A stretch of DNA of 64,000 bases, taken from positions 1 through 64,000 of the forward strand of contig CDMY01000382.1 in assembly GCA_001179505.1 (NCBI GenBank), read 5' to 3'. Below, piece after piece: positions 1 through 64,000 of the stretch (its first letter is position 1; each line of letters starts with the position of its first letter). Under the pieces are notes generated by a model that was given only the letters and a program-made list of their open reading frames with translations, did no database searches and had not been told where the DNA came from. The position numbers and the translations under genes were made by a program. The stretch is from Vitrella brassicaformis CCMP3155. Taxonomy: Eukaryota > Protista > Chromerida.

Positions 1-700
1 CTCCATGTATGGCATCATGAAGGGTGGTCAACACAGATCTCACTTCGGTGATGGCTGATAAGATCGTGTCTCCTCAGAATGCTTTCCTTGTCTTTCCTTG
101 TCTTCTCCTCTCTCTCTCCGTTACACAGCAATCTACCCTAGCTCACAAGCTCGCAGTGGTTCGTCTTGCCAAGCTGGGAATCCTGACACTAAGCAGCTGA
201 TAAGCCAAATGGCAACACTTTTTCACTTCTGAGAGACTGACTGGCTGACTTTCTTTTTTTCTGCGCGGCTTTGAGTGTCGAGGGCGTCTGTATTTGTGAC
301 ATACTTACCCAGCGGGTTGACCTGTGTGGTGTGTATGTATATACATATATCACGTGAGGGAGACGCAGGTATGATGGCTACCAATCGTGCCCTCCCCTGG
401 TGCTTGGCTGCCACTCTGAGTGCTCTCGGTAGCTATCCCTTCCTCGCTTCGTGCGTGTGTGTGTGTGTTGAGGACGTGTTGGCCCATCGCACAGACGAGC
501 GCCCGGGGGACTGCACCGATGCGTATCAGTAAGCGATGGACAGAGCAGCGCGACACAAGACGTCTGTTGGGTCAGAGTCCGACAATCGAACCACCTGACT
601 CAGTCAGTATACACCATTCATTCCATCACTCTCATCCCCCATGCCACCAACACCCACCCTGACTCAAAAACCAGTCCAGCCCCTGTCTGGACAGCTACTG
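1..700 (-). CDS. Possible further coding exons running off the left edge (same or separate hypothetical gene)
   Basis: Short minus-strand segments with coding-like composition between microsatellite introns, e.g. VNPLGKYVTNTDALDTQSRAEKKK (about 235-320) and ILRRHDLSAITEVRSVLTTLHDAIHG (1-85). No family recognised, and phases were not fully resolved. Confidence 0.25.
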
Positions 701-770
701 GCCTTGCGACTAGTGTGACCGACCTGTAAGTCTGTCTGTCCGTCTGTCAGTCTGGAAATCTTGCCTTGTT

Positions 771-1833
771 CTATCTGGCGGGCAGCAGAGGCCTCCTGCT
801 ACTACTGTCGTCAGGTTGACTCTGCTGCTTCCTACACCTGACTGACCGCTCCGTGTGCACGTGTGTGTCGGTGGGCGATAGCTCCTCCTCCTCCTCCTCC
901 TCAAGGGGTCCGTCAGGGGCAGCGGGGGCTTCAGCTGAGGGAGAAGTGCACGACAGAAGGGACCTGAAGGTGTCACTCAAGTACCTGCACGCACACACGC
1001 AGGCAGGCGCACACGGTGGGCGACTGACTGACTGACTGACTGAGGCAGGCAGCAGACACCCACCGGCCGGACCCCCACACACACTCACCGTTTCAGCCTG
1101 TTGTGTGGTAGTCGTGCAGCAGCTGCAGCCTTCCTCTCAAAGAGCTCGATGGCCGCGCAGTGGTTGTACACACACGTCAGGTCCCCCAATGCCTCTTTCT
1201 GCGCGTCGCTGAGAGCTGCGGCAGACAGGCATACCCGGCCGGGCAGTCAGAAAGCGGCCAATGAGTGATCTATGTTGACAGTGTTGTGTGAGAGGTGAAT
1301 GCTGCTGCGTGGCTGCCTCCTCCGCTCACTCACTGGCATATTCTGATGCACACACGCAGGCAGACAGGCACATGTGATCACACGAGGGATGCAATGCAGC
1401 CATTCAGTACTGGGGTGGATACATACCTGGGAGTTCCGTACACTGGTTCAGCGCGGCCTCCTTCTCTTCCTCCTGCACGCACGACAGACAACACACAGAC
1501 ATACACACAACACATCCATCCATCCATGTGCTCTGTTCGGATGCCCTCGATGGTCTGGTCTGCTGTGGGTCGCTCACCGTCATCGAACGCCATATGGGCA
1601 TGGTGGCTGCAGTCCACAGAGGAGAGAGTCCGTCAAGTCCGTCACACGTGCATACAGTCAGTCAGTCAGTCCGTCTGTGTGTGGCTAGCTGCGTGCGCAC
1701 CGTTGACGGTATCGCAGAACTTCCTTTCCTCTTCGTCCACCGGGCTGAGCTTGAGCACTCGTTCGTACACCTGGTCTGGTCCCAGCTGCGGTGGCGGACG
1801 GAACACCTGAGTCAACATCTCTTCGATCCACAT
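771..1833 (-). CDS. Hypothetical protein, multi-exon
   Basis: ATG at 1833 (MWIEEMLTQVFRPPQ...). The following exons ATMPIWRSMT / EEEKEAALNQCTELP / ALSDAQKEALGDLTCVYNHCAAIELF / YLSDTFRSLL...EEEEEEE join in consistent phase across GT-AG introns. The 3' end is uncertain. Confidence 0.45.
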
Positions 1834-2834
1834 CACATTCCCACGATGAGCCTCTCTCCTGCGATCTTTGCGTTTCCTCCTTCCTTTCCCACCTCTAAGC
1901 TCGCACTCATCGCGATCGCTTCCGGGGCTCTTTCCCCATTGCAGGGGGGGCGGGCGGCGGCTGACGTGCTCATCTAAAACCTAGCTATGCGTAGGGTTTG
2001 CGAAATTTGTGAATGCGGTTGTGTGCAGCATGCGAGGCAGACAGACAGACACCCTCACACACAGGCCATGTCAACAGCGGTCCACTCGGAGAGAGGGAGG
2101 GGGGGGACTGAGTGTGCGGTGTGTGTGTGTGTGTGTGTGCAAAGCAGTCTTAAATCGGCCAACCAAGCGTCGAATGAAGGTCCATTGGCGTGGCCACCAG
2201 CACACACACACACGCACTCACTCACTCCTCCTGCACCCACAGGTAAAAGTGACTTATGCCGACACAAGGTTCAGAAAAGGCACTCATCCAGTCGCACATC
2301 TCAGGAGGGGCAACATGGAAGCCACTCTTGAGGCACCATCATCAACGCGCGCACGCCAGAAGTACTGGCTTGCCCTGTGTGTGTCGCCTGTACTTCGCCC
2401 TAAGAACATGTGGTCGATGTCCATGAGGGGAAGAACAGTCGACACACGGCAGGCCAGGAGACTGGTGGGCAGCGAGGAGAGGGGCATAGACAGATGGAGG
2501 CTCGGGACACCTGGCTGGACACGCACGCACCCAACGTCACGGCTGTAGGCAGGTCAAGTGGCACGGTCGACACAGCACTGCAGCACACGTCAAGTCATGC
2601 AGGCAGGAAGTGGACAAATGGTCGGTAGGCGATGGGACACACACACACTCTCACACACTCACATGGTCACATACTCACGCACACACACATGCACCGAGCA
2701 AGGGAGGGAGGGAGACAGCGAGGCGAGTGCTAGGAGATGAATGAAAGGCAAACGAGATGGGTGGAGGGTGGCAGCAAAAACTCCGACAAGCTACACACAC
2801 ACTCTGTCCAACAGAACAAACCAGGCAAGAGCGG

Positions 2835-5723
<2,889 letters not shown>

Positions 5724-5941
5724 TCAGCACAGAGGACTGGGCGTGCTAGATGTGCAGCCAGCAGCGGCAGCCAGAGCAGTCAAGAGAGAGATCTGTGGCC
5801 TCTTATGCAGTCTTGACACAAGCGTTGCGTCCGGATGCCGGGCATGCAATGCAGCGAAAAGGAACCCGCCGTCCTGCCTTCGACCTCAAAGATCGTGTTG
5901 GACGGACGGAAGGCACCCTAACGCGGATTTACGTCAGGGGA

Positions 5942-8762
5942 ATGAGCTTCTTCGGTTTCGGCGGTTTCGGCAGCCCGGAGCAGGCCCAGCAGCCTGCAGA
6001 AGATGCGCGCCCGACGCAGGAAGACGCTCAAGTCCGCGGCCAACAGCACCCGCCGTCCGAAGCTCTGTTGACCGCTCTGATGCCGCCCTCGCCCCTCAAA
6101 GACGAAGGCGCGTCGACCACGAGTGCGCGGGAGTCGCTGCTGCCGCCCCTGCAGCCAACGGGATTCTCAGATGCCATTGTCGGCCCAGACGCATCGGGCA
6201 GCAGCGCATCTGCACCATCATCGGATTCGAAGACCCTCATGGCAGTGTCGCCGCGGCGCAGCCTCGCCGTATGGGGCTCACCTGTTGAGAAGGAGACCGG
6301 GGCGGCTGCCGACCTGCGCCCCCAGAATGGCCCGACGAAGCGGCCTTCCCCATCGATGCAGTCGTCGCAGACCACCACAGCGAGCCAGCAGCCGTCAGAG
6401 CCGCACAACGAGGGAGAGGGAGAGGTGGAGGAGGACGAGTGGGGCGGGGAGGGCAGGCGCGCGGCGTCTGTGTTTGCGCTGCTGCGGCAGGGGCGGTCGG
6501 TGTCATCTTCCAAGGGGGCTGCTGCCCGTCAGGGAGGGGACGAGGGGCATGGCGGCCAGGGGGAGAAGGGAAAGATGGAGATCGTGGGTGTAGCTGTAGC
6601 TGACGAGCGTGCTGTGGTGCTGACAGACAAGGTTGAGGAGACTCCAAAACATGGACGGGCCAAACAGGTAAGGAAGGTCGGGATGAGCAGAGCAGGAGAA
6701 AGGACCGAGCGAGAGCAACAGAGACCACGCTCTGTGTTCGTTGCCATCAGGCTTCTTCTGTTCACGTGGCTGAGAGGAACGTTTGCTGGCCCGCGGCGGC
6801 CGAGCGGCCGGTCCCGTCCGACGAGTCGACGCCCACCGGCTCGCCGCAGAAAGACAAGACGGCCGCCCGCGTAGCTCACGAGTGCATCATGGACATCCTT
6901 GCGGCCTGTGACGGCAATGGTGAGGAGGGACAGGAGCCCAGCAGCAGCAGCAGCAGTGGTAGCCGTGTGCAGCAGCAGACGGGCGACTATGGCAGTGCCG
7001 GAGGGGTGCAGCGTGGCATTAGCGAGGGGGAAGGGGGAGAGAGGGGGGAAGTTCGCGAGAGGGAGGAGGACAACAGCCCATGGAACATCCTCGTCAAGGC
7101 CCAAGAGGCCAAGTGAGAAGACACCAAACTCGCCAAACACACCTCCCCGTGACATCTCTCCTTTTGTTTGTATGTGTGTGTTGCAGTGAGAGCCAAAGGC
7201 GTGCGCCGAACCGCCCGTCCAATCCGCTGTACGAGCCCGTCTCCTCTCGCCGGCTCTCACCCGACGCTCTCTCCGCCAGCCCGCCCCCATCCCGCGATCG
7301 CAAAAACATGGGCGGCAGCCCGAGCGGCCAGACATTCTCAAGCGGCCTCGATGCGATCTTCGCACAGAGCCGGCTCATGGAAGAGCAGCAGCCCCGCGGA
7401 CACAAGGATCGGCGCGACACGGGGGGCGGGGCCAAGCGGGGCGCCATCCACCACCACGGCAAAAACAGAGATCGCGACCGCGACCGCGAGCATCACAGCA
7501 GCACCACTAACAGCAGCCCCCCGCTGCCGTACACACTCAACGGCTATGGATCGACTCCAGTGACCATATTGCCACCGCCGCAAGGGAACAACAGCAGCGG
7601 CAGCAGGGGCGGGGGAGGTGGCAGGGGACGAGATAGAGATCATGGTGGCCGGGGAGGCGGCATGAGTCGGCGCGAGGGCGGCCGGGGCGGGGGGGAGGGG
7701 GCCAGTGGCGGGGCGGGTGGGTATAATAGTGCAGGAGGACTCGGAGGCGGGGAGGGGTCTGCCAACCACATGTTTCTCGAGATACAGCAGCGGCTCATGC
7801 ACGTCAATGCACTCCTCGACCCTGGTACGCTACGCACACACGGCCCACCACAGACAGAGACATTTAGGTACAGGTGCCCACACACTGAGGCGCTCTTTGC
7901 TCTCTTCCTAACCATCACTTCAGATAATGTGGATGAGTGTCGCCGTCTGGTGATGGGTGAGGATTCCCGGGAAGGCCGTCTGGAGAAGGTCCTCAGCCTG
8001 CTGGAGGAACTCGCCAACACACGATCTCAGGAGCGGGCCGCAGCAGCGACGGAGGTGCGCAAGACCGACAGCGACACCAACACCACTGGACAGCCCACAG
8101 CAGCTGCACAGACCCAGCCGGCAGCCAACGAGGCGGGAGCTCCCTCGCCAGGCACCACCAAGTAACACACCATCCACCAGACAGACAGACAGACAGGAGA
8201 CACACGCGTGTGTCCTATTTTCCTCTCTCCCTCCCTCCCTCCCTGCCAGCCGTCTGCTGGATGCGCCCGACACGGTGGCGTCCACCATGACGTCTGACCA
8301 GATGGCGGCCCAGCTGGTTTTGGCGACGGGCAACGTGCTGGGCCGCCTCGTGCGCGAGAAGAAGGCCTTTGAGCAGGAGGCCGCGGCGATGAAGGCCGAG
8401 GTCGCAGCTCTCAAGGGCTCGTGTGTCGTGTGGTAAGTACGTCAGAGGGAGGGAGGGAGGGAGAGAGACACAGGCTGATGGCTGATGGCTGTTGCCTTGG
8501 TTTGTGTGTGTGTGTGTGTGTGTGTGCAGTCAGGAGGAGAGCAGGACACATGTGTGTGTGCCGTGCGGCCACGTGCTCGTCTGTGGCAACTGTGCCCTGC
8601 GGATGGAGAAAGCTGGTGGGTGGGCACATTATGTATTCACAACGGCCGACAGACACACAACACACGAGCGCTGTGTTTGTGCGTGCAGGCATTCACATGA
8701 TGAAGTGCCCCGTGTGTCGCAATGAGTGCACATCCTTCATCAAACTCATCCCTGACGCATAG
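5942..8762 (+). CDS. Low-complexity protein with C-terminal C3HC4 RING finger (putative E3 ubiquitin ligase)
   Basis: Spliced C-terminus CVVCQEESRTHVCVPCGHVLVCGNCALRMEKAGIHMMKCPVCR matches the C3HC4 RING pattern of the IAP/MDM2-like class. It is preceded by a coiled-coil (REKKAFEQEAAAMKAEVAALK) and a long S/G/P-rich region. ATG at 5942. Confidence 0.85.
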
Positions 8763-9347
8763 CCGCCCTCAGACACACAACACACAACACACACACACGT
8801 GTGCACTAAATGAGTCACTGCGTAGAGTAGGTGAGGTTGCGGGGGGAGGTGGGGCGCGGCGCAGGGGAGTCAGTAGCAGTGGATAGGGCTGTGCGCACTC
8901 GTGGTGTGTGTCATCTGATGGGATGGATGGATGGACGACACCAGTACTGTAACGAATTCCTAAGAATGCACCCGAGTCGACCAATGCCTGTCAGTCAGTC
9001 CAGTGTTCTTTCTCGCACCACCTCACATACCTACCTGACTCACCACGCACCGAGCGGTCCGGTCCACGTGCATGTAAGCCATGCCCTCACGCACCCACCC
9101 TCCAGGGCTGGCTGACTGACTGACTGACGCAGGCCTCTGCACCCGCCAATCTGTCAATGTGCAGAGGTCGATCACGGTCTGACCTGTCATCATCAAAAAA
9201 GGTTTGCAATCAGCACGCATGCAGACCAAATCTTGCGTGCCCTCTCTGCGTTGAATGGGTGTGTGTGTACATTCGCGCAGACAGAAATGGAAATATAAAC
9301 CCGCACACCCACCACACCACACCATGGATACAAAGACCTGACTCACC

Positions 9348-10009
9348 TGACTCAGTCAGTCCAATTCTCCGCGCGAACATTGGCGAGACCGAGGTACTCG
9401 CCGAACTCCTTGCTTTACATGGTACATGCTGTAATCGCCGCTTTGACGGACACGATGATGCCCCCGACGCACAGAACCACTCGATACCTGAACTCACACA
9501 GATTGATGTTGAGCTTCGCGCCATCCCTCCACCTGTCTGTCACTCACCCCGTGGGGTCCGTCTTGTTGTCTGGTGTAGTGGGCGGCAGGACGGCCGACTC
9601 ACCAGACCGAACACCCAGGCCTTCTTGCCTTGACCGAATGACGACACGAGAGGACTGCCACCCACAGGACGCACCCATGACACAACACACCCATCTGCAC
9701 ACCCGGCCACTTACCCGCCCTCAAGCTGCTTGATGAGGTCGAGCAGTATGGCCATCTTGGTGTCTCTGTTGCGCAGCACCGCACGGATGAGCTCGGCCTC
9801 CCCGTCCCACAGCAGCGCCTCGAGGACTTCTTTATTGCCCATCCCATGCGGGGCAAGACGCTCCGCTCCCAGTGCAAGATGGGGCGCCTGCGCGACACGT
9901 GGCTGGTGATGGCAAAGAAGCCCACCATCTGCTTGGCTCCCTTGAGCGGGTCGGCATGCAGGTCGTCGGTCTCAGCGACAAAGGCGAGCTTGAAGTGGTA
10001 GCTGGCCAT
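9348..10009 (-). pseudogene. Probable degraded gene fragment (frameshift plus in-frame stop)
   Basis: Coding-like codon usage switches frame at a 5-bp tandem duplication (cccat cccat, 9838-9847). Removing it gives ...LPRMGNKEVLEALLWDGEAELIRAVL...KQLEG|GWRDGAKLNINLCEFRYRVVLCVGG, then an in-frame TAA followed by more coding-like codons. Confidence 0.4.
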
Positions 10010-10091
10010 CCCCCAATTTCATCCATAGCATCATTGGGCTCATTGGCATGAGTGTGAAGCTGATCCGTCCGGCAGGAGCGTAGAGGGCAAG

Positions 10092-12039
10092 ATGGGCAAC
10101 AACCACACTGCGAACCGCCATGGTGCCGTTATCGACGACCACACACTGGATTTTCTCCACAAGAACGACAGAGATGCCCTCCACACGTATGCAAACCACA
10201 CACGAGTCAATTGAGGAGGAGGAGCGGCAGTTGACAGCTGTGTGTGTTTGGGTGTGATGTGCCATCTGTGTGTGTGTGTGCAGCCGGTCGGAGGTCGGCA
10301 GCCTCAGAGCCACGGCCCGTTTCCTCTGGGAAGTCGACTTCTCGGCTGCCGTCCTGAGCAACCGACTCAATCGCTGCCTGGTGGCCAAACAGCTCGACGG
10401 CATCATCGCATTCGCCGCTCAGCTGGACCGCCCTCTGCTGTTGAAGGCCATCTGGCTGGTGGACACACAGCAGTGGACCGAGGTGGCCGATGCGCTGAAG
10501 GTGGCGAGGCAGCGGGGCTACTGTCAGTTGCCCATCACACTCGCTGTGGCCGACATGCAGCGGCACGATAGCAAACAGGTGGGCAGATGAGCGTGGGGCG
10601 GGTCGGGTGGCACTCATCGGTCTGTCTGTATGTGTGTGTGTCGTGTGGTGTCTGTGTAGGCGTATTTGGCGGATGTTCGTGTGATTGCGCTGTGGAAGAT
10701 GGTCGGCAGACACGTCAACTGTGGCGGCCACTACGGCCGTTTTGAGCTGTTCGACCAGCCGGGCGGCGGTGTGCGTGCCATCAAGGACGAGCCGGGCTTC
10801 GAGCTGGACATCAACCCGCCCCTCCCCGCCGCCCACCCATACCACACACACATCATCGACGACAACCCGCCCGTCAGATCCACAATCCATCGGCACTGGG
10901 CGGCCGATGGTGCGGCGCTCACTCAGGCTTCGGCGTCATCCTTCATCATGAGGATCATCCTGGCCCCTCCAGCGGCCAATGAGGGCAGAACGGCTATGGT
11001 CCTCGTAAACCGGTACGCAGGACACCCCACACTCAGGCAGACACACATTCATCCTTGTCGGCCTCTTCCCTCTGTTATGTGTTGGTCTCCTCAGGCATGA
11101 TTACGGCGGTGTGCTGGGCGGCCTCCTCAGCCAGTCGCCCCACCAGCCCCCCAACGGATGCACCGCCGTCGTGGCGGTCAGGTGGGACGATGATGATCCC
11201 CCTGTAGAGCTTCGGCAGCTGCTGCTGACGCCGCTCGACAGCCCATTTGTCGCATGTACAATTCTGTGTCCCTTCAGCCCACCCGCCACGACCATGGGTG
11301 AGGGGACAAGATAGCAGATATCTGCTGAGCGAGCCGTCCTTTGGCGTGCGTTGTGTCGCTGTATGCAGTGGGTGTTCTTGCCGTCACCAACGAGCCGCCA
11401 GTAGGTGATCCATCGGCTGCCTTCAAGGACCGCCGGCCCGCCACCGCCCCTCTGGTGGGCGGCCCGCTGGGCAGCACCATCGCAGATATGGTGGTCAACC
11501 AGCAAGAGAAAGTGGATGATGAGGGTGAGTGTGCAGGCGGCCGCCTCCACCTCGGTGTGTCGGTCGGATGAATCGGTCTGTGTGTGGTGGTGTGCAGAGG
11601 AGGGTGCGGATGACGACGATGGCGATGGTGGTGAGGGTAAGTGGTCTGTGTGTGTGTGCGGTGCCCAGCCCGCCTTGCTAGGTGTCTTACTCTTATGTAT
11701 GTGTGTGTGTGTGCAGAGGATGACAATGACAGTGCGGATGACGGCGACAGCGATGAGGGTGAGTGGAATACATGTGTGTGTGTGTGTGGTTGGGCCCACT
11801 TGTATTTTTGCGTGTCTTGAGTGTGCAGATGTGGATGGCGACATCGACGGCGATGGCAATGGCGATGGCGAGCAGCAGGAGCAGGAGGATGAAGAGGGTG
11901 AGATGGGGGCAGGGGAGGAGCCAGATCAGAGCGACACACATGCACTCGTTGTGTGCGTCATGGCTGTGATGTTTGCCTCCATGTGTCAGGTGAGGGTGTG
12001 GAGAGGGAGGCCAAGAGAAGGAGGCTGGAGGACAGCTAG
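10092..12039 (+). CDS. Uncharacterised protein resembling a Vitrella-expanded family, with acidic tail and C-terminal NLS-like motif
   Basis: About 9 exons in consistent phase. Segments VRAIKDEPGFELDINPPLP...NPPVRSTI, ASASSFIMRII and VLAVTNEPPVGDPSAAFKDRRPATAPLV recall a lineage-specific family (from memory, not searched). Ends GEGVEREAKRRRLEDS*. Confidence 0.7.
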
Positions 12040-12564
12040 GCTGCATGCAGGTTGATCGACTGCGACACTGGTCAGTGGGGTGGGTGGTAGACGGATGGAT
12101 GGAGGATGGACAGGAGGCCAGGCGTAGCGTATGTAATGCACACAGCCAGCTCAGCTGTCTGCCTCTCATGACATGGTGCCGACAGAACCCATGCGGTTTG
12201 CAGCAGACAGACCGACAGACGTGCATGCCATGCACTGATTGATTGATGTGTCCATGTTGTCACTCACTGACGAACCCTTTTTGTGTAAACGTATGTGGTA
12301 TGCCTTCTTGACGGTGAAGCTGCTTTCCTTCCGTTTGTTCTTCGTGTCCACAGATACACACACCAACCAACGGCACGCCACGGTACACACAACCTCGGCC
12401 CATAGCATAGACACACACACGCAAAACAGACAGACAGACAGACATCCACCTCACCTCCCTCACCACAAAGCCCATATATCCCATCCCGTCCACCAACTAG
12501 AGCCTTCCTACCACACTCTCTGTCTACCTACCTCTCTGTCTACGGCTCGCATCACCCCCGCCCC

Positions 12565-15500
12565 TCACCCCCGCCCCTCCCCCTCCACTGTCTGCTGCTG
12601 GTGCTCCTCCGTCATGGCGAAGCTGCTCACCCCGGCCCCGGCCTCCTGCTGCTCGTTCCCCTCGGCCACGGTGGCGTGCTGCATGGGCTCCGCCAGGAAA
12701 AGGTCCAGTGCGGGACACTTGAACGTCTCGTATGACTGCAGGATGGCCGTCAGGTACGCCTCCAGACGACAACCCCGCTCCTCCTTCTCTCGGTCCTCTG
12801 TGCACATGGGATGGGCAAAGAGGGTGTGTGTGTGTGTGTGGGAGAGGGAAGGAGTGGTTGGCTTGGCTTACGTGCTGCTCGTGTGGCGAGAAGGGTGAAG
12901 CCTCTCTGTGGGAAGAGAACTTCTTGGCCAGCTCACAGTGCAACTCCTGACATACACACCACACACACCATAGACACAATGGATAGAGGCGGACACACAG
13001 ACAGACAAACAGACGGGCGAACCGACCGACCTCGAATCGTCTGTAGGGTCGCTCGATGGCCCATGTCTTGACGCCGGTGGGCTTGCACCGGTACAGCTGC
13101 AGGGCGTAGGCAGTGTCCTTCTCCTGATGCACCGTCACCGTCTGCCACATCCGGCAACGCACCTACACACCATCCATCACACACAGCCAACATGACCACT
13201 GTCGGCGTGTGCCCATGCATCCCATCCCTTTATATATCACATAAGGCCTTACATGCCACTCCTGCACTGGCTCCGTAGAGCTGCCAGGTGGCCGTGAGAG
13301 CAGCGGGGGCGATGGCGCGCTCTTGGGCTCAGCTGTGAGGAACGAAGGACGCGCGGTGGTCGTGCGCTCTAGTATATCACACAGACATCACACGGACACG
13401 CACACGACCTCGCTGATGCTCGCCCAGACAGCCACACACACACAGAGAGGTGCACTCACCTGAGGACACATCGGCAGTGCCCGGCTGCTGCACCCGACGG
13501 GACATTTCAGCGGCGCCCTCCGACTCCATCGCCATACTGACACCAAACCCCGTACACACACACACAGACACCAGCCCCCATTGTGTGCCTATGTGTCTTG
13601 TGTGCGTTGCCTCCTTCCCTCCATCCCACAGGCCCACCAACCCACCCACCTTGGCAGAGAGATCGATTCGCTGCCCGACGAGGCCTTCCGCGCCCATGCG
13701 TGTGTGTCGCCGCTCGGTGAGGAGGCCGTTGGCCGTGGGACCTCATTCATGGGGATCTGCAGGAACTCCCACAAGTCGGGACACGACGCACACGCGGGGT
13801 CCTGCACCACCTGCAGACATGCACCAACACACATACATACACAGACAGACAGAAGGGCGTCCGTCCATGTGTGTCGAGAGGGAGGGGGCGAGGGGGAGCG
13901 GAGGGGGTGTCTGACCTGGTTGAGCCAGTCGGTAAGGTCAGCTTTTCGTTTCTCGTAGAACCAGTGGTCGCGCTTCATGGTGTAGAACTTGCCGGGCAGC
14001 TTGGGCGGCGACACCTCCAAAATGCGATGCAGCTTCTTGAACAAGATGTCGAACTCACTGCACACCCCACACCCACACACACAAAGAAAGAGAGAGAGAC
14101 CATCTCACGACACCGCCCCCTCGTGTGTTTCCTCTACTCTTAGCTACGCATACACCCATTCGCACCTCACCGGTATCTCTTGACGACGGTGGATGTCCGG
14201 TGCATGGTGCTGGTGACCACCTCGTAGATGACATACGGCACCACGCCAGGTGTCCCCTCCTGCACCAGCTCGTAGCGGTCGATGCTCACACGCACAGGAA
14301 TCGACCCGCCAGGCCCCTCCACACTGTAACCCACACCCACTCCCACACCCACACCCACGCCGCCCTTCTCTCCCTCGTGTGCGTGGGAGTACGCAGACGA
14401 CGACAGCTGCGCAGAGGACGTCAACACGATTTGTTGGTCGGGCTGCATCAGCATCTGCTCCTCGGCCGCTGCTGCAGCCGCCGAGGCTGCCGCTGCTGCT
14501 GTTGCTGTGTGGCGGGGCCTGCCCTCCCTCTCTCTCTCGAGCGGCGATGGGATGTCGTCCTGGGCCACGTCGATTGACGCAGCCTCTGAGTAGGTCTCGT
14601 CAGAGGGCTTCCGCAGCCGAAGGGGGTTGTCGGGCTCAAACCTGCAGCACGTACGTGCGTGTGTGTGTGTGTGTGTGTTGGTATGGTGCTGGCTGAGTGG
14701 CTTGCTGACCGTTTGATGGCCTCCTTGTGCGCTTCGGTGAATGGCCGCTGCTCGATGACACTGAGCCCCAGGAAGTTGAGCAGCCCCAGCACTTGAGCAG
14801 GCCTCCTGCTGCACTATCACCTGAAAAAACACATTAAGAAACACCGAACCCATTCACAGACAATGGTGCACATGTAGCTGGTTTCTCTCCCGCACCCGAA
14901 TGTACGCCTCGAGCCCTCGTCGCCGCTGGTCGAGAAATGCCGGGCTCAGTGTTTCCTGCACAGACAGGGACGCACACGCACATATGATCAGATCAGATCA
15001 AACCCAACGGAATGCGGAAGGCGTGTGGGTACGTGTACCTACCTGTCTGAAAGATTCCTTTGGCGGCAGGTAGCGGTCGCGGTTGAACTGGGACTGGAAC
15101 ACGCTGTTCAACGCCGCAAAGTCAGCGTACCTACACAACATACACACAAACGGACAAAGACAGACGCAACAATCAGCTCTGCTCCATCTCCATATATCCA
15201 TGTGTGTGTTGTTTGTGTGTGCTTGGCTGACCGTTTGAAGGACACTCTCGGCCGCTGCTCGCCCTCCAGACGAAGCAGCATCTTGTATCTGCACCATCCA
15301 CCAACCAAACACACAGACGCCACTGCCCCGTTTCATCCCCCTCCCACCATTCACTCACTCGGCATGTATTCGATGCTGCACCGGGTCCGTCTGCAGCACC
15401 ACATTCGACAGCGCCACATGCAGCTTCAGCGGCAACCTCTCGCCGCCACTGCCACCACCACCACCACCACCAGAAACACCCTCAGCATCCCCCTTAGCAA

Positions 15501-16856
15501 AGACATCCACAGCTTGCGGCGGCAACGATGTCTGGTCAGCACCGCCGTATCGCACTGCCCCTGGCTGGTCGACGGTGACTCGGTCAAGCAGGTCGGGCAC
15601 TCTTGGCAGCAGGACGGTGGGTTCGCCGCGGTTGAGTCGTGTGATGAGGGGCAGCAGGGCCAACGGGATGTCGGCAGGCTGATAGAAGGACAGACACGCC
15701 AGCACTATCTGCAGAGAGGCAGGCGGACAGACAGACAGACAGACAGACAGATTACGTCGGTTCTGTACCCAGCCGCCCACGTACCTCACAGATGGATGTG
15801 AGGAGGAGGATGCAGGCCGTCCACAGAAAGAGGGACGACCTGACGGGCAGCTCCAGGAAGGGGTCGGATGCCCGCGGGATGGCCCAGCCGGGCGGCATGA
15901 GGCCGACGGTGAAGGCCAGGACGAAGATGCCCGCCCGCCAGATGCCCTCCACCCCGCCCACCAGCCAGAATCCGCGCAGCCCCAGCCACGACTGCGGCAG
16001 GAACCGCTGATACTCCATTGTGCAGAGCACCAAGGAAAAACCCTGACACACCACAGCAAGGGAGGCACACAGACAGAGATAGAGACAAGTGGACAGAACA
16101 GACACACGCATCGCTTGCATTCGTGTCTGTCTGTCTGTCTGTCTGCCCCACCCACCCATAGGACGAGGATGTACGGGGGGGAGGCCGGCTTGAACCACGA
16201 CAGCAGGGCCAACACCTATACACACAAAACACACAAAGGCAGGGCAGCACATATACCGTATGTATGTCAAGGGGTTTGCACGTCACGTGCCGGCCGGCCG
16301 GCCGGCCACATCGCACCGCACATACCGCAGAGAGACCGCACATGAGCCCGCGGAAGGTCTTCTTGGCCACGTGGACCGGCGACCTGCCGTTGCAGCCATC
16401 CACCAACTTGATCCACGCGCGCACAGGCAGCTCAGGCAGCTGGCTGACCGACTGCCTCGGGTACCTACCTGTCTGGCGGGCTGGAGATGGCTGATGTGTG
16501 CAGCTCGAACCACCGAACCACAAACAGTATCAGACTCAACAAATACCACAACGCGATGCAGCTGCACCGACACCGACACCGACACCGACACACAGCGGAC
16601 GGAGATACACTCACTCAGTCCTTGCCCGCCTGACTGACTGCCTCTCCCTATAGCACTGCAGGCCTTGCCTGCCATCAGTCAGTCAGTCATGCGGCTGACC
16701 TTTCGATAAAGCAGTCGGTTACATATCCATGGGAGATCTGACCAGAAAAGACACAAACACGCCATCGTTGTGCTTTTGGTGGAGCGTGATGGTCCTGCAG
16801 CCATGCCATCTTACCAGCCCATTCGGGCCGCACCAGCCCTCAACAGGTCTGTTCAT
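12565..16856 (-). CDS. Membrane protein: N-terminal TMD0-like multi-TM domain plus three PX (phox homology) domains
   Basis: PX1: HAEYKMLLRLE...FKRYADFAALNSVF...LPPKE...FLDQRRRGLEAYIR...LLNFLG. PX2: YVIYEVVTS...VVKRYREFDILFKKL...PPKLPGK...FYEKRKADLTDWLNQ...LWEFL. PX3: TAYALQL...IERPYRRFEELHCEL...RGCRLEAYLTAIL...LDLFL. N-terminal exons give WCG...TDCFIESCIALWYLLSLILFVVRW...LCTMEYQR...LRGFWLV...LACLSF. Confidence 0.8.
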
Positions 16857-17065
16857 TGTGAGTCCTCCAGTGATCAGCAATGACGGAGCCGGGCTCTAGG
16901 CGCCCGTAACGCGACCCGTTCTCCTTCCTCCTTCTCCCTCGGAGTCCCTCTGCGAGCTCAGCTTGCGGTCAGCGCGTGAGACGGAAGGGATCCCCATCGC
17001 GCCCTGCAAGTCCCGCAGATCATCACAACGATCAGATCTTTGAGTCAGGCTCTGCGGTGCACGAT

Positions 17066-17461
17066 ATGGACTCATCGACAAGCGCCGCAGCTGCCAGCTC
17101 ATCATCCGATTCGTCGCCGCCATCCGTCGGATTCGGCATCTATCGGCGTTCCAAGAAGATCCTCGACCGTCCCGTGGCCTTCCTGGGCATTCGGCTGTCA
17201 AACAGTGTGTTCCTGTGGGTGGGCGACACTGTGCCGAATCATGTCCTCGAGAGCATGCACGTCGCATTCCCCTCACCCCTGCACCTCCATGTGGGCGGCA
17301 AGCGGCTCGAGGCAAAAAGCACAGCTGTCGTCAGGGATGGTGTAATGCTTGGGCAGCGTGTAGGGCTCCATAGTCACGTGAAGCATCAACTGCATTGCAA
17401 CAAGCAGCCAACAGACATGGCAGTGGATGGTGCGATAGACGCATTCGCAGCCCTCACCTGA
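17066..17461 (+). CDS. PSMG4: Proteasome assembly chaperone 4-like protein
   Basis: FLGIRLSNSVFLWVGD...LESMHVAFP...STAVV...LGQRV parallels PAC4 (MRLTDSLFLWVG...LAVAM...STSLL...LAQRL). The C-terminus could involve splicing. Confidence 0.7.
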   Translation: MDSSTSAAAASSSSDSSPPSVGFGIYRRSKKILDRPVAFLGIRLSNSVFLWVGDTVPNHVLESMHVAFPSPLHLHVGGKRLEAKSTAVVRDGVMLGQRVGLHSHVKHQLHCNKQPTDMAVDGAIDAFAALT

Positions 17462-17808
17462 CTGACGCCGGGCGTGCTGTGGCGGCCGGCGAACAAAAGC
17501 ACAATCTGACATGCACACACAGGGCACACAGACGTGCACATCTGCAAGGATGACAGGCGTCATGCAAGTGTGTCCGCTCTCACCCGCTCGATGCCAAATA
17601 CGATGGCCGAAGCCGGCTGCCACCACGAGCAGCTCAGCAGCACTCAGAAACGGACCGGACAGCAGCTGCAAAGACACAGACAGCAGATCTTGGCGATGCA
17701 AGTCAACAGAAGCTCTTCTCTCTTCACACACGCGCCACTCACCTCGCGAACGCGAAAAAACTTTCTTGCGAGCTCAATCGAGATCCGCACGCTGAGATCT
17801 GGTGAGTT

Positions 17809-18562
17809 ATGAGCAGTGGTGACGTGTGTGAGGAGCAGGCCATGGAGTTGGACACACTGGACTCCATCTTCGGGTGCTTCGAGAATGAGTTCACTGTCGT
17901 CAGCCGCACGCCGCCTGTACACCTGCAGTTTCGCATTCCAGACCCTGACGAACCGGTCAGTAGCCGAGCCGAGAGAAGCGCGACAAAAAACTGACTTGCA
18001 TCTTCGTTCGTTTGGCTGCGTTTGTGCGTTTGTTTCTCAGAGTCACTTCTTCTTGCTTTCTGTGACGTGGCCTGAGGGTTATCCCGCAGCTGAGCCGCCA
18101 TCTTTCGACCTGCCCACCAGCCCCGCCAACAGCCGGCTCGACCAGCCAACACGCCAAAAGATCCTCGACTTCCTCACTGCAAAGGCGGCTGACATGGTTG
18201 GCGAGCAGATGACGTTCGCTCTCATCTCTGACCTGAAGGACGAGGGCTTCGAGCAGCTCTCTCTTCGCGAGATATGGGAGGAGAGGAGCCTATGGGAGAG
18301 TCGGGAGGCGGCAGGCAACGCAGCGGCGGCCGATGGGCCAGAGGAGAATGGGCATGTGGATGGCTCGAGAGCTGCTGGCGGTGATGGCAGGGACGGTGCT
18401 GAGGTGCCTGACATGAGGCACCTGACCAAGAACCAGAAGCGGACGATGTGGAAGCATGCTGTGGGCGGGGAGATCAACGCGAGGAGGCGGGGATGGAACT
18501 GGGTTGATATCATTAGCCATCTGAGCAAGACGGGCGCACCGACAGAAAACAGTGGGGGCTGA
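17809..18562 (+). CDS. RWDD4: RWD domain protein, RWDD4-like (2 exons)
   Basis: EEQAMELDTLDSIF, VTWPEGYPAAEPP, VGEQMTFALI, and the characteristic C-terminus LTKNQKR...RGWNWVDIISHLSKTG. Confidence 0.85.
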
Positions 18563-18750
18563 TGTATAATGTGTGTGGGTGTGAGTGTGCTCAAGTTGTG
18601 GCGACTGTTGATGAGACTGATTGCACGCATTTGACGGTAATATGCTGCAGTCGTTGCTGCCCCCGCATTTCGCATCCCCCACACACGAGCGCTCTGTGCG
18701 TCCATCAACACACACACACAGACATGCTCACACACTTTGCACCGGGGCAG

Positions 18751-21583
18751 TCATGTCGCCGCGGCAGGTTTGTTGTGACTTCCGAGGCGGGACGACCTCC
18801 GCCGCGTCACGTGATGGCCCTTGTCGCCATGATGGTGGTGCTGGTGGTGGTGGTGTGCTTTCCAGCCGGTGACGTGCTGTAGTCGATCGGCCCGCTCATT
18901 TGCAGTAAGCGGCCTCTCTGGCTGCATCCCACACTTATCCCTCGCGTCCTCTGTCAGCTTTACCATGTCCTGGTCACTCACACGCCACCACCTGCACACA
19001 GACAGTGATGACCTCTTTCTTGACGAGGTATCACTGACTTGGTTGGGGGCTTTGGTCTTTCGATGCTGAGGGATTTGAATGTCTTCTCGCGCAGCTCGTC
19101 GCTCTCGCGCCGATCTCTCACGGTGGGTGTGGCAGCCACAAAGGCGTCGGCAATCTCCCGGTACCTGCACCCGTTCGTGGACAAGTAGGTGGATCAACAA
19201 ATGTGTCTCCATCCCTCCCTTACTGGTATGGCCCACCTCTGCATTTCCGAGTTGTGCTCTCGCATCTGTCCCATGTACTCCCTTTTCCTTCTTATGTAGG
19301 CCGCCTGCAGCACAGACACACAACACAACAGCACCGAATACTACAGCAGCATCAAGCCTCTGTCCGGTCACCTGCAGCGCGCTCTCCCGGGCTTTCGGCG
19401 GAAGAGGCGCATGCAGGGCGTCGATCTTCATGGCGACAGAGGCGTGCATCTTCTCGTGCTCGGTTCCTGCGTGTATGGTGTGGATTCTGGCGGGGCCGCC
19501 CTTCCCGTTGCCCTCTCCTCCGTGTGGCTCGTGGTGGTCAAGTGTCGGGGCCCGCTGGCGGTCCTCTCTTTCCTTCTCCTTTTTGCGGATGGCGGCCTGA
19601 CACACAACGAATGCATCTTCTCGTCACTAGACGGTCAGCCAGTGCATGCAGGCCCTGTCTCTAGGCGAGTGTCTCACCCAAGCCCTTTTCCGCTCATAGT
19701 CCACCATGGCCGCCTCCACACGCATCCTGAACAAACCGAAGACACCCATCCTCTCGTGTGTGCTGTGGTGACGTGTCTCCTTCCCAAGCTGGCCCGCCTC
19801 ACTCACCATGTGTGTCTCATCTGATCGATGCGGCATGCCCGCATCACACTGCAGAAGCGGAGCTCCCGTTGAAGCAAAGCCACGCTTGCAAAAACAGGGA
19901 GAGGAAGGTGATATTCAGGCCGCTGGCAGAGGCCAGCCAAATGGGTTTGTGACTCGCATCGCGTACGTGCGATGCATTCGCTTGCTGCCGTGATAGAATG
20001 CGTGCCACAGCCTGTCCCTTCGCAGGGATAACACAAACAAAACCGCCCCCACACACGATTCCCTAAAGCGCCGCTGGTACGTGCCCTCCAAAGTCTGCAC
20101 GCACCACAGACAGACAGACAGACACCGAAGCGACACCGTGTCTCTGCTTGCACAGGCCTCACCTGCATGGCAAGAATGGCAACCATCCACGTCAACCAAG
20201 AGCACTCGAACTTTCGAGCCACCCGAGTGTCGCTCCCTCTGCGCCAGCTCCTCACAGCAAGAGATAAGAGACCCGAAAACCTCCTCAGAAAGGCCGTGTG
20301 GCGCCTGCAGCCAGCATGACCGACAAATCGAGCTGACTGATTTGCTGTGTGTACCTCATAATTTCTTCCAGGAAGATCCCATGCACAGAAGCGACAAGGA
20401 AGTCTTTGTCGGGCTCATGGAATAACTGAGGGCCCAAATCCTCCCCACTGACACTCCGCCGCGCCCTGCCCGGCCCCAACAGACGCTCTCTCAACACGTT
20501 CATAGGCAGCAAATGGTCTCCTGTCGCCTCGAGATGCCTTATCTCTTGCCCATACAGTGCCCTCAGGCCGATTCCCCTGTCCCCACCCACCACCTCCTGA
20601 TGTCTCCTCCAGAACTGAGCCAGCCGATAGAGCCGCTCCTGTCTCCTCTGCGCCCTCTTGCGCAGCCTGGCATCCCACAGACGCTGGAAAAGGATGTCCT
20701 GCTGCATGCGGATCCGCTGTGCTCGTGCCTTGGGCTGCATACAGGTGATGTCTGGGCGGTGTGATGCTCTCGACTGGGAGGGGGTCGGTTTGGGAGGGCG
20801 GGCGTGGAGGGGGATGTCCTTTGGGAGCTGGTGAGGCAGGTAGTAGTCGCGAGACTTGGCCTTGAACGCCAGTTGTTTGCAGTCGATTATCGGGCAGCTT
20901 GCGTAGGACACCATGCGGAGCTCCGGCAGCCTCTCTTCATCGTTGGCCACCCTGCATGATGCAGATCAACAGAGAGAGACGCTCCTTGCACTGCATGGCT
21001 GGCGTCGTCACCTGTCTTTCGTCTTGAGGATTTTGGTGCCCAGCACCTTCTGCAGTTTCTTGGTCCCTCCCTCGAGAACGGGCATGGGCAGGTCATCCTC
21101 AGACCCATAGCCCCACGGCACCGATGTCGACGCTCTCCTCGTCTCGGCCCTCTGCACCTTGGCCGGCACTGGCGTAACTGTCTCTTGGGACTCGGGGTGT
21201 CTCACCATGACGCCATCGAATAACTGTAGCTGCATCCTCGCGTGGTGCATCTGGTCCTGCAGTGCAAGCAGCCCCTCGCTGAAACTCACACGTGTCCCCT
21301 CGCGCGACACCAGTCGAGAGCTGCCCTTGGGAGGAAACTGCCTCGAGGCGCCCTTGACAAGGCTGGGTACTAGGGCAGCCTCGAGGGCGCGGCCAGCCTT
21401 GTCCATGGATGTGGCTGCCTTGATGTTCCATTTCGCACTGCCGGAATAGATCCCCGTGAGGAGGGCGGGAGTGGTCTTTGTGATGCGGAGGGTTTGCGTT
21501 AGTTGGGTGCCGAGGGATGCAGTGGGGGAGGATGCACCGGTGGTGGTGCGGCGGGAATCCCTCCGCTCAATGCGGCGGATCAT
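18751..21583 (-). CDS. Hypothetical large basic protein with His-rich C-terminus
   Basis: ATG at 21583 follows an in-frame TAA. Long coding-like exons (MIRRIERR..., VANDEERLPEL..., ECIARTRCESQ..., AAIRKKEKER..., WWRVSDQDMVK...HHHHQHHHH...AAT*) are separated by GT-AG introns. No family recognised. Confidence 0.6.
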
Positions 21584-21680
21584 GGTTTACGACGAGGCGT
21601 GTGTGGTCCCGAGTGAGGGACGAACAGATGGTCATCATCTCGCCTGAGCTTGCAGACATTGCAGATCTGTCCGAGTCTCT

Positions 21681-23574
21681 CTACGTGTCTACTGTCTCTT
21701 CTGCTGGCACAGATCTACCCAGCCCCTCCTCTCGCTGCTTCCTTGCCCTCCGTTTGGTCTGCAGATAGCGCCTTTCTTGGCGCTTGATGACACGCCGAAT
21801 GCTACCCATCCCCGCAGAGTGAAGGGCAGCCACCACATGCCGCAGCAGAATCCTCTGCACGAAGACACGTTGGCACGCGAAGACGTCGCACAGCTTGGCC
21901 GCCACATGCAGTGACACCAGCCTCCTGGAATCGCAAACACACACATCCATGTAATAAATACAAGTCACTGTCAGTGGAGTGCGCGTGTCCTTGATTGTCG
22001 CTCACTTACAGGAGGGCGCTTTGCAGACCACGGTCCTTCTTGTAGACGGCCGGGGCCGTCCACGCATGGCCCCTGCCTTCGACCAGTCTCACCTCGGCCA
22101 GGAGGGAGTCGCCACTCGCCAGGAACTCTTTCTTGTCTGCTTCGTAAAGGTCTACCAGATGGCCCCTCGTCCACAGAGGGCGCTTGTCAATGCGTGCCAG
22201 GTACGTGCCCCCCCAACACACCCATCCCGTCGACAATGTGTCGTTTTCAGCAGCGGGGTAGTTGTAGGGGAAGGGCAGGCCGTGGGTCGAGAAGTAGCTG
22301 TCGAGATGCTCATGGCAAAGCGACTCCGCCAACCGCACGACGGTCCGGGCATCCATAGAGGGGTCCGCCAGGATGGCACCAAGAATCGTCTTCCAGATGT
22401 TGCGGTAGAAGCCTAGAGCTATGCTGCCCTCCGCCGCAATCTGCCAGCCGTCAGGCGTCATCTTCCTTTTCAGCAGCATGCTGGAGCCGTCAAGGGTGCT
22501 CTCCCAGGTCTTGTCTTTCGCGATCTCTCCCTCGTCCTGTCGCCTCGTTAGCAGACAATAGTCCAGAGTCGATCCACCCATGTCTACAGTGACCATGTGA
22601 TCGACGTCGGAGTGCTGCGAGTCGTTGAGGGCGGCGGTGAGGAAGCCACACGCCGAAAGTCTTGCCTCGAGCGTCGGTGCCAGGCGGAAGACCGTCAGGC
22701 CGAGCCTGCCTCGTGCAACGTCGGCAAAGTCTTTGAACAGATCCACGGTGCACCGCAGGTCACCTGTGGCAAAGGCCAGCACTCGCTTAGATTAGAGGGA
22801 AAAACAGAAAGCCAAAATGGCGATGTGTGTCTGGCGATGGTATGTCACGTTTGTTTGTGTCAGTCTGTCTTCTTGGTTTCTCACCTCTGGCCGCAGACCC
22901 CACAGCTCGCGATGTGTCCGGAGCATCTTTTGGATCTTGTTGACAAGGGTGTTCCGCTGCAAGCGCCATCTCTTGCTGTTGACATAAGCAGCGTCAGGCC
23001 CCTCACGGAATATGGAGAGGGTATTCAGGAGGACCGTCTCCTTCATCGATTCACGACCACCATACGTCATATTCTCGCCTGACCTGGACGACCTGGACGC
23101 ACAACAACAAACAACACACATGCGCTGGGCGCTTGCATCGTTCACTTCGGCTCACCTCCATATGCCCCTCACTTCGTCCAGGACAGCGTGAGGGTCACGT
23201 ATTGTCATGAGTCGGATGCCTCGAGAGCCGATCTCCAGCACACCTCCCCACGCCCCATCACCCTCCTTAGCCGTGTCAGCCCCTCTCTGCTGACTGCGCT
23301 GACCCATCTTACTCCCGGGTGGCTGCCGCCGCGCCGCTCTATGTTGTGTTCTGATGTCATAGCTGGCCAAAGGCGGTTGCGAAGCCGTGTTTCCCGATTG
23401 ACATACGAGTCGTAGATGCCTTCTGCACAAGGCTGAGGGGAACGATGAGCGTCGGCGGCACGGGCTGAAGCTGAAGTAGCCGTGGGAAAGGCCGATGTGC
23501 AGGTACAGGAACAAAAGGCTGAAGGAGCGCCTGAGTCCCCGATGATAGATCTGGTGCTGTGCAGGCTGTCCCAT
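21681..23574 (-). CDS. Ppx/GppA-family phosphatase (ASKHA fold), 4 exons, possible N-terminal targeting presequence
   Basis: Ordered motifs VLEIGSRGIRL (cf. DIGSNSIRL), KETVLL (KETVRL), RVLAFATGDLR (RAVATAALR), LGLTVFRLAPTLEARLSACG (TGLEVEVISGEEEARLIYLG), VDMGGSTLD (IDIGGGSTE), GSIALG (SLPLG). Exon phases are consistent. Confidence 0.78.
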
Positions 23575-23942
23575 TCGGTCTGCATCCTCCGACAAAGCGC
23601 TCTTCGCGTTGAGTTAACTCCCCCTTGCAGATGAAGGGATGGATGAACGACGACTTGGCAAGCCAGTGGTTGGCCTTCACAGCCCTTCCCAGCCGTCTCT
23701 GCTACTGCCTCTGACGAAAACAGGACGAAACAGCAGGGTTTAGGGTCAAGGGTTTGGGGGGTGGCGGGTGGACGAGGAACGCAGGAAAGGTGCGCCACTG
23801 CGTCTGGTGGAGCTGCGTTAGCGGTCGGCACCAGCTCGGTTGTGGTCAATTGACGGGTATCGTATCGGCGTTGGGGTGTTCCGCTTCCTTGTTCTTCAAG
23901 TTGCCGCCGGCTATCGAGGGCAACTTCTTGGACTCTATTGCC

Positions 23943-24466
23943 GCCGAGAAGGGGAACTTCTTTGTCGGATTCGCCAAATACGGACATTGGAAGGTACGAT
24001 CGTCAAGGGATCGGCGATACGGTCGACAAGGGATCGGGGGGAGTTGAGAGACGGTCCAATGGTCCAGGAAGACAGAGAGGCGTTCAGATTAGAGAGGCAG
24101 GGCTGCCTGAGCTGTCAACGTTTGAGTCTGACCGAAGGAAGTCGTGTCTCACCCACTTGCACCGGGAGTGCACGCTTCACTGTGTGGTCGTTGTGTGTGT
24201 GTGTGTGTTGTGTGCAGCTGAAGTTGGTACTCGTACGCACAAGCAGTGCCGGTCGCATTTCCAGAAGACCTTCCTCTACTCACTGCCCGAAACCGAGCGC
24301 CAGGAGGTGGGCAGGGAGGGCGACGCGACACACACGGGAGGGCGGGGAGAGGGAGAGAGGCGCTTTGCAATGGAATCCCTCAACCAGTCGTGTGTGTGGT
24401 CTGTGTGTGGTGGCGTCTGTGCAGCGCGCCCAGCAGTTTATCCAGCAGGAGTTGGAGCGTACGTGA
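23943..24466 (+). pseudogene. Degenerate partial upstream duplicate of the MYB gene's central exons and introns
   Basis: Near-identical to 24769-25172 (AEKxNFFVGFAKYGH, AEVGTRTHKQCRSHFQKTF, RAQQFIQQELER, including introns). It has lost the Trp of the first helix, carries an insertion of about 85-90 nt, has the donor GT changed to GG, and ends ELERT* at 24464-24466. Confidence 0.65.
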
Positions 24467-25602
24467 TGGCTGAGCAGGGTGCTTATCCCCCCGTCGAGCA
24501 TCCCCCTATGGATGCGGCGGCGGCGGCGGCGGCGGCGGCTGGTGCCGTGATGAAGCACCCGGACGAGGCGCTGGTGCTGGCTCATTCGGCGACGATGTAT
24601 AGCGGGGGGGAAATGGCCATGCCTGAGCAGGAAGCCTTGCATGACGCCATGGACGAGGAGGAGTATCGGCCGGAGATGCCCATCCCGCGACCCTCTCACA
24701 CTCACAGGCGCAAGGCTTCTGATAGGTTGCGCAGTGGCGGTCCGCCCTCCACGGGGGCGTGGTCGGTGGCCGAGAAGTGGAACTTCTTTGTCGGATTCGC
24801 CAAATATGGACATTCTTGGGTTCAGGTGGCAGGTATGCATCTGACCTGACCGGAGGAAGTCGTGGGTCAGTCACTGTGTGGTGTGGTATGCTCGTCTGGT
24901 TGTGTGTGGGTGTGTGTTGTGTGCAGCTGAAGTCGGTACTCGTACGCACAAGCAGTGCCGCTCGCATTTCCAGAAGACCTTCCTCTACTCACTGCCCGAG
25001 ACCGAGCGCCAGGAGGTGGGCAGGGAGGGCGACACGACACACACGGGAGGGCGGGGAGAGGGAGAGAGGCGCTTTGCAATGGAATCCATCAACCAGTCGT
25101 GTGTGTGTGGTCTGTGTGTGGTGGGGCGTGTATGCAGCGCGCCCAGCAGTTCATCCAGCAGGAGTTGGAGCGGAACCGCGGCCAGCCCCCCCTTGAGCTG
25201 ACCGACCTGTCGGCCCCTGCTGCGTCCAACCCCCTGCTCAAGACGAGCGGCGACCCCAGTGGCGGCCGCCACCGTGCTGACAGCGACAAGCCCGACTTCC
25301 GCCCCATCCGCCGCACATCGTCCAGCACCAACAGAGGGACGGCAGCTGATGGCGATGACGAGCTCATGGAGGATGCGAAGGGTCCCAGCAGCGATGACTC
25401 TGAGGCCGCGAAGCCGGAGAGGCGAGCAGCTGTGCGTGGGAGGGGGAGGGGTGGTGGTGTGAGGGGAGGGAGGGGTGGGAAAGGGCTTGCGGCTGGTCGC
25501 GGTGGGGCGAGGAAAGGTGGCAAGAAGGGGCGAGGGAAAGGCAAGAGACGTGGGGGAAGGAAGAAGACGGGGACTTCGTTGCATGACTTGTCTTCTTGTT
25601 GA
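24466..25602 (+). CDS. Single-repeat MYB/SANT protein of SHAQKYF-like class with RGG/K-rich tail (3 exons)
   Basis: WSVAEKWNFFVGFAKYGHSWVQVAAEVGTRTHKQCRSHFQKTF matches the MYB-related consensus (W...F..G..KYG..W..IA..VGTRT..Q.RSHAQKYF). The C-terminus is GRG/RGG and Lys rich. Confidence 0.8.
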
Positions 25603-25862
25603 AAGGCTTCACGGACTTTCTAAGTGCTTGACGCATACATGTACTCCTGAATGCTCTGATTCATTCATACATGTGTCCATCCACGCGCAGAAGCAACTGC
25701 ACCCGAGATGGCGGGCGAGTTGAGCGAAGGGAAGGAGGGGAAGGAGGAAAAAAGGGGAAGAGGGGAGAGACTGAGTGGGGGCTTTGGGGGGCGATCGCGA
25801 GTCCTTCGTCGGTCGTGGAAACACAAGCCTTCGGTCGTGCCTTAGGCTGGTCTGTGTGCATC

Positions 25863-26709
25863 ATGTGTGGCGTCGCTGCCGTGTTGGGCTTTGTTTTTGT
25901 GTCATCTGCAATGGCTGGAGTTGCCAAGGACATCCACCTCCACTCCACAGTCACCGACAGTGCAACGAACCTCACAGGTCCTGCGCACCTCCCATCTGCA
26001 GATCATGCATTGCCAAATGTACGTATCCATGCATTTTCAGCGCCCGCAGAGCTTCTGAGCGAAGCGGCCGCTGCCAAGGCAGGGGTGCAGGAGTCTCGTA
26101 CGACGGGTGACAAATCACTCGAGGGCGACGCAATGCTCGTGCTGGACCTTGACGCGGTCAGTGGACCTGCGGCCAGCACCACACACAGACAAAACACCCG
26201 ACTGATTAAGACCGTAAGACCGCGTGTGTGTCTCTGTGTGATTCCTGGCTGCAGCCCCACGGCTGTGAGGCACCGGCGGGCAACCAGGGGTGGGTTCATT
26301 GGCTCGTCACAGACATGAGCGAAAAGGAGCGCCAGAGTGAGCGAAGCGTACGTGTCTCCTTCCAGAAGGTCTCATGGTTGGTTGGTTGGTTGGTTGTGTT
26401 GGGTTGGTTTGCAGGTTGCCCCGAGGGCAGCAAGGCGGTGTCTCTTGGTGACCAGCACGCCTTCGGCTGTCAGGTCATCCCATACAAGGGACCCAGTCCA
26501 CCCAGCGGCACCGTAATACAGACAGACAGACAGACAGGCAGAAGACATCCCCATTCACTCTCTTTTCTCCTGTCCATGGGTTCTGACAGCATCGGTACGT
26601 GGTGTACGTCTTCCAGTCTGATGTGGCGGGAGAGCTCAAGGGCAAACTCGCAACCAACAATGACAAAGCGAGAGAAGTCGCCGACTGGAAGAGGTCAGCC
26701 CTACCAACC

Positions 26710-26742
<33 letters not shown>

Positions 26743-27052
26743 CAGAGCTCACCTTGCTAGTTTCTTCCTCGCGTAAGTGTCTGTCTGTCTGTCTGTATGT
26801 CTGTCTGTTTATTTGTTTGCAGATTCCTCGCCTCACTCACGCCCCCGAAGCACGAACATTGGGTCAGTGCCAAGACGTTCTTTGCCTGTGCCGAGGGGCA
26901 GGGCTACTCGTGCGGCGCCGTAGACGACAGCGCCCTGACAAAGCGCTGCAAGCGCGAGACGGTGCCCCCACGTCTGCACACACGCCCAACGCACACAACA
27001 CAACACAGCACAGCACATCAGCTGTCTGTCTGTCTGCCTGCAGGAGGAATGA
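25863..27052 (+). CDS. Secreted PEBP (phosphatidylethanolamine-binding/RKIP/YbhB) family protein
   Basis: Signal peptide MCGVAAVLGFVFVSSAMA. Spliced motifs LVLDLDAP...WVHWLVTD, YKGPSPPSGT|HRYVVYVFQ match the PEBP DPDxP, HW and GPxPP.G.HRY motifs. Confidence 0.8.
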
Positions 27053-27349
27053 CCTGCATGTATGTTATGTGTGGATCAAGCATGGGTCACCGAACTGAGC
27101 GGCTGAGCAGATGGATGGATGGATGGATGGATGGGCGGTGCATGGGGTGGACCGCGCTCTTTTTCATCTCCTGAATCAATGAAGGAGAGCATTGCTTGCA
27201 TGGCATTGCATTCAGCGTTCATAGCTACGTCTGGCTGTACAAGACATCAACCGACACAGACGACGATCTATACACACATACACACGCACATTTCCAGACT
27301 GTCTGGATGAACGACTTAATTGGTGATGGACACAGACGTACAGACAGAC

Positions 27350-27381
<32 letters not shown>

Positions 27382-27382
27382 G

Positions 27383-29387
27383 CTAGGGCTTGAACTGAGC
27401 GTCGAGCGCTCGTGACAGCCACTCCTTGAGCCTCCTGCTCATCTCCCACACATCGCCGTCAACCAACACACCTGACACATGACACACACCATGCATGACT
27501 CACACAGCTGGGGATCACCACACCCACTCGTCTGTCCATCAGCAGGCCGCCCAACCTACCTTTGTGCATCTGGATGGCCTCCAAGTGTGCCGTCACGCAC
27601 AGATACTCAGACATCTTCACACGCTGCGCACACGAGTAAGCAAGCATATAGGTCCAACAGCCAGCCAGCCCACCTTTCTGCCATCCCTCGATCATCTCAT
27701 TCTCACCACAGCATGCGTGTGCTCCACTGACGGCGCATCGACCACCGACACATCGACGCCCCTGTCCCAGTCGAAGGTCTTGCCATCACCAGACCTCTTG
27801 GCAGCCGACCACCAAATGGGCGAATCCTTGTGTGCCTGCCGGTTGGCCCTCAGCTGCTCCATGGCTGGCCTCAGGAGGGGGTCTTTCTCGTACTCGCGCT
27901 GGAAGCGGGTCAGCAGCGCCTCCCACACGAGCCACGCTGAGCCCTGACAGACAACAGAAGGAAGAGAAGGAAGAGAAGGAAGAGACAGAAAATGAATCAA
28001 TCGGTCGTCGGGCGAGCGCTGTCTGTTGTCTTGTCAGTCACCTTCTTGTGTGCGTTGAGGTGTGCGTTGAGCTTTGTGAATTCGTCTCTGGGCCCGCCAG
28101 TGGACAGCTCCACCACGCCAACCTTGCAGGACGGATCGATCGCCGCACCCTCCTCCCATCTGCACACACACACATACACACACACACACACACATGCGTG
28201 AGCTGCACTCTGTGTGCGGTTCCCCTGTGTGTGTGCATTTGTTGTCTCCCTCACTTGTGCAGTGCTGCAGCGGTCCCGGCTTTGAACGTCTGAAAAGGCT
28301 CAAGTGTGGGCGGCAGGGTGAATCCGAAGCTGAGGAACAGCTGAGGGTTTGACCGGTCGCCGTACGAGATGACGATCTCCTCACCCGCAGCAATCGCACG
28401 GCTCGCATTCACCTGACCGTGTGTACACACACCACACATCGATGGCACACATTGACGGACGCCCAGCATCAGCCAGCCCCATATCATCCATGCGGTCATT
28501 CTCTGTCTGTCTACCTGCAGCGAGTCGACGACGGCATCAAACTGCCAGCGGGCATTTGCGAATCTCGATGGCGCATGGTTCAGCAGGTCAGCGCCACACG
28601 GGACCACATCACCCAACCCATTTGCCACAGCCATGCTCCGCGACTGCAGCAGTGCCGTCGCCCGCATGAACGACTCCAGGCCAAACCTCGGCCCGAGAAT
28701 CCGCCTATCCACGTTGGCCAAAATCTTCCTGTGGTCCTGGGCGTAGAAACTCCGATGCTTGGCCGCAAGGGTGGCCAGGAGGGATGGGGAGGCATAGAGG
28801 GGCGGCGCCGCGTCGGTGTGGTTGCCGGCAGCTATGGCGGGTAGCGGAGGGGTGGGCAGCGAGGCGATCAGCTTCAGCCACGCCTCCCACAGAGAATGTA
28901 CCTCCTTAGTGCCCGAGATGACGGACAGAGGGGCGGCTGTGCCGTGTGTGTCGATGTGATCGAGGGCGAGAGCCATGAAGGCCTGCAGGGGCGCGTTGTG
29001 CTTCAGATGCAGGCCGGGGATCTTCTGCACCTCCGCCACCAGCGGGTGGATGCCCTCCACTGCCGAGCCCGTCAGCATCACCTTGCGTGGGATGGTCAAC
29101 AGCACCTCGTTGGCCGCTATTGCCCGACTGGCCACAATCCCTCGATGGCCGCGCTGCCCCTCAGAGCCATCCAATAAAGTGAGGGCGGCACTGATGTGGC
29201 CGTCGTTGGCTCCCATTGCCGTACGCAGTGCATCGAATGGCGTTGCAAGGGAGGTCGATTGGCCGACGATACTCCTCCATCTTGGCAGCACATGGGTGCT
29301 GAACAGACTGGCGATGACGGCTGACAGGGCGCCGAGGCAGATGAGGGAAAAGCGCCCGCTCCAATTGCCCGCCGCAGCGGCTCCCAT
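27383..29387 (-). CDS. SET-domain lysine methyltransferase, Rubisco-LSMT/SETD3 class, with N-terminal hydrophobic anchor
   Basis: GHRGIVASRAIAANEVLLTIP, ALLQSRS, GADLLNHAP, AIAAGEEIVISYGDRSNPQLFLSFGF. Hydrophobic stretch SLICLGALSAVIASLFSTHVL near the N-terminus. Last exon ends ...AQFKP* (TAG at 27383-27385). Confidence 0.85.
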
Positions 29388-29944
29388 GTCAGTTCCGTGT
29401 GCACTCGCCGCGTGTACGAGATCTGAAAGAACAAAGAGATAGGAATAATGCACCGATCGTGCCTTCGCGCGGTCCTTTCCTTTCCTCACCTTTGTTTCCT
29501 GCGAGCTGTCGCAGAGCATCTGCGAGCTTAGCACACAAAAGGGGAAGGAGCTCTTGCGCGTGATTGGCCTTTCCTTCACTCACACGGTCGCGAGCGGCTC
29601 AAGAAATCGCTCAGGCGCATCGGAAAGGTGCGTTTTCTGAGTTGCTCTGAGGGGAGAGAGAACGAGGTGGAGGTTTCCTGTCCTACCTTGTCACGCGAGC
29701 CATCTGTCGACATGCGTAAGATAACACGCAACAGCGTAGAGAGAGAAGGCCGCCTCGCTGAGTGCGGGTGTGAATCAGACACTCTCATCTCTGTGTGGCG
29801 TGTTTGTGTGTTTGCGTGTTTGTGGACGGCTCTGATTGGCCACTATTGCAGGGGTGTCACTGGCCGGCGTGACTCGTGTGTGTTATTGCTTGGATGAAGA
29901 CGTGGAGGCAGCATGCCCGCGGGCGAGGCCTCTCACCTCAGCTT

Positions 29945-32900
29945 ATGGACAGTGACCGTCCCCTGCTGCGGACAAGCCAGGACAACGACAACCAGTCCGA
30001 CGTATTACCTACACACTCTCGCCAGACCCAACGCTCCACACGCTCGACAACTCGCCACGCCCCCCGGCCCGCCAATCGCAAAGACTACGACAGTCTGATC
30101 ACCCTCAGCGACTCAGACACCGACGAGCAAGACAAACAGCAGGGTCGTCACACTCCAGCCCCCCAATCGCTGGGCGCTCCCGCCATGATGACGGACACTT
30201 CCCCCCCTGGCGAGCACGGCGACCCCACTGCTCGCTCCCCCCTCCCCCTCTCTGCCACTGATATCGGTCCCGAAGGGCAGATCGGTCGCCCGGGTTTGGA
30301 GCCAGATGAGCCGCAGCCGCCGATGGACGAAGAGGAGACGGCCGAGATGCTGCCTCGGTCCACCACACAGGCGGCCGTCGGCCAGTGGCGGCAGCACTTC
30401 GTGAACTCGGTGCTGCGGGCCGACCGCGTATCGCCGACCACTTCGCCCCGCATCCGCGAGATGTTTTATCACCACGAGGAGGAGGCGCACGTTCCCACCC
30501 GCACCAGCTCACAGGACTTCGCCACCGTCGACTGGCGACACGACAGAGTGGCCTATGCGCGGCGTCAGCAGGAGCTGGAGCACTTCCAGGGCTTCTGTGC
30601 CACCTGCCGAGTGTACCTGGTCAAGGCTGAGGGCTGGATCTTCTGCGCGGCCATTGGTTTCATGGCTGCCGTGAGCGCCGCCTACATCGAGGTGGCCGGG
30701 GCGTACTTTGCTGACCTCAGGATCGGCATCTGCCGAGGCATGTTCTGGATGGATCGCAGGTAGGTAGCCCCCGCCCGGGCGCCACACAAGATATATTATC
30801 TATCGAGAGGCAGGCGGCCATGTCATGATTCTCGTGTGTGTCTGGTCTGTGTGGCTCGTGTGTGTTAGGTATTGTTGCGGCAGTGATTTTGCGGTAGATT
30901 TCGCGCACAACCGTTGTCTGAAGGAGAGCGAGGATGTCATCGACCACCACGACCACCCCAACGAGTTCGACCACACCTCCTGGCTCTCCTGGGCCACAGT
31001 CCTGGGCATCAACGAACACAACTACCTGGCCGCCTACTTGGCCGACTACCTCGTGTACGTCATCATCGCCATCGTCATGGCCTGCATTGCCGCCTGGCTC
31101 GTCCGCTCATACGCCAAGGCCGCGTCGGGCTCGGGGATCCCCGAGGTCAAGACCATCCTGGGCGGCTTCGTGATGAAGGGCACTCTGGGGGCCTGGACGC
31201 TGGCCATCAAGTGTGTGGGGCTGGGGCTCGCCGTGGCCAGCGGCCTGGCGCTCGGCAAGGAGGGCCCGCTCGTCCACGTGGCCTGCTGCTGGGCGAACCT
31301 TCTCTCCAGACTCTCGCTCAAGGTACCGTACCCGATCACCGCACCCAGCAGTCCATATGGTATGCAGTTTCTGTTTGAGTGTGTTGTGTTGTGTTGTGTC
31401 TGCCATGCAGTATCACGACAACGAGATGAAGAAGCGCGAGCTCATCTCAGCTGCAGCCGCGGCAGGTGTGTCGGTGGCCTTCGGGGCGCCCCTCGGCGGC
31501 GTGTTGTTCTCGCTCGAGGAGGTGTCGACCTACTTCCCGCCCAAGACGCTGTGGAAGAGTTTTTTTTGTGCGGTGGTGGCCGCCCTGACCCTCAAGTGGA
31601 TCGACCCAAGGAGCACCGGGGCCCTCACAATGTTCCAAATCGACTACATTTCGCTGCTCGGGTCAGTCAGAAAACAGCAAGGGGAGAGAGAGAGAGAGAG
31701 GGACCGTGTGTATGTTTGCGTGTCTGTGGTATCTCTCTCTCCGTGTGTCTGTCTGCAGGACTTATCAGATCATCGAGCTGATCCCATTCGCCCTGCTGGG
31801 TCTGATGGGCGGGCTGCTGGGCGCGCTGTTCATCCACCTCAACATCCGCTGGTCGGCCAGCAAGCGCAACAACCCCACCATCCAGGCCAGCCCTGTCCTA
31901 GAGATGATGATCCTCACTCTTTGCACGGCCGTCATCAACTACCTCCTTCCCATGATGCGCGGCCCCGCCAGTGTGCTGCTGGAGCAGCTGTTCGGGCGGT
32001 GTGGGTCGACGGACAACCCAGACATGTTCTCAATGTGTTCCAAGAGCACTGACAGCTTCACCGAATATGACGTGGACTGGGGCATCTTTCTCTCGCTCTT
32101 CGCCGTCATGGTGCTGAGGTTCGTCCAGGCCGTCTTCACCTTCGGCAGCCCAGTGCCGGCGGGGCTCTTCATCCCTTCTCTCACCGTACAGACAGCCTGC
32201 CTGCGGGACGGGGGGGACCCACACGCGCATCCGTGTGATGGGATACCTACCCACTTGTGTGTGTGTGTCTTGTGGAGCAGATCGGTGCGTGTTTCGGTCG
32301 TTTGGTGGGTCTGCTGATGATTCGTTTGAACAACGCGATCCCGCTGATCCAGGAGTGCCACAAGTGCATCCAGCCGGGCATCTACGCCATGGTGGGGGCG
32401 GCAGCCATGCTCGGCGGCGTCACCCGCATGACCATCTCACTGGTAGGTACACGCGCATCCATCGCACCCACACAAACCATCCATCCATCCATCCCATCAG
32501 AGAGGCAGCACCGCACATGTGTGTGTGTCTTGCCTTGTCTTGGTGTGTGTGCAGGTTGTGATAATGTTTGAGTTGACGGGCGGTCTGAGTTACATTGTGC
32601 CGTTCATGATATCGGTCATGATATCCAAATGGGTCGGCGACGCCTTTTTCCCGGGCGTATACGACTGCTACATCCGGCTCAAGGGATACCCCTACCTGGA
32701 GTCGTCAGCTGACGTAACAGCCAAACCACACACACACACACACACAGCTCCCATCCGTCTGTGCGCATGGCATGGTGTTTGTGTGCAGGTGACCTTCACG
32801 GCTCGCGCGTGTGACATAATGGAGGACCGGCTGGTGGTCATCACTCTCGAGGGCAACACCATCGCATCCCTCCAGCAAAAACTGACAAGGTCAGCCGCCC

Positions 32901-34301
32901 CACCCCCCCACTACAGTCTCAGCAGACACGGATACCCACGTCCCATGCTTGTGTGTGTCTGTGTGCGCAGGTACAGCTTCAGCGGATATCCTCTGGTCAG
33001 CACGCGCAAGGACATGATCCTCCTGGGCTACATCGCCTCCAAGGACCTCGCCAACGCACTCGACAAGGCACTCGAGAACCCCGAGGTCCGCGGCACCACC
33101 ATGTGCAGATTCCTCAAGTACTCACGGGTACTCGGGATGATGTCAGCCGCTAGGGCGAGGGCGAGAGGTGAGTCTGTCAGCGAGCAGCCAAACCACCAAC
33201 CAATGGCCATCTTCATTCATTGATGTGTGTGTCAGCCGCGGCGGGCGCGACCCCTTTGTCGGTGAGTTTTGCGGGTCGGGCGGCGAGTGTGGTCATGACG
33301 CCGTCGCCCCGCCAGTTGCCCACGGCTGAGGACCTGGTGAGCTATGGCGGGGAGCCGTTTGTGGACCTGAGCGACATAGTGGACGAGCACATCATCCAGC
33401 TGGTGCCTGAGACGCCACTCGGACAGATATACAACATGTTCAGGCAACTCGGACTCAGGTGAATGCGATGTAGGTGGTGGGGACACATCATCCACTGACT
33501 CACACGTGTGTGTGTGTGTGTGTGTGTAGGTTCTGTCTGCTGACGCGGCACGGCAAGCTCGAAGGCATTCTGACGAAGAAGGTGGGAGCGGAGAGCTGAC
33601 TGACACAGACAGACAGCCAAGACACATGTGCACCGTACCCCAACGTTGACCCACCTGACCTGCTGTGCTGTGACCGCCAGACGTTTTTGACGCACATGGA
33701 GCTGGCTCACCCAGCGGACCTGCCCAACATCCACACACCCCTGCCCTACCCCACTCCCAACCGACGAGGCCGCGACACACAGATCGAAGTCACAGCAGAC
33801 TCCCCCGCACACGGGCCTCTGGTAAGCCAATGTGGCCCACCACACCACACCACACGACAGGACACCAGCGATGAATGCACTGCACAATCCAATTCACCAT
33901 GTGTGTGTCTGTCTGTGTGTGATCCCATCACATAGGTGATGACGGCGAGCTCCGAGCAGGCCCCCCGGATCATTGTGCCGCCCAAGCTGCCCACCACCTA
34001 TTCCACTCCCGCCCAGCTGACGGCGCGGCGAGAGAGGGCCGCCACGGAGGCCGGCACATCGCTGCCGCAGACCACTCCCCCAGACATGAACGGCGACGGA
34101 CACCTGCAGGAGAGCAATGGCTCGAGCCGGGAGGACGACAGGGCGCGGCTCATCGATGTGGAGACGCCGCCAAGAGACCCCCGGCGGCAGGTCAGCGAGC
34201 CGGGCAGCAGCAGATATGGCGGCAGTGGGGGGAGTGGTGGTGGGGGTGGCAGGCAGAGCGACGGTGACGCGCCTGGCAATACCAAGGAGGGAGAGCCATA
34301 G
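29945..34301 (+). CDS. CLC: CLC-family chloride/proton exchanger (CLC-3/4/5/Gef1-like) with two CBS domains
   Basis: Signature motifs [14 protein letters not shown] (gating Glu), [18 protein letters not shown] (proton Glu present), [37 protein letters not shown], then two CBS repeats. Dileucine-type motifs DRPLL (N-terminal) and DRARLI (C-terminal). Start may instead be ATG 29894. Confidence 0.95.
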
Positions 34302-34774
34302 CTTTAGCCGCAGACAGACAGGAGAACTGATGGATGATGCACTCACAGACAGACAGACAGACAGACAAGGGCTGACTGACACGTGTGGTGTCTGTCGTGT
34401 GGGGTGCGTGCCGTTTGTTTCTATCGGACATGTGTACGTCCGTATCCGCTGGCCGGCCAGCCGGGGGATCGGTGGAGGTTTGTTTGTCTGGTCGTCTCGA
34501 TACGCTCGTATCGGCTCCCTCGGGTTTTTTCAGTGCGAGCGAGCGAGCGACCCCTCCGCCTTCACGGCTGGCTGTCTCCCTCCCTGCCTCCCTCGCTATG
34601 TCTGTGGCCCTCTGCGTTCGCTGGCCCGTTGGTTCGTAGGGTGTGGGAGAGAGAGGGGGTGGGCGATTGGCTGGCTGGGTGGTTTCAGATGGGATGAGCT
34701 CGGCCTCAGCTCCCCTGGTCTGACTGACAGCAAACAGAGAGCCGTAGATAGATGACGTTGCTATCGTCGTGTTT

Positions 34775-34830
34775 GTGCGTTGTCCTGGCGGCTGCGCGAT
34801 GTGTGCGTTGTCCTGGCGGCTGCGCGATGT
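34775..34830. repeat. Perfect 28-bp tandem repeat, 2 copies, intergenic/UTR
   Basis: gtgcgttgtcctggcggctgcgcgatgt at 34775-34802 and 34803-34830. Confidence 0.8.
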
Positions 34831-35054
34831 GGTGGCATTCGGCACTGGATTGTGGGCAGCGCACGCAGACACGATTGGTCGCCTGTGTGAGCAGCCTACG
34901 AGCCGCAGCTGTATGCCGTCCGTCCGTCCAGCCAGCCAGCCATCCCGACAATCTTGCTATATCTCACTGACTGTCGAGTGTCTTCATACCTTCGTGTGTG
35001 AGTGTGAGTGGTCAGCCGATGTCCTGTCGTCTGAGCAGCCAAGTGCTGGCGAGA

Positions 35055-35091
<37 letters not shown>

Positions 35092-35457
35092 TGTGAGGGG
35101 CCGCTCTGACCGTTTTTGAGCTCCGTGAGTGATATTCCTTCCGTGCACCCGACTGACAATTGCGTGCCACGCTCTCTGTATGAGGCTGTACGTGTTGCGT
35201 GTGCGTTAAATGCGTTTGTGTATGTGTGTGGACTCATCCACCACATCTATCTATGTGGTGTATGTGTTTGAACGCATCGTCTACCTACCTTGTCTAAACC
35301 ATCCACGCGTGTGCGTGTGTGTGTCATTCCCATCATGCGAGGCAGCCACACAACCACCATTCGTTGACTCATTCAAACACACGACATGTCGATGCGATAA
35401 GAGTCCGCAGTCTCGGCCTACTTGTCGATTCGATCTGAGACCACCATCCACCCACCT

Positions 35458-36485
35458 CTATCTTGGCAGCTGCACTGTGTGTGTCCCCTTCTCGGCCGCC
35501 GTCTGCAGCAAAGCCGTCATGCCACTCTCACTGCTACCATCCTCATCAACCTGCAATCGGAGGGCAGCACACACATACACGCGCTCACACACGCCATCCA
35601 CACAGATGTGTGTACCTCGACAGTTGCCTGTGCCTGCTGGTTGTCGTATGCAGCGGGAGCGTCCGTGCCCTCGTCAGTGGCTCCGTCTGTCCCCTGCTCT
35701 CCCGGCAATGGGCCCAATGTGTTCTACACACACACACACACACACATGCATCCGTCTCTCTCGAGCAGGGTGTAAATGTGAAAGGGTGTGTGCGTATGTC
35801 TGTCTGACCGTGACTATTCTGTAAGTCCTGTGTGTGGGAGGTGGCGAGTACTGCAGCGGCACCAGGCGGGGCTGCGGATTGGGCTGGACGAAGGCTGTCT
35901 GGTCGACGGCCGTCCCCTGCTGCACCAGGGGGACCTGACAACAAACAACACAGTGGGATGTCACATGCCATGCGTGTCTCCTCTTGCCCTTCCCACCTCC
36001 AGATCTTCGTCTTGCTCTTGTTGCTGTCGCTGTCGCTGTCGTTGGCGTGAGGAGGAGGACATCACAAACTCACGGGCGTCGGGCACAGACGACTGCTGCA
36101 GAAACAAACAGGGAACATCTGAACACACTGACTGGAATGCTTCGGTCTCCTTGCAAGGGTACTTCCTGATCTCTGCCGTCGTCTTGTATACTCCCTCCTC
36201 CCTCCCCGCCCCTGTTGTCCCCCTTAATACGATACCCCAGGTCTTGAGCAGCCTCCCGCAGACTGCTGCTCGTCGCACTGCCTACCAGGGCCGCCTGTGG
36301 CTGCGCCATTCTGTTCTGAATACCGCGTCTCACCGGGTGAGGGGGCGATTGTCTGGGTGGGGTTAGTAGATGTGTCAGATTATGGTTGGTGGAGTCAGCC
36401 AGGATGTCAGAGATGGTCTGCTCCTCCTGAAGTCAACTCAAGATGGATCAATAAATGAGAACTGCTGTTTGCTTGTTTCCTCTCC

Positions 36486-36526
<41 letters not shown>

Positions 36527-37834
36527 TCTGGGGGGATGGGGGAAGGCACCGACGCGTGCTAGTTGCTGCTGCAGATTGAGTAGGTCTGCTTCTCGGCTGT
36601 CCAGGGCCGCCTCGCGCACCTCCAACCAGCCCTCGCGCTGCATACATAAGGATAGCCAGCCAGTGCCAGCCACAACACCACACACAGACATGACAGACGA
36701 CTTCCATGGCTTCCTCTCATTGACCTTTTCCAAGTCTTGCAGCATCCTCAGCGCCATATCGCCCCCCTCCCCCGCCCCCCGGCGCAGCTGCTGCACACCT
36801 GATGTGGCCGTTGACTTCAGACGGGCTGCCGGTGGCTGTTGTGGCTGTTGTTGTGGGTGTTCTTGTGGCTGTTGGTTCCATGCCGGCACCATGGCCGCCT
36901 CGTTCTGCTGCGGGGCCCTCTCGTACTCGGCATACTGCTGCTGGAGGCCGGCCACATATCGCTGGTAGTCACTGGGCGAGTGGGGAGCATAGACATTGCG
37001 CCGCTGCGCCAACAGGGGTAGTGGGTGGGTATTGCTCACTCGAGGCACCTTCTCCCGTGCGACAGACGAGTATATCACTGTGGCGGGCAGCCGCTGCTGA
37101 GTGGGCTGCCCTGCCGTCGCAATGGATGGGACCATTCGCCGCAGCTGGTTCAGCTGGTCATGCGACATCCTCTTCATCTTGGTCAGCACAATCCGCTGGT
37201 CCAGCCGCACAGTGTCCGCTGCATTGCTGAGGCACTGTGTGTTCCCGGGCGTCGCGTAGGCGAAGTAGTTGGACGAGTTGCCGAGGTAAGTGGCCATGTC
37301 GAGAGCCACAGAGGGCGCCTGGCCGTCAGGGAGCACCGTGCCGTAGACAGCCGGGGTGTGGTCGAGGACCATCCGCATCAGATGGCTGTCAGTCTCCCCG
37401 GCCTTGAACAGCAGCGACACCCCCAGTGTGCGGCCAGAAGTGCCCCTGTGGGCAATGACCACCTCCAGAGGGAACCGCTGAGCGCTCTCTCCCAGCGTGT
37501 GCTGCGACGGCGAATGGATATCGACGAACAGCGCTGCAAATTGCTCGCCCTTGTAGATCAGGCCCCCGAAAGAGGGCGCGGTCAGCCGCAGCCCGCTGCC
37601 GTCATTTTGCACAGCAAATAGGGTGGTTGGGGCGTAGTCGAGCACCAGCTGGCCATCCTCCGGCACAAAGGGCGGCTGGATGTTGATCGGGCCCTGCTGC
37701 ACCGAACAGCTGGAAGCCGCTTGAAGGTTGAGGTCTGCACCAGAATCTGCAAGCGCAAGGGCCGCGGGAGGAAAATGGCAAAGGGAAGCCAGCAGCAGCA
37801 GGGCCAGACGACGAACGCTGCAAGGGCTTTTCAT
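35458..37834 (-). CDS. Secreted alpha-carbonic-anhydrase-like protein (predicted catalytically inactive) with coiled-coil/Q-rich C-terminus
   Basis: Signal peptide MKSPCSVRRLALLLLASLCHFPPAALA. QGPINI (QSPINI), FVDIHSPSQHT (QFHFH..SEHT), FPLEVVIAH (YPLELHLVH), GVSLLF, YFAY...C, MSHDQLNQLR. The 3' exon chain is less certain. Confidence 0.75.
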
Positions 37835-38779
37835 CTCAAGAAGTCGCCATCCCACGACGTATCCTACGAGAGCAGCGATGTGCCGAACAATTGGTGTCGG
37901 AGAAGGCCTCTGAGTCTTCCCCGTGGATTATCAGGCCGACGGATGGTCGTAAACGATGCCCGGACCGCAAATGAAGTGCGCAGGCCGCAAACAGGCCTCA
38001 GCGATGAGTTCCTTGCCGCAGATCTTGGAGTGAGTTGGGGTAGGAGGAAAACAAGCGAGGGTGCCCTTCCTGTGTAGAGAGAATGGACACTAATGACGTT
38101 TGCACTTACAGCATGGCAGCAGTGGTCGGTCGGCACATGATGCAAAGGCAGACAGACGAACAGGCAGACATTTAGGGCAATGCGTCTTGACTCATTGGGT
38201 TGAGTAAATGCAGACGTACAGAATTTCCCTTCTGACGCACACATGACGTGCGGTCCACCCACCTTTTTCACATACCTGGCAGTACCCTTGCATGCACTAC
38301 ATCCACACACACACACACACACACACACAGCAGAGAGCAAAAAGCAGGACAAAAGAGCAAAAAGCGCCGCAGCGCGCCAAAGGGCAATGCAAAAAGTGCT
38401 GGCCCGTCTCGCCAACCAAACCACGGCATACACACATACATGCGCCTGTCATCCCTCACTTGCACCAAACTGTCTGTCTGTCCGTCTGACGCCTCCCTCT
38501 CTACTGCCGTCCCCATGGAAGAATGTGTACCATCACATAACTGTGAGCTCGGATCAGCAGCTGCCACAGCAGCGATGTCCACAGCTGCCGCCACCAATGC
38601 ACCACCTCATATTTCTGAAGAAAAGTATCCCCACAACAGAGGGACATAAGCGAATGGATTGTACGGATAGATGGACCCATGCACGCACGTATATATGCCA
38701 TTCCTTCATCATGGCCGGATGATAGATGGATGGATCGATCAATAGACGGACGGACGAATGGATGGGTGGTCTTACTTAC

Positions 38780-39493
38780 CCTGGAGCTCACGATGCGGCA
38801 CCGACTTGGTCTCGTCGAGGCGGCGGACGCCACAGCTCGTCTCGTCATAGCATTTCATTCCCCCGGGGCACTCGCCGTCGACACGTCCTGCACACAGACA
38901 GACAGACAGACAGACACACAACCAGGACAGGACAGATCGAATCGACAGGCCGTCATGCGTGCTGTGCACGCATGCAGGCGCACAAGCATCCAACCAAAGC
39001 GCTGGCTCCCCCTTACAGACATACCAGGGCACGGATTCTGACCGCACACGATGAGGCCGGGGTCGCTGGCGCAGAAGCATGTGTCGCAGGCTGCAGGCAG
39101 GCATGTCAGTCAAAGGAAGGAAGGAAAGACAGCACCCATGCATCCACGTATATATGCCATTCCTTCATCATGGCCGGATGATAGATGGATGGATCGATCA
39201 ATAGACGGACGGACGAATGGATGGGTGGTCTTACTTACCCTGGAGCTCACGATGCGGCTCGTCCCCTTGGCCCAAGCAGTCAGAGTCGCAGTCTGTCTCG
39301 CAGATGTATACGCACCCCGCCACACCGCCCTGCAGCTGCCTGTGGGCCTCTCTCTCTTGCACACCTGCAGCCAGAGGACAAATATGCCATCGTGGGTGTG
39401 TGTGTGTGTGTGTGTGTGTACCTCTCATGGCGGGATTTGCTGCTGATGCGATGGCGAGGCCATGAGGGCGACCACCGAAGTGCGAGGGGCCAT
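38780..39493 (-). pseudogene. Copy A of secreted Cys-rich RxL precursor, exon 1 frameshifted by a 10-bp deletion
   Basis: Exons 39493-about 39420, 39364-39239, 39090-39025 and 38887-38780. Relative to copy B, ttcgtcgccc is missing from the signal-peptide exon, giving MAPRTSVVALMASPSHQQQIPP*. Confidence 0.6.
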
Positions 39494-39799
39494 TGTAGCT
39501 GCACGAGGCGCTGACCAAGTGGAGTGCTGAGGGAGTCAGACGGCGCGAAGGGAAGGTGCGAGGAGTGAACACAATTAAGCTGAGGAAGGAAGGAAGGCAG
39601 GCTGCTTGAGTGAGGTCGGTGTGCGATGAATTGTTTCCGCCTTTGAGCCCCTGCTGGTGCCCTAGACAGCACGGGAGAGCACTCATGCTGTCTTATCGTG
39701 CGTTCTCGCCACAAAAACTCTCCTATCTTCGGATCGGATCACAACGGGCGAGCTTATGTGGGGAGGAAAGAGAAAAGAGGACAAGGAAGGCTGCCAGGC

Positions 39800-40099
39800 N
39801 NNNNNNNNNNNNNNNNNNNNNNNNNNNNNNNNNNNNNNNNNNNNNNNNNNNNNNNNNNNNNNNNNNNNNNNNNNNNNNNNNNNNNNNNNNNNNNNNNNNN
39901 NNNNNNNNNNNNNNNNNNNNNNNNNNNNNNNNNNNNNNNNNNNNNNNNNNNNNNNNNNNNNNNNNNNNNNNNNNNNNNNNNNNNNNNNNNNNNNNNNNNN
40001 NNNNNNNNNNNNNNNNNNNNNNNNNNNNNNNNNNNNNNNNNNNNNNNNNNNNNNNNNNNNNNNNNNNNNNNNNNNNNNNNNNNNNNNNNNNNNNNNNNN
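39800..40099. other. Assembly gap (300 N)
   Basis: Run of N from 39800 to 40099. Confidence 1.
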
Positions 40100-40641
40100 C
40101 GTGCTGTGCACGCATGCAGGCGCACAAGCATCCAACCAAAGCGCTGGCTCCCCCTTACAGACATACCAGGGCACGGATTCTGACCGCACACGATGAGGCC
40201 GGGGTCGCTGGCGCAGAAGCATGTGTCGCAGGCTGCAGGCAGGCATGTCAGTCAAAGGAAGGAAGGAAAGACAGCACCCATGCACGCACGTATATATGCC
40301 ATTCCTTCATCATGGCCGGATGATAGATGGATGGATCGATCAATAGACGGACGGACGAATGGATGGGTGGTCTTACTTACCCTGGAGCTCACGATGCGGC
40401 TCGTCCCCTTGGCCCAAGCAGTCAGAGTCGCAGTCTGCCTCGCAGATGTAGACGCACCCCGCCACACCGCCCTGCAGCTGCCTGTGGGCCTCTCTCTCCT
40501 GCACACCTGCAGCCAGAGGACAAACATACCATCGTGTGTGTGTGTGTGTGTGTGTGTACCTCTCATGGCGGGATTTGCTGCTGATGCGATGGCGAGGGCG
40601 ACGAAGGCCATGAGGGCGACCACCGAAGTGCGAGGGGCCAT
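40100..40641 (-). CDS. Copy B (intact 5' part) of secreted Cys-rich multi-peptide precursor, 3' end runs into the gap
   Basis: MAPRTSVVALMAFVALAIASAANPAMR|GVQEREAHRQLQGGVAGCVYICEADCDSDCLGQGDEPHRELQ|ACDTCFCASDPGLIVCGQNPCP|. Exon 4 taken from copy A reads GRVDGECPGGMKCYDETSCGVRRLDETKSVPHRELQ. All introns are phase 1 with canonical GT-AG. Confidence 0.75.
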
Positions 40642-41019
40642 TGTAGCTGCACGAGGCGCTGACCAAGTGGAGTGCTGAGGGAGTCAGACGGCGCGAAGGG
40701 AAGGTGCGAGGAGTGAACACAATTAAGCTGAGGAAGGAAGGAAGGCAGGCTGCTTGAGTGAGGTCGGTGTGCGATGAATTGTTTCCGCCTTTGAGCCCCT
40801 GCTGGTGCCGTAGACAGCACGGGAGAGCACTCATGCTGTCTTATCGTGCGTTCTCGCCACAAAAACTCTCCTATCTTCGGATCGGATCACAACGGGCGAG
40901 CTTATGTGGGGAGGAAAGAGAAAAGAGGACAAGGAAGGCTGCCAGGCCCTCCAGGCATATCCCGCCAGATGAGCAGCAGACACACGTGGTGCACATGACG
41001 CTCACGGCTGCCTGACGAT

Positions 41020-41955
41020 ATGACGGCGCCGGGCGTCCATTGCGTCAAGAGGGCGCTTCGCCAGATCACAACGTACAGGTGGGTAGATCTGCTGCACAGT
41101 GCGTACTGCACACATCAATCACATGACGGCACAAACAAATGTGTGTGTGTGTGTGTGTGTACAAATCAGGCCAGCAGGGGCTGCTCAGCAAACGCAACCA
41201 TCTGGGAGTGCGGCCCGTCTACCGCACCTTATAGTGCGGAGCTATCGGCACTTCGCCGGCCGGCCGCTGCTGAGCGATGACGAGAATGGCATGTCAGATG
41301 AGCAGCTGGTATGTACCTGCACCCACACAAGGGGGACCTGCCAGCGGCTTTGGTGCGTGTTCAGACGAGGGCTTTGTACGAGAGTCCCGTTGTGGTGGCG
41401 GCGCACGACTTCACGGGGGGTTCGGCGGCGCCTGTGTTCACCTATGCCAACCAGAAGGGCCTCGACGTCTTCGAAACCAACTGGCACGTGAGCTGAAACG
41501 GGGCTGGGGATGGAAGGCTGCCTGAAATGGGCAGCTGCCTCATTGCAGCACTTTGTCGGCTGCCCGTCATTCAAGTCTGCCGATGACACCCGCTTTCACG
41601 AGAGGCTGGCGCTGCTGCAAGAGTGCCTTGAGAAGGCAAGAGAGAGAGGAATGCCTTCATTCAGATACACGGTGTGCGTATGGCTTGTGTGTGTGCAGGG
41701 GTGTGTGCGTGTGAATGCCATCCGGCAGAGCTTCACGGGGCGCCTTTTCCAGATACAGGACGGCCTCTTGTTCAACCTGCTCGACACACCAGGTGGCGCG
41801 ACTGCCACAACCGTGGGGCAGGTCCGTGTTGACGGATGGATGGATGGATCCAGGCACAGGCCATCCCTTTCGATCTATGCTTTTTTGCTTTTCAGGCGGT
41901 GGCGTTTGCCACGTGGCAATACTTGGACTCCATCAGTGAGGAGCGGTCCCTCTAG
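41020..41955 (+). CDS. Stand-alone MEKHLA (PAS-like) domain protein
   Basis: HLIVRSYRHFAGRPLL, RALYESPVVVAAH, PVFTYANQKGLDVFETNW, PSFKSA...ERLALL, RQSFTGRLFQIQDGLLFNLLD...GQAVAFATWQYL match the bacterial/algal MEKHLA consensus in order. Confidence 0.82.
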
Positions 41956-43452
41956 TCAGTCAAGAAAAGGGAATGACTGCCATGCATGTGCGGCTCAGTG
42001 ATGAGCTGACGGCTTTTTTCGGTTTCGTCCCTGAAGTGTGATGTTTAGGCGTGGTGTGTCGTCTCTTGGTTTCGGCTCGTTAGTGCTGTGTGCCGTCCCT
42101 TCTTGTTCCCCTGGTCGCCACGGTTACATTGCAGTGCGGTGACGTCGCTGCATTGGGTGCGTGGCCACCAGAAGGAACGAGAAGGGACGGGACAGCAGCA
42201 CAGACATCAGTATACTCACGATCGAGGCAGGGGAAGACAGGGAGGAAAGTTCGAGAAAGACACGGCCAGCATCCATGCCATGCATCTCTGCATTTCGGTT
42301 GTTGCATTTCGCTCTCTCACCGACGGATAAGTCACATTATCTGTCGTGGAGAGAGATGGGGAGGCGTGCCGAGTGAGAATGTCTATCTATAGTCGCGACT
42401 CGGATGGATTCAATTCAACTCGGATGGATGCAGTGGATGGATGGTATGCATTCACTTGTGTGTCTTGTGTCTTGGGAGCCAAAGTCATTGATGCGCATCA
42501 TAGCTCTACACACACATACAGCTCTACAACTCTCAGTCGCCTGGAGAAAAAGCGAATAAGCAAATGACCCTCCCTCCCCCGCACCCAGCCAGACACACAC
42601 AGACACACGCAATGCAGTCAATGGATGCCTGCAGCAGGAAGGAAATGTACTCATCATCACTATGTATGTCACTCACACAAGAGCGATAGACAGGCAGATG
42701 TAGAGGGGTGGCTGCCGCACGGGAGGTACAAACGCCCAGACAGACAGACGTACCCATTCACACACACACACACACAGACACACACTCACAGTTACACACA
42801 CAGAGGCACAAATACAGACAGACAATGGAGAGCGAGCAAGCACCCACCTAGCTACCGATAAAAAACCTGCCTGTCGCCATCCATCCATATGTAATATAGG
42901 GAATGCCATGAGGTGCCATTGCCACGACATGAGAGACAGACCCGCCCGGCCCATCCACCCCAGCAAGCTATGCAGCCGTGCAATGAACGGGGGCGCCCTT
43001 GATCATCAAGCAAACGGCCCCCACCTTCACTTGTGCGTCGCCACCCCACCCAAGCAATACCAATCATTAAGCAGAGAATCATCTCTCCAAAAGTTCCATC
43101 TATCCATCTGTGGTGATGTGCTGCGTGCGTGTCGGCAGACACATTACATATATACCAAAAACAAAAAATACTTCACGGGTACGCGAGCGGACGGGTGCAC
43201 GCTAGATAGATGTATTTGTGCCTGTGTCTGTGTCTGTGTCTCTGTGCCCGCGGTCGGTCATTGTATGTGTGTGTCCATCCCTTCCCTCCCTCCCTCCCTC
43301 CCTCCCCTGTCTGTCTGTCTACCTATACATGAGCTTTACAGGAAATATTCCTGTGTGTGGGTGAGAGGGTGTTGTGGGTGTTGTGGGTGGGTGGAAAGGT
43401 GCCGAGGCGACGAGCGGGTTCACGTGAGGCCACTCACTCACCGGTCGGTCGG

Positions 43453-45338
43453 TCACTTGAATATGAGCTGTTTGTGTGCCCATCCGTAGGCCGCCTTGTG
43501 CTCCTCAAACATCGACTGCAGCTCACCCAACACCTGCAGGCACCCATATATCCCAGGCATCACACCCCACACACATGCACATGCACACATACACACGCTT
43601 CGTTCCCCTCTCTGTGTGTGTGCAGAGCTGAGTGGCTGAGTTGAGTGGCTGACAGACAGACCTACCTGCTCATGCACGGTGTCTATGTGGTGTTGTGTGG
43701 GCGTCTCTGTCGCATTGCCGGGGTGTACCGGCGGCGCACAGATGATGACCAGTGGCTGGCGAAAGGGGATCGGCAGCAGAAACCTACAGTAAACCAATCA
43801 GTCGGACAGACAGGTGTGGGCTGGGTAGCATGCGGCGTGTGTGTGTCCGTCGGTACCATACCTGCCCCATAGGAAGAACACCGACACACGGATAGCGCGC
43901 GAAAGACGCTCCAGGTAGCCGTAGCGGTCATACCTGATGCGCGCAGACACAGACACACAGAGTGAGCCTCCCTCATGGCCGCATACTGACTGCCAGCCCA
44001 TCCGTCTCTCTCTGTGCTGGGCTGGGCAGATCCATGTACACACGCACACGCACGCGCACATACGTACCAGACTCTGAAGCACTTGGTGTTGCCGAAGGCC
44101 ATGACGGGGCAGACGGGGACGCCCAGCTGTATGGCGAGCTTGGCAAGGCCCTTCCTGTCCTTGATGAACAACACCTCCTCCTCTGTTCGCAAACAGGCAG
44201 GCAGGCAGGAGACCAGACATAGAAAGATTGACGGGTGAGCAATGTGTGTGTGTGTGTGTGTGTGTCTTCAACTTACTGCTCCAGCAGTTGAAGATGCCGG
44301 CGATGCCGTCGGCCATGACGCCGACACTCGCCCGTCGGGTTTTGATGTGGTGCACTAGGGAGGCCCGGGAGACGTCCGCCATGCCCAGGAGCTTCATCAT
44401 GTTCAGGATGGGGAAGTGCAAAACCACACTCGCCGCGGCACCGATGAAATCGCCTCTCACCGTCTGACCGACCGACCGATCCATTCATTGCCACACAGGG
44501 AGGAGGGAGGGATGTGCAGTGGTCCTTGTTTGTTTGTTTGTTTGTTTGTGAGGGGCCTACAAGGTTGATAAGCGGGATGGAGAGCAGCCCAGCGACCGGG
44601 AAGGCGCCATGGGGCACCATGAACCCGATATATGGCGAGAGCTCCGCCTTGTCGCGGCTCTCCTCCGTCCACACCACTTTGAAGCTAAAATACCTGTGCA
44701 CACACACACGTACGTGTGCTCATATCCCGCCCTCTGCACCCCTTTTTGACACACACACGCACCTGAAGAGTGATATGAGCACAGGCGACGGGACGGGCGA
44801 GCCGTTCTTCTTCATGGGAAAACCAGCCAGAGTGATGAAGGTGACCACCCATGCCACGAGCGGCCGCCACTGGCCGTAGATAATCCACAGTGGGAGGGCG
44901 AGCAGAGGCCATCCAGCTAGGACGAACCAGCAGCAGAAGAAGAGAATGACGACGGCGGCCTCCTCCCAGACGGGCATTGGCGTGACAGACGTCAGGTTGG
45001 GGCTGGGGCAGCTGTCCATGGGCACCGATGCCGCGTCAATTATCTTCCTTCTCTCCTCCCCCGACGCAAGGGCCAGCCGACGCAAATCTACCTTGCTGCA
45101 CGACACAGACACAGACACACCCAGACAGACAGACGCGTGCACAGCACAATGAGTGGGTCATGTAGGTAGTAGTTGTAGCTGGCCACGGCCCTCACCCACT
45201 GACTCACCTGGCGTCTGTGAAGAAGTATTTCCGTTTGTGTGTCTTGCATTGGTCTCCCTCGGCCTGCTGCTCCACAGGCAGACTCTGAGTGGGCAATGAG
45301 CAGTCAGTCGAACACTCATCCTCCGTCTGGGGCGGCAT
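43453..45338 (-). CDS. DGAT2: Diacylglycerol O-acyltransferase type 2 (DGAT2/DGTT-like)
   Basis: Two N-terminal TM stretches, RYFSFKVV, VPHGAFP (HPHG-like), DGIAGIF, RKGLAKLAIQLGVPVCPVMAFGN, LPIPFRQPL, LQSMFEEHKAAYGW. Confidence 0.9.
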
Positions 45339-45522
45339 TGTGTGCACAAATCTGTGGCAGCGGTGCCTCAGAACCCCTGCTGTCCTTGTGGCTAAGCCCG
45401 CAGGGAGGAGGAAGGGCATTGCGTGAAACTGGTTGTCGGGGGGGAAAGGCAAGCCTTTCCCGGGAAAGGAGGCGACAATTCCGCATTGCGGTGGCTGACG
45501 CGTAGCTGATTCTCGTGTAGGG
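45339..45522. promoter_or_regulatory. Putative bidirectional promoter/5' UTRs between DGAT2 and XPG, containing a 16-bp perfect palindrome
   Basis: 184 bp between divergent ATGs. cctttcccgggaaagg at 45454-45469, and ACGCGT just upstream of XPG. Confidence 0.5.
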
Positions 45523-46443
45523 ATGGGAATCAAAGGTCTTTGGGATCTGGTGGCCCCGTCGGGCCGTCGTGTCAACCTGGAGGCGCTGTCCGGCTCCACT
45601 TTGGCCATCGATGCGTCCATCTGGCTGGTGCAGTTCCTCAAGGCCATGCGCGACAGCGACGGCAACATGGTCCGCAGCGCCCACCTGGTCGGCTTCTTCC
45701 GGCGCATATGCAAGCTGCTCTTCTACCAGATCAAGCCCGTCTTTGTGTTCGACGGCCCGCCGCCGGAGCTCAAGCGCCGCACACTGGCGCAGCGTCGCCG
45801 GCTGCGCGAGCAGCAGGAGGCCAACCTGAAGAAGACGGCGGAGAAGCTGCTGCTCAACAAGATGAAGTCCTACGCCCTCGACCAGATCGAGGCCAAGAGG
45901 AAGGCCAAGAGGGCCAATAAGGGCAAGGGCAAGGACAAGGGCAGCAGGGCGCGGGCGGCCTCACAGAACCAGCAGGAAGAAGAAGATGAGAACCACAGAC
46001 ATGATGATGGCGAGAATCGCGAGAACGACAAAGACGATGGTGCCGAAGGCAGGCAGCAGCGAGCCGCCAGCCCACCAGCAGCAGCGGCCGCTGCCGCGGC
46101 GGCGGCAGCAGCAGCACCAGCAGCTGCAGGGGGGCCATCCTCACCGATTGATCTGCTAGATAGCGACGAGGGGGAGCGCCAGAAGAGAGCTGCCGCCGAG
46201 GAGCTGTTTGGTGATGACGACAGCGACGTGCAGATGTGGGAGAAGGAAGATGGTGGTGAAGAGGATGGCGAGCAGGAGGGAGATGACGCCGACCCCATGG
46301 GCTACCGGGCGAGGCGACGCGCATACTACAACTCCATCCCCAACGAGTTCAGGTGCGTGCGGACCACACACACACACTTTTAGACAGTGTGTCCATACCC
46401 ATCGTCCTGTCTGTCTGTCTGTCTGGCTGGCTGGCTGGCTGGC

Positions 46444-46475
<32 letters not shown>

Positions 46476-49400
46476 ACATAGGGGGTTTCTGGCGGAGCGT
46501 CGTCGTCTGGATGACCTGCAGGTGGGCGAGTCGGCCATGACCAGCATCCTCTCCATGCCCGGATCAGCCACCGTCAAGAAGCGACAAGATGCGCTCTTCG
46601 GCGGGCCCAGCAACAACCCCGCACGCAGGGGCGGCGGGGAGTCGCCATCTGCTAGTGCTAGTGCGCCGGCTACTGCTGCTGCTGCCGCTGCGGCCGGCGG
46701 CTCATTTGACGACGATACACATGTTTTCAGGGACGCAGAGGACTTCAAAAGTGAGCACGCGGAGAGGAGAGGATGGACATGGCTGCTTGTATGGCCGATG
46801 TGACGTTCGGGTGTGGTGTGTGTAGGTTATCATGTGTCTGGCGAGAACGGAGAGGACGTGGCCATCACTCTGCCGCTCGATGCCGAGATCGACCCAGAAG
46901 TGTTCGAAACGCTGCCGGCAAAAGTGCAGTACCAGGTCAGCCAGACCGACACACACGCACACCCCTGTCTGTACGTCCATCTCCCTCGAGGTCTCTGTGT
47001 GTGCGTCATCCATCCATTCACTCGTCAGATCCTGAATCAGTTGCGTGACGCTTGGATGAACGAGAGCCGTCTCAAGGCGGTGCAGGCCAAGGACGACCTG
47101 CAGGTGTTCAGCAACGTGCAGCTCGAGAGCTACATGCGATCCATCCGCACCAACAAGGAGATCGACACGGTCAAGGTCGCCATGGCCGAGGACGTCCGCA
47201 AAGACGAAAAGGAGATGGGCGGCGACGCCACCTCACAGGCAAGCAGCCACACCACACACACGGCGACACACGTGGCTATACACGTGTGTGTGGGGGTGTT
47301 GGGGGGCACAGGTGTACATCAATGGTCCGGTGGAGGTGGACAAGGGCGGCCCGTCCAAGGGGCCGAATTGGAACCCGACGGCCGGGGGGTGGAAGAGCCG
47401 AAATGCATACTGGGCGCAGCAGCAGAAGAAACCGACGCCCGGTAGGTAACACCCAGCCACCCATCAGACACAACACACAACACACAAAAGAAGTGTGTCT
47501 ATCCCGTCCCGCGTCCGTTCATCCAGATCTGTTTGGTCTGGGCGAGTCGGCTGCTGACGACGGGTTTGACGAGTACAAGGACGGAAGAGACAGCAAGGAG
47601 GGCGATGCCCACCACCCCAAGAAGAAGCGCCGCAAGCACCGCTACAACCCCGAGCACTTCTCCCACCTCCCCTCTCTCAAGAACACCGACCTCACACGCA
47701 AGGACCTCTTCACCGTCAATGAAGACGACTTCGACGGACCGCAGCTGTCAGACCGCAGGAAGAAGCGGCCAAAGTCTGAGAGAGACCAGGCGCGTCTCCC
47801 CGGCCCCTCCCTGCCGTCCTTCTCTCCCGGCAAGACCTCGCGCGTGCCCGAGGCGGCCGATGAAGACATTCTGGAGTGTGAGGCCGGTGATGCTCATGAG
47901 GCGCCAAATGGTGGTTTAGTGGTGGAGGAAGATGATGCGTCAGAGGGCCTGCCGGATGGCTTGGGTGGCATGGATGTGGAAGACGATGTGCTGGACCTCC
48001 TGGGCGATAAGTTCTTCGACCATGCTGAGGCGGACGAGCCACCAGAGCCCCCTCATGACGATGAGGCCGAGGCACCCGCAGCCCCACCAGCCGCTGACGC
48101 CGTTGAGCCGGCCAGTCCCTCGTCTAGCGAGGAGGAGGGCCGCCGCCCACAGCCGCCCGACACTGTCGACCTGACAGAGGACGCGCACGAGCCGCCACCC
48201 CCTCCCCCGCCTCCACCACCTCTCCCCATCCCTCCGCTGGTCGTCGACCTCGACGAAGAAGATGACTTGCCACCGCAGCATGAGGTTCCTGCTGGTGTGG
48301 CTGCCGCTTCTAGGCCGGAAGCAGCCGATCGACGCGACCACTCACCCCTCCGTCTGCTGTCGGCATTTACACTCAAGCGGAAGCGGCCACCAACGCATGA
48401 GGACCGGGAGAGCGGCGACTACGCCAACGAGCCGCAGCCAGTGGAGGTGCGCGGGGCGGACGGCGGTGTGTCGACGTCGCTGGGCGAGAGGGGTGGAGAT
48501 GAAGACGAGGAGGACTTGGTCGAGTGGGAAGATGCAGAGGAAGAAGACCAACAGCAGGCCGAGCCGCCACTCGCCGAGCCCGCACCAGTACGTCAGCTGG
48601 CGGACGTGGCCGTGCCGGTGGTGGCTGTGGACAGGGAGCCGCCGGCGCAGCCACAAGCCGAGAACGCCGTGGCCATGGATGTGGAGGACCTGACGCTCGA
48701 CGAGGATGATGCACGCTCAGCCCCACCACCACCACCAGCAGCAGCCAACGCTCCCCCGCCAGAGGCCCCGCGACAGCAACGAGAGGAGGAGCCCGTGATC
48801 ATCCAACCTCCCCCTATCCCTCCCGCACCTGCCGCAGGGGCCCCCCAAGCCGCAGAGAAGCAGCAGCAGGACACCGAGCAAGAGCAACAGCCCCCTCCCT
48901 CCCGCGAGGCTTCACCGGCCGAGCACTCTTCGCCGGCGGCCAGCGAGGAGGCCCCACCAGCCGCAGCGGCTGCAGCAGCTGCGGCAGCGGGTGGTGATGC
49001 AGAGGACAGCAAGGGCCAGGCGGATGACCCGTTTGCTGACATCGACGATTCGATCTTCGACGATTTGGATTTCGTGATGCCATCGCCGAGGAATGCAGGG
49101 GCAGCTGCAGGGGCCACGGGGGGTGGGCAGAGAGGGGGGCAGCGGGGCCGGGCGGCGCAAGTCAATTTGGAGGAGCTGCGCGAACGACTGGTGAGTCAGT
49201 CAGTGATGGAGCAGAGGTGGATGGTTGATTGACTTACGTGTCTTTGTGTGTGTGTCTGTCTCGTGTAGGAGGAGGAGCAGGTGGAGTTGATGGGCGACTT
49301 GCAGAAGCAGAAGGCGCAGTCTGAGCACGTCACGCCAGAGATGCAGGAGCAGGTCAGTCAGTCAATACAGTACTTGGGTGGGTCGGCACGTCAATCAACC

Positions 49401-50958
49401 AGAAAAGGCAAACAAACGGACCACCAACCCAATGACCATTTTCAGGTTCGTGATTTGTTGCGTGCTTTTGGGATCCCGTGGGTGGATGCCCCCGCCGAGG
49501 CCGAGGCACAGGCGGCCGTCCTCAACGAGCTCGACCTGGTCGACGCAGTGGTCTCCGATGACTCAGACGCTCTCGCGTTCGGAGCCAAGAAGGTATGGGC
49601 ACACACACATGCATGCCTGCCTGCTCATCCCCGTGTGCGTGTCGTTTCTTCCACCCGTCCGTCAGGTGTACCGCAATTTCTTCGACAGCCGCAAGACGGT
49701 GGAGATGTACGAGACCGGGCTGATGCAACGGCGGCTGGGCTGCGGCAAGGAGGAGCTCATCCTACTGGCCATCCTTCTGGGGTGCGACTACACACTCGGC
49801 GTGCGGGGCATCGGTATTGTCAACGCGCTCGAGGCCATCAAGGCCTTCAAGTCGTTTGAGGGGCTCAGGAAGCTCCACGGATGGGCCGCTGACATCGCCA
49901 GGCTCACGTAAGTTGAGGGAGGGAGAGAGGATGGAGGACGGAAGGGAGGGAGAGCCGTTCACTCACCGTCTTCTGTTCTCCTCTTTCTTTGTGTGTGGTG
50001 TGTCAGTTCTACCGGTGTGGACCCCGATGACGACGAACCGATGCGCTACTACAAAATCAACCACAAGAAGTACAGAAACCACTGGTGAGTGAGTGAGCAA
50101 CGGACGCATCTGCCCCTCCATCCATCCATCCATTTGCCTCTCTCTCTCTCTCTCTCCCTCTCTCTCAGGAGCTTCCCTGCTGACTTTCCGAGCGAGGCCG
50201 TGTGGGATGCCTTCGAGACGCCCCAGGTGGACCGCAGCGCCGAGCCCTTCAGCTGGTCCCCACCCCACGTCGACTCGATCATCCAGCTCCTCACCACACA
50301 CGCCGGCATGGGCGCCGACGACATCCAGCAGCAGCTCGACCCGGTGATGTACTCGCTCAACCAGCCGAGGGTGCAGACGACCCTGCAGCGGTACGGCTTC
50401 ACGGTGCAGGTGGGCGACAGCTCGGCCTACCTCCGCCACGCCAATGTGGGCGGTGGGGACGACACCGTGGCCGTCATCCGGTCCAAGCGGATGGGCAAGG
50501 CCGTGCAGACGCTGCGGGACCAGCAGAGGATCAAGAAGAACAAACGGGACAGGCAGAAGAAAAAGAAGGAAGGTGGCACCATCCAAGAGGCCTTTAACAA
50601 GGTAGGTAGGTACATACCTACCGACAGACACCTAGCAGAAGAAAAGATCTAAGTGTTCGTCTATCGGTTCATTGCCACCTGTATCGCATCCATGGTGGGC
50701 TGCCTGACTGATGCGTTCTTTCAGGCGTCATCTTCGAGTGCTGCTGCTGCTGCCGCGGCTGCTACGCCAGCACAGGACGAGGAAGGGGCGACCAGTGCTG
50801 CAGCAGCAGCAGCAGCTGCTGCAAGTGGTGGTGGTAGTGGTGCCGACGACGCAAAGAGGGAGGCCGATGCGGTGGAGTTGCAGCGTGAGCTAGAGATGCT
50901 GGGGATATCTCCCGAGGAGCAGATGGAGATCATACGGACACAGCAGGGGCTCTCGTGA
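45523..50958 (+). CDS. XPG: XPG/ERCC5/Rad2 nucleotide-excision-repair endonuclease
   Basis: XPG-N: MGIKGLW...LAIDASIW...[10 protein letters not shown]...[11 protein letters not shown]-like [18 protein letters not shown]. Long acidic spacer. XPG-I: [21 protein letters not shown]...[39 protein letters not shown] (H3TH). PIP-like QTTLQRYGF. Confidence 0.95.
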
Positions 50959-51297
50959 CACAGACAGACAGACGGACAGCCATACATCGAGACCAGATGC
51001 ATTCCGTCATTGTGGTGTACGTGTACATCCGTCGTATGACTGACTGACTGACTGACAGGCGACCATTGACTGACCGCGTGGGCGGACTGCTTCACTCATT
51101 CATCCCTCCATGAGTCATCCATCGTCACGAGTCTCAGTTGCTCTTCGAGCGCTACTCACGTCCGTCATGCACAACGCACTGCCAGCCAGACATACGCATA
51201 TATATGCATGCACCCAAACACATGACTTCAACACAGCTGATGGATGACTCATGAAGCAGAAGCCAAGCACCAAACAACCTCATCTCGCTCGCTGTCT

Positions 51298-51621
51298 TCA
51301 CTCGTCGTCGTCGTCCTCGCCCAGCGGCCGTGTGCTCCACTGCGTCCTCACAAGGGGCGGTTTCTGCTTCTTCATCGACTCATGGAAGCACTTCTCATAG
51401 TCGGCCCTCTGCTGCTGACACCGCTGCATTGCCTCCAGACCAGTGGACGTCTGCCCCGGCTGCGTGTGCTCCTCGAGGCACGCGAAGAACGCCTTGGACA
51501 CCTCTTCGCACCCCTTGCGCACGATGGGGAAGAACGGCGGCATGTGAGTCGGGGCGGCAGGCTGAGCGGCCTCCGATGGCTTGGAGGCGGCGGGCGGAGA
51601 GGCACTCGTGGACTCACTCAT
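51298..51621 (-). CDS. Twin Cx9C (CHCH) small mitochondrial intermembrane-space-type protein
   Basis: C-EEVSKAFFA-C ... C-QQQRADYEK-C, two exact Cx9C motifs in a single-exon ORF of about 107 aa. Confidence 0.75.
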   Translation of the reverse strand: MSESTSASPPAASKPSEAAQPAAPTHMPPFFPIVRKGCEEVSKAFFACLEEHTQPGQTSTGLEAMQRCQQQRADYEKCFHESMKKQKPPLVRTQWSTRPLGEDDDDE

Positions 51622-51800
51622 CACTCAATCCAAGTTGACTCACTACACATCACATGAGCACTGAGGCAGATCTATCAACAGAGCAGCACATCAAGGCTAT
51701 CAGAACGACGGAAGAAGTCAGCCGACGCTGTACCCTCCCCTAGGGTTCCATACCCGGACCCTTTTGCGAGCTTAGAAGGGTTTCGAGGGACGCAGGAGCC

Positions 51801-54625
51801 ATGGATGACTTAGGGCTGATTTGTTGGCTGCCCATCTTGCTGGGCTGGGTGATTCATCGGACCTTCTGCTTGCCTTCAGCCACCCACAGAGGCAAGAGCA
51901 GCTCTCCACCCGCGTGGATCTACCTGCCGCAGGGACTCATGCCGACGAGAACTCTGCACATACGACCTCACATAAGCAACGCACGCACAGCGAGATCGTT
52001 AAGCAGTCCCATGAGTACCACCGACGTGCAGCAGCCGACCGAGCGGAGTGAGGAGAAGAGAAAGTTACCGAGCGTCGAGGACCTGAAGCGCCTGCCGCTG
52101 CCCACGCTTCAGCGCATGTGCAATCGGCTGAAGATCCGACCAGTCGGTGAGTGACAGACACATGCTTGATTGCAGGGCACGCCCACTCAGTGACCCGATT
52201 ACATTCTTGTCCCTTTGTTCTCCATGCAGGTTCCCGCGATGAGTTGATCGCACGGCTAGTCAAGTATGGCCTTGCTCGCAAGCAGACACCAGACACCGAC
52301 CGGCAGCCACCAGACAGGGCAGAGGGTGACCCTGCCAGCTCAGCGCCGGCAGCCGAGTCGTCTCCAAGGCGGCAGATCTCCAATGCAGCCCAGATTCTGG
52401 CTCTGCATCGACTCAAGAGGAGGAGAATTGGCGTCGAGCCGGGGGAGCAACAACGAGAAGAAGCACCCACAACCACCACAGACGAGTCGGCGGCCATCGG
52501 TGAGGGCGGATCGATTGCTGAGGAGGCAGAAAAGAGTGAAGGAGACGAGCAGGACCTGCCGACGGACACGGACATTGAAAAGTCGGTCTTCAATCTTCCC
52601 AAGAGTGAGTACTCGAGGCGGAAATGAGAAGTGCCTGTCCTGCCCCGAATGTCCTGCCCCGAATGTCTATCGATGGGTGACTGGGTGTGTGTCTTGTGTT
52701 CCATGCCATGCAGGGGCGGAGACGTTCAGCTCGGTGGATGAGTTCTTCAAGACCAACGAAATGATGGACAATGTACGTCACGTCACGTCACGTCAGGGAG
52801 GGCGGTGCAGTGAGTGGAGTGGAGTGGGTCGGTTTCCTGTCGATCTCATTCATGTCTGTGCGCGATTCTCTCAGGAGATGTCGGGGATTGACGAATGGAT
52901 GGACTCTGTCGAGCAATACGACCCCGAAACCAGCAACTTCAGGTGACCAAGAGACGGACAAACAGATGGCAAGGACCACAAGCGAACCATTCATGCATGG
53001 GTGTGTTGTCTGTCTGCTGGCTGTCAGGTCTGGCTACGTGAGCATCATCGGGACGCCGAATGTGGGCAAGTCGACCTTGATGAACGCCTATCTGCAGGAG
53101 AAGCTGTCGATCGTGAGCCCCAAGCCGCAGACCACCCGCCACCGCATCATGGGCATGCTCACCTCAGAGGAACACGAGGGACAAATCATCTACTCAGACA
53201 CGCCGGGTGGGTGGGTGACCCGGGCAGGGCAATCAATGCACATGAGGGCAGGGCGGTCTGCATATGAGCGGCGCACATGTGATGTGCCTGTCCTGTGTGC
53301 ATGTTTGTCGTCAGGCTTACTGAAGCCGATCTATCGGATGCACGAGGGGATGATGGGGTTCGCCCGCTCGGCCGTCAAGGACGCTGATGTCGTGCTGCTC
53401 GTGACGGACATCTTCCAGTCGCCAGACACATTCCCATCAGAGGTAGGAAGGAAGCCGACACAACGATAAGCAAAGAAGTATACCCCTCTCCCTCGTCCCA
53501 TGTTCGGTTATCTATCTGCGTGTGTGTGGCTTCTTCAGGACATCTTTCAGCGGTTGCAGCACACACACAAGCCCATAGTGGTGGCCATCAACAAGATCGA
53601 CCTCCTGCCCAACACAACCACACACGCGTCTGCACCTCCCCCACCATCACCACCACAAGACGCCTCTCTGCTGCCTGCCCCATCCACCAGCGCGCCTGCA
53701 TCCCCATCTGAGACGCTGGAGCTTCAGCGATACAAGCTGGAGCGGCAGCAACAGCACCCGATGGACCCATGGCCGGCCGGCACGAGAGAGGCGGCCAAGA
53801 GCGTCCCGCCACTCGAACATCAAATCGGTAGGGGGACAGACACAGGCAGATAGCTGGATGCCTTGGTAACGATTTCCTCTTCTGGAGGTGTGTTTCTATC
53901 TATTCGTTCAGCTGCCTGGCGGTCTGTGCTGCCCAACGCAACGATCTTTGGCGTGTCGGCGCTTGAAAGGAAAGGGCTGGAGCCCCTTCTGAAGGTAGGT
54001 GAGCGCTCTTACCGTTCCACGCGCAAGCATCACGATTCCCCGTTGTCTCATCTACCCATGCAGGCGATGATTGGCACCTTGCCAAAGGGTCCTCCCCTGT
54101 ACCCGCCCAACCAAGTGAGCGACCGCAGCGAGCGGTTCTTCGCTGCCGAGGTGATTCGCGAGAAGATCCTGCTGCAGTACCGCAAGGAGGTGCCCTACAG
54201 CTGCGAGGTGGTCGTCAGGTCATTCAAGGAGACCGACCAGCAGATCAACGTCGAGGCCGACATATGTGTCATGGTACCATGACAAGAGATGGGGATTAGC
54301 GATGTCAGGAGAGTCAGTGTGCCTCTGTTGGGTGCATGCGTGTGTTCAGCGTGCCTCCCAGAAGCCGATCATTCTGGGGCACAAGGGCAGTGCCATCAAA
54401 GAGGTGCGTGAAGGACACTCTACAGCACCGGACACGTCTGATCTCCATATTATCGTGTCTCCATGCGTGCAGTTGGGCATTGCGGCTCGCAAGGATCTGT
54501 CCGAGATGTTTGGCAAGCGAGTCTTTCTGCGCCTGACGGTCAAGGAGGCCAAGAACTGGCGGGAAGACGAGGCGCGGCTAAGGGAGTATGGTTACTTCAG
54601 CGATTACGTGCCCACTGCCCTGTGA
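51801..54625 (+). CDS. era: Era-family GTPase with type-II KH domain, N-terminal SAP-like motif and putative bipartite presequence
   Basis: G1 [10 protein letters not shown]2 PQTTR, G3 DTPG, G4 NKID, G5 [28 protein letters not shown]...EVPYS, KH motif [18 protein letters not shown]. Upstream [31 protein letters not shown] is SAP-like. Confidence 0.92.
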
Positions 54626-55811
54626 CGCTAGGCGTGTCAGTCAGTATATTTGTCTCGCTGTGCGTACGTCACTCTATCTCTCTTGTGGTATGCCTGCCAT
54701 ATATATTGACTGACTGCATCTTCCTTCATCCGCCCGTCCGTCACGATCCCCCGCCCTGTCCAGTCCACATGCAAGATCCCACACACACGACACACGAATA
54801 CGTATCACTTCGAACACGATCAGTCACAGACCGTGCCGGCCACCGACGTACGGCCATCAGCACGGATGCAGGCAGGCAGCTGTGAGAATGAATGAATGCA
54901 CCAAGAAAATCGGTCGGCGAGCGGGCGACATTCGCCCTCTGCAAGTGGCTTGCACGATGCAACCACCCGCTCCGCACACACAGGCAGACAATCAGGCAGA
55001 TCGAGACAGACAGACAGACAGACGGACGGACAGCCAGAGAGATGGACACAGAGGTAGACAGACAGGCAAGTGGGCAAAAGAGGGAGAGGAGCACGATTTC
55101 CTCTCGCGGCCACTGATCCATCTTCCAATCACCGAACCATGCACTCACACACACAGACACACACGATGGCTGTACTATGGTCATTGCATGTCTGTGATCG
55201 TCGTGGATCATCCCGTCAAAACTATCAAAATCGCATGCACGGACGCAGGCGGGCGGACGACAGGAGCCCGTCTCCTGCTCTCATATCTCCCCCATCCATG
55301 CTCACGTATGTCTGTATGCACTCACTGCCCCGGGAAAAATGCAACCATCCCTTTCAGCACCACACACGCACACGCACAGCGATCGATATCATTTATGGCC
55401 GCAAAACAGATGAACATACCTTCTCCCTCCCTTCTCCCTGCTTCCCAGCAGCCAGCACAAGGGCCGCAGATGTATGTATGTGTGTGTATGCACTGTTGCG
55501 TGTGTGGATCGACTTCACTCTCAGAGGGAGAGAGACGAGCACGGGTGTGCCGTGCCGTGCCGTGCCGCACAGACGCGCCTTCCCAGGCCGGGCAAAAATT
55601 ACAGCTACTGCATACGTTCCCATACCATCCCACCCCACACCATACGAATCGTCACCAGCCCCCGCCTCTCTCCCCAACAACAGTCTCTACAGCACAGAAC
55701 AGCAAGTACACAAGACGACAGACAGACAGGATATCCCATATCACCACTGCAACAGCCAAGTGCCCTCTCCCCAACTGCGAGCCCCAAAAGAAAAATCGGA
55801 CCTTCTCGGCA

Positions 55812-57542
55812 CTACGAGTCACACGATGCCTCTGCTGACGACCCCTTCTTGTCTCTCATGGCTTTTCGGGCTGCATCGTATCTCATGATGGACATCAGGT
55901 ACACCAGTCCGAGTGCCTCATCAGCCGACCCAATCTCCACAGTGTACCTGGGTCGCTTCGACTCACCGCCATCCACAGTAGCAGCAGCGGCGGTCTGTGC
56001 ACTCGCAGCTGCGCTCGTCGCAGTCGACCGACTCCGCTTCGAGAGGCGTTCGAGAGGCCGGCTGTCGTCTGAGCTATCTGCCGTGGCTCCTTCCTCAGAT
56101 GACCCCCTATCGCCCATCTTGCTGCCTCCCCCACTGGCCAGAGTGACGCTCCGGTCGTCACCGCTCTCCTCCACAGCTATCACCTTCCCCCCCCTCTCTC
56201 CCGGCCGCCCATCGCCCTTCCCTAAGACGTCCTTGTGCAATGCGGGAAAGACCGGCGACTGTGGCCGGTGCACGCCGTCCAAATGTGGGGGATAGGCGTT
56301 GCGGCCAGACGTGTCGATCCGCGGGTGATGACCGTACGTAGCTATCTGTTGTCGCTGGCTGGGGGGATAGTACACCATGTGGCCGTGGGGGAAGGGGTGG
56401 GGGTATGGCGGGCGAGACATCATCACGTGGACGCATGGCGGGCTCGTGGCAGGAGGGCGATACGTGACCGGGTCGAGTGACGTGGCAGAAGTGCTTGGTC
56501 CTCGCGCCACTTCATCCCGGTGTGCCGGCGATGTGGCCGTCGGCGCCAGCATGCTGAACGATCGGTCGGTGAGAGGCGTCGACCCGAGGATGGAGCGCCG
56601 CGCCCGACGCATCAACGAGTTGAAGCGGTTCTTGACCTGATGCTCGGTGCGGCCTGCAGATACCAATGGTCAGTAAGTCGCGCTGATGTGAGGGTGTGTG
56701 CCACCTAGCGACCCACCTGTAAGCAGTTTGGCGATCTCGCTCCACCTGTTGCCTAACTGTGCCTGCTTCTCGAGTATCAAATCGTCCTCATCCGCACTCC
56801 AACCACCCCTGACGGCATAAACAGACATACCCTCCTGCAGTGCCTCATTTGCAAATGTGGAATGACCATTACTTTCTCTTTGTTGGGTCGAGGTGGTTCG
56901 ACCACCGCTCGCGACACTGACGGGCTGCAATCAATAAGCCAATTAACAGACAGGGGATAGATACCGTCTGCGCCTGTTTCAATGAATGTCGCTCCTGTCC
57001 TCACCTGTGCGCACTTCCCTGTCGCCGTGGACCTTCTGATTCAGCAGGCGGCACACAGACGACCACCTGGATGAAGCAACAGTCCACACGAAAGGAGGAT
57101 GACAACCATTTTTGTTGTCCACTCCACTGTGTGTTCTGTCTCACCTGGAGGGTCCGTATGCAGTGACGAGCCGAAACAGTTCCTCATCCTCTTCATCTGT
57201 CCACACGCTCGATGGCGGCCCACCACTCTGAAAGTCAAACGGAAATGGATAGCTGCGTCGAGTGCTGCGTCTTCTGGCGCTTACCGAGTTGCCCGTTCTC
57301 AGCCAGTCATCGGTCTGTGTCTGTGTGATGTCCAGCTCCCTCTCATGGACCACACGCGCGTCGTCATCTGCAAGACGCTCGACAGGAAGCGCCACTCCGC
57401 GGTAGAGGGCAGTGCGGGCGTTGGCCTTGGGATGTTTCTCAGGTTGTGTTTCTCGTGACGATGCAGAGGCGTCCCTCTTGCTTGAGGCGCGCTGCGGCAG
57501 CGGAGCGATGCAGGATGCTCCTAGCTGGCTTTCCATCGCCAT
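55812..57542 (-). CDS. Two-repeat (R2R3-type) MYB transcription factor
   Basis: WTDEEDEELFRLVTAYGPSRWSSVC...RTARQCRERWSNHLDP, then WSADEDDLILEKQAQLGNRWSEIAKLLTGRTEHQVKNRFNS. Splice phases are consistent. Confidence 0.92.
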
Positions 57543-57694
57543 GATCTTGGAATAATCCAGTGCAAACAGGCAGAGGCGTCGCGTGGAAGACAGGCATGCC
57601 GGAGGTCGGCGCCGATTGAAAAGCTCGCCATTTTAAGCTCGCATTTCTCCCCGTTTCTTTTTTCTGTTGATTTCCCAGCCAGAGCATCCGTCAG

Positions 57695-58851
57695 ATGGCG
57701 TCCGCGGCTCACGACTTGTACGGCCCTCCGCGCCGCGGCCGTGCGGAAGGGTGGGATTCGAATGAGGATGACAGCTTCTGGGAACGGAACATCAACACGC
57801 CAGAGGGCGACGACTCATCGCCATACGACATCGACCTCCATTTTGCACTGAGCGTCATCGAAGAAGACGTGAGTGACGCCGGCGGTGACACAGCCAGAAA
57901 CACACGCCGTCTCTTCATCGGATGATGTTCATCCCGTCCCCGTGTGTTCCTTAAGGTGCTTGAGACAATTCGAAAGGAGTTTGTGGCGATGGATAAGGAG
58001 ATGTCTGGCGCAATCGACGTCAAGGACCTTCCCAAGCTGCTCGATGGTCAGTCAGCTGCTCTCCCTGTCAGACGCCCGTCCCCGTGCGATGCGATGTGGT
58101 GCCTGTGTGCAGTGTTGGGTGTGGGCCACCATGGTGCGGATGAGACAGGGGCCATGCACGCGGAAGATGTGTACCACTTCCTCTCATACATCGAACAGGA
58201 CGACGAGGGACGCATCAGTGAGCCCTGACTGTCCGGACACACGGGGGGGAGGGAGACACAGGGAAAGGATGACTCTCTCCCTGGCGCGTGTCTGCATACG
58301 TGTGTGCGTGCGTGTGGGTGTGGGTGTGGGTGTGCAGCGTACGCTGAGTTTGTGGAGGCCTTCAAGAAGATGCGGGAGAGCCAATTGAAGATGGAGAGCG
58401 ACCTAGACACACGTAAGTGCCTTAGTGAGACATAGACAGCCAAGTTCATATCCAATGAGTGTGTCTATGTTGCTGTGTTTTCTGTGTGTATGGTCTGGTA
58501 CGGCAGTCGCTGCGTGGACGGCCCTCGGCGGCCACGAAGACGGCAGTGGGTCGCTAGACACTGGTCCGTGCTTCATGTATTGGATGGATGGAGTGAAAAT
58601 GGGTGTGTGGAGTGTGCGTGTGTCTGTCTGTCTCTCTGTCTGTGTGTGTGTGTGTGCAGCGTTGCTAGTGAAGATGGTTCGCGACGACTTCCAGCTGCCT
58701 GACGAGGTGGTGGGGTTTGTCAAGCGGCTCGACTACAACAACAGAGGACACATCGACTACGATGTGGGTCAGGGGGGTCGGCAAGCGACACATTGTCTGT
58801 GTCTGTCTGTCTATGCAGGGGTTCTGCGAGATTTTCCAGCCTTGTGCGTGA
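57695..58851 (+). CDS. EF-hand calcium-binding protein (about 6 exons)
   Basis: EF loops MDKEMSGAIDVKDL, IEQDDEGRI.Y.EF and LDYNNRGHIDYDGF. Ends FQPCA* (TGA 58849-58851). Confidence 0.75.
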
Positions 58852-60145
58852 GCAATGGAAGGAGTGGGTGAGTATCGATCGGATCGATGTTCCGTATATA
58901 TGTGTGTTGGGTGCGGTGCCTACGGGAAGCGTGTACGTGTGTGTTTGTGTGTAACAGATTGCATCATTGATTGAAATGGATGGAAAAAGGTCAATCGGCG
59001 AGCCACACAGCGTGTCGCTCGCTCACACGTACAAAGAGACAGACAGGTTGGTTATGAGGAAAGGTGGGAGGGAGGGAGGGAGGGAGGGGCGCGCGCAGGA
59101 CCACAGGCACTTCAGTCACTGTCCACACACCGCACACAGCCACAGCCACATCCACTCACTCACGCACACAGGCACAGCATACACACCTCCCGTCCATCAG
59201 TCGATCCATCCGCCGGCTGTGGCTTCCCTGCCTGCCTGCATGGCTGCTCTCCTCCTCGATGCACCGCCGCCCACACACCGACACAACACATTTAAAACAG
59301 AGCACCGCGAATTACACACACAGATCTCGTCTTCTCGCCCTCTGTGTGCAATCGTCCCCGCAGTGGTTCGCACCGCATCAGCGTTTCTCGATTGGCAGAT
59401 GTATGGCTCTCAATCAAGCGCTGCTGATGCTGCTCCTCCACCACCACCACAAGAGCGACAGTCACCGAGGCATCCATGCCATCTCATACACACCACCCAC
59501 ACATACAAGCATCAAACACTACTCCCTGTCTCTCTTTGGCTCGTTCGTCTCGCTGCGCTGCGTAGGTGTGTGTCGTGTCCATCTCAGCTGTCTGCCTATC
59601 GAATCGAGGGTCGCCGGCTCGGCTGCTCCTTCGTTGGCGGTCGTCAGGCTGAGGAAACTGGATTGGTCTCCTCACCCAGCCGATCGCTGACGAAGGCAGG
59701 CACGTTTCCATCCACACGAAGCAGACGCAGAGAAAGTGGGTGCATCACAAGGCAGGAAAAAGAGAGCAAACACTGTCTGGCTCGCTGGCTGTCCACTCAC
59801 TCGCAGCTCACACCTGAGCTACACAGATCTCTGTCCCACGTGATGTGATCGATTGGTTCATCCATCCATCGGCTGGCTACCTAGACACACACCTACAAAA
59901 ACATGACTGACGAACGACAGACAACACTTTCCCCCCTTGTGCACGTAGCGTAGTTGGTTTGGTTTGTGCTCTTAACACGCTGTATCTATGCATGTATGTA
60001 TGTATGTATGTACACACAACACAACAAACACTCGCCCTCAGTTACGCAATCCTCACTCCTCAGCTCGACGCACATCAAACCAATGGATGGCCATATAAGT
60101 AAGTTGGGTGTGTCTGTGTCTGTGTATGTGTGTGTGTGTCTTAAG

Positions 60146-62169
60146 TCACTGTCCCCCGGGCGCGCCCCCCTGTCCTCCCTGGCCTGGCGGCTGCTGCTGC
60201 GGCTGCTCCTCCTCCATGATGTCATTCATGTTCTCAAACAGATAGTTGGCCGCCAACTCCTGCACACACACAGTCATCCAGGATGCACACAGACACACAG
60301 GTGAGGGTGTTTTGGTGGATGGATGGATGGATGGGAGCAGCGATGGGTGTGTGTGGTGACCCACCTCGTTCTTGTCGCAGCTGATGTACGCCTCGGCGGC
60401 AGCATGGCGCGAGAACCCGAGAGCCTCCAACTGACAGATATAAGACCCATGCACTCACATGGAGGAGTGTCGATCAATGGCTCACCCGCTGCACCGCCTG
60501 GTCGTCCTCAGGCGTCAGCTGCACCGTGATCACTTGAGCTGAGCCACACCACACACGAGCACCCAACACAATGACCGACAAGGCAGGCACGCGTCTGGTG
60601 TGTGTGTGAGGTGTCTATCTACGTGGCTGCGGTCCGACGGGCTCCTGGAGTATCCGCACAAACTCCTCAGGATGCTGCTGGATCAACGTCATGAGCTCTG
60701 GGTTCTGCACCGAGATGGACTGCAGGATCTGATTGAGCGACTCGGGCTGACTCTGGGGGACACAATAATACATACAATACATCAGACAACAAGTGGGGGG
60801 ACAGCACCCATCCATCCATCCATCCATGCATCCATCCGATCTGTCTCCTCCTCTGTCAAGTGTGACTCATCATCTCACCTGCACGAGTGCCCGCAGCTGG
60901 TTGAACTGGGGGTAGTTCCGCAACGCAGCCAACGGACCGCCCTGCCATCCATCCATCCATCCATCCATACCAGCACCTATCCGCACTCAGATCTGGTCGT
61001 TGTGTTGTCTCTCACCTGTCCCTCGCCAGGTTGCTGTTGCCCTCCCATGGCCGGCGGCGGCTGCTGTTGCTGCTGCTGCTGCTGCCCCATTGTGGCCGGC
61101 GGCGCCTGCTGCCCCCCGGCACCCGTCATGGCTGCAGCGGGCGGCACGGCCGTCCCAGCAGGGGCAGGGGGAGGAGCCTGCGGCTGTGCACCGCCCGGGA
61201 TCCCCTGCACACCACGCCCATACACACCACACGCACATACAATACACACAGGCCACGGGTGTCTTGTGTTGTGTCGGTTAGTTGCTGGTCGTGTCGTGTC
61301 GTTGTGTCTGTCGGTCATGTGAAGTACCTACCGTCATGAGGTACTCGACGGCTCTGTCAGGGTTGTTGAAGGCGGCGCGCATGGCCAGCTGCACCTGCGC
61401 CCGGTCGAAACCCATGTCAACGATGTTCTGAATCGCCTGCATAACATGACGGAAGGAAACACAACCACATCACAACACAGCACAGCATGCGAGTCCCCCG
61501 GACCTCCCTCCCTCCCTCCCTCGGTCGCACACTCACCGATTCGAGATTTTGTCCAGTGATGAGTGCCGATGCCGCCTGGTCATACGACGTTCCAGCATCA
61601 CCACCCGCACCCTCAGTCGTGCCCGCAGTCTGCTGCTGCTGCTGCTCGGTCGGCTGCTGCGCCGGCTGCTGGGCGCTGGTCTCAGTCGACGGAGCCTGTG
61701 GTGCTGCTGGAGGGGCAGCAGGTGCTGTGGAGGCTGGCGTGGTGCTGTTGGCCGCTGGGGCAGCGGCGGGCGGGGCAGCAGCGCCTGTAGTGCCTGCTGC
61801 GGCAGGCTGGGAGGGGGACTGACCGGCAGGAGCAGGCTTCTGCAACACATAGACACACACATATGGACAGGCCGACATGCATGCTGTCCATCGTGTCGTT
61901 GTGTCCCGTTGCCTGTTTCTGGCCCTCCCTCCCTCCCTACCCACCTTTTGGCACATGATGACGAGTGTGGTGTTTTCCTCGATTTGGTAGTCGCTGATCT
62001 TTTGGTTGTCGGAGAGGATCTTGCCGGAGCAGATGACCTTCATGACGTCGGCCTCCATCTCCGGCCACACGCCCTGTATCTTGTCCTTGAGCGTCCGTAT
62101 GCTGTCCGACGGCTCCACATCCACCTCCTTCGGATCCTTGTCCTTCAGAGACTTCACCTTCAGCTTCAT
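60146..62169 (-). CDS. RAD23: RAD23 (UBL-UBA-XPC-binding-UBA) ubiquitin shuttle / NER factor
   Basis: [12 protein letters not shown]...[13 protein letters not shown]1 [37 protein letters not shown]-binding region ([46 protein letters not shown]). UBA2 [32 protein letters not shown]. Confidence 0.97.
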
Positions 62170-62732
62170 CGCTACCTACCACTCACTGAATGACACGGTG
62201 CTCACGACCTCGCCGACAAACAACAGCACACGTCACGGACCCAGATCAACGCGGGAGCTGAGGTCTGGGCACAACAGCTCGCATTGCTGTCCAAGCTCGC
62301 ACTGGCTGGCCACCTGGGGATGGGCGGTATCTACGTAGTCATGGTGCAGGATGCACGCATGCACGCCGCCTTCAAGCTGCTGCTGGGGTGGCGTGTGTGC
62401 GACGTCGTGTGCCTGCCTGTATGTTGCCGTCGTTCGCGGCACATTGCATGTCCTCCTGTTTGCTGCATCTGCCCTCTGCGTGCTGCGTGTTGCGTGCCCG
62501 GGTTGCATGTTAGGGTGCGTGTTTTCATGTTGGACAGACCGACAGACAGGGGACTTGGCCGCCAGGCCGCCTAGGGTGCTCCCTGAAACCGCTGCTGCTG
62601 TCCAAGCTCGCAAATGTGCCCACCACCACCACCGCCAGAGGGGATTCGCGGCGATGGATGGACAGGAGCATCTACGTGATGTACATTCAGGAGGCGGCTG
62701 CTACTGGATGAGTCTCCCACCATCTACCCCGA

Positions 62733-64000
62733 ATGACTGAGGAGCTCCCTATTCCAAGAGGTGCCACCAGCAGCTGTGGCGTCACCGGGCCTACGGGTGG
62801 CCGCCTGCTGTTCAAGCTTCCGGGGTGGACGTCAGGAGTCCCTCTGCGAGTCGTCGCTGCGTCGTCGGCTGAGAGCCGGCAATGGGCAGTCCCGGCGACC
62901 TTCGAGGCGGCGGATGCTGATGTGCCTGCTGATCAGCTCAAGCCTCTCACCCACTACCTCTGCCTCTACCCGGATTTGGGGGTCATGCTGGCTCACTGTG
63001 GCGACGAGGGGCAGCAGACAGCGGCCGCTTCGTTCTTCAAGATCATGGGCAGGCTCAAGAAGAGGGCGCTCAAGGGGCGGAAAGTGTCCCGCTCGGCCGA
63101 CAAGCGTGTCTACTTCGAGGTGCCGGCAAACGAGAACTGCCTCTATGTCTTCTTCCACGACGATGCTGCGGCATCCGGTCTCCCGGAGAGCGCGGCGAAG
63201 TGGTCGCTCATCGACGCAGTCAGGGATCGTCTCAGGCCGCTGCCAACCGATGAGGAGTACAAGGCTCAGCTTGATCGGTGGCGGAAGATGGCACAGGATC
63301 AGGCTGCCCCCAAACACACCGCTGCTGCTGCTGCTGCTGCCGGTGGTGTGGCGTCCACCGAGCGTGAGAGGGATGACGTGGAGACCTCCCCCAACGGCGC
63401 CGGGTCCAACCCCAGCCCCTCGTCGCCGCAGGCCAAGGAGGCCCCCCAACAACCATCCACCACCAATCAAGACACCGCTGGCAACAACGACGGCACGCAG
63501 CGCGGCGGCCATGAAGCGAAGGCTCCTGCGGCATCAAACGGAGAGGCACAGCAGTCAAGGGAGCAGCCAAAGCAGCAGGAGACCGTCGAGGTCCAGCCAC
63601 GGGAACCACCAGCACAGGACGAGGGAGATGCCAAGCCGTCACCTTCCCGCCCCGCCGACGCGCCCGCTGTCGACGAGGCCAAAGCCAAGGAGCCGCCACG
63701 GCCGCCCATCGTTGCTGCAGCCAAGAGCAAGCTGCGGCCGCCAAAGTCGCCGGCACAGAAGGGCACAGATGCCAGCATCGAGGGGAGAGCCGCAGAGAGG
63801 GAGAAACAAGCTGAGGGAGCGGTCGGCAAATCTGGTCAGGTCGCTGCTGCTGCTGCTGCTACTGCTGCAGGAGGCCAAGTCGACGAAGCAGGACCGGCTC
63901 ACCGTGACAGTGACGTCCCAATGGAGCCTCCGTGTGCCCCACCACCTGTGGTCATCCCGACCCCCGTTGCCCCGCCTGCAGCACCACCACCACCCCGTGA
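62733..64000 (+). CDS. Hypothetical protein, partial (runs off right edge)
   Basis: Frame open from ATG 62733 (MTEELPIPRG...LTHYLCLYPDLGVMLAH...KRVYFEVPANENCLYVFFHDD...) to the window end with no stop, which is why it is absent from the ORF track. Globular-looking N-part, then A/P/E/Q-rich. Confidence 0.55.
   Translation, partial: MTEELPIPRGATSSCGVTGPTGGRLLFKLPGWTSGVPLRVVAASSAESRQWAVPATFEAADADVPADQLKPLTHYLCLYPDLGVMLAHCGDEGQQTAAASFFKIMGRLKKRALKGRKVSRSADKRVYFEVPANENCLYVFFHDDAAASGLPESAAKWSLIDAVRDRLRPLPTDEEYKAQLDRWRKMAQDQAAPKHTAAAAAAAGGVASTERERDDVETSPNGAGSNPSPSSPQAKEAPQQPSTTNQDTAGNNDGTQRGGHEAKAPAASNGEAQQSREQPKQQETVEVQPREPPAQDEGDAKPSPSRPADAPAVDEAKAKEPPRPPIVAAAKSKLRPPKSPAQKGTDASIEGRAAEREKQAEGAVGKSGQVAAAAAATAAGGQVDEAGPAHRDSDVPMEPPCAPPPVVIPTPVAPPAAPPPPR

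What the first reader, a model, noticed from the sequence alone, without database searches (positions are those of the whole stretch)
38780..40641. Secreted Cys-rich multi-peptide precursor punctuated by RxL(Q/D) motifs: candidate peptide pheromone/toxin/effector system
Seen: splicing gives signal peptide (MAPRTSVVALMAFVALAIASA) - pro-piece - RQLQ - peptide 1 with exact CX3CX3CX3C spacing (GGVAGCVYICEADCDSDCLGQGDEPH) - RELQ - peptide 2 with 8 Cys (ACDTCFCASDPGLIVCGQNPCPGRVDGECPGGMKCYDETSCGV) - RRLDE - spacer - RELQ. That is four RxL motifs in about 130 aa, each at a module boundary. Established: apicomplexan ER/Golgi aspartyl proteases cleave after RxL (Plasmodium plasmepsin V at RxLxE/Q/D, Toxoplasma ASP5 at RRL); RRLDE fits both. 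Inference: a free-living relative of apicomplexans may use an ancestral RxL maturase to release several disulfide-rich peptides from one precursor. The CPxxxDxECPxGxxCxxxTxC part also recalls a Cys repeat common in diatom secreted proteins (from memory). The last exon is unresolved: the phase-1 acceptor at about 38615 gives ...LQEI*, and intron retention gives ...LQGK* (amidation-like).
Basis: partly seen in the sequence, partly recalled or inferred. Interest (0 to 1): 0.75.

Follow-up and report, generated by a model that had tools for sequence, protein, structure and literature searches.

The report
Duplicated algal cysteine-rich secreted-protein gene
The stretch holds two nearly identical copies, split by an assembly gap, of a young rearranged gene from a tiny Vitrella-only family of secreted cysteine-rich proteins; the family's repeated Arg-x-Leu-Gln motif is real and could be a protease cutting signal, but no cutting has been shown.

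Summary
The window is Vitrella brassicaformis CCMP3155.

The gap does not interrupt one gene. It lies between intron 3 of copy A and the promoter region of a second copy about 1% diverged (copy B).

The official annotation contains only exons 1 and 2 (CEM07998.1, 71 aa, ending ...RELQGK*). Exons 3 and 4 look coding but are unannotated and have no relative anywhere.

Two of the four RxL motifs are one 125-nt DNA repeat.

Paralogues on another scaffold (CEM14548.1) show the ancestral design: signal peptide, pro-piece, RQLQ, a CX3C-ladder helical hairpin, RRRRLQQ, a spacer, RQLQ, then a ShKT-like domain. Its last exon is read in phase 0, which exon 4 (phase 1) cannot reach. The multi-peptide layout is therefore young.

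R-x-L-Q is strongly enriched across the family. The genome encodes a plasmepsin V/ASP5-type protease. RxL-directed processing is plausible (about 30%) but untested.

Other notes of this scan flag RxL candidates elsewhere in this genome.

The parts
40642..40948 (-). Copy A: 5' upstream region and 5'UTR. It is repeated upstream of copy B and is 86% conserved upstream of the C456 paralogue.
40560..40641 (-). Copy A exon 1: an intact signal peptide (hydrophobic core, A-S-A before the predicted cut) and the start of the pro-piece. It ends in phase 1.
   Evidence: part of annotated CEM07998.1
40381..40506 (-). Copy A exon 2 (phase 1-1): pro-piece, RQLQ, one CX3CX3CX3C arm, GQGDE, then PHRELQ. The annotated model reads on into the intron and ends GK*.
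40276..40400 (-). Copy 1 of the 125-nt repeat: the PHRELQ exon end plus the first 105 nt of the intron.
40167..40232 (-). Copy A exon 3 (phase 1-1, 5 Cys). It is unannotated, and its only relative is copy B's exon 3.
39800..40099 (.). Scaffold gap between intron 3 of copy A and the upstream region of copy B. It is not inside one continuous gene.
39422..39493 (-). Copy B exon 1. A 10-bp deletion relative to copy A shifts the frame, and a stop follows after 22 codons.
39239..39364 (-). Copy B exon 2. It differs from copy A by substitutions at 3 positions, including Ala to Thr in the Cys arm.
39025..39090 (-). Copy B exon 3. Its peptide is identical to copy A's.
38780..38887 (-). Copy B exon 4 (phase 1-1): 3 Cys, RRLDE, a spacer, then PHRELQ. 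Its only other copy is at the start of scaffold C261.
38675..38799 (-). Copy 3 of the 125-nt repeat, at the end of exon 4. Copy 2 of the repeat lies at 39134-39258.
38552..38614 (-). The family's terminal exon. In phase 1 it gives EI*. In the ancestral phase 0 it encodes the last 20 residues of the ShKT-like domain. Here a 2-bp deletion breaks that frame, which is intact in C261 and C456.

Best explanation
WHAT IT IS (shown). The stretch holds two copies, about 1% diverged, of one small gene of Vitrella brassicaformis. They lie on either side of a scaffold gap.

The gene belongs to a family found only in Vitrella. The family has three loci in this assembly, plus a tail-only copy that opens scaffold C261 and one relative in an ENA assembly. 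Members are secreted cysteine-rich proteins.

The ancestral layout is kept by CEM14548.1 on scaffold C456. It runs: signal peptide, 14-residue pro-piece, RQLQ, a helix-loop-helix with four CX3C rungs on each arm, RRRRLQQ, an acidic Tyr-rich spacer, RQLQ, then a Cys-rich domain that UniProt calls ShKT. That domain's last 20 residues lie on a separate exon read in phase 0.

In the window's lineage, everything after the first arm was recently replaced. The replacement is a block bounded by a 125-nt repeat: PHRELQ plus intron, exon 3, exon 4, then PHRELQ plus intron. The result is a chimeric gene of symmetric phase-1 exons. It can only end ...LQEI* or ...LQGK* and has lost the ShKT-like domain.

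Copy B has two frame-breaking deletions (signal-peptide exon and terminal exon) and looks like a decaying copy. Copy A's tail is probably the start of scaffold C261.

HOW IT WORKS (inferred). The protein enters the ER through its signal peptide. The family-wide R-x-L-Q, 17 residues behind the signal-peptide cut, most likely marks removal of the pro-piece by an ER/Golgi endoprotease. The best candidate is the plasmepsin V/ASP5-type enzyme encoded on scaffold C688. It would cut after Leu and leave an N-terminal Gln that can cyclise.

Cutting at the further R-x-L sites between modules would separate the Cys modules. I put RxL-directed cleavage at about 0.3. I put expression of exons 3 and 4 as modelled at about 0.5.
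For: - Organism and assembly: G000 has 72,700,666 bases in 1064 scaffolds. These are the exact figures given for Vitrella CCMP3155 in PMC4501334. The protein hits are named Vitrella brassicaformis CCMP3155.
- Duplicate across the gap.
- Second tail: scaffold C261 (144,935 bp) starts in the intron-3 microsatellite. It differs from copy B by 8 substitutions in 669 bases and diverges completely after 679 bp. The heads differ by 8 in 838, a similar amount.
- Family. Nothing outside Vitrella-like sequence was found among 1.84 billion representatives, apart from one insect protein matching the C-terminal Cys-rich (ShKT-like) region of CEM14548.1 at E 2.5e-8.
- My three-exon model of the C456 paralogue equals CEM14548.1 exactly.
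- The window product is annotated as the 71-aa CEM07998.1.
- The first arm is shared. The second arm is present in CEM14548.1, P0002 and the second C456 paralogue (about 309 kb), but absent from the window.
- AlphaFold gives a helix-loop-helix for residues 41-88 of CEM14548.1 at pLDDT 75-81.
- Terminal exon: 6 synonymous and 0 non-synonymous differences between C261 and C456 in phase 0. All 6 are non-synonymous in frame +1.
- The 2-bp deletion is in the window copy only.
- The repeat copies are 98-100% identical, which indicates a young event.
- Coding look of exons 3 and 4: GC3 of 0.80-0.81, no stops, canonical splice sites, matching phases.
- Motif enrichment.
- Protease: the C688 open frame matches plasmepsin V structures 4ZL4 and 8TYF at E 4e-39, while the next aspartyl protease scores 3e-7. 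DTGS and DSG are both present.
- Precedent for RXL-punctuated multi-peptide precursors in diatoms: PMC4557024 and PMC5647440.
Against: - No transcript or peptide data were available.
- Exons 3 and 4 are absent from the published gene set and from every protein collection searched. Their reality rests on sequence features alone.
- It cannot be decided here whether copies A and B are tandem paralogues, a scaffolding mis-join or variant haplotypes.
- RQLQG and RELQA do not fit RxLxE/Q/D or RRL.
- The motif before the ShKT-like domain is lost in P0002, where DHRQLQGC reads DRCQLGSC.
- AlphaFold, at low confidence, runs a helix through the first motif.
- With the second arm gone, the four Cys of the window's first arm have no obvious partners, as would be expected for a damaged gene.
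- The second C456 paralogue needs at least two frame changes to be read through. The family therefore shows decay as well as conservation.
Confidence: 0.5

Rival explanations
1. Decaying duplicate with no processing. The locus is a recently rearranged and partly broken pair of gene copies, and its exon 3/4 block is not expressed. At most, the annotated 71-aa product is made. R-x-L-Q is a structural or inherited linker feature, for example the end of an N-terminal helix, and not a cutting site.
For: - Only exons 1 and 2 are annotated.
- Exon 4's peptide is in no predicted protein.
- Copy B has frame-breaking 10-bp and 2-bp deletions.
- Exon 4's phase cannot reach the conserved phase-0 terminal exon.
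- The partner arm of the hairpin is lost.
- The second C456 paralogue (about 309 kb) is frame-inconsistent.
- AlphaFold predicts a helix through residues 24-59, which include the motif, though at pLDDT of about 50.
- Two of the window's motifs are one DNA repeat.
Against: - Exons 3 and 4 keep open frames, 8 Cys, GC3 of about 0.8 and consensus splice sites in both copies.
- The motif precedes modules of unrelated Cys patterns in the paralogues. It is about 50-fold enriched over shuffles, which simple inheritance of one linker does not explain.
Confidence: 0.3
2. The motif is a processing site, but for a different enzyme. A site-1-protease/SKI-1-type or kexin-type subtilase would cut after the fourth residue (R-x-L-Q then cut) or after the Arg run of RRRRLQQ, rather than an aspartyl protease cutting after Leu.
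For: - From established knowledge: S1P/SKI-1 recognises R-x-hydrophobic-x and cuts after it, and plant S1P matures peptide precursors at RRxL-type sites. Furin and kexin enzymes cut after polybasic runs such as the RRRR in CEM14548.1.
- Gln at position 4 is nearly invariant. This fits a four-residue recognition site better than the three-residue R-x-L core.
- Another note of this scan reports a subtilisin gene in this genome. I did not check it.
Against: - No S1P-type subtilase was looked for or shown here.
- The position 15-17 residues behind the signal peptide, and the R and L spacing, are those of PEXEL/TEXEL.
- A clear plasmepsin V-type enzyme exists in the genome.
Confidence: 0.12
3. Pure assembly artefact. 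Only one copy exists, and the duplicate across the gap is an unmerged contig overlap from sequence variants or read errors. The true gene would then be the single chain of exons 1, 2, 3, 4 and the terminal exon, exactly.
For: - The duplicate abuts both gap edges exactly.
- The differences are a microsatellite length, one indel and 8 substitutions.
- The assembly was scaffolded from 4177 contigs with automated gap closing.
Against: - A second tail exists on the 145-kb scaffold C261. It is about as diverged (1.2%) and has entirely different downstream sequence. So at least two tails exist at different places.
- About 1% divergence is high for read error.
Confidence: 0.15

Closest known systems
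CEM14548.1 / A0A0G4FKM7 (Vitrella 'ShKT domain-containing protein', 196 aa) and its family
   Same: - Exon 1 differs in only 2 of 27 codons.
- The pro-piece and RQLQ are identical.
- It has the same first CX3CX3CX3C arm and GQGDE turn.
- The promoter region is 86% identical.
- It shares the same terminal exon.
   Different: The window gene lacks the second arm, the spacer and the in-frame ShKT-like domain. In their place it carries exons 3 and 4, which have no relative.
Plasmodium PEXEL / plasmepsin V and Toxoplasma TEXEL / ASP5 substrates
   Same: - There is a signal peptide, then R-x-L 15-17 residues behind its cleavage site.
- Some sites fit fully: RRLDE in exon 4, RRLQQ in CEM14548.1, and RELQE and RQLQE in the second C456 paralogue at about 309 kb.
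- A plasmepsin V-type enzyme is encoded in the genome.
   Different: - The organism is a free-living alga with no host cell to export into.
- The commonest forms (RQLQG, RELQA) lack E/Q/D at position 5 and lack the RRL of TEXEL.
- Gln at position 4 is conserved instead.
- There are several sites per protein.
- Cleavage is untested.
Diatom biosilica precursors (silaffin Sil1p, silacidins, cingulins) with RXL sites
   Same: A signal peptide is followed by an N-terminal RXL that ends a pro-peptide. Further RXL motifs lie at the ends of repeat units of one precursor, and these are thought to release several peptides (PMC4557024 and PMC5647440).
   Different: - The diatom units are Lys/Ser-rich or acidic and carry no Cys modules.
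- There is no sequence relationship.
- The diatom enzyme is unknown.
- The lineage is different (stramenopiles).
Plant alpha-hairpinin peptides cut from multi-module precursors (CX3C...CX3C helical hairpins; recalled from memory, not checked here)
   Same: They are disulfide-laddered helix-loop-helix modules with CX3C spacing. Several modules are released from one secreted precursor.
   Different: - The plant modules have two CX3C pairs, not four.
- No homology was detected.
- The window gene has only one arm.

Membership tests
PEXEL-type substrate (plasmepsin V) | ER signal sequence followed within about 15-30 residues by R-x-L-x-E/Q/D | tested here: not met
   The signal peptide and spacing are met: R36 and L38 follow a predicted cut after residue 21. 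But position 5 is Gly (RQLQG) in all four family members. Canonical matches occur only at later sites (RRLDE; RRLQQ).
PEXEL-type substrate (plasmepsin V) | A plasmepsin V/ASP5-clade aspartyl protease in the same organism | tested here: met
   The open frame on C688 (L026:1068-2231, minus strand) matches plasmepsin V structures 4ZL4 and 8TYF at E 4e-39, while other aspartyl proteases score 3e-7 or worse. DTGS and DSG are present. This is best-hit evidence, and no tree was built.
PEXEL-type substrate (plasmepsin V) | Demonstrated cleavage after the Leu | not testable with these tools
   This needs N-terminal proteomics or an enzyme assay.
TEXEL-type substrate (Toxoplasma ASP5) | R-R-L core | tested here: not met
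   The window has one RRL (RRLDE in exon 4). The other three sites are RQL or REL.
Diatom-type RXL multi-peptide precursor | Signal peptide, RXL ending the pro-peptide, and RXL at the ends of repeat units | tested here: inconclusive
   The pattern is present. However, the modules are unrelated to diatom units, two of the window's sites are one DNA repeat, and the precursor as modelled spans two gene copies.
ShKT domain protein | A six-Cys ShK-like domain recognised by a domain model | tested here: not met
   Pfam gives no ShK hit at E up to 10, even for CEM14548.1, and the name comes from UniProt's automatic annotation. The window gene cannot read the domain's last exon in frame.
Vitrella CEM14548.1 family (orphan secreted Cys-rich proteins) | Shared signal peptide, pro-piece with RQLQ, first CX3C arm and terminal exon | tested here: met
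   The window product CEM07998.1 matches CEM14548.1 at E 1.1e-21 with 83% identity over 64-66 residues.

The most novel reading that the evidence does not exclude
R-x-L-Q is the recognition site of the Vitrella plasmepsin V/ASP5 orthologue. On this reading, RxL-directed maturation of secreted proteins existed in the free-living photosynthetic ancestor and was later recruited for host-cell export by apicomplexan parasites. It would include removal of N-terminal pro-pieces and separation of Cys-rich modules. This orphan family would then be a ready-made natural substrate set for testing that origin.
Probability: 0.25. Interest if true: 0.75.

Novelty: new variant of a known kind. Interest (0 to 1): 0.4.

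Why it matters
If the motif is cut, it would show that the PEXEL/TEXEL processing step of malaria and Toxoplasma parasites has an older role in ordinary secretion in their algal relatives. It would also supply simple substrates (RQLQ, RELQ, RRLQQ) and a candidate enzyme (the C688 open frame) for testing this.

If the motif is not cut, the locus is an ordinary case of a fast-evolving, partly decaying orphan gene family in a badly scaffolded spot. It is also a caution that gene models spliced across gaps can join two copies.

Tried and rejected
- Pfam on each exon and on the two family proteins gave nothing, apart from a sub-threshold TIL hit at E 0.031 on the CX3C hairpin.
- Exon 4's peptide was searched in the 5.8-billion-protein collection in two length ranges and found nothing.
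- Exons 3 and 4 were searched in the whole genome and matched only their own copies.
- A full HMMER search with CEM14548.1 against 1.84 billion representatives found only P0002, CEM07998.1 and an insect protein matching its C-terminal Cys-rich (ShKT-like) region.
- The JGI metagenome scan with P0002 confirmed no relative.
- AlphaFold of CEM14548.1 was confident only for the hairpin (mean pLDDT 47). I therefore ran no fold search.
- The literature search found no report of PEXEL-like substrates in chromerids and none on ShKT in Vitrella.
In scripts I joined only the exons of the C456 paralogue, to check that they equal the deposited protein and to compute GC3.
- I rejected the reading that the gap sits inside one intron of a single gene.
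- I rejected the claim that the four motifs are four independent occurrences.
Full report
IDENTITY OF THE DNA. The window is scaffold C382 of a genome of 72,700,666 bases in 1064 scaffolds. These are the exact figures published for Vitrella brassicaformis CCMP3155 (PMC4501334). The protein matches carry that organism's name.

THE OBSERVATION.
- Exon 1 is 40641-40560. It has a basic N-terminus, a hydrophobic core and A-S-A before the predicted cut, and it ends in phase 1.
- Exon 2 is 40506-40381.
- Exon 3 is 40232-40167.
- Exon 4 is 38887-38780.
- All introns are GT..AG with good donor consensus (GTAAGT, GTATGT). Every internal exon is phase 1-1.
- GC3 in the proposed frame is 0.80-0.83. The annotated paralogue's CDS has 0.76, and intron GC is 0.47-0.57.
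- The acceptor at 38616-38615 gives ...LQEI*. Read-through gives ...LQGK*.

THE GAP, TESTED FIRST. The gap at 39800-40099 does not sit inside one gene.
- Region 40100-40948 is repeated at 38958-39799, differing by 8 substitutions in 838 bases, a 10-bp indel and a 4-bp CA-microsatellite indel.
- One edge of the gap is intron 3 of copy A. The other edge is about 300 bp upstream of the start codon of copy B.
- Copy B's exon 1 lacks 10 bases and hits a stop after 22 codons.
- A second tail (exon 4 plus the terminal exon) opens scaffold C261, which is 144,935 bp long. C261 starts in the same intron-3 microsatellite near which copy A's contig breaks off.
- C261's tail differs from copy B's by 8 substitutions in 669 bases plus four indels. 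It has unrelated sequence after 679 bp.
- The simplest reading is two real copies about 1% apart: head A with the C261 tail, and copy B. The scaffold join across the gap would then be doubtful. A tandem pair or variant haplotypes cannot be excluded.

WHAT IS ANNOTATED. A full HMMER search returned CEM07998.1 (A0A0G4F6G0, 71 aa). It is exactly exons 1 and 2 of copy A, read on into intron 2 and ending ...PHRELQGK*. Exon 4's peptide is in no protein of 25-215 aa in the 5.8-billion-protein collection. Exons 3 and 4 have no relative in the genome other than their own copies. No Pfam family matches any exon. The recalled diatom repeat is thus unsupported. I did not build or search the joined protein.

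THE FAMILY. DNA and protein searches of the genome find two paralogues on scaffold C456.
- The first paralogue (C456:87.7-88.5 kb) is CEM14548.1 (A0A0G4FKM7, 196 aa, named 'ShKT domain-containing' by UniProt). My three-exon model reproduces it exactly.
- Its layout runs: the same signal peptide and pro-piece, RQLQ, and two arms of CX3CX3CX3C joined by GQGDE. AlphaFold gives a helix-loop-helix for residues 41-88 at pLDDT 75-81, with the rest below 50.
- The layout continues with RRRRLQQ, a Tyr- and acid-rich spacer, RQLQ, and a Cys-rich domain whose last 20 residues lie on a terminal exon read in phase 0.
- The second paralogue (C456:309.1-310.2 kb) has the same start, then a 15-nt tandem repeat, RELQEC before its ShKT-like part, RQLQEGC before an extra module, and a hydrophobic tail. 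It needs at least two frame changes to be read through.
- P0002 is a 167-aa prediction from an ENA contig and is not in this assembly. It is 87% identical to the window's exon 2 over 39 residues, yet it keeps the second arm, the spacer and the ShKT-like half.
- Outside these, 1.84 billion representatives gave only an insect protein matching the C-terminal Cys-rich (ShKT-like) region. A metagenome scan gave nothing.

HOW THE WINDOW GENE AROSE. The window protein follows the family up to GQGDE and then switches to PHRELQ.
- That switch point is the start of a 125-nt repeat present three times, at 38675-38799, 39134-39258 and 40276-40400, at 98-100% identity.
- The repeat comprises the last 20 nt of exons 2 and 4 and the first 105 nt of the following introns.
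- The 3' part of the last intron and the terminal exon are homologous to those of CEM14548.1.
- So the middle of an ancestral, P0002-like gene was replaced by a repeat-bounded block carrying exons 3 and 4.
- The terminal exon of C261 and that of C456 differ at 6 codons. All 6 differences are synonymous in phase 0, and all 6 are non-synonymous in frame +1. That exon was therefore under selection in phase 0 until recently.
- Exon 4 ends in phase 1 and cannot use that frame. In copy B the frame is also broken by a 2-bp deletion.
- The multi-peptide architecture is thus young. It lacks the family's C-terminal domain and leaves the four Cys of the first arm without their partner arm.

THE MOTIF. 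Two of the window's four RxL motifs are the same DNA repeat. Across the family, however, R-x-L-Q is clearly non-random.
- CEM14548.1 has 3 occurrences against 0.055 expected, and none of 20000 shuffles reached 3.
- CEM07998.1 has 2 against 0.024 expected (P about 1.5e-4).
- P0002 has 2 against 0.046 expected.
- The first occurrence lies at residues 36-39 in every member that has a start. That places it 15-17 residues behind the predicted signal-peptide cut.
- Other occurrences lie one to three residues before the first Cys of modules with unrelated Cys patterns, or just after the hairpin.
- One position is lost in P0002.

THE ENZYME. The genome has about ten pepsin-like loci. One open frame on C688 matches plasmepsin V structures at E 4e-39, against 3e-7 for the next aspartyl protease. 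It keeps DTGS and DSG. An RxL-cutting candidate therefore exists. Orthology rests on best hits, and no tree was built.

COMPARISON WITH KNOWN SYSTEMS.
- The spacing behind the signal peptide and the R and L positions match PEXEL and TEXEL. But RQLQG and RELQA lack the position-5 E/Q/D and the RRL core. Only RRLDE, RRLQQ, RELQE and RQLQE fit fully.
- Diatom silaffin, silacidin and cingulin precursors offer a second precedent. They carry an RXL after the signal peptide and RXL at the ends of repeat units, thought to release several peptides (PMC4557024 and PMC5647440).
- A site-1-protease-type subtilase cutting after the fourth residue is a fair rival.
- I found no paper on such substrates in chromerids.
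- Other notes of this scan flag RxL candidates and a plasmepsin V-type gene elsewhere in this genome. I treat them as leads only.

VERDICT.
- The sequence features are real.
- The precursor as spliced is a chimera of two copies across a gap.
- Its four-module design is a recent and possibly non-functional rearrangement.
- The family-wide R-x-L-Q motif, together with a plasmepsin V-type enzyme, makes RxL-directed pro-piece removal a reasonable but untested idea (about 0.3).
- Nothing supports a pheromone, toxin or effector role specifically.

Noticed in passing
G000:C688:132567-133730 (L026:1068-2231, minus strand): A 388-aa open frame with DTGS and DSG motifs. Its best solved relatives by far are plasmepsin V structures 4ZL4 and 8TYF (E 4e-39). 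It is a candidate clade-D (PMV/ASP5) protease of Vitrella.
   Followed up: partly
L005:1513-2640 (G000:C456, about 309.1-310.2 kb, plus strand): A second paralogue with a 15-nt tandem repeat of about 10 units. The repeat reads SDSGG in one frame and QRLRR in another. The paralogue also has an extra RQLQEGC module and a hydrophobic C-terminal tail that resembles an anchor signal. The frames of its parts do not join without at least two shifts.
   Followed up: partly
L004:700-716 (G000:C261): Two units of the telomere-type repeat CCCTAAA lie inside the scaffold, just where C261 stops resembling the window.
   Followed up: no
P0002 (ENA contig of 5021 bp): A family member that is not in this assembly. 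It combines the window-type first arm (87% identical) with the ancestral second arm, spacer and ShKT-like half. This implies a second Vitrella-like genome or an unassembled locus.
   Followed up: partly
window 45523-46380 (+): An open frame with an XPG N-terminal nuclease domain (Pfam PF00752, E 1.5e-32). It is probably the first exon of a FEN1/XPG-family gene.
   Followed up: no
window 36407-37855 (-): A 482-aa open frame just downstream of the gene, with no Pfam match.
   Followed up: no
window 38888-38925, 40520-40559 and L004:1-20: Introns of this gene carry (GTCT)n and (CA)n microsatellites. Scaffold C261 begins inside the (GTCT)n run of intron 3, and copy A's contig ends about 45 bp before the equivalent run. 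The microsatellite probably caused the assembly trouble.
   Followed up: partly
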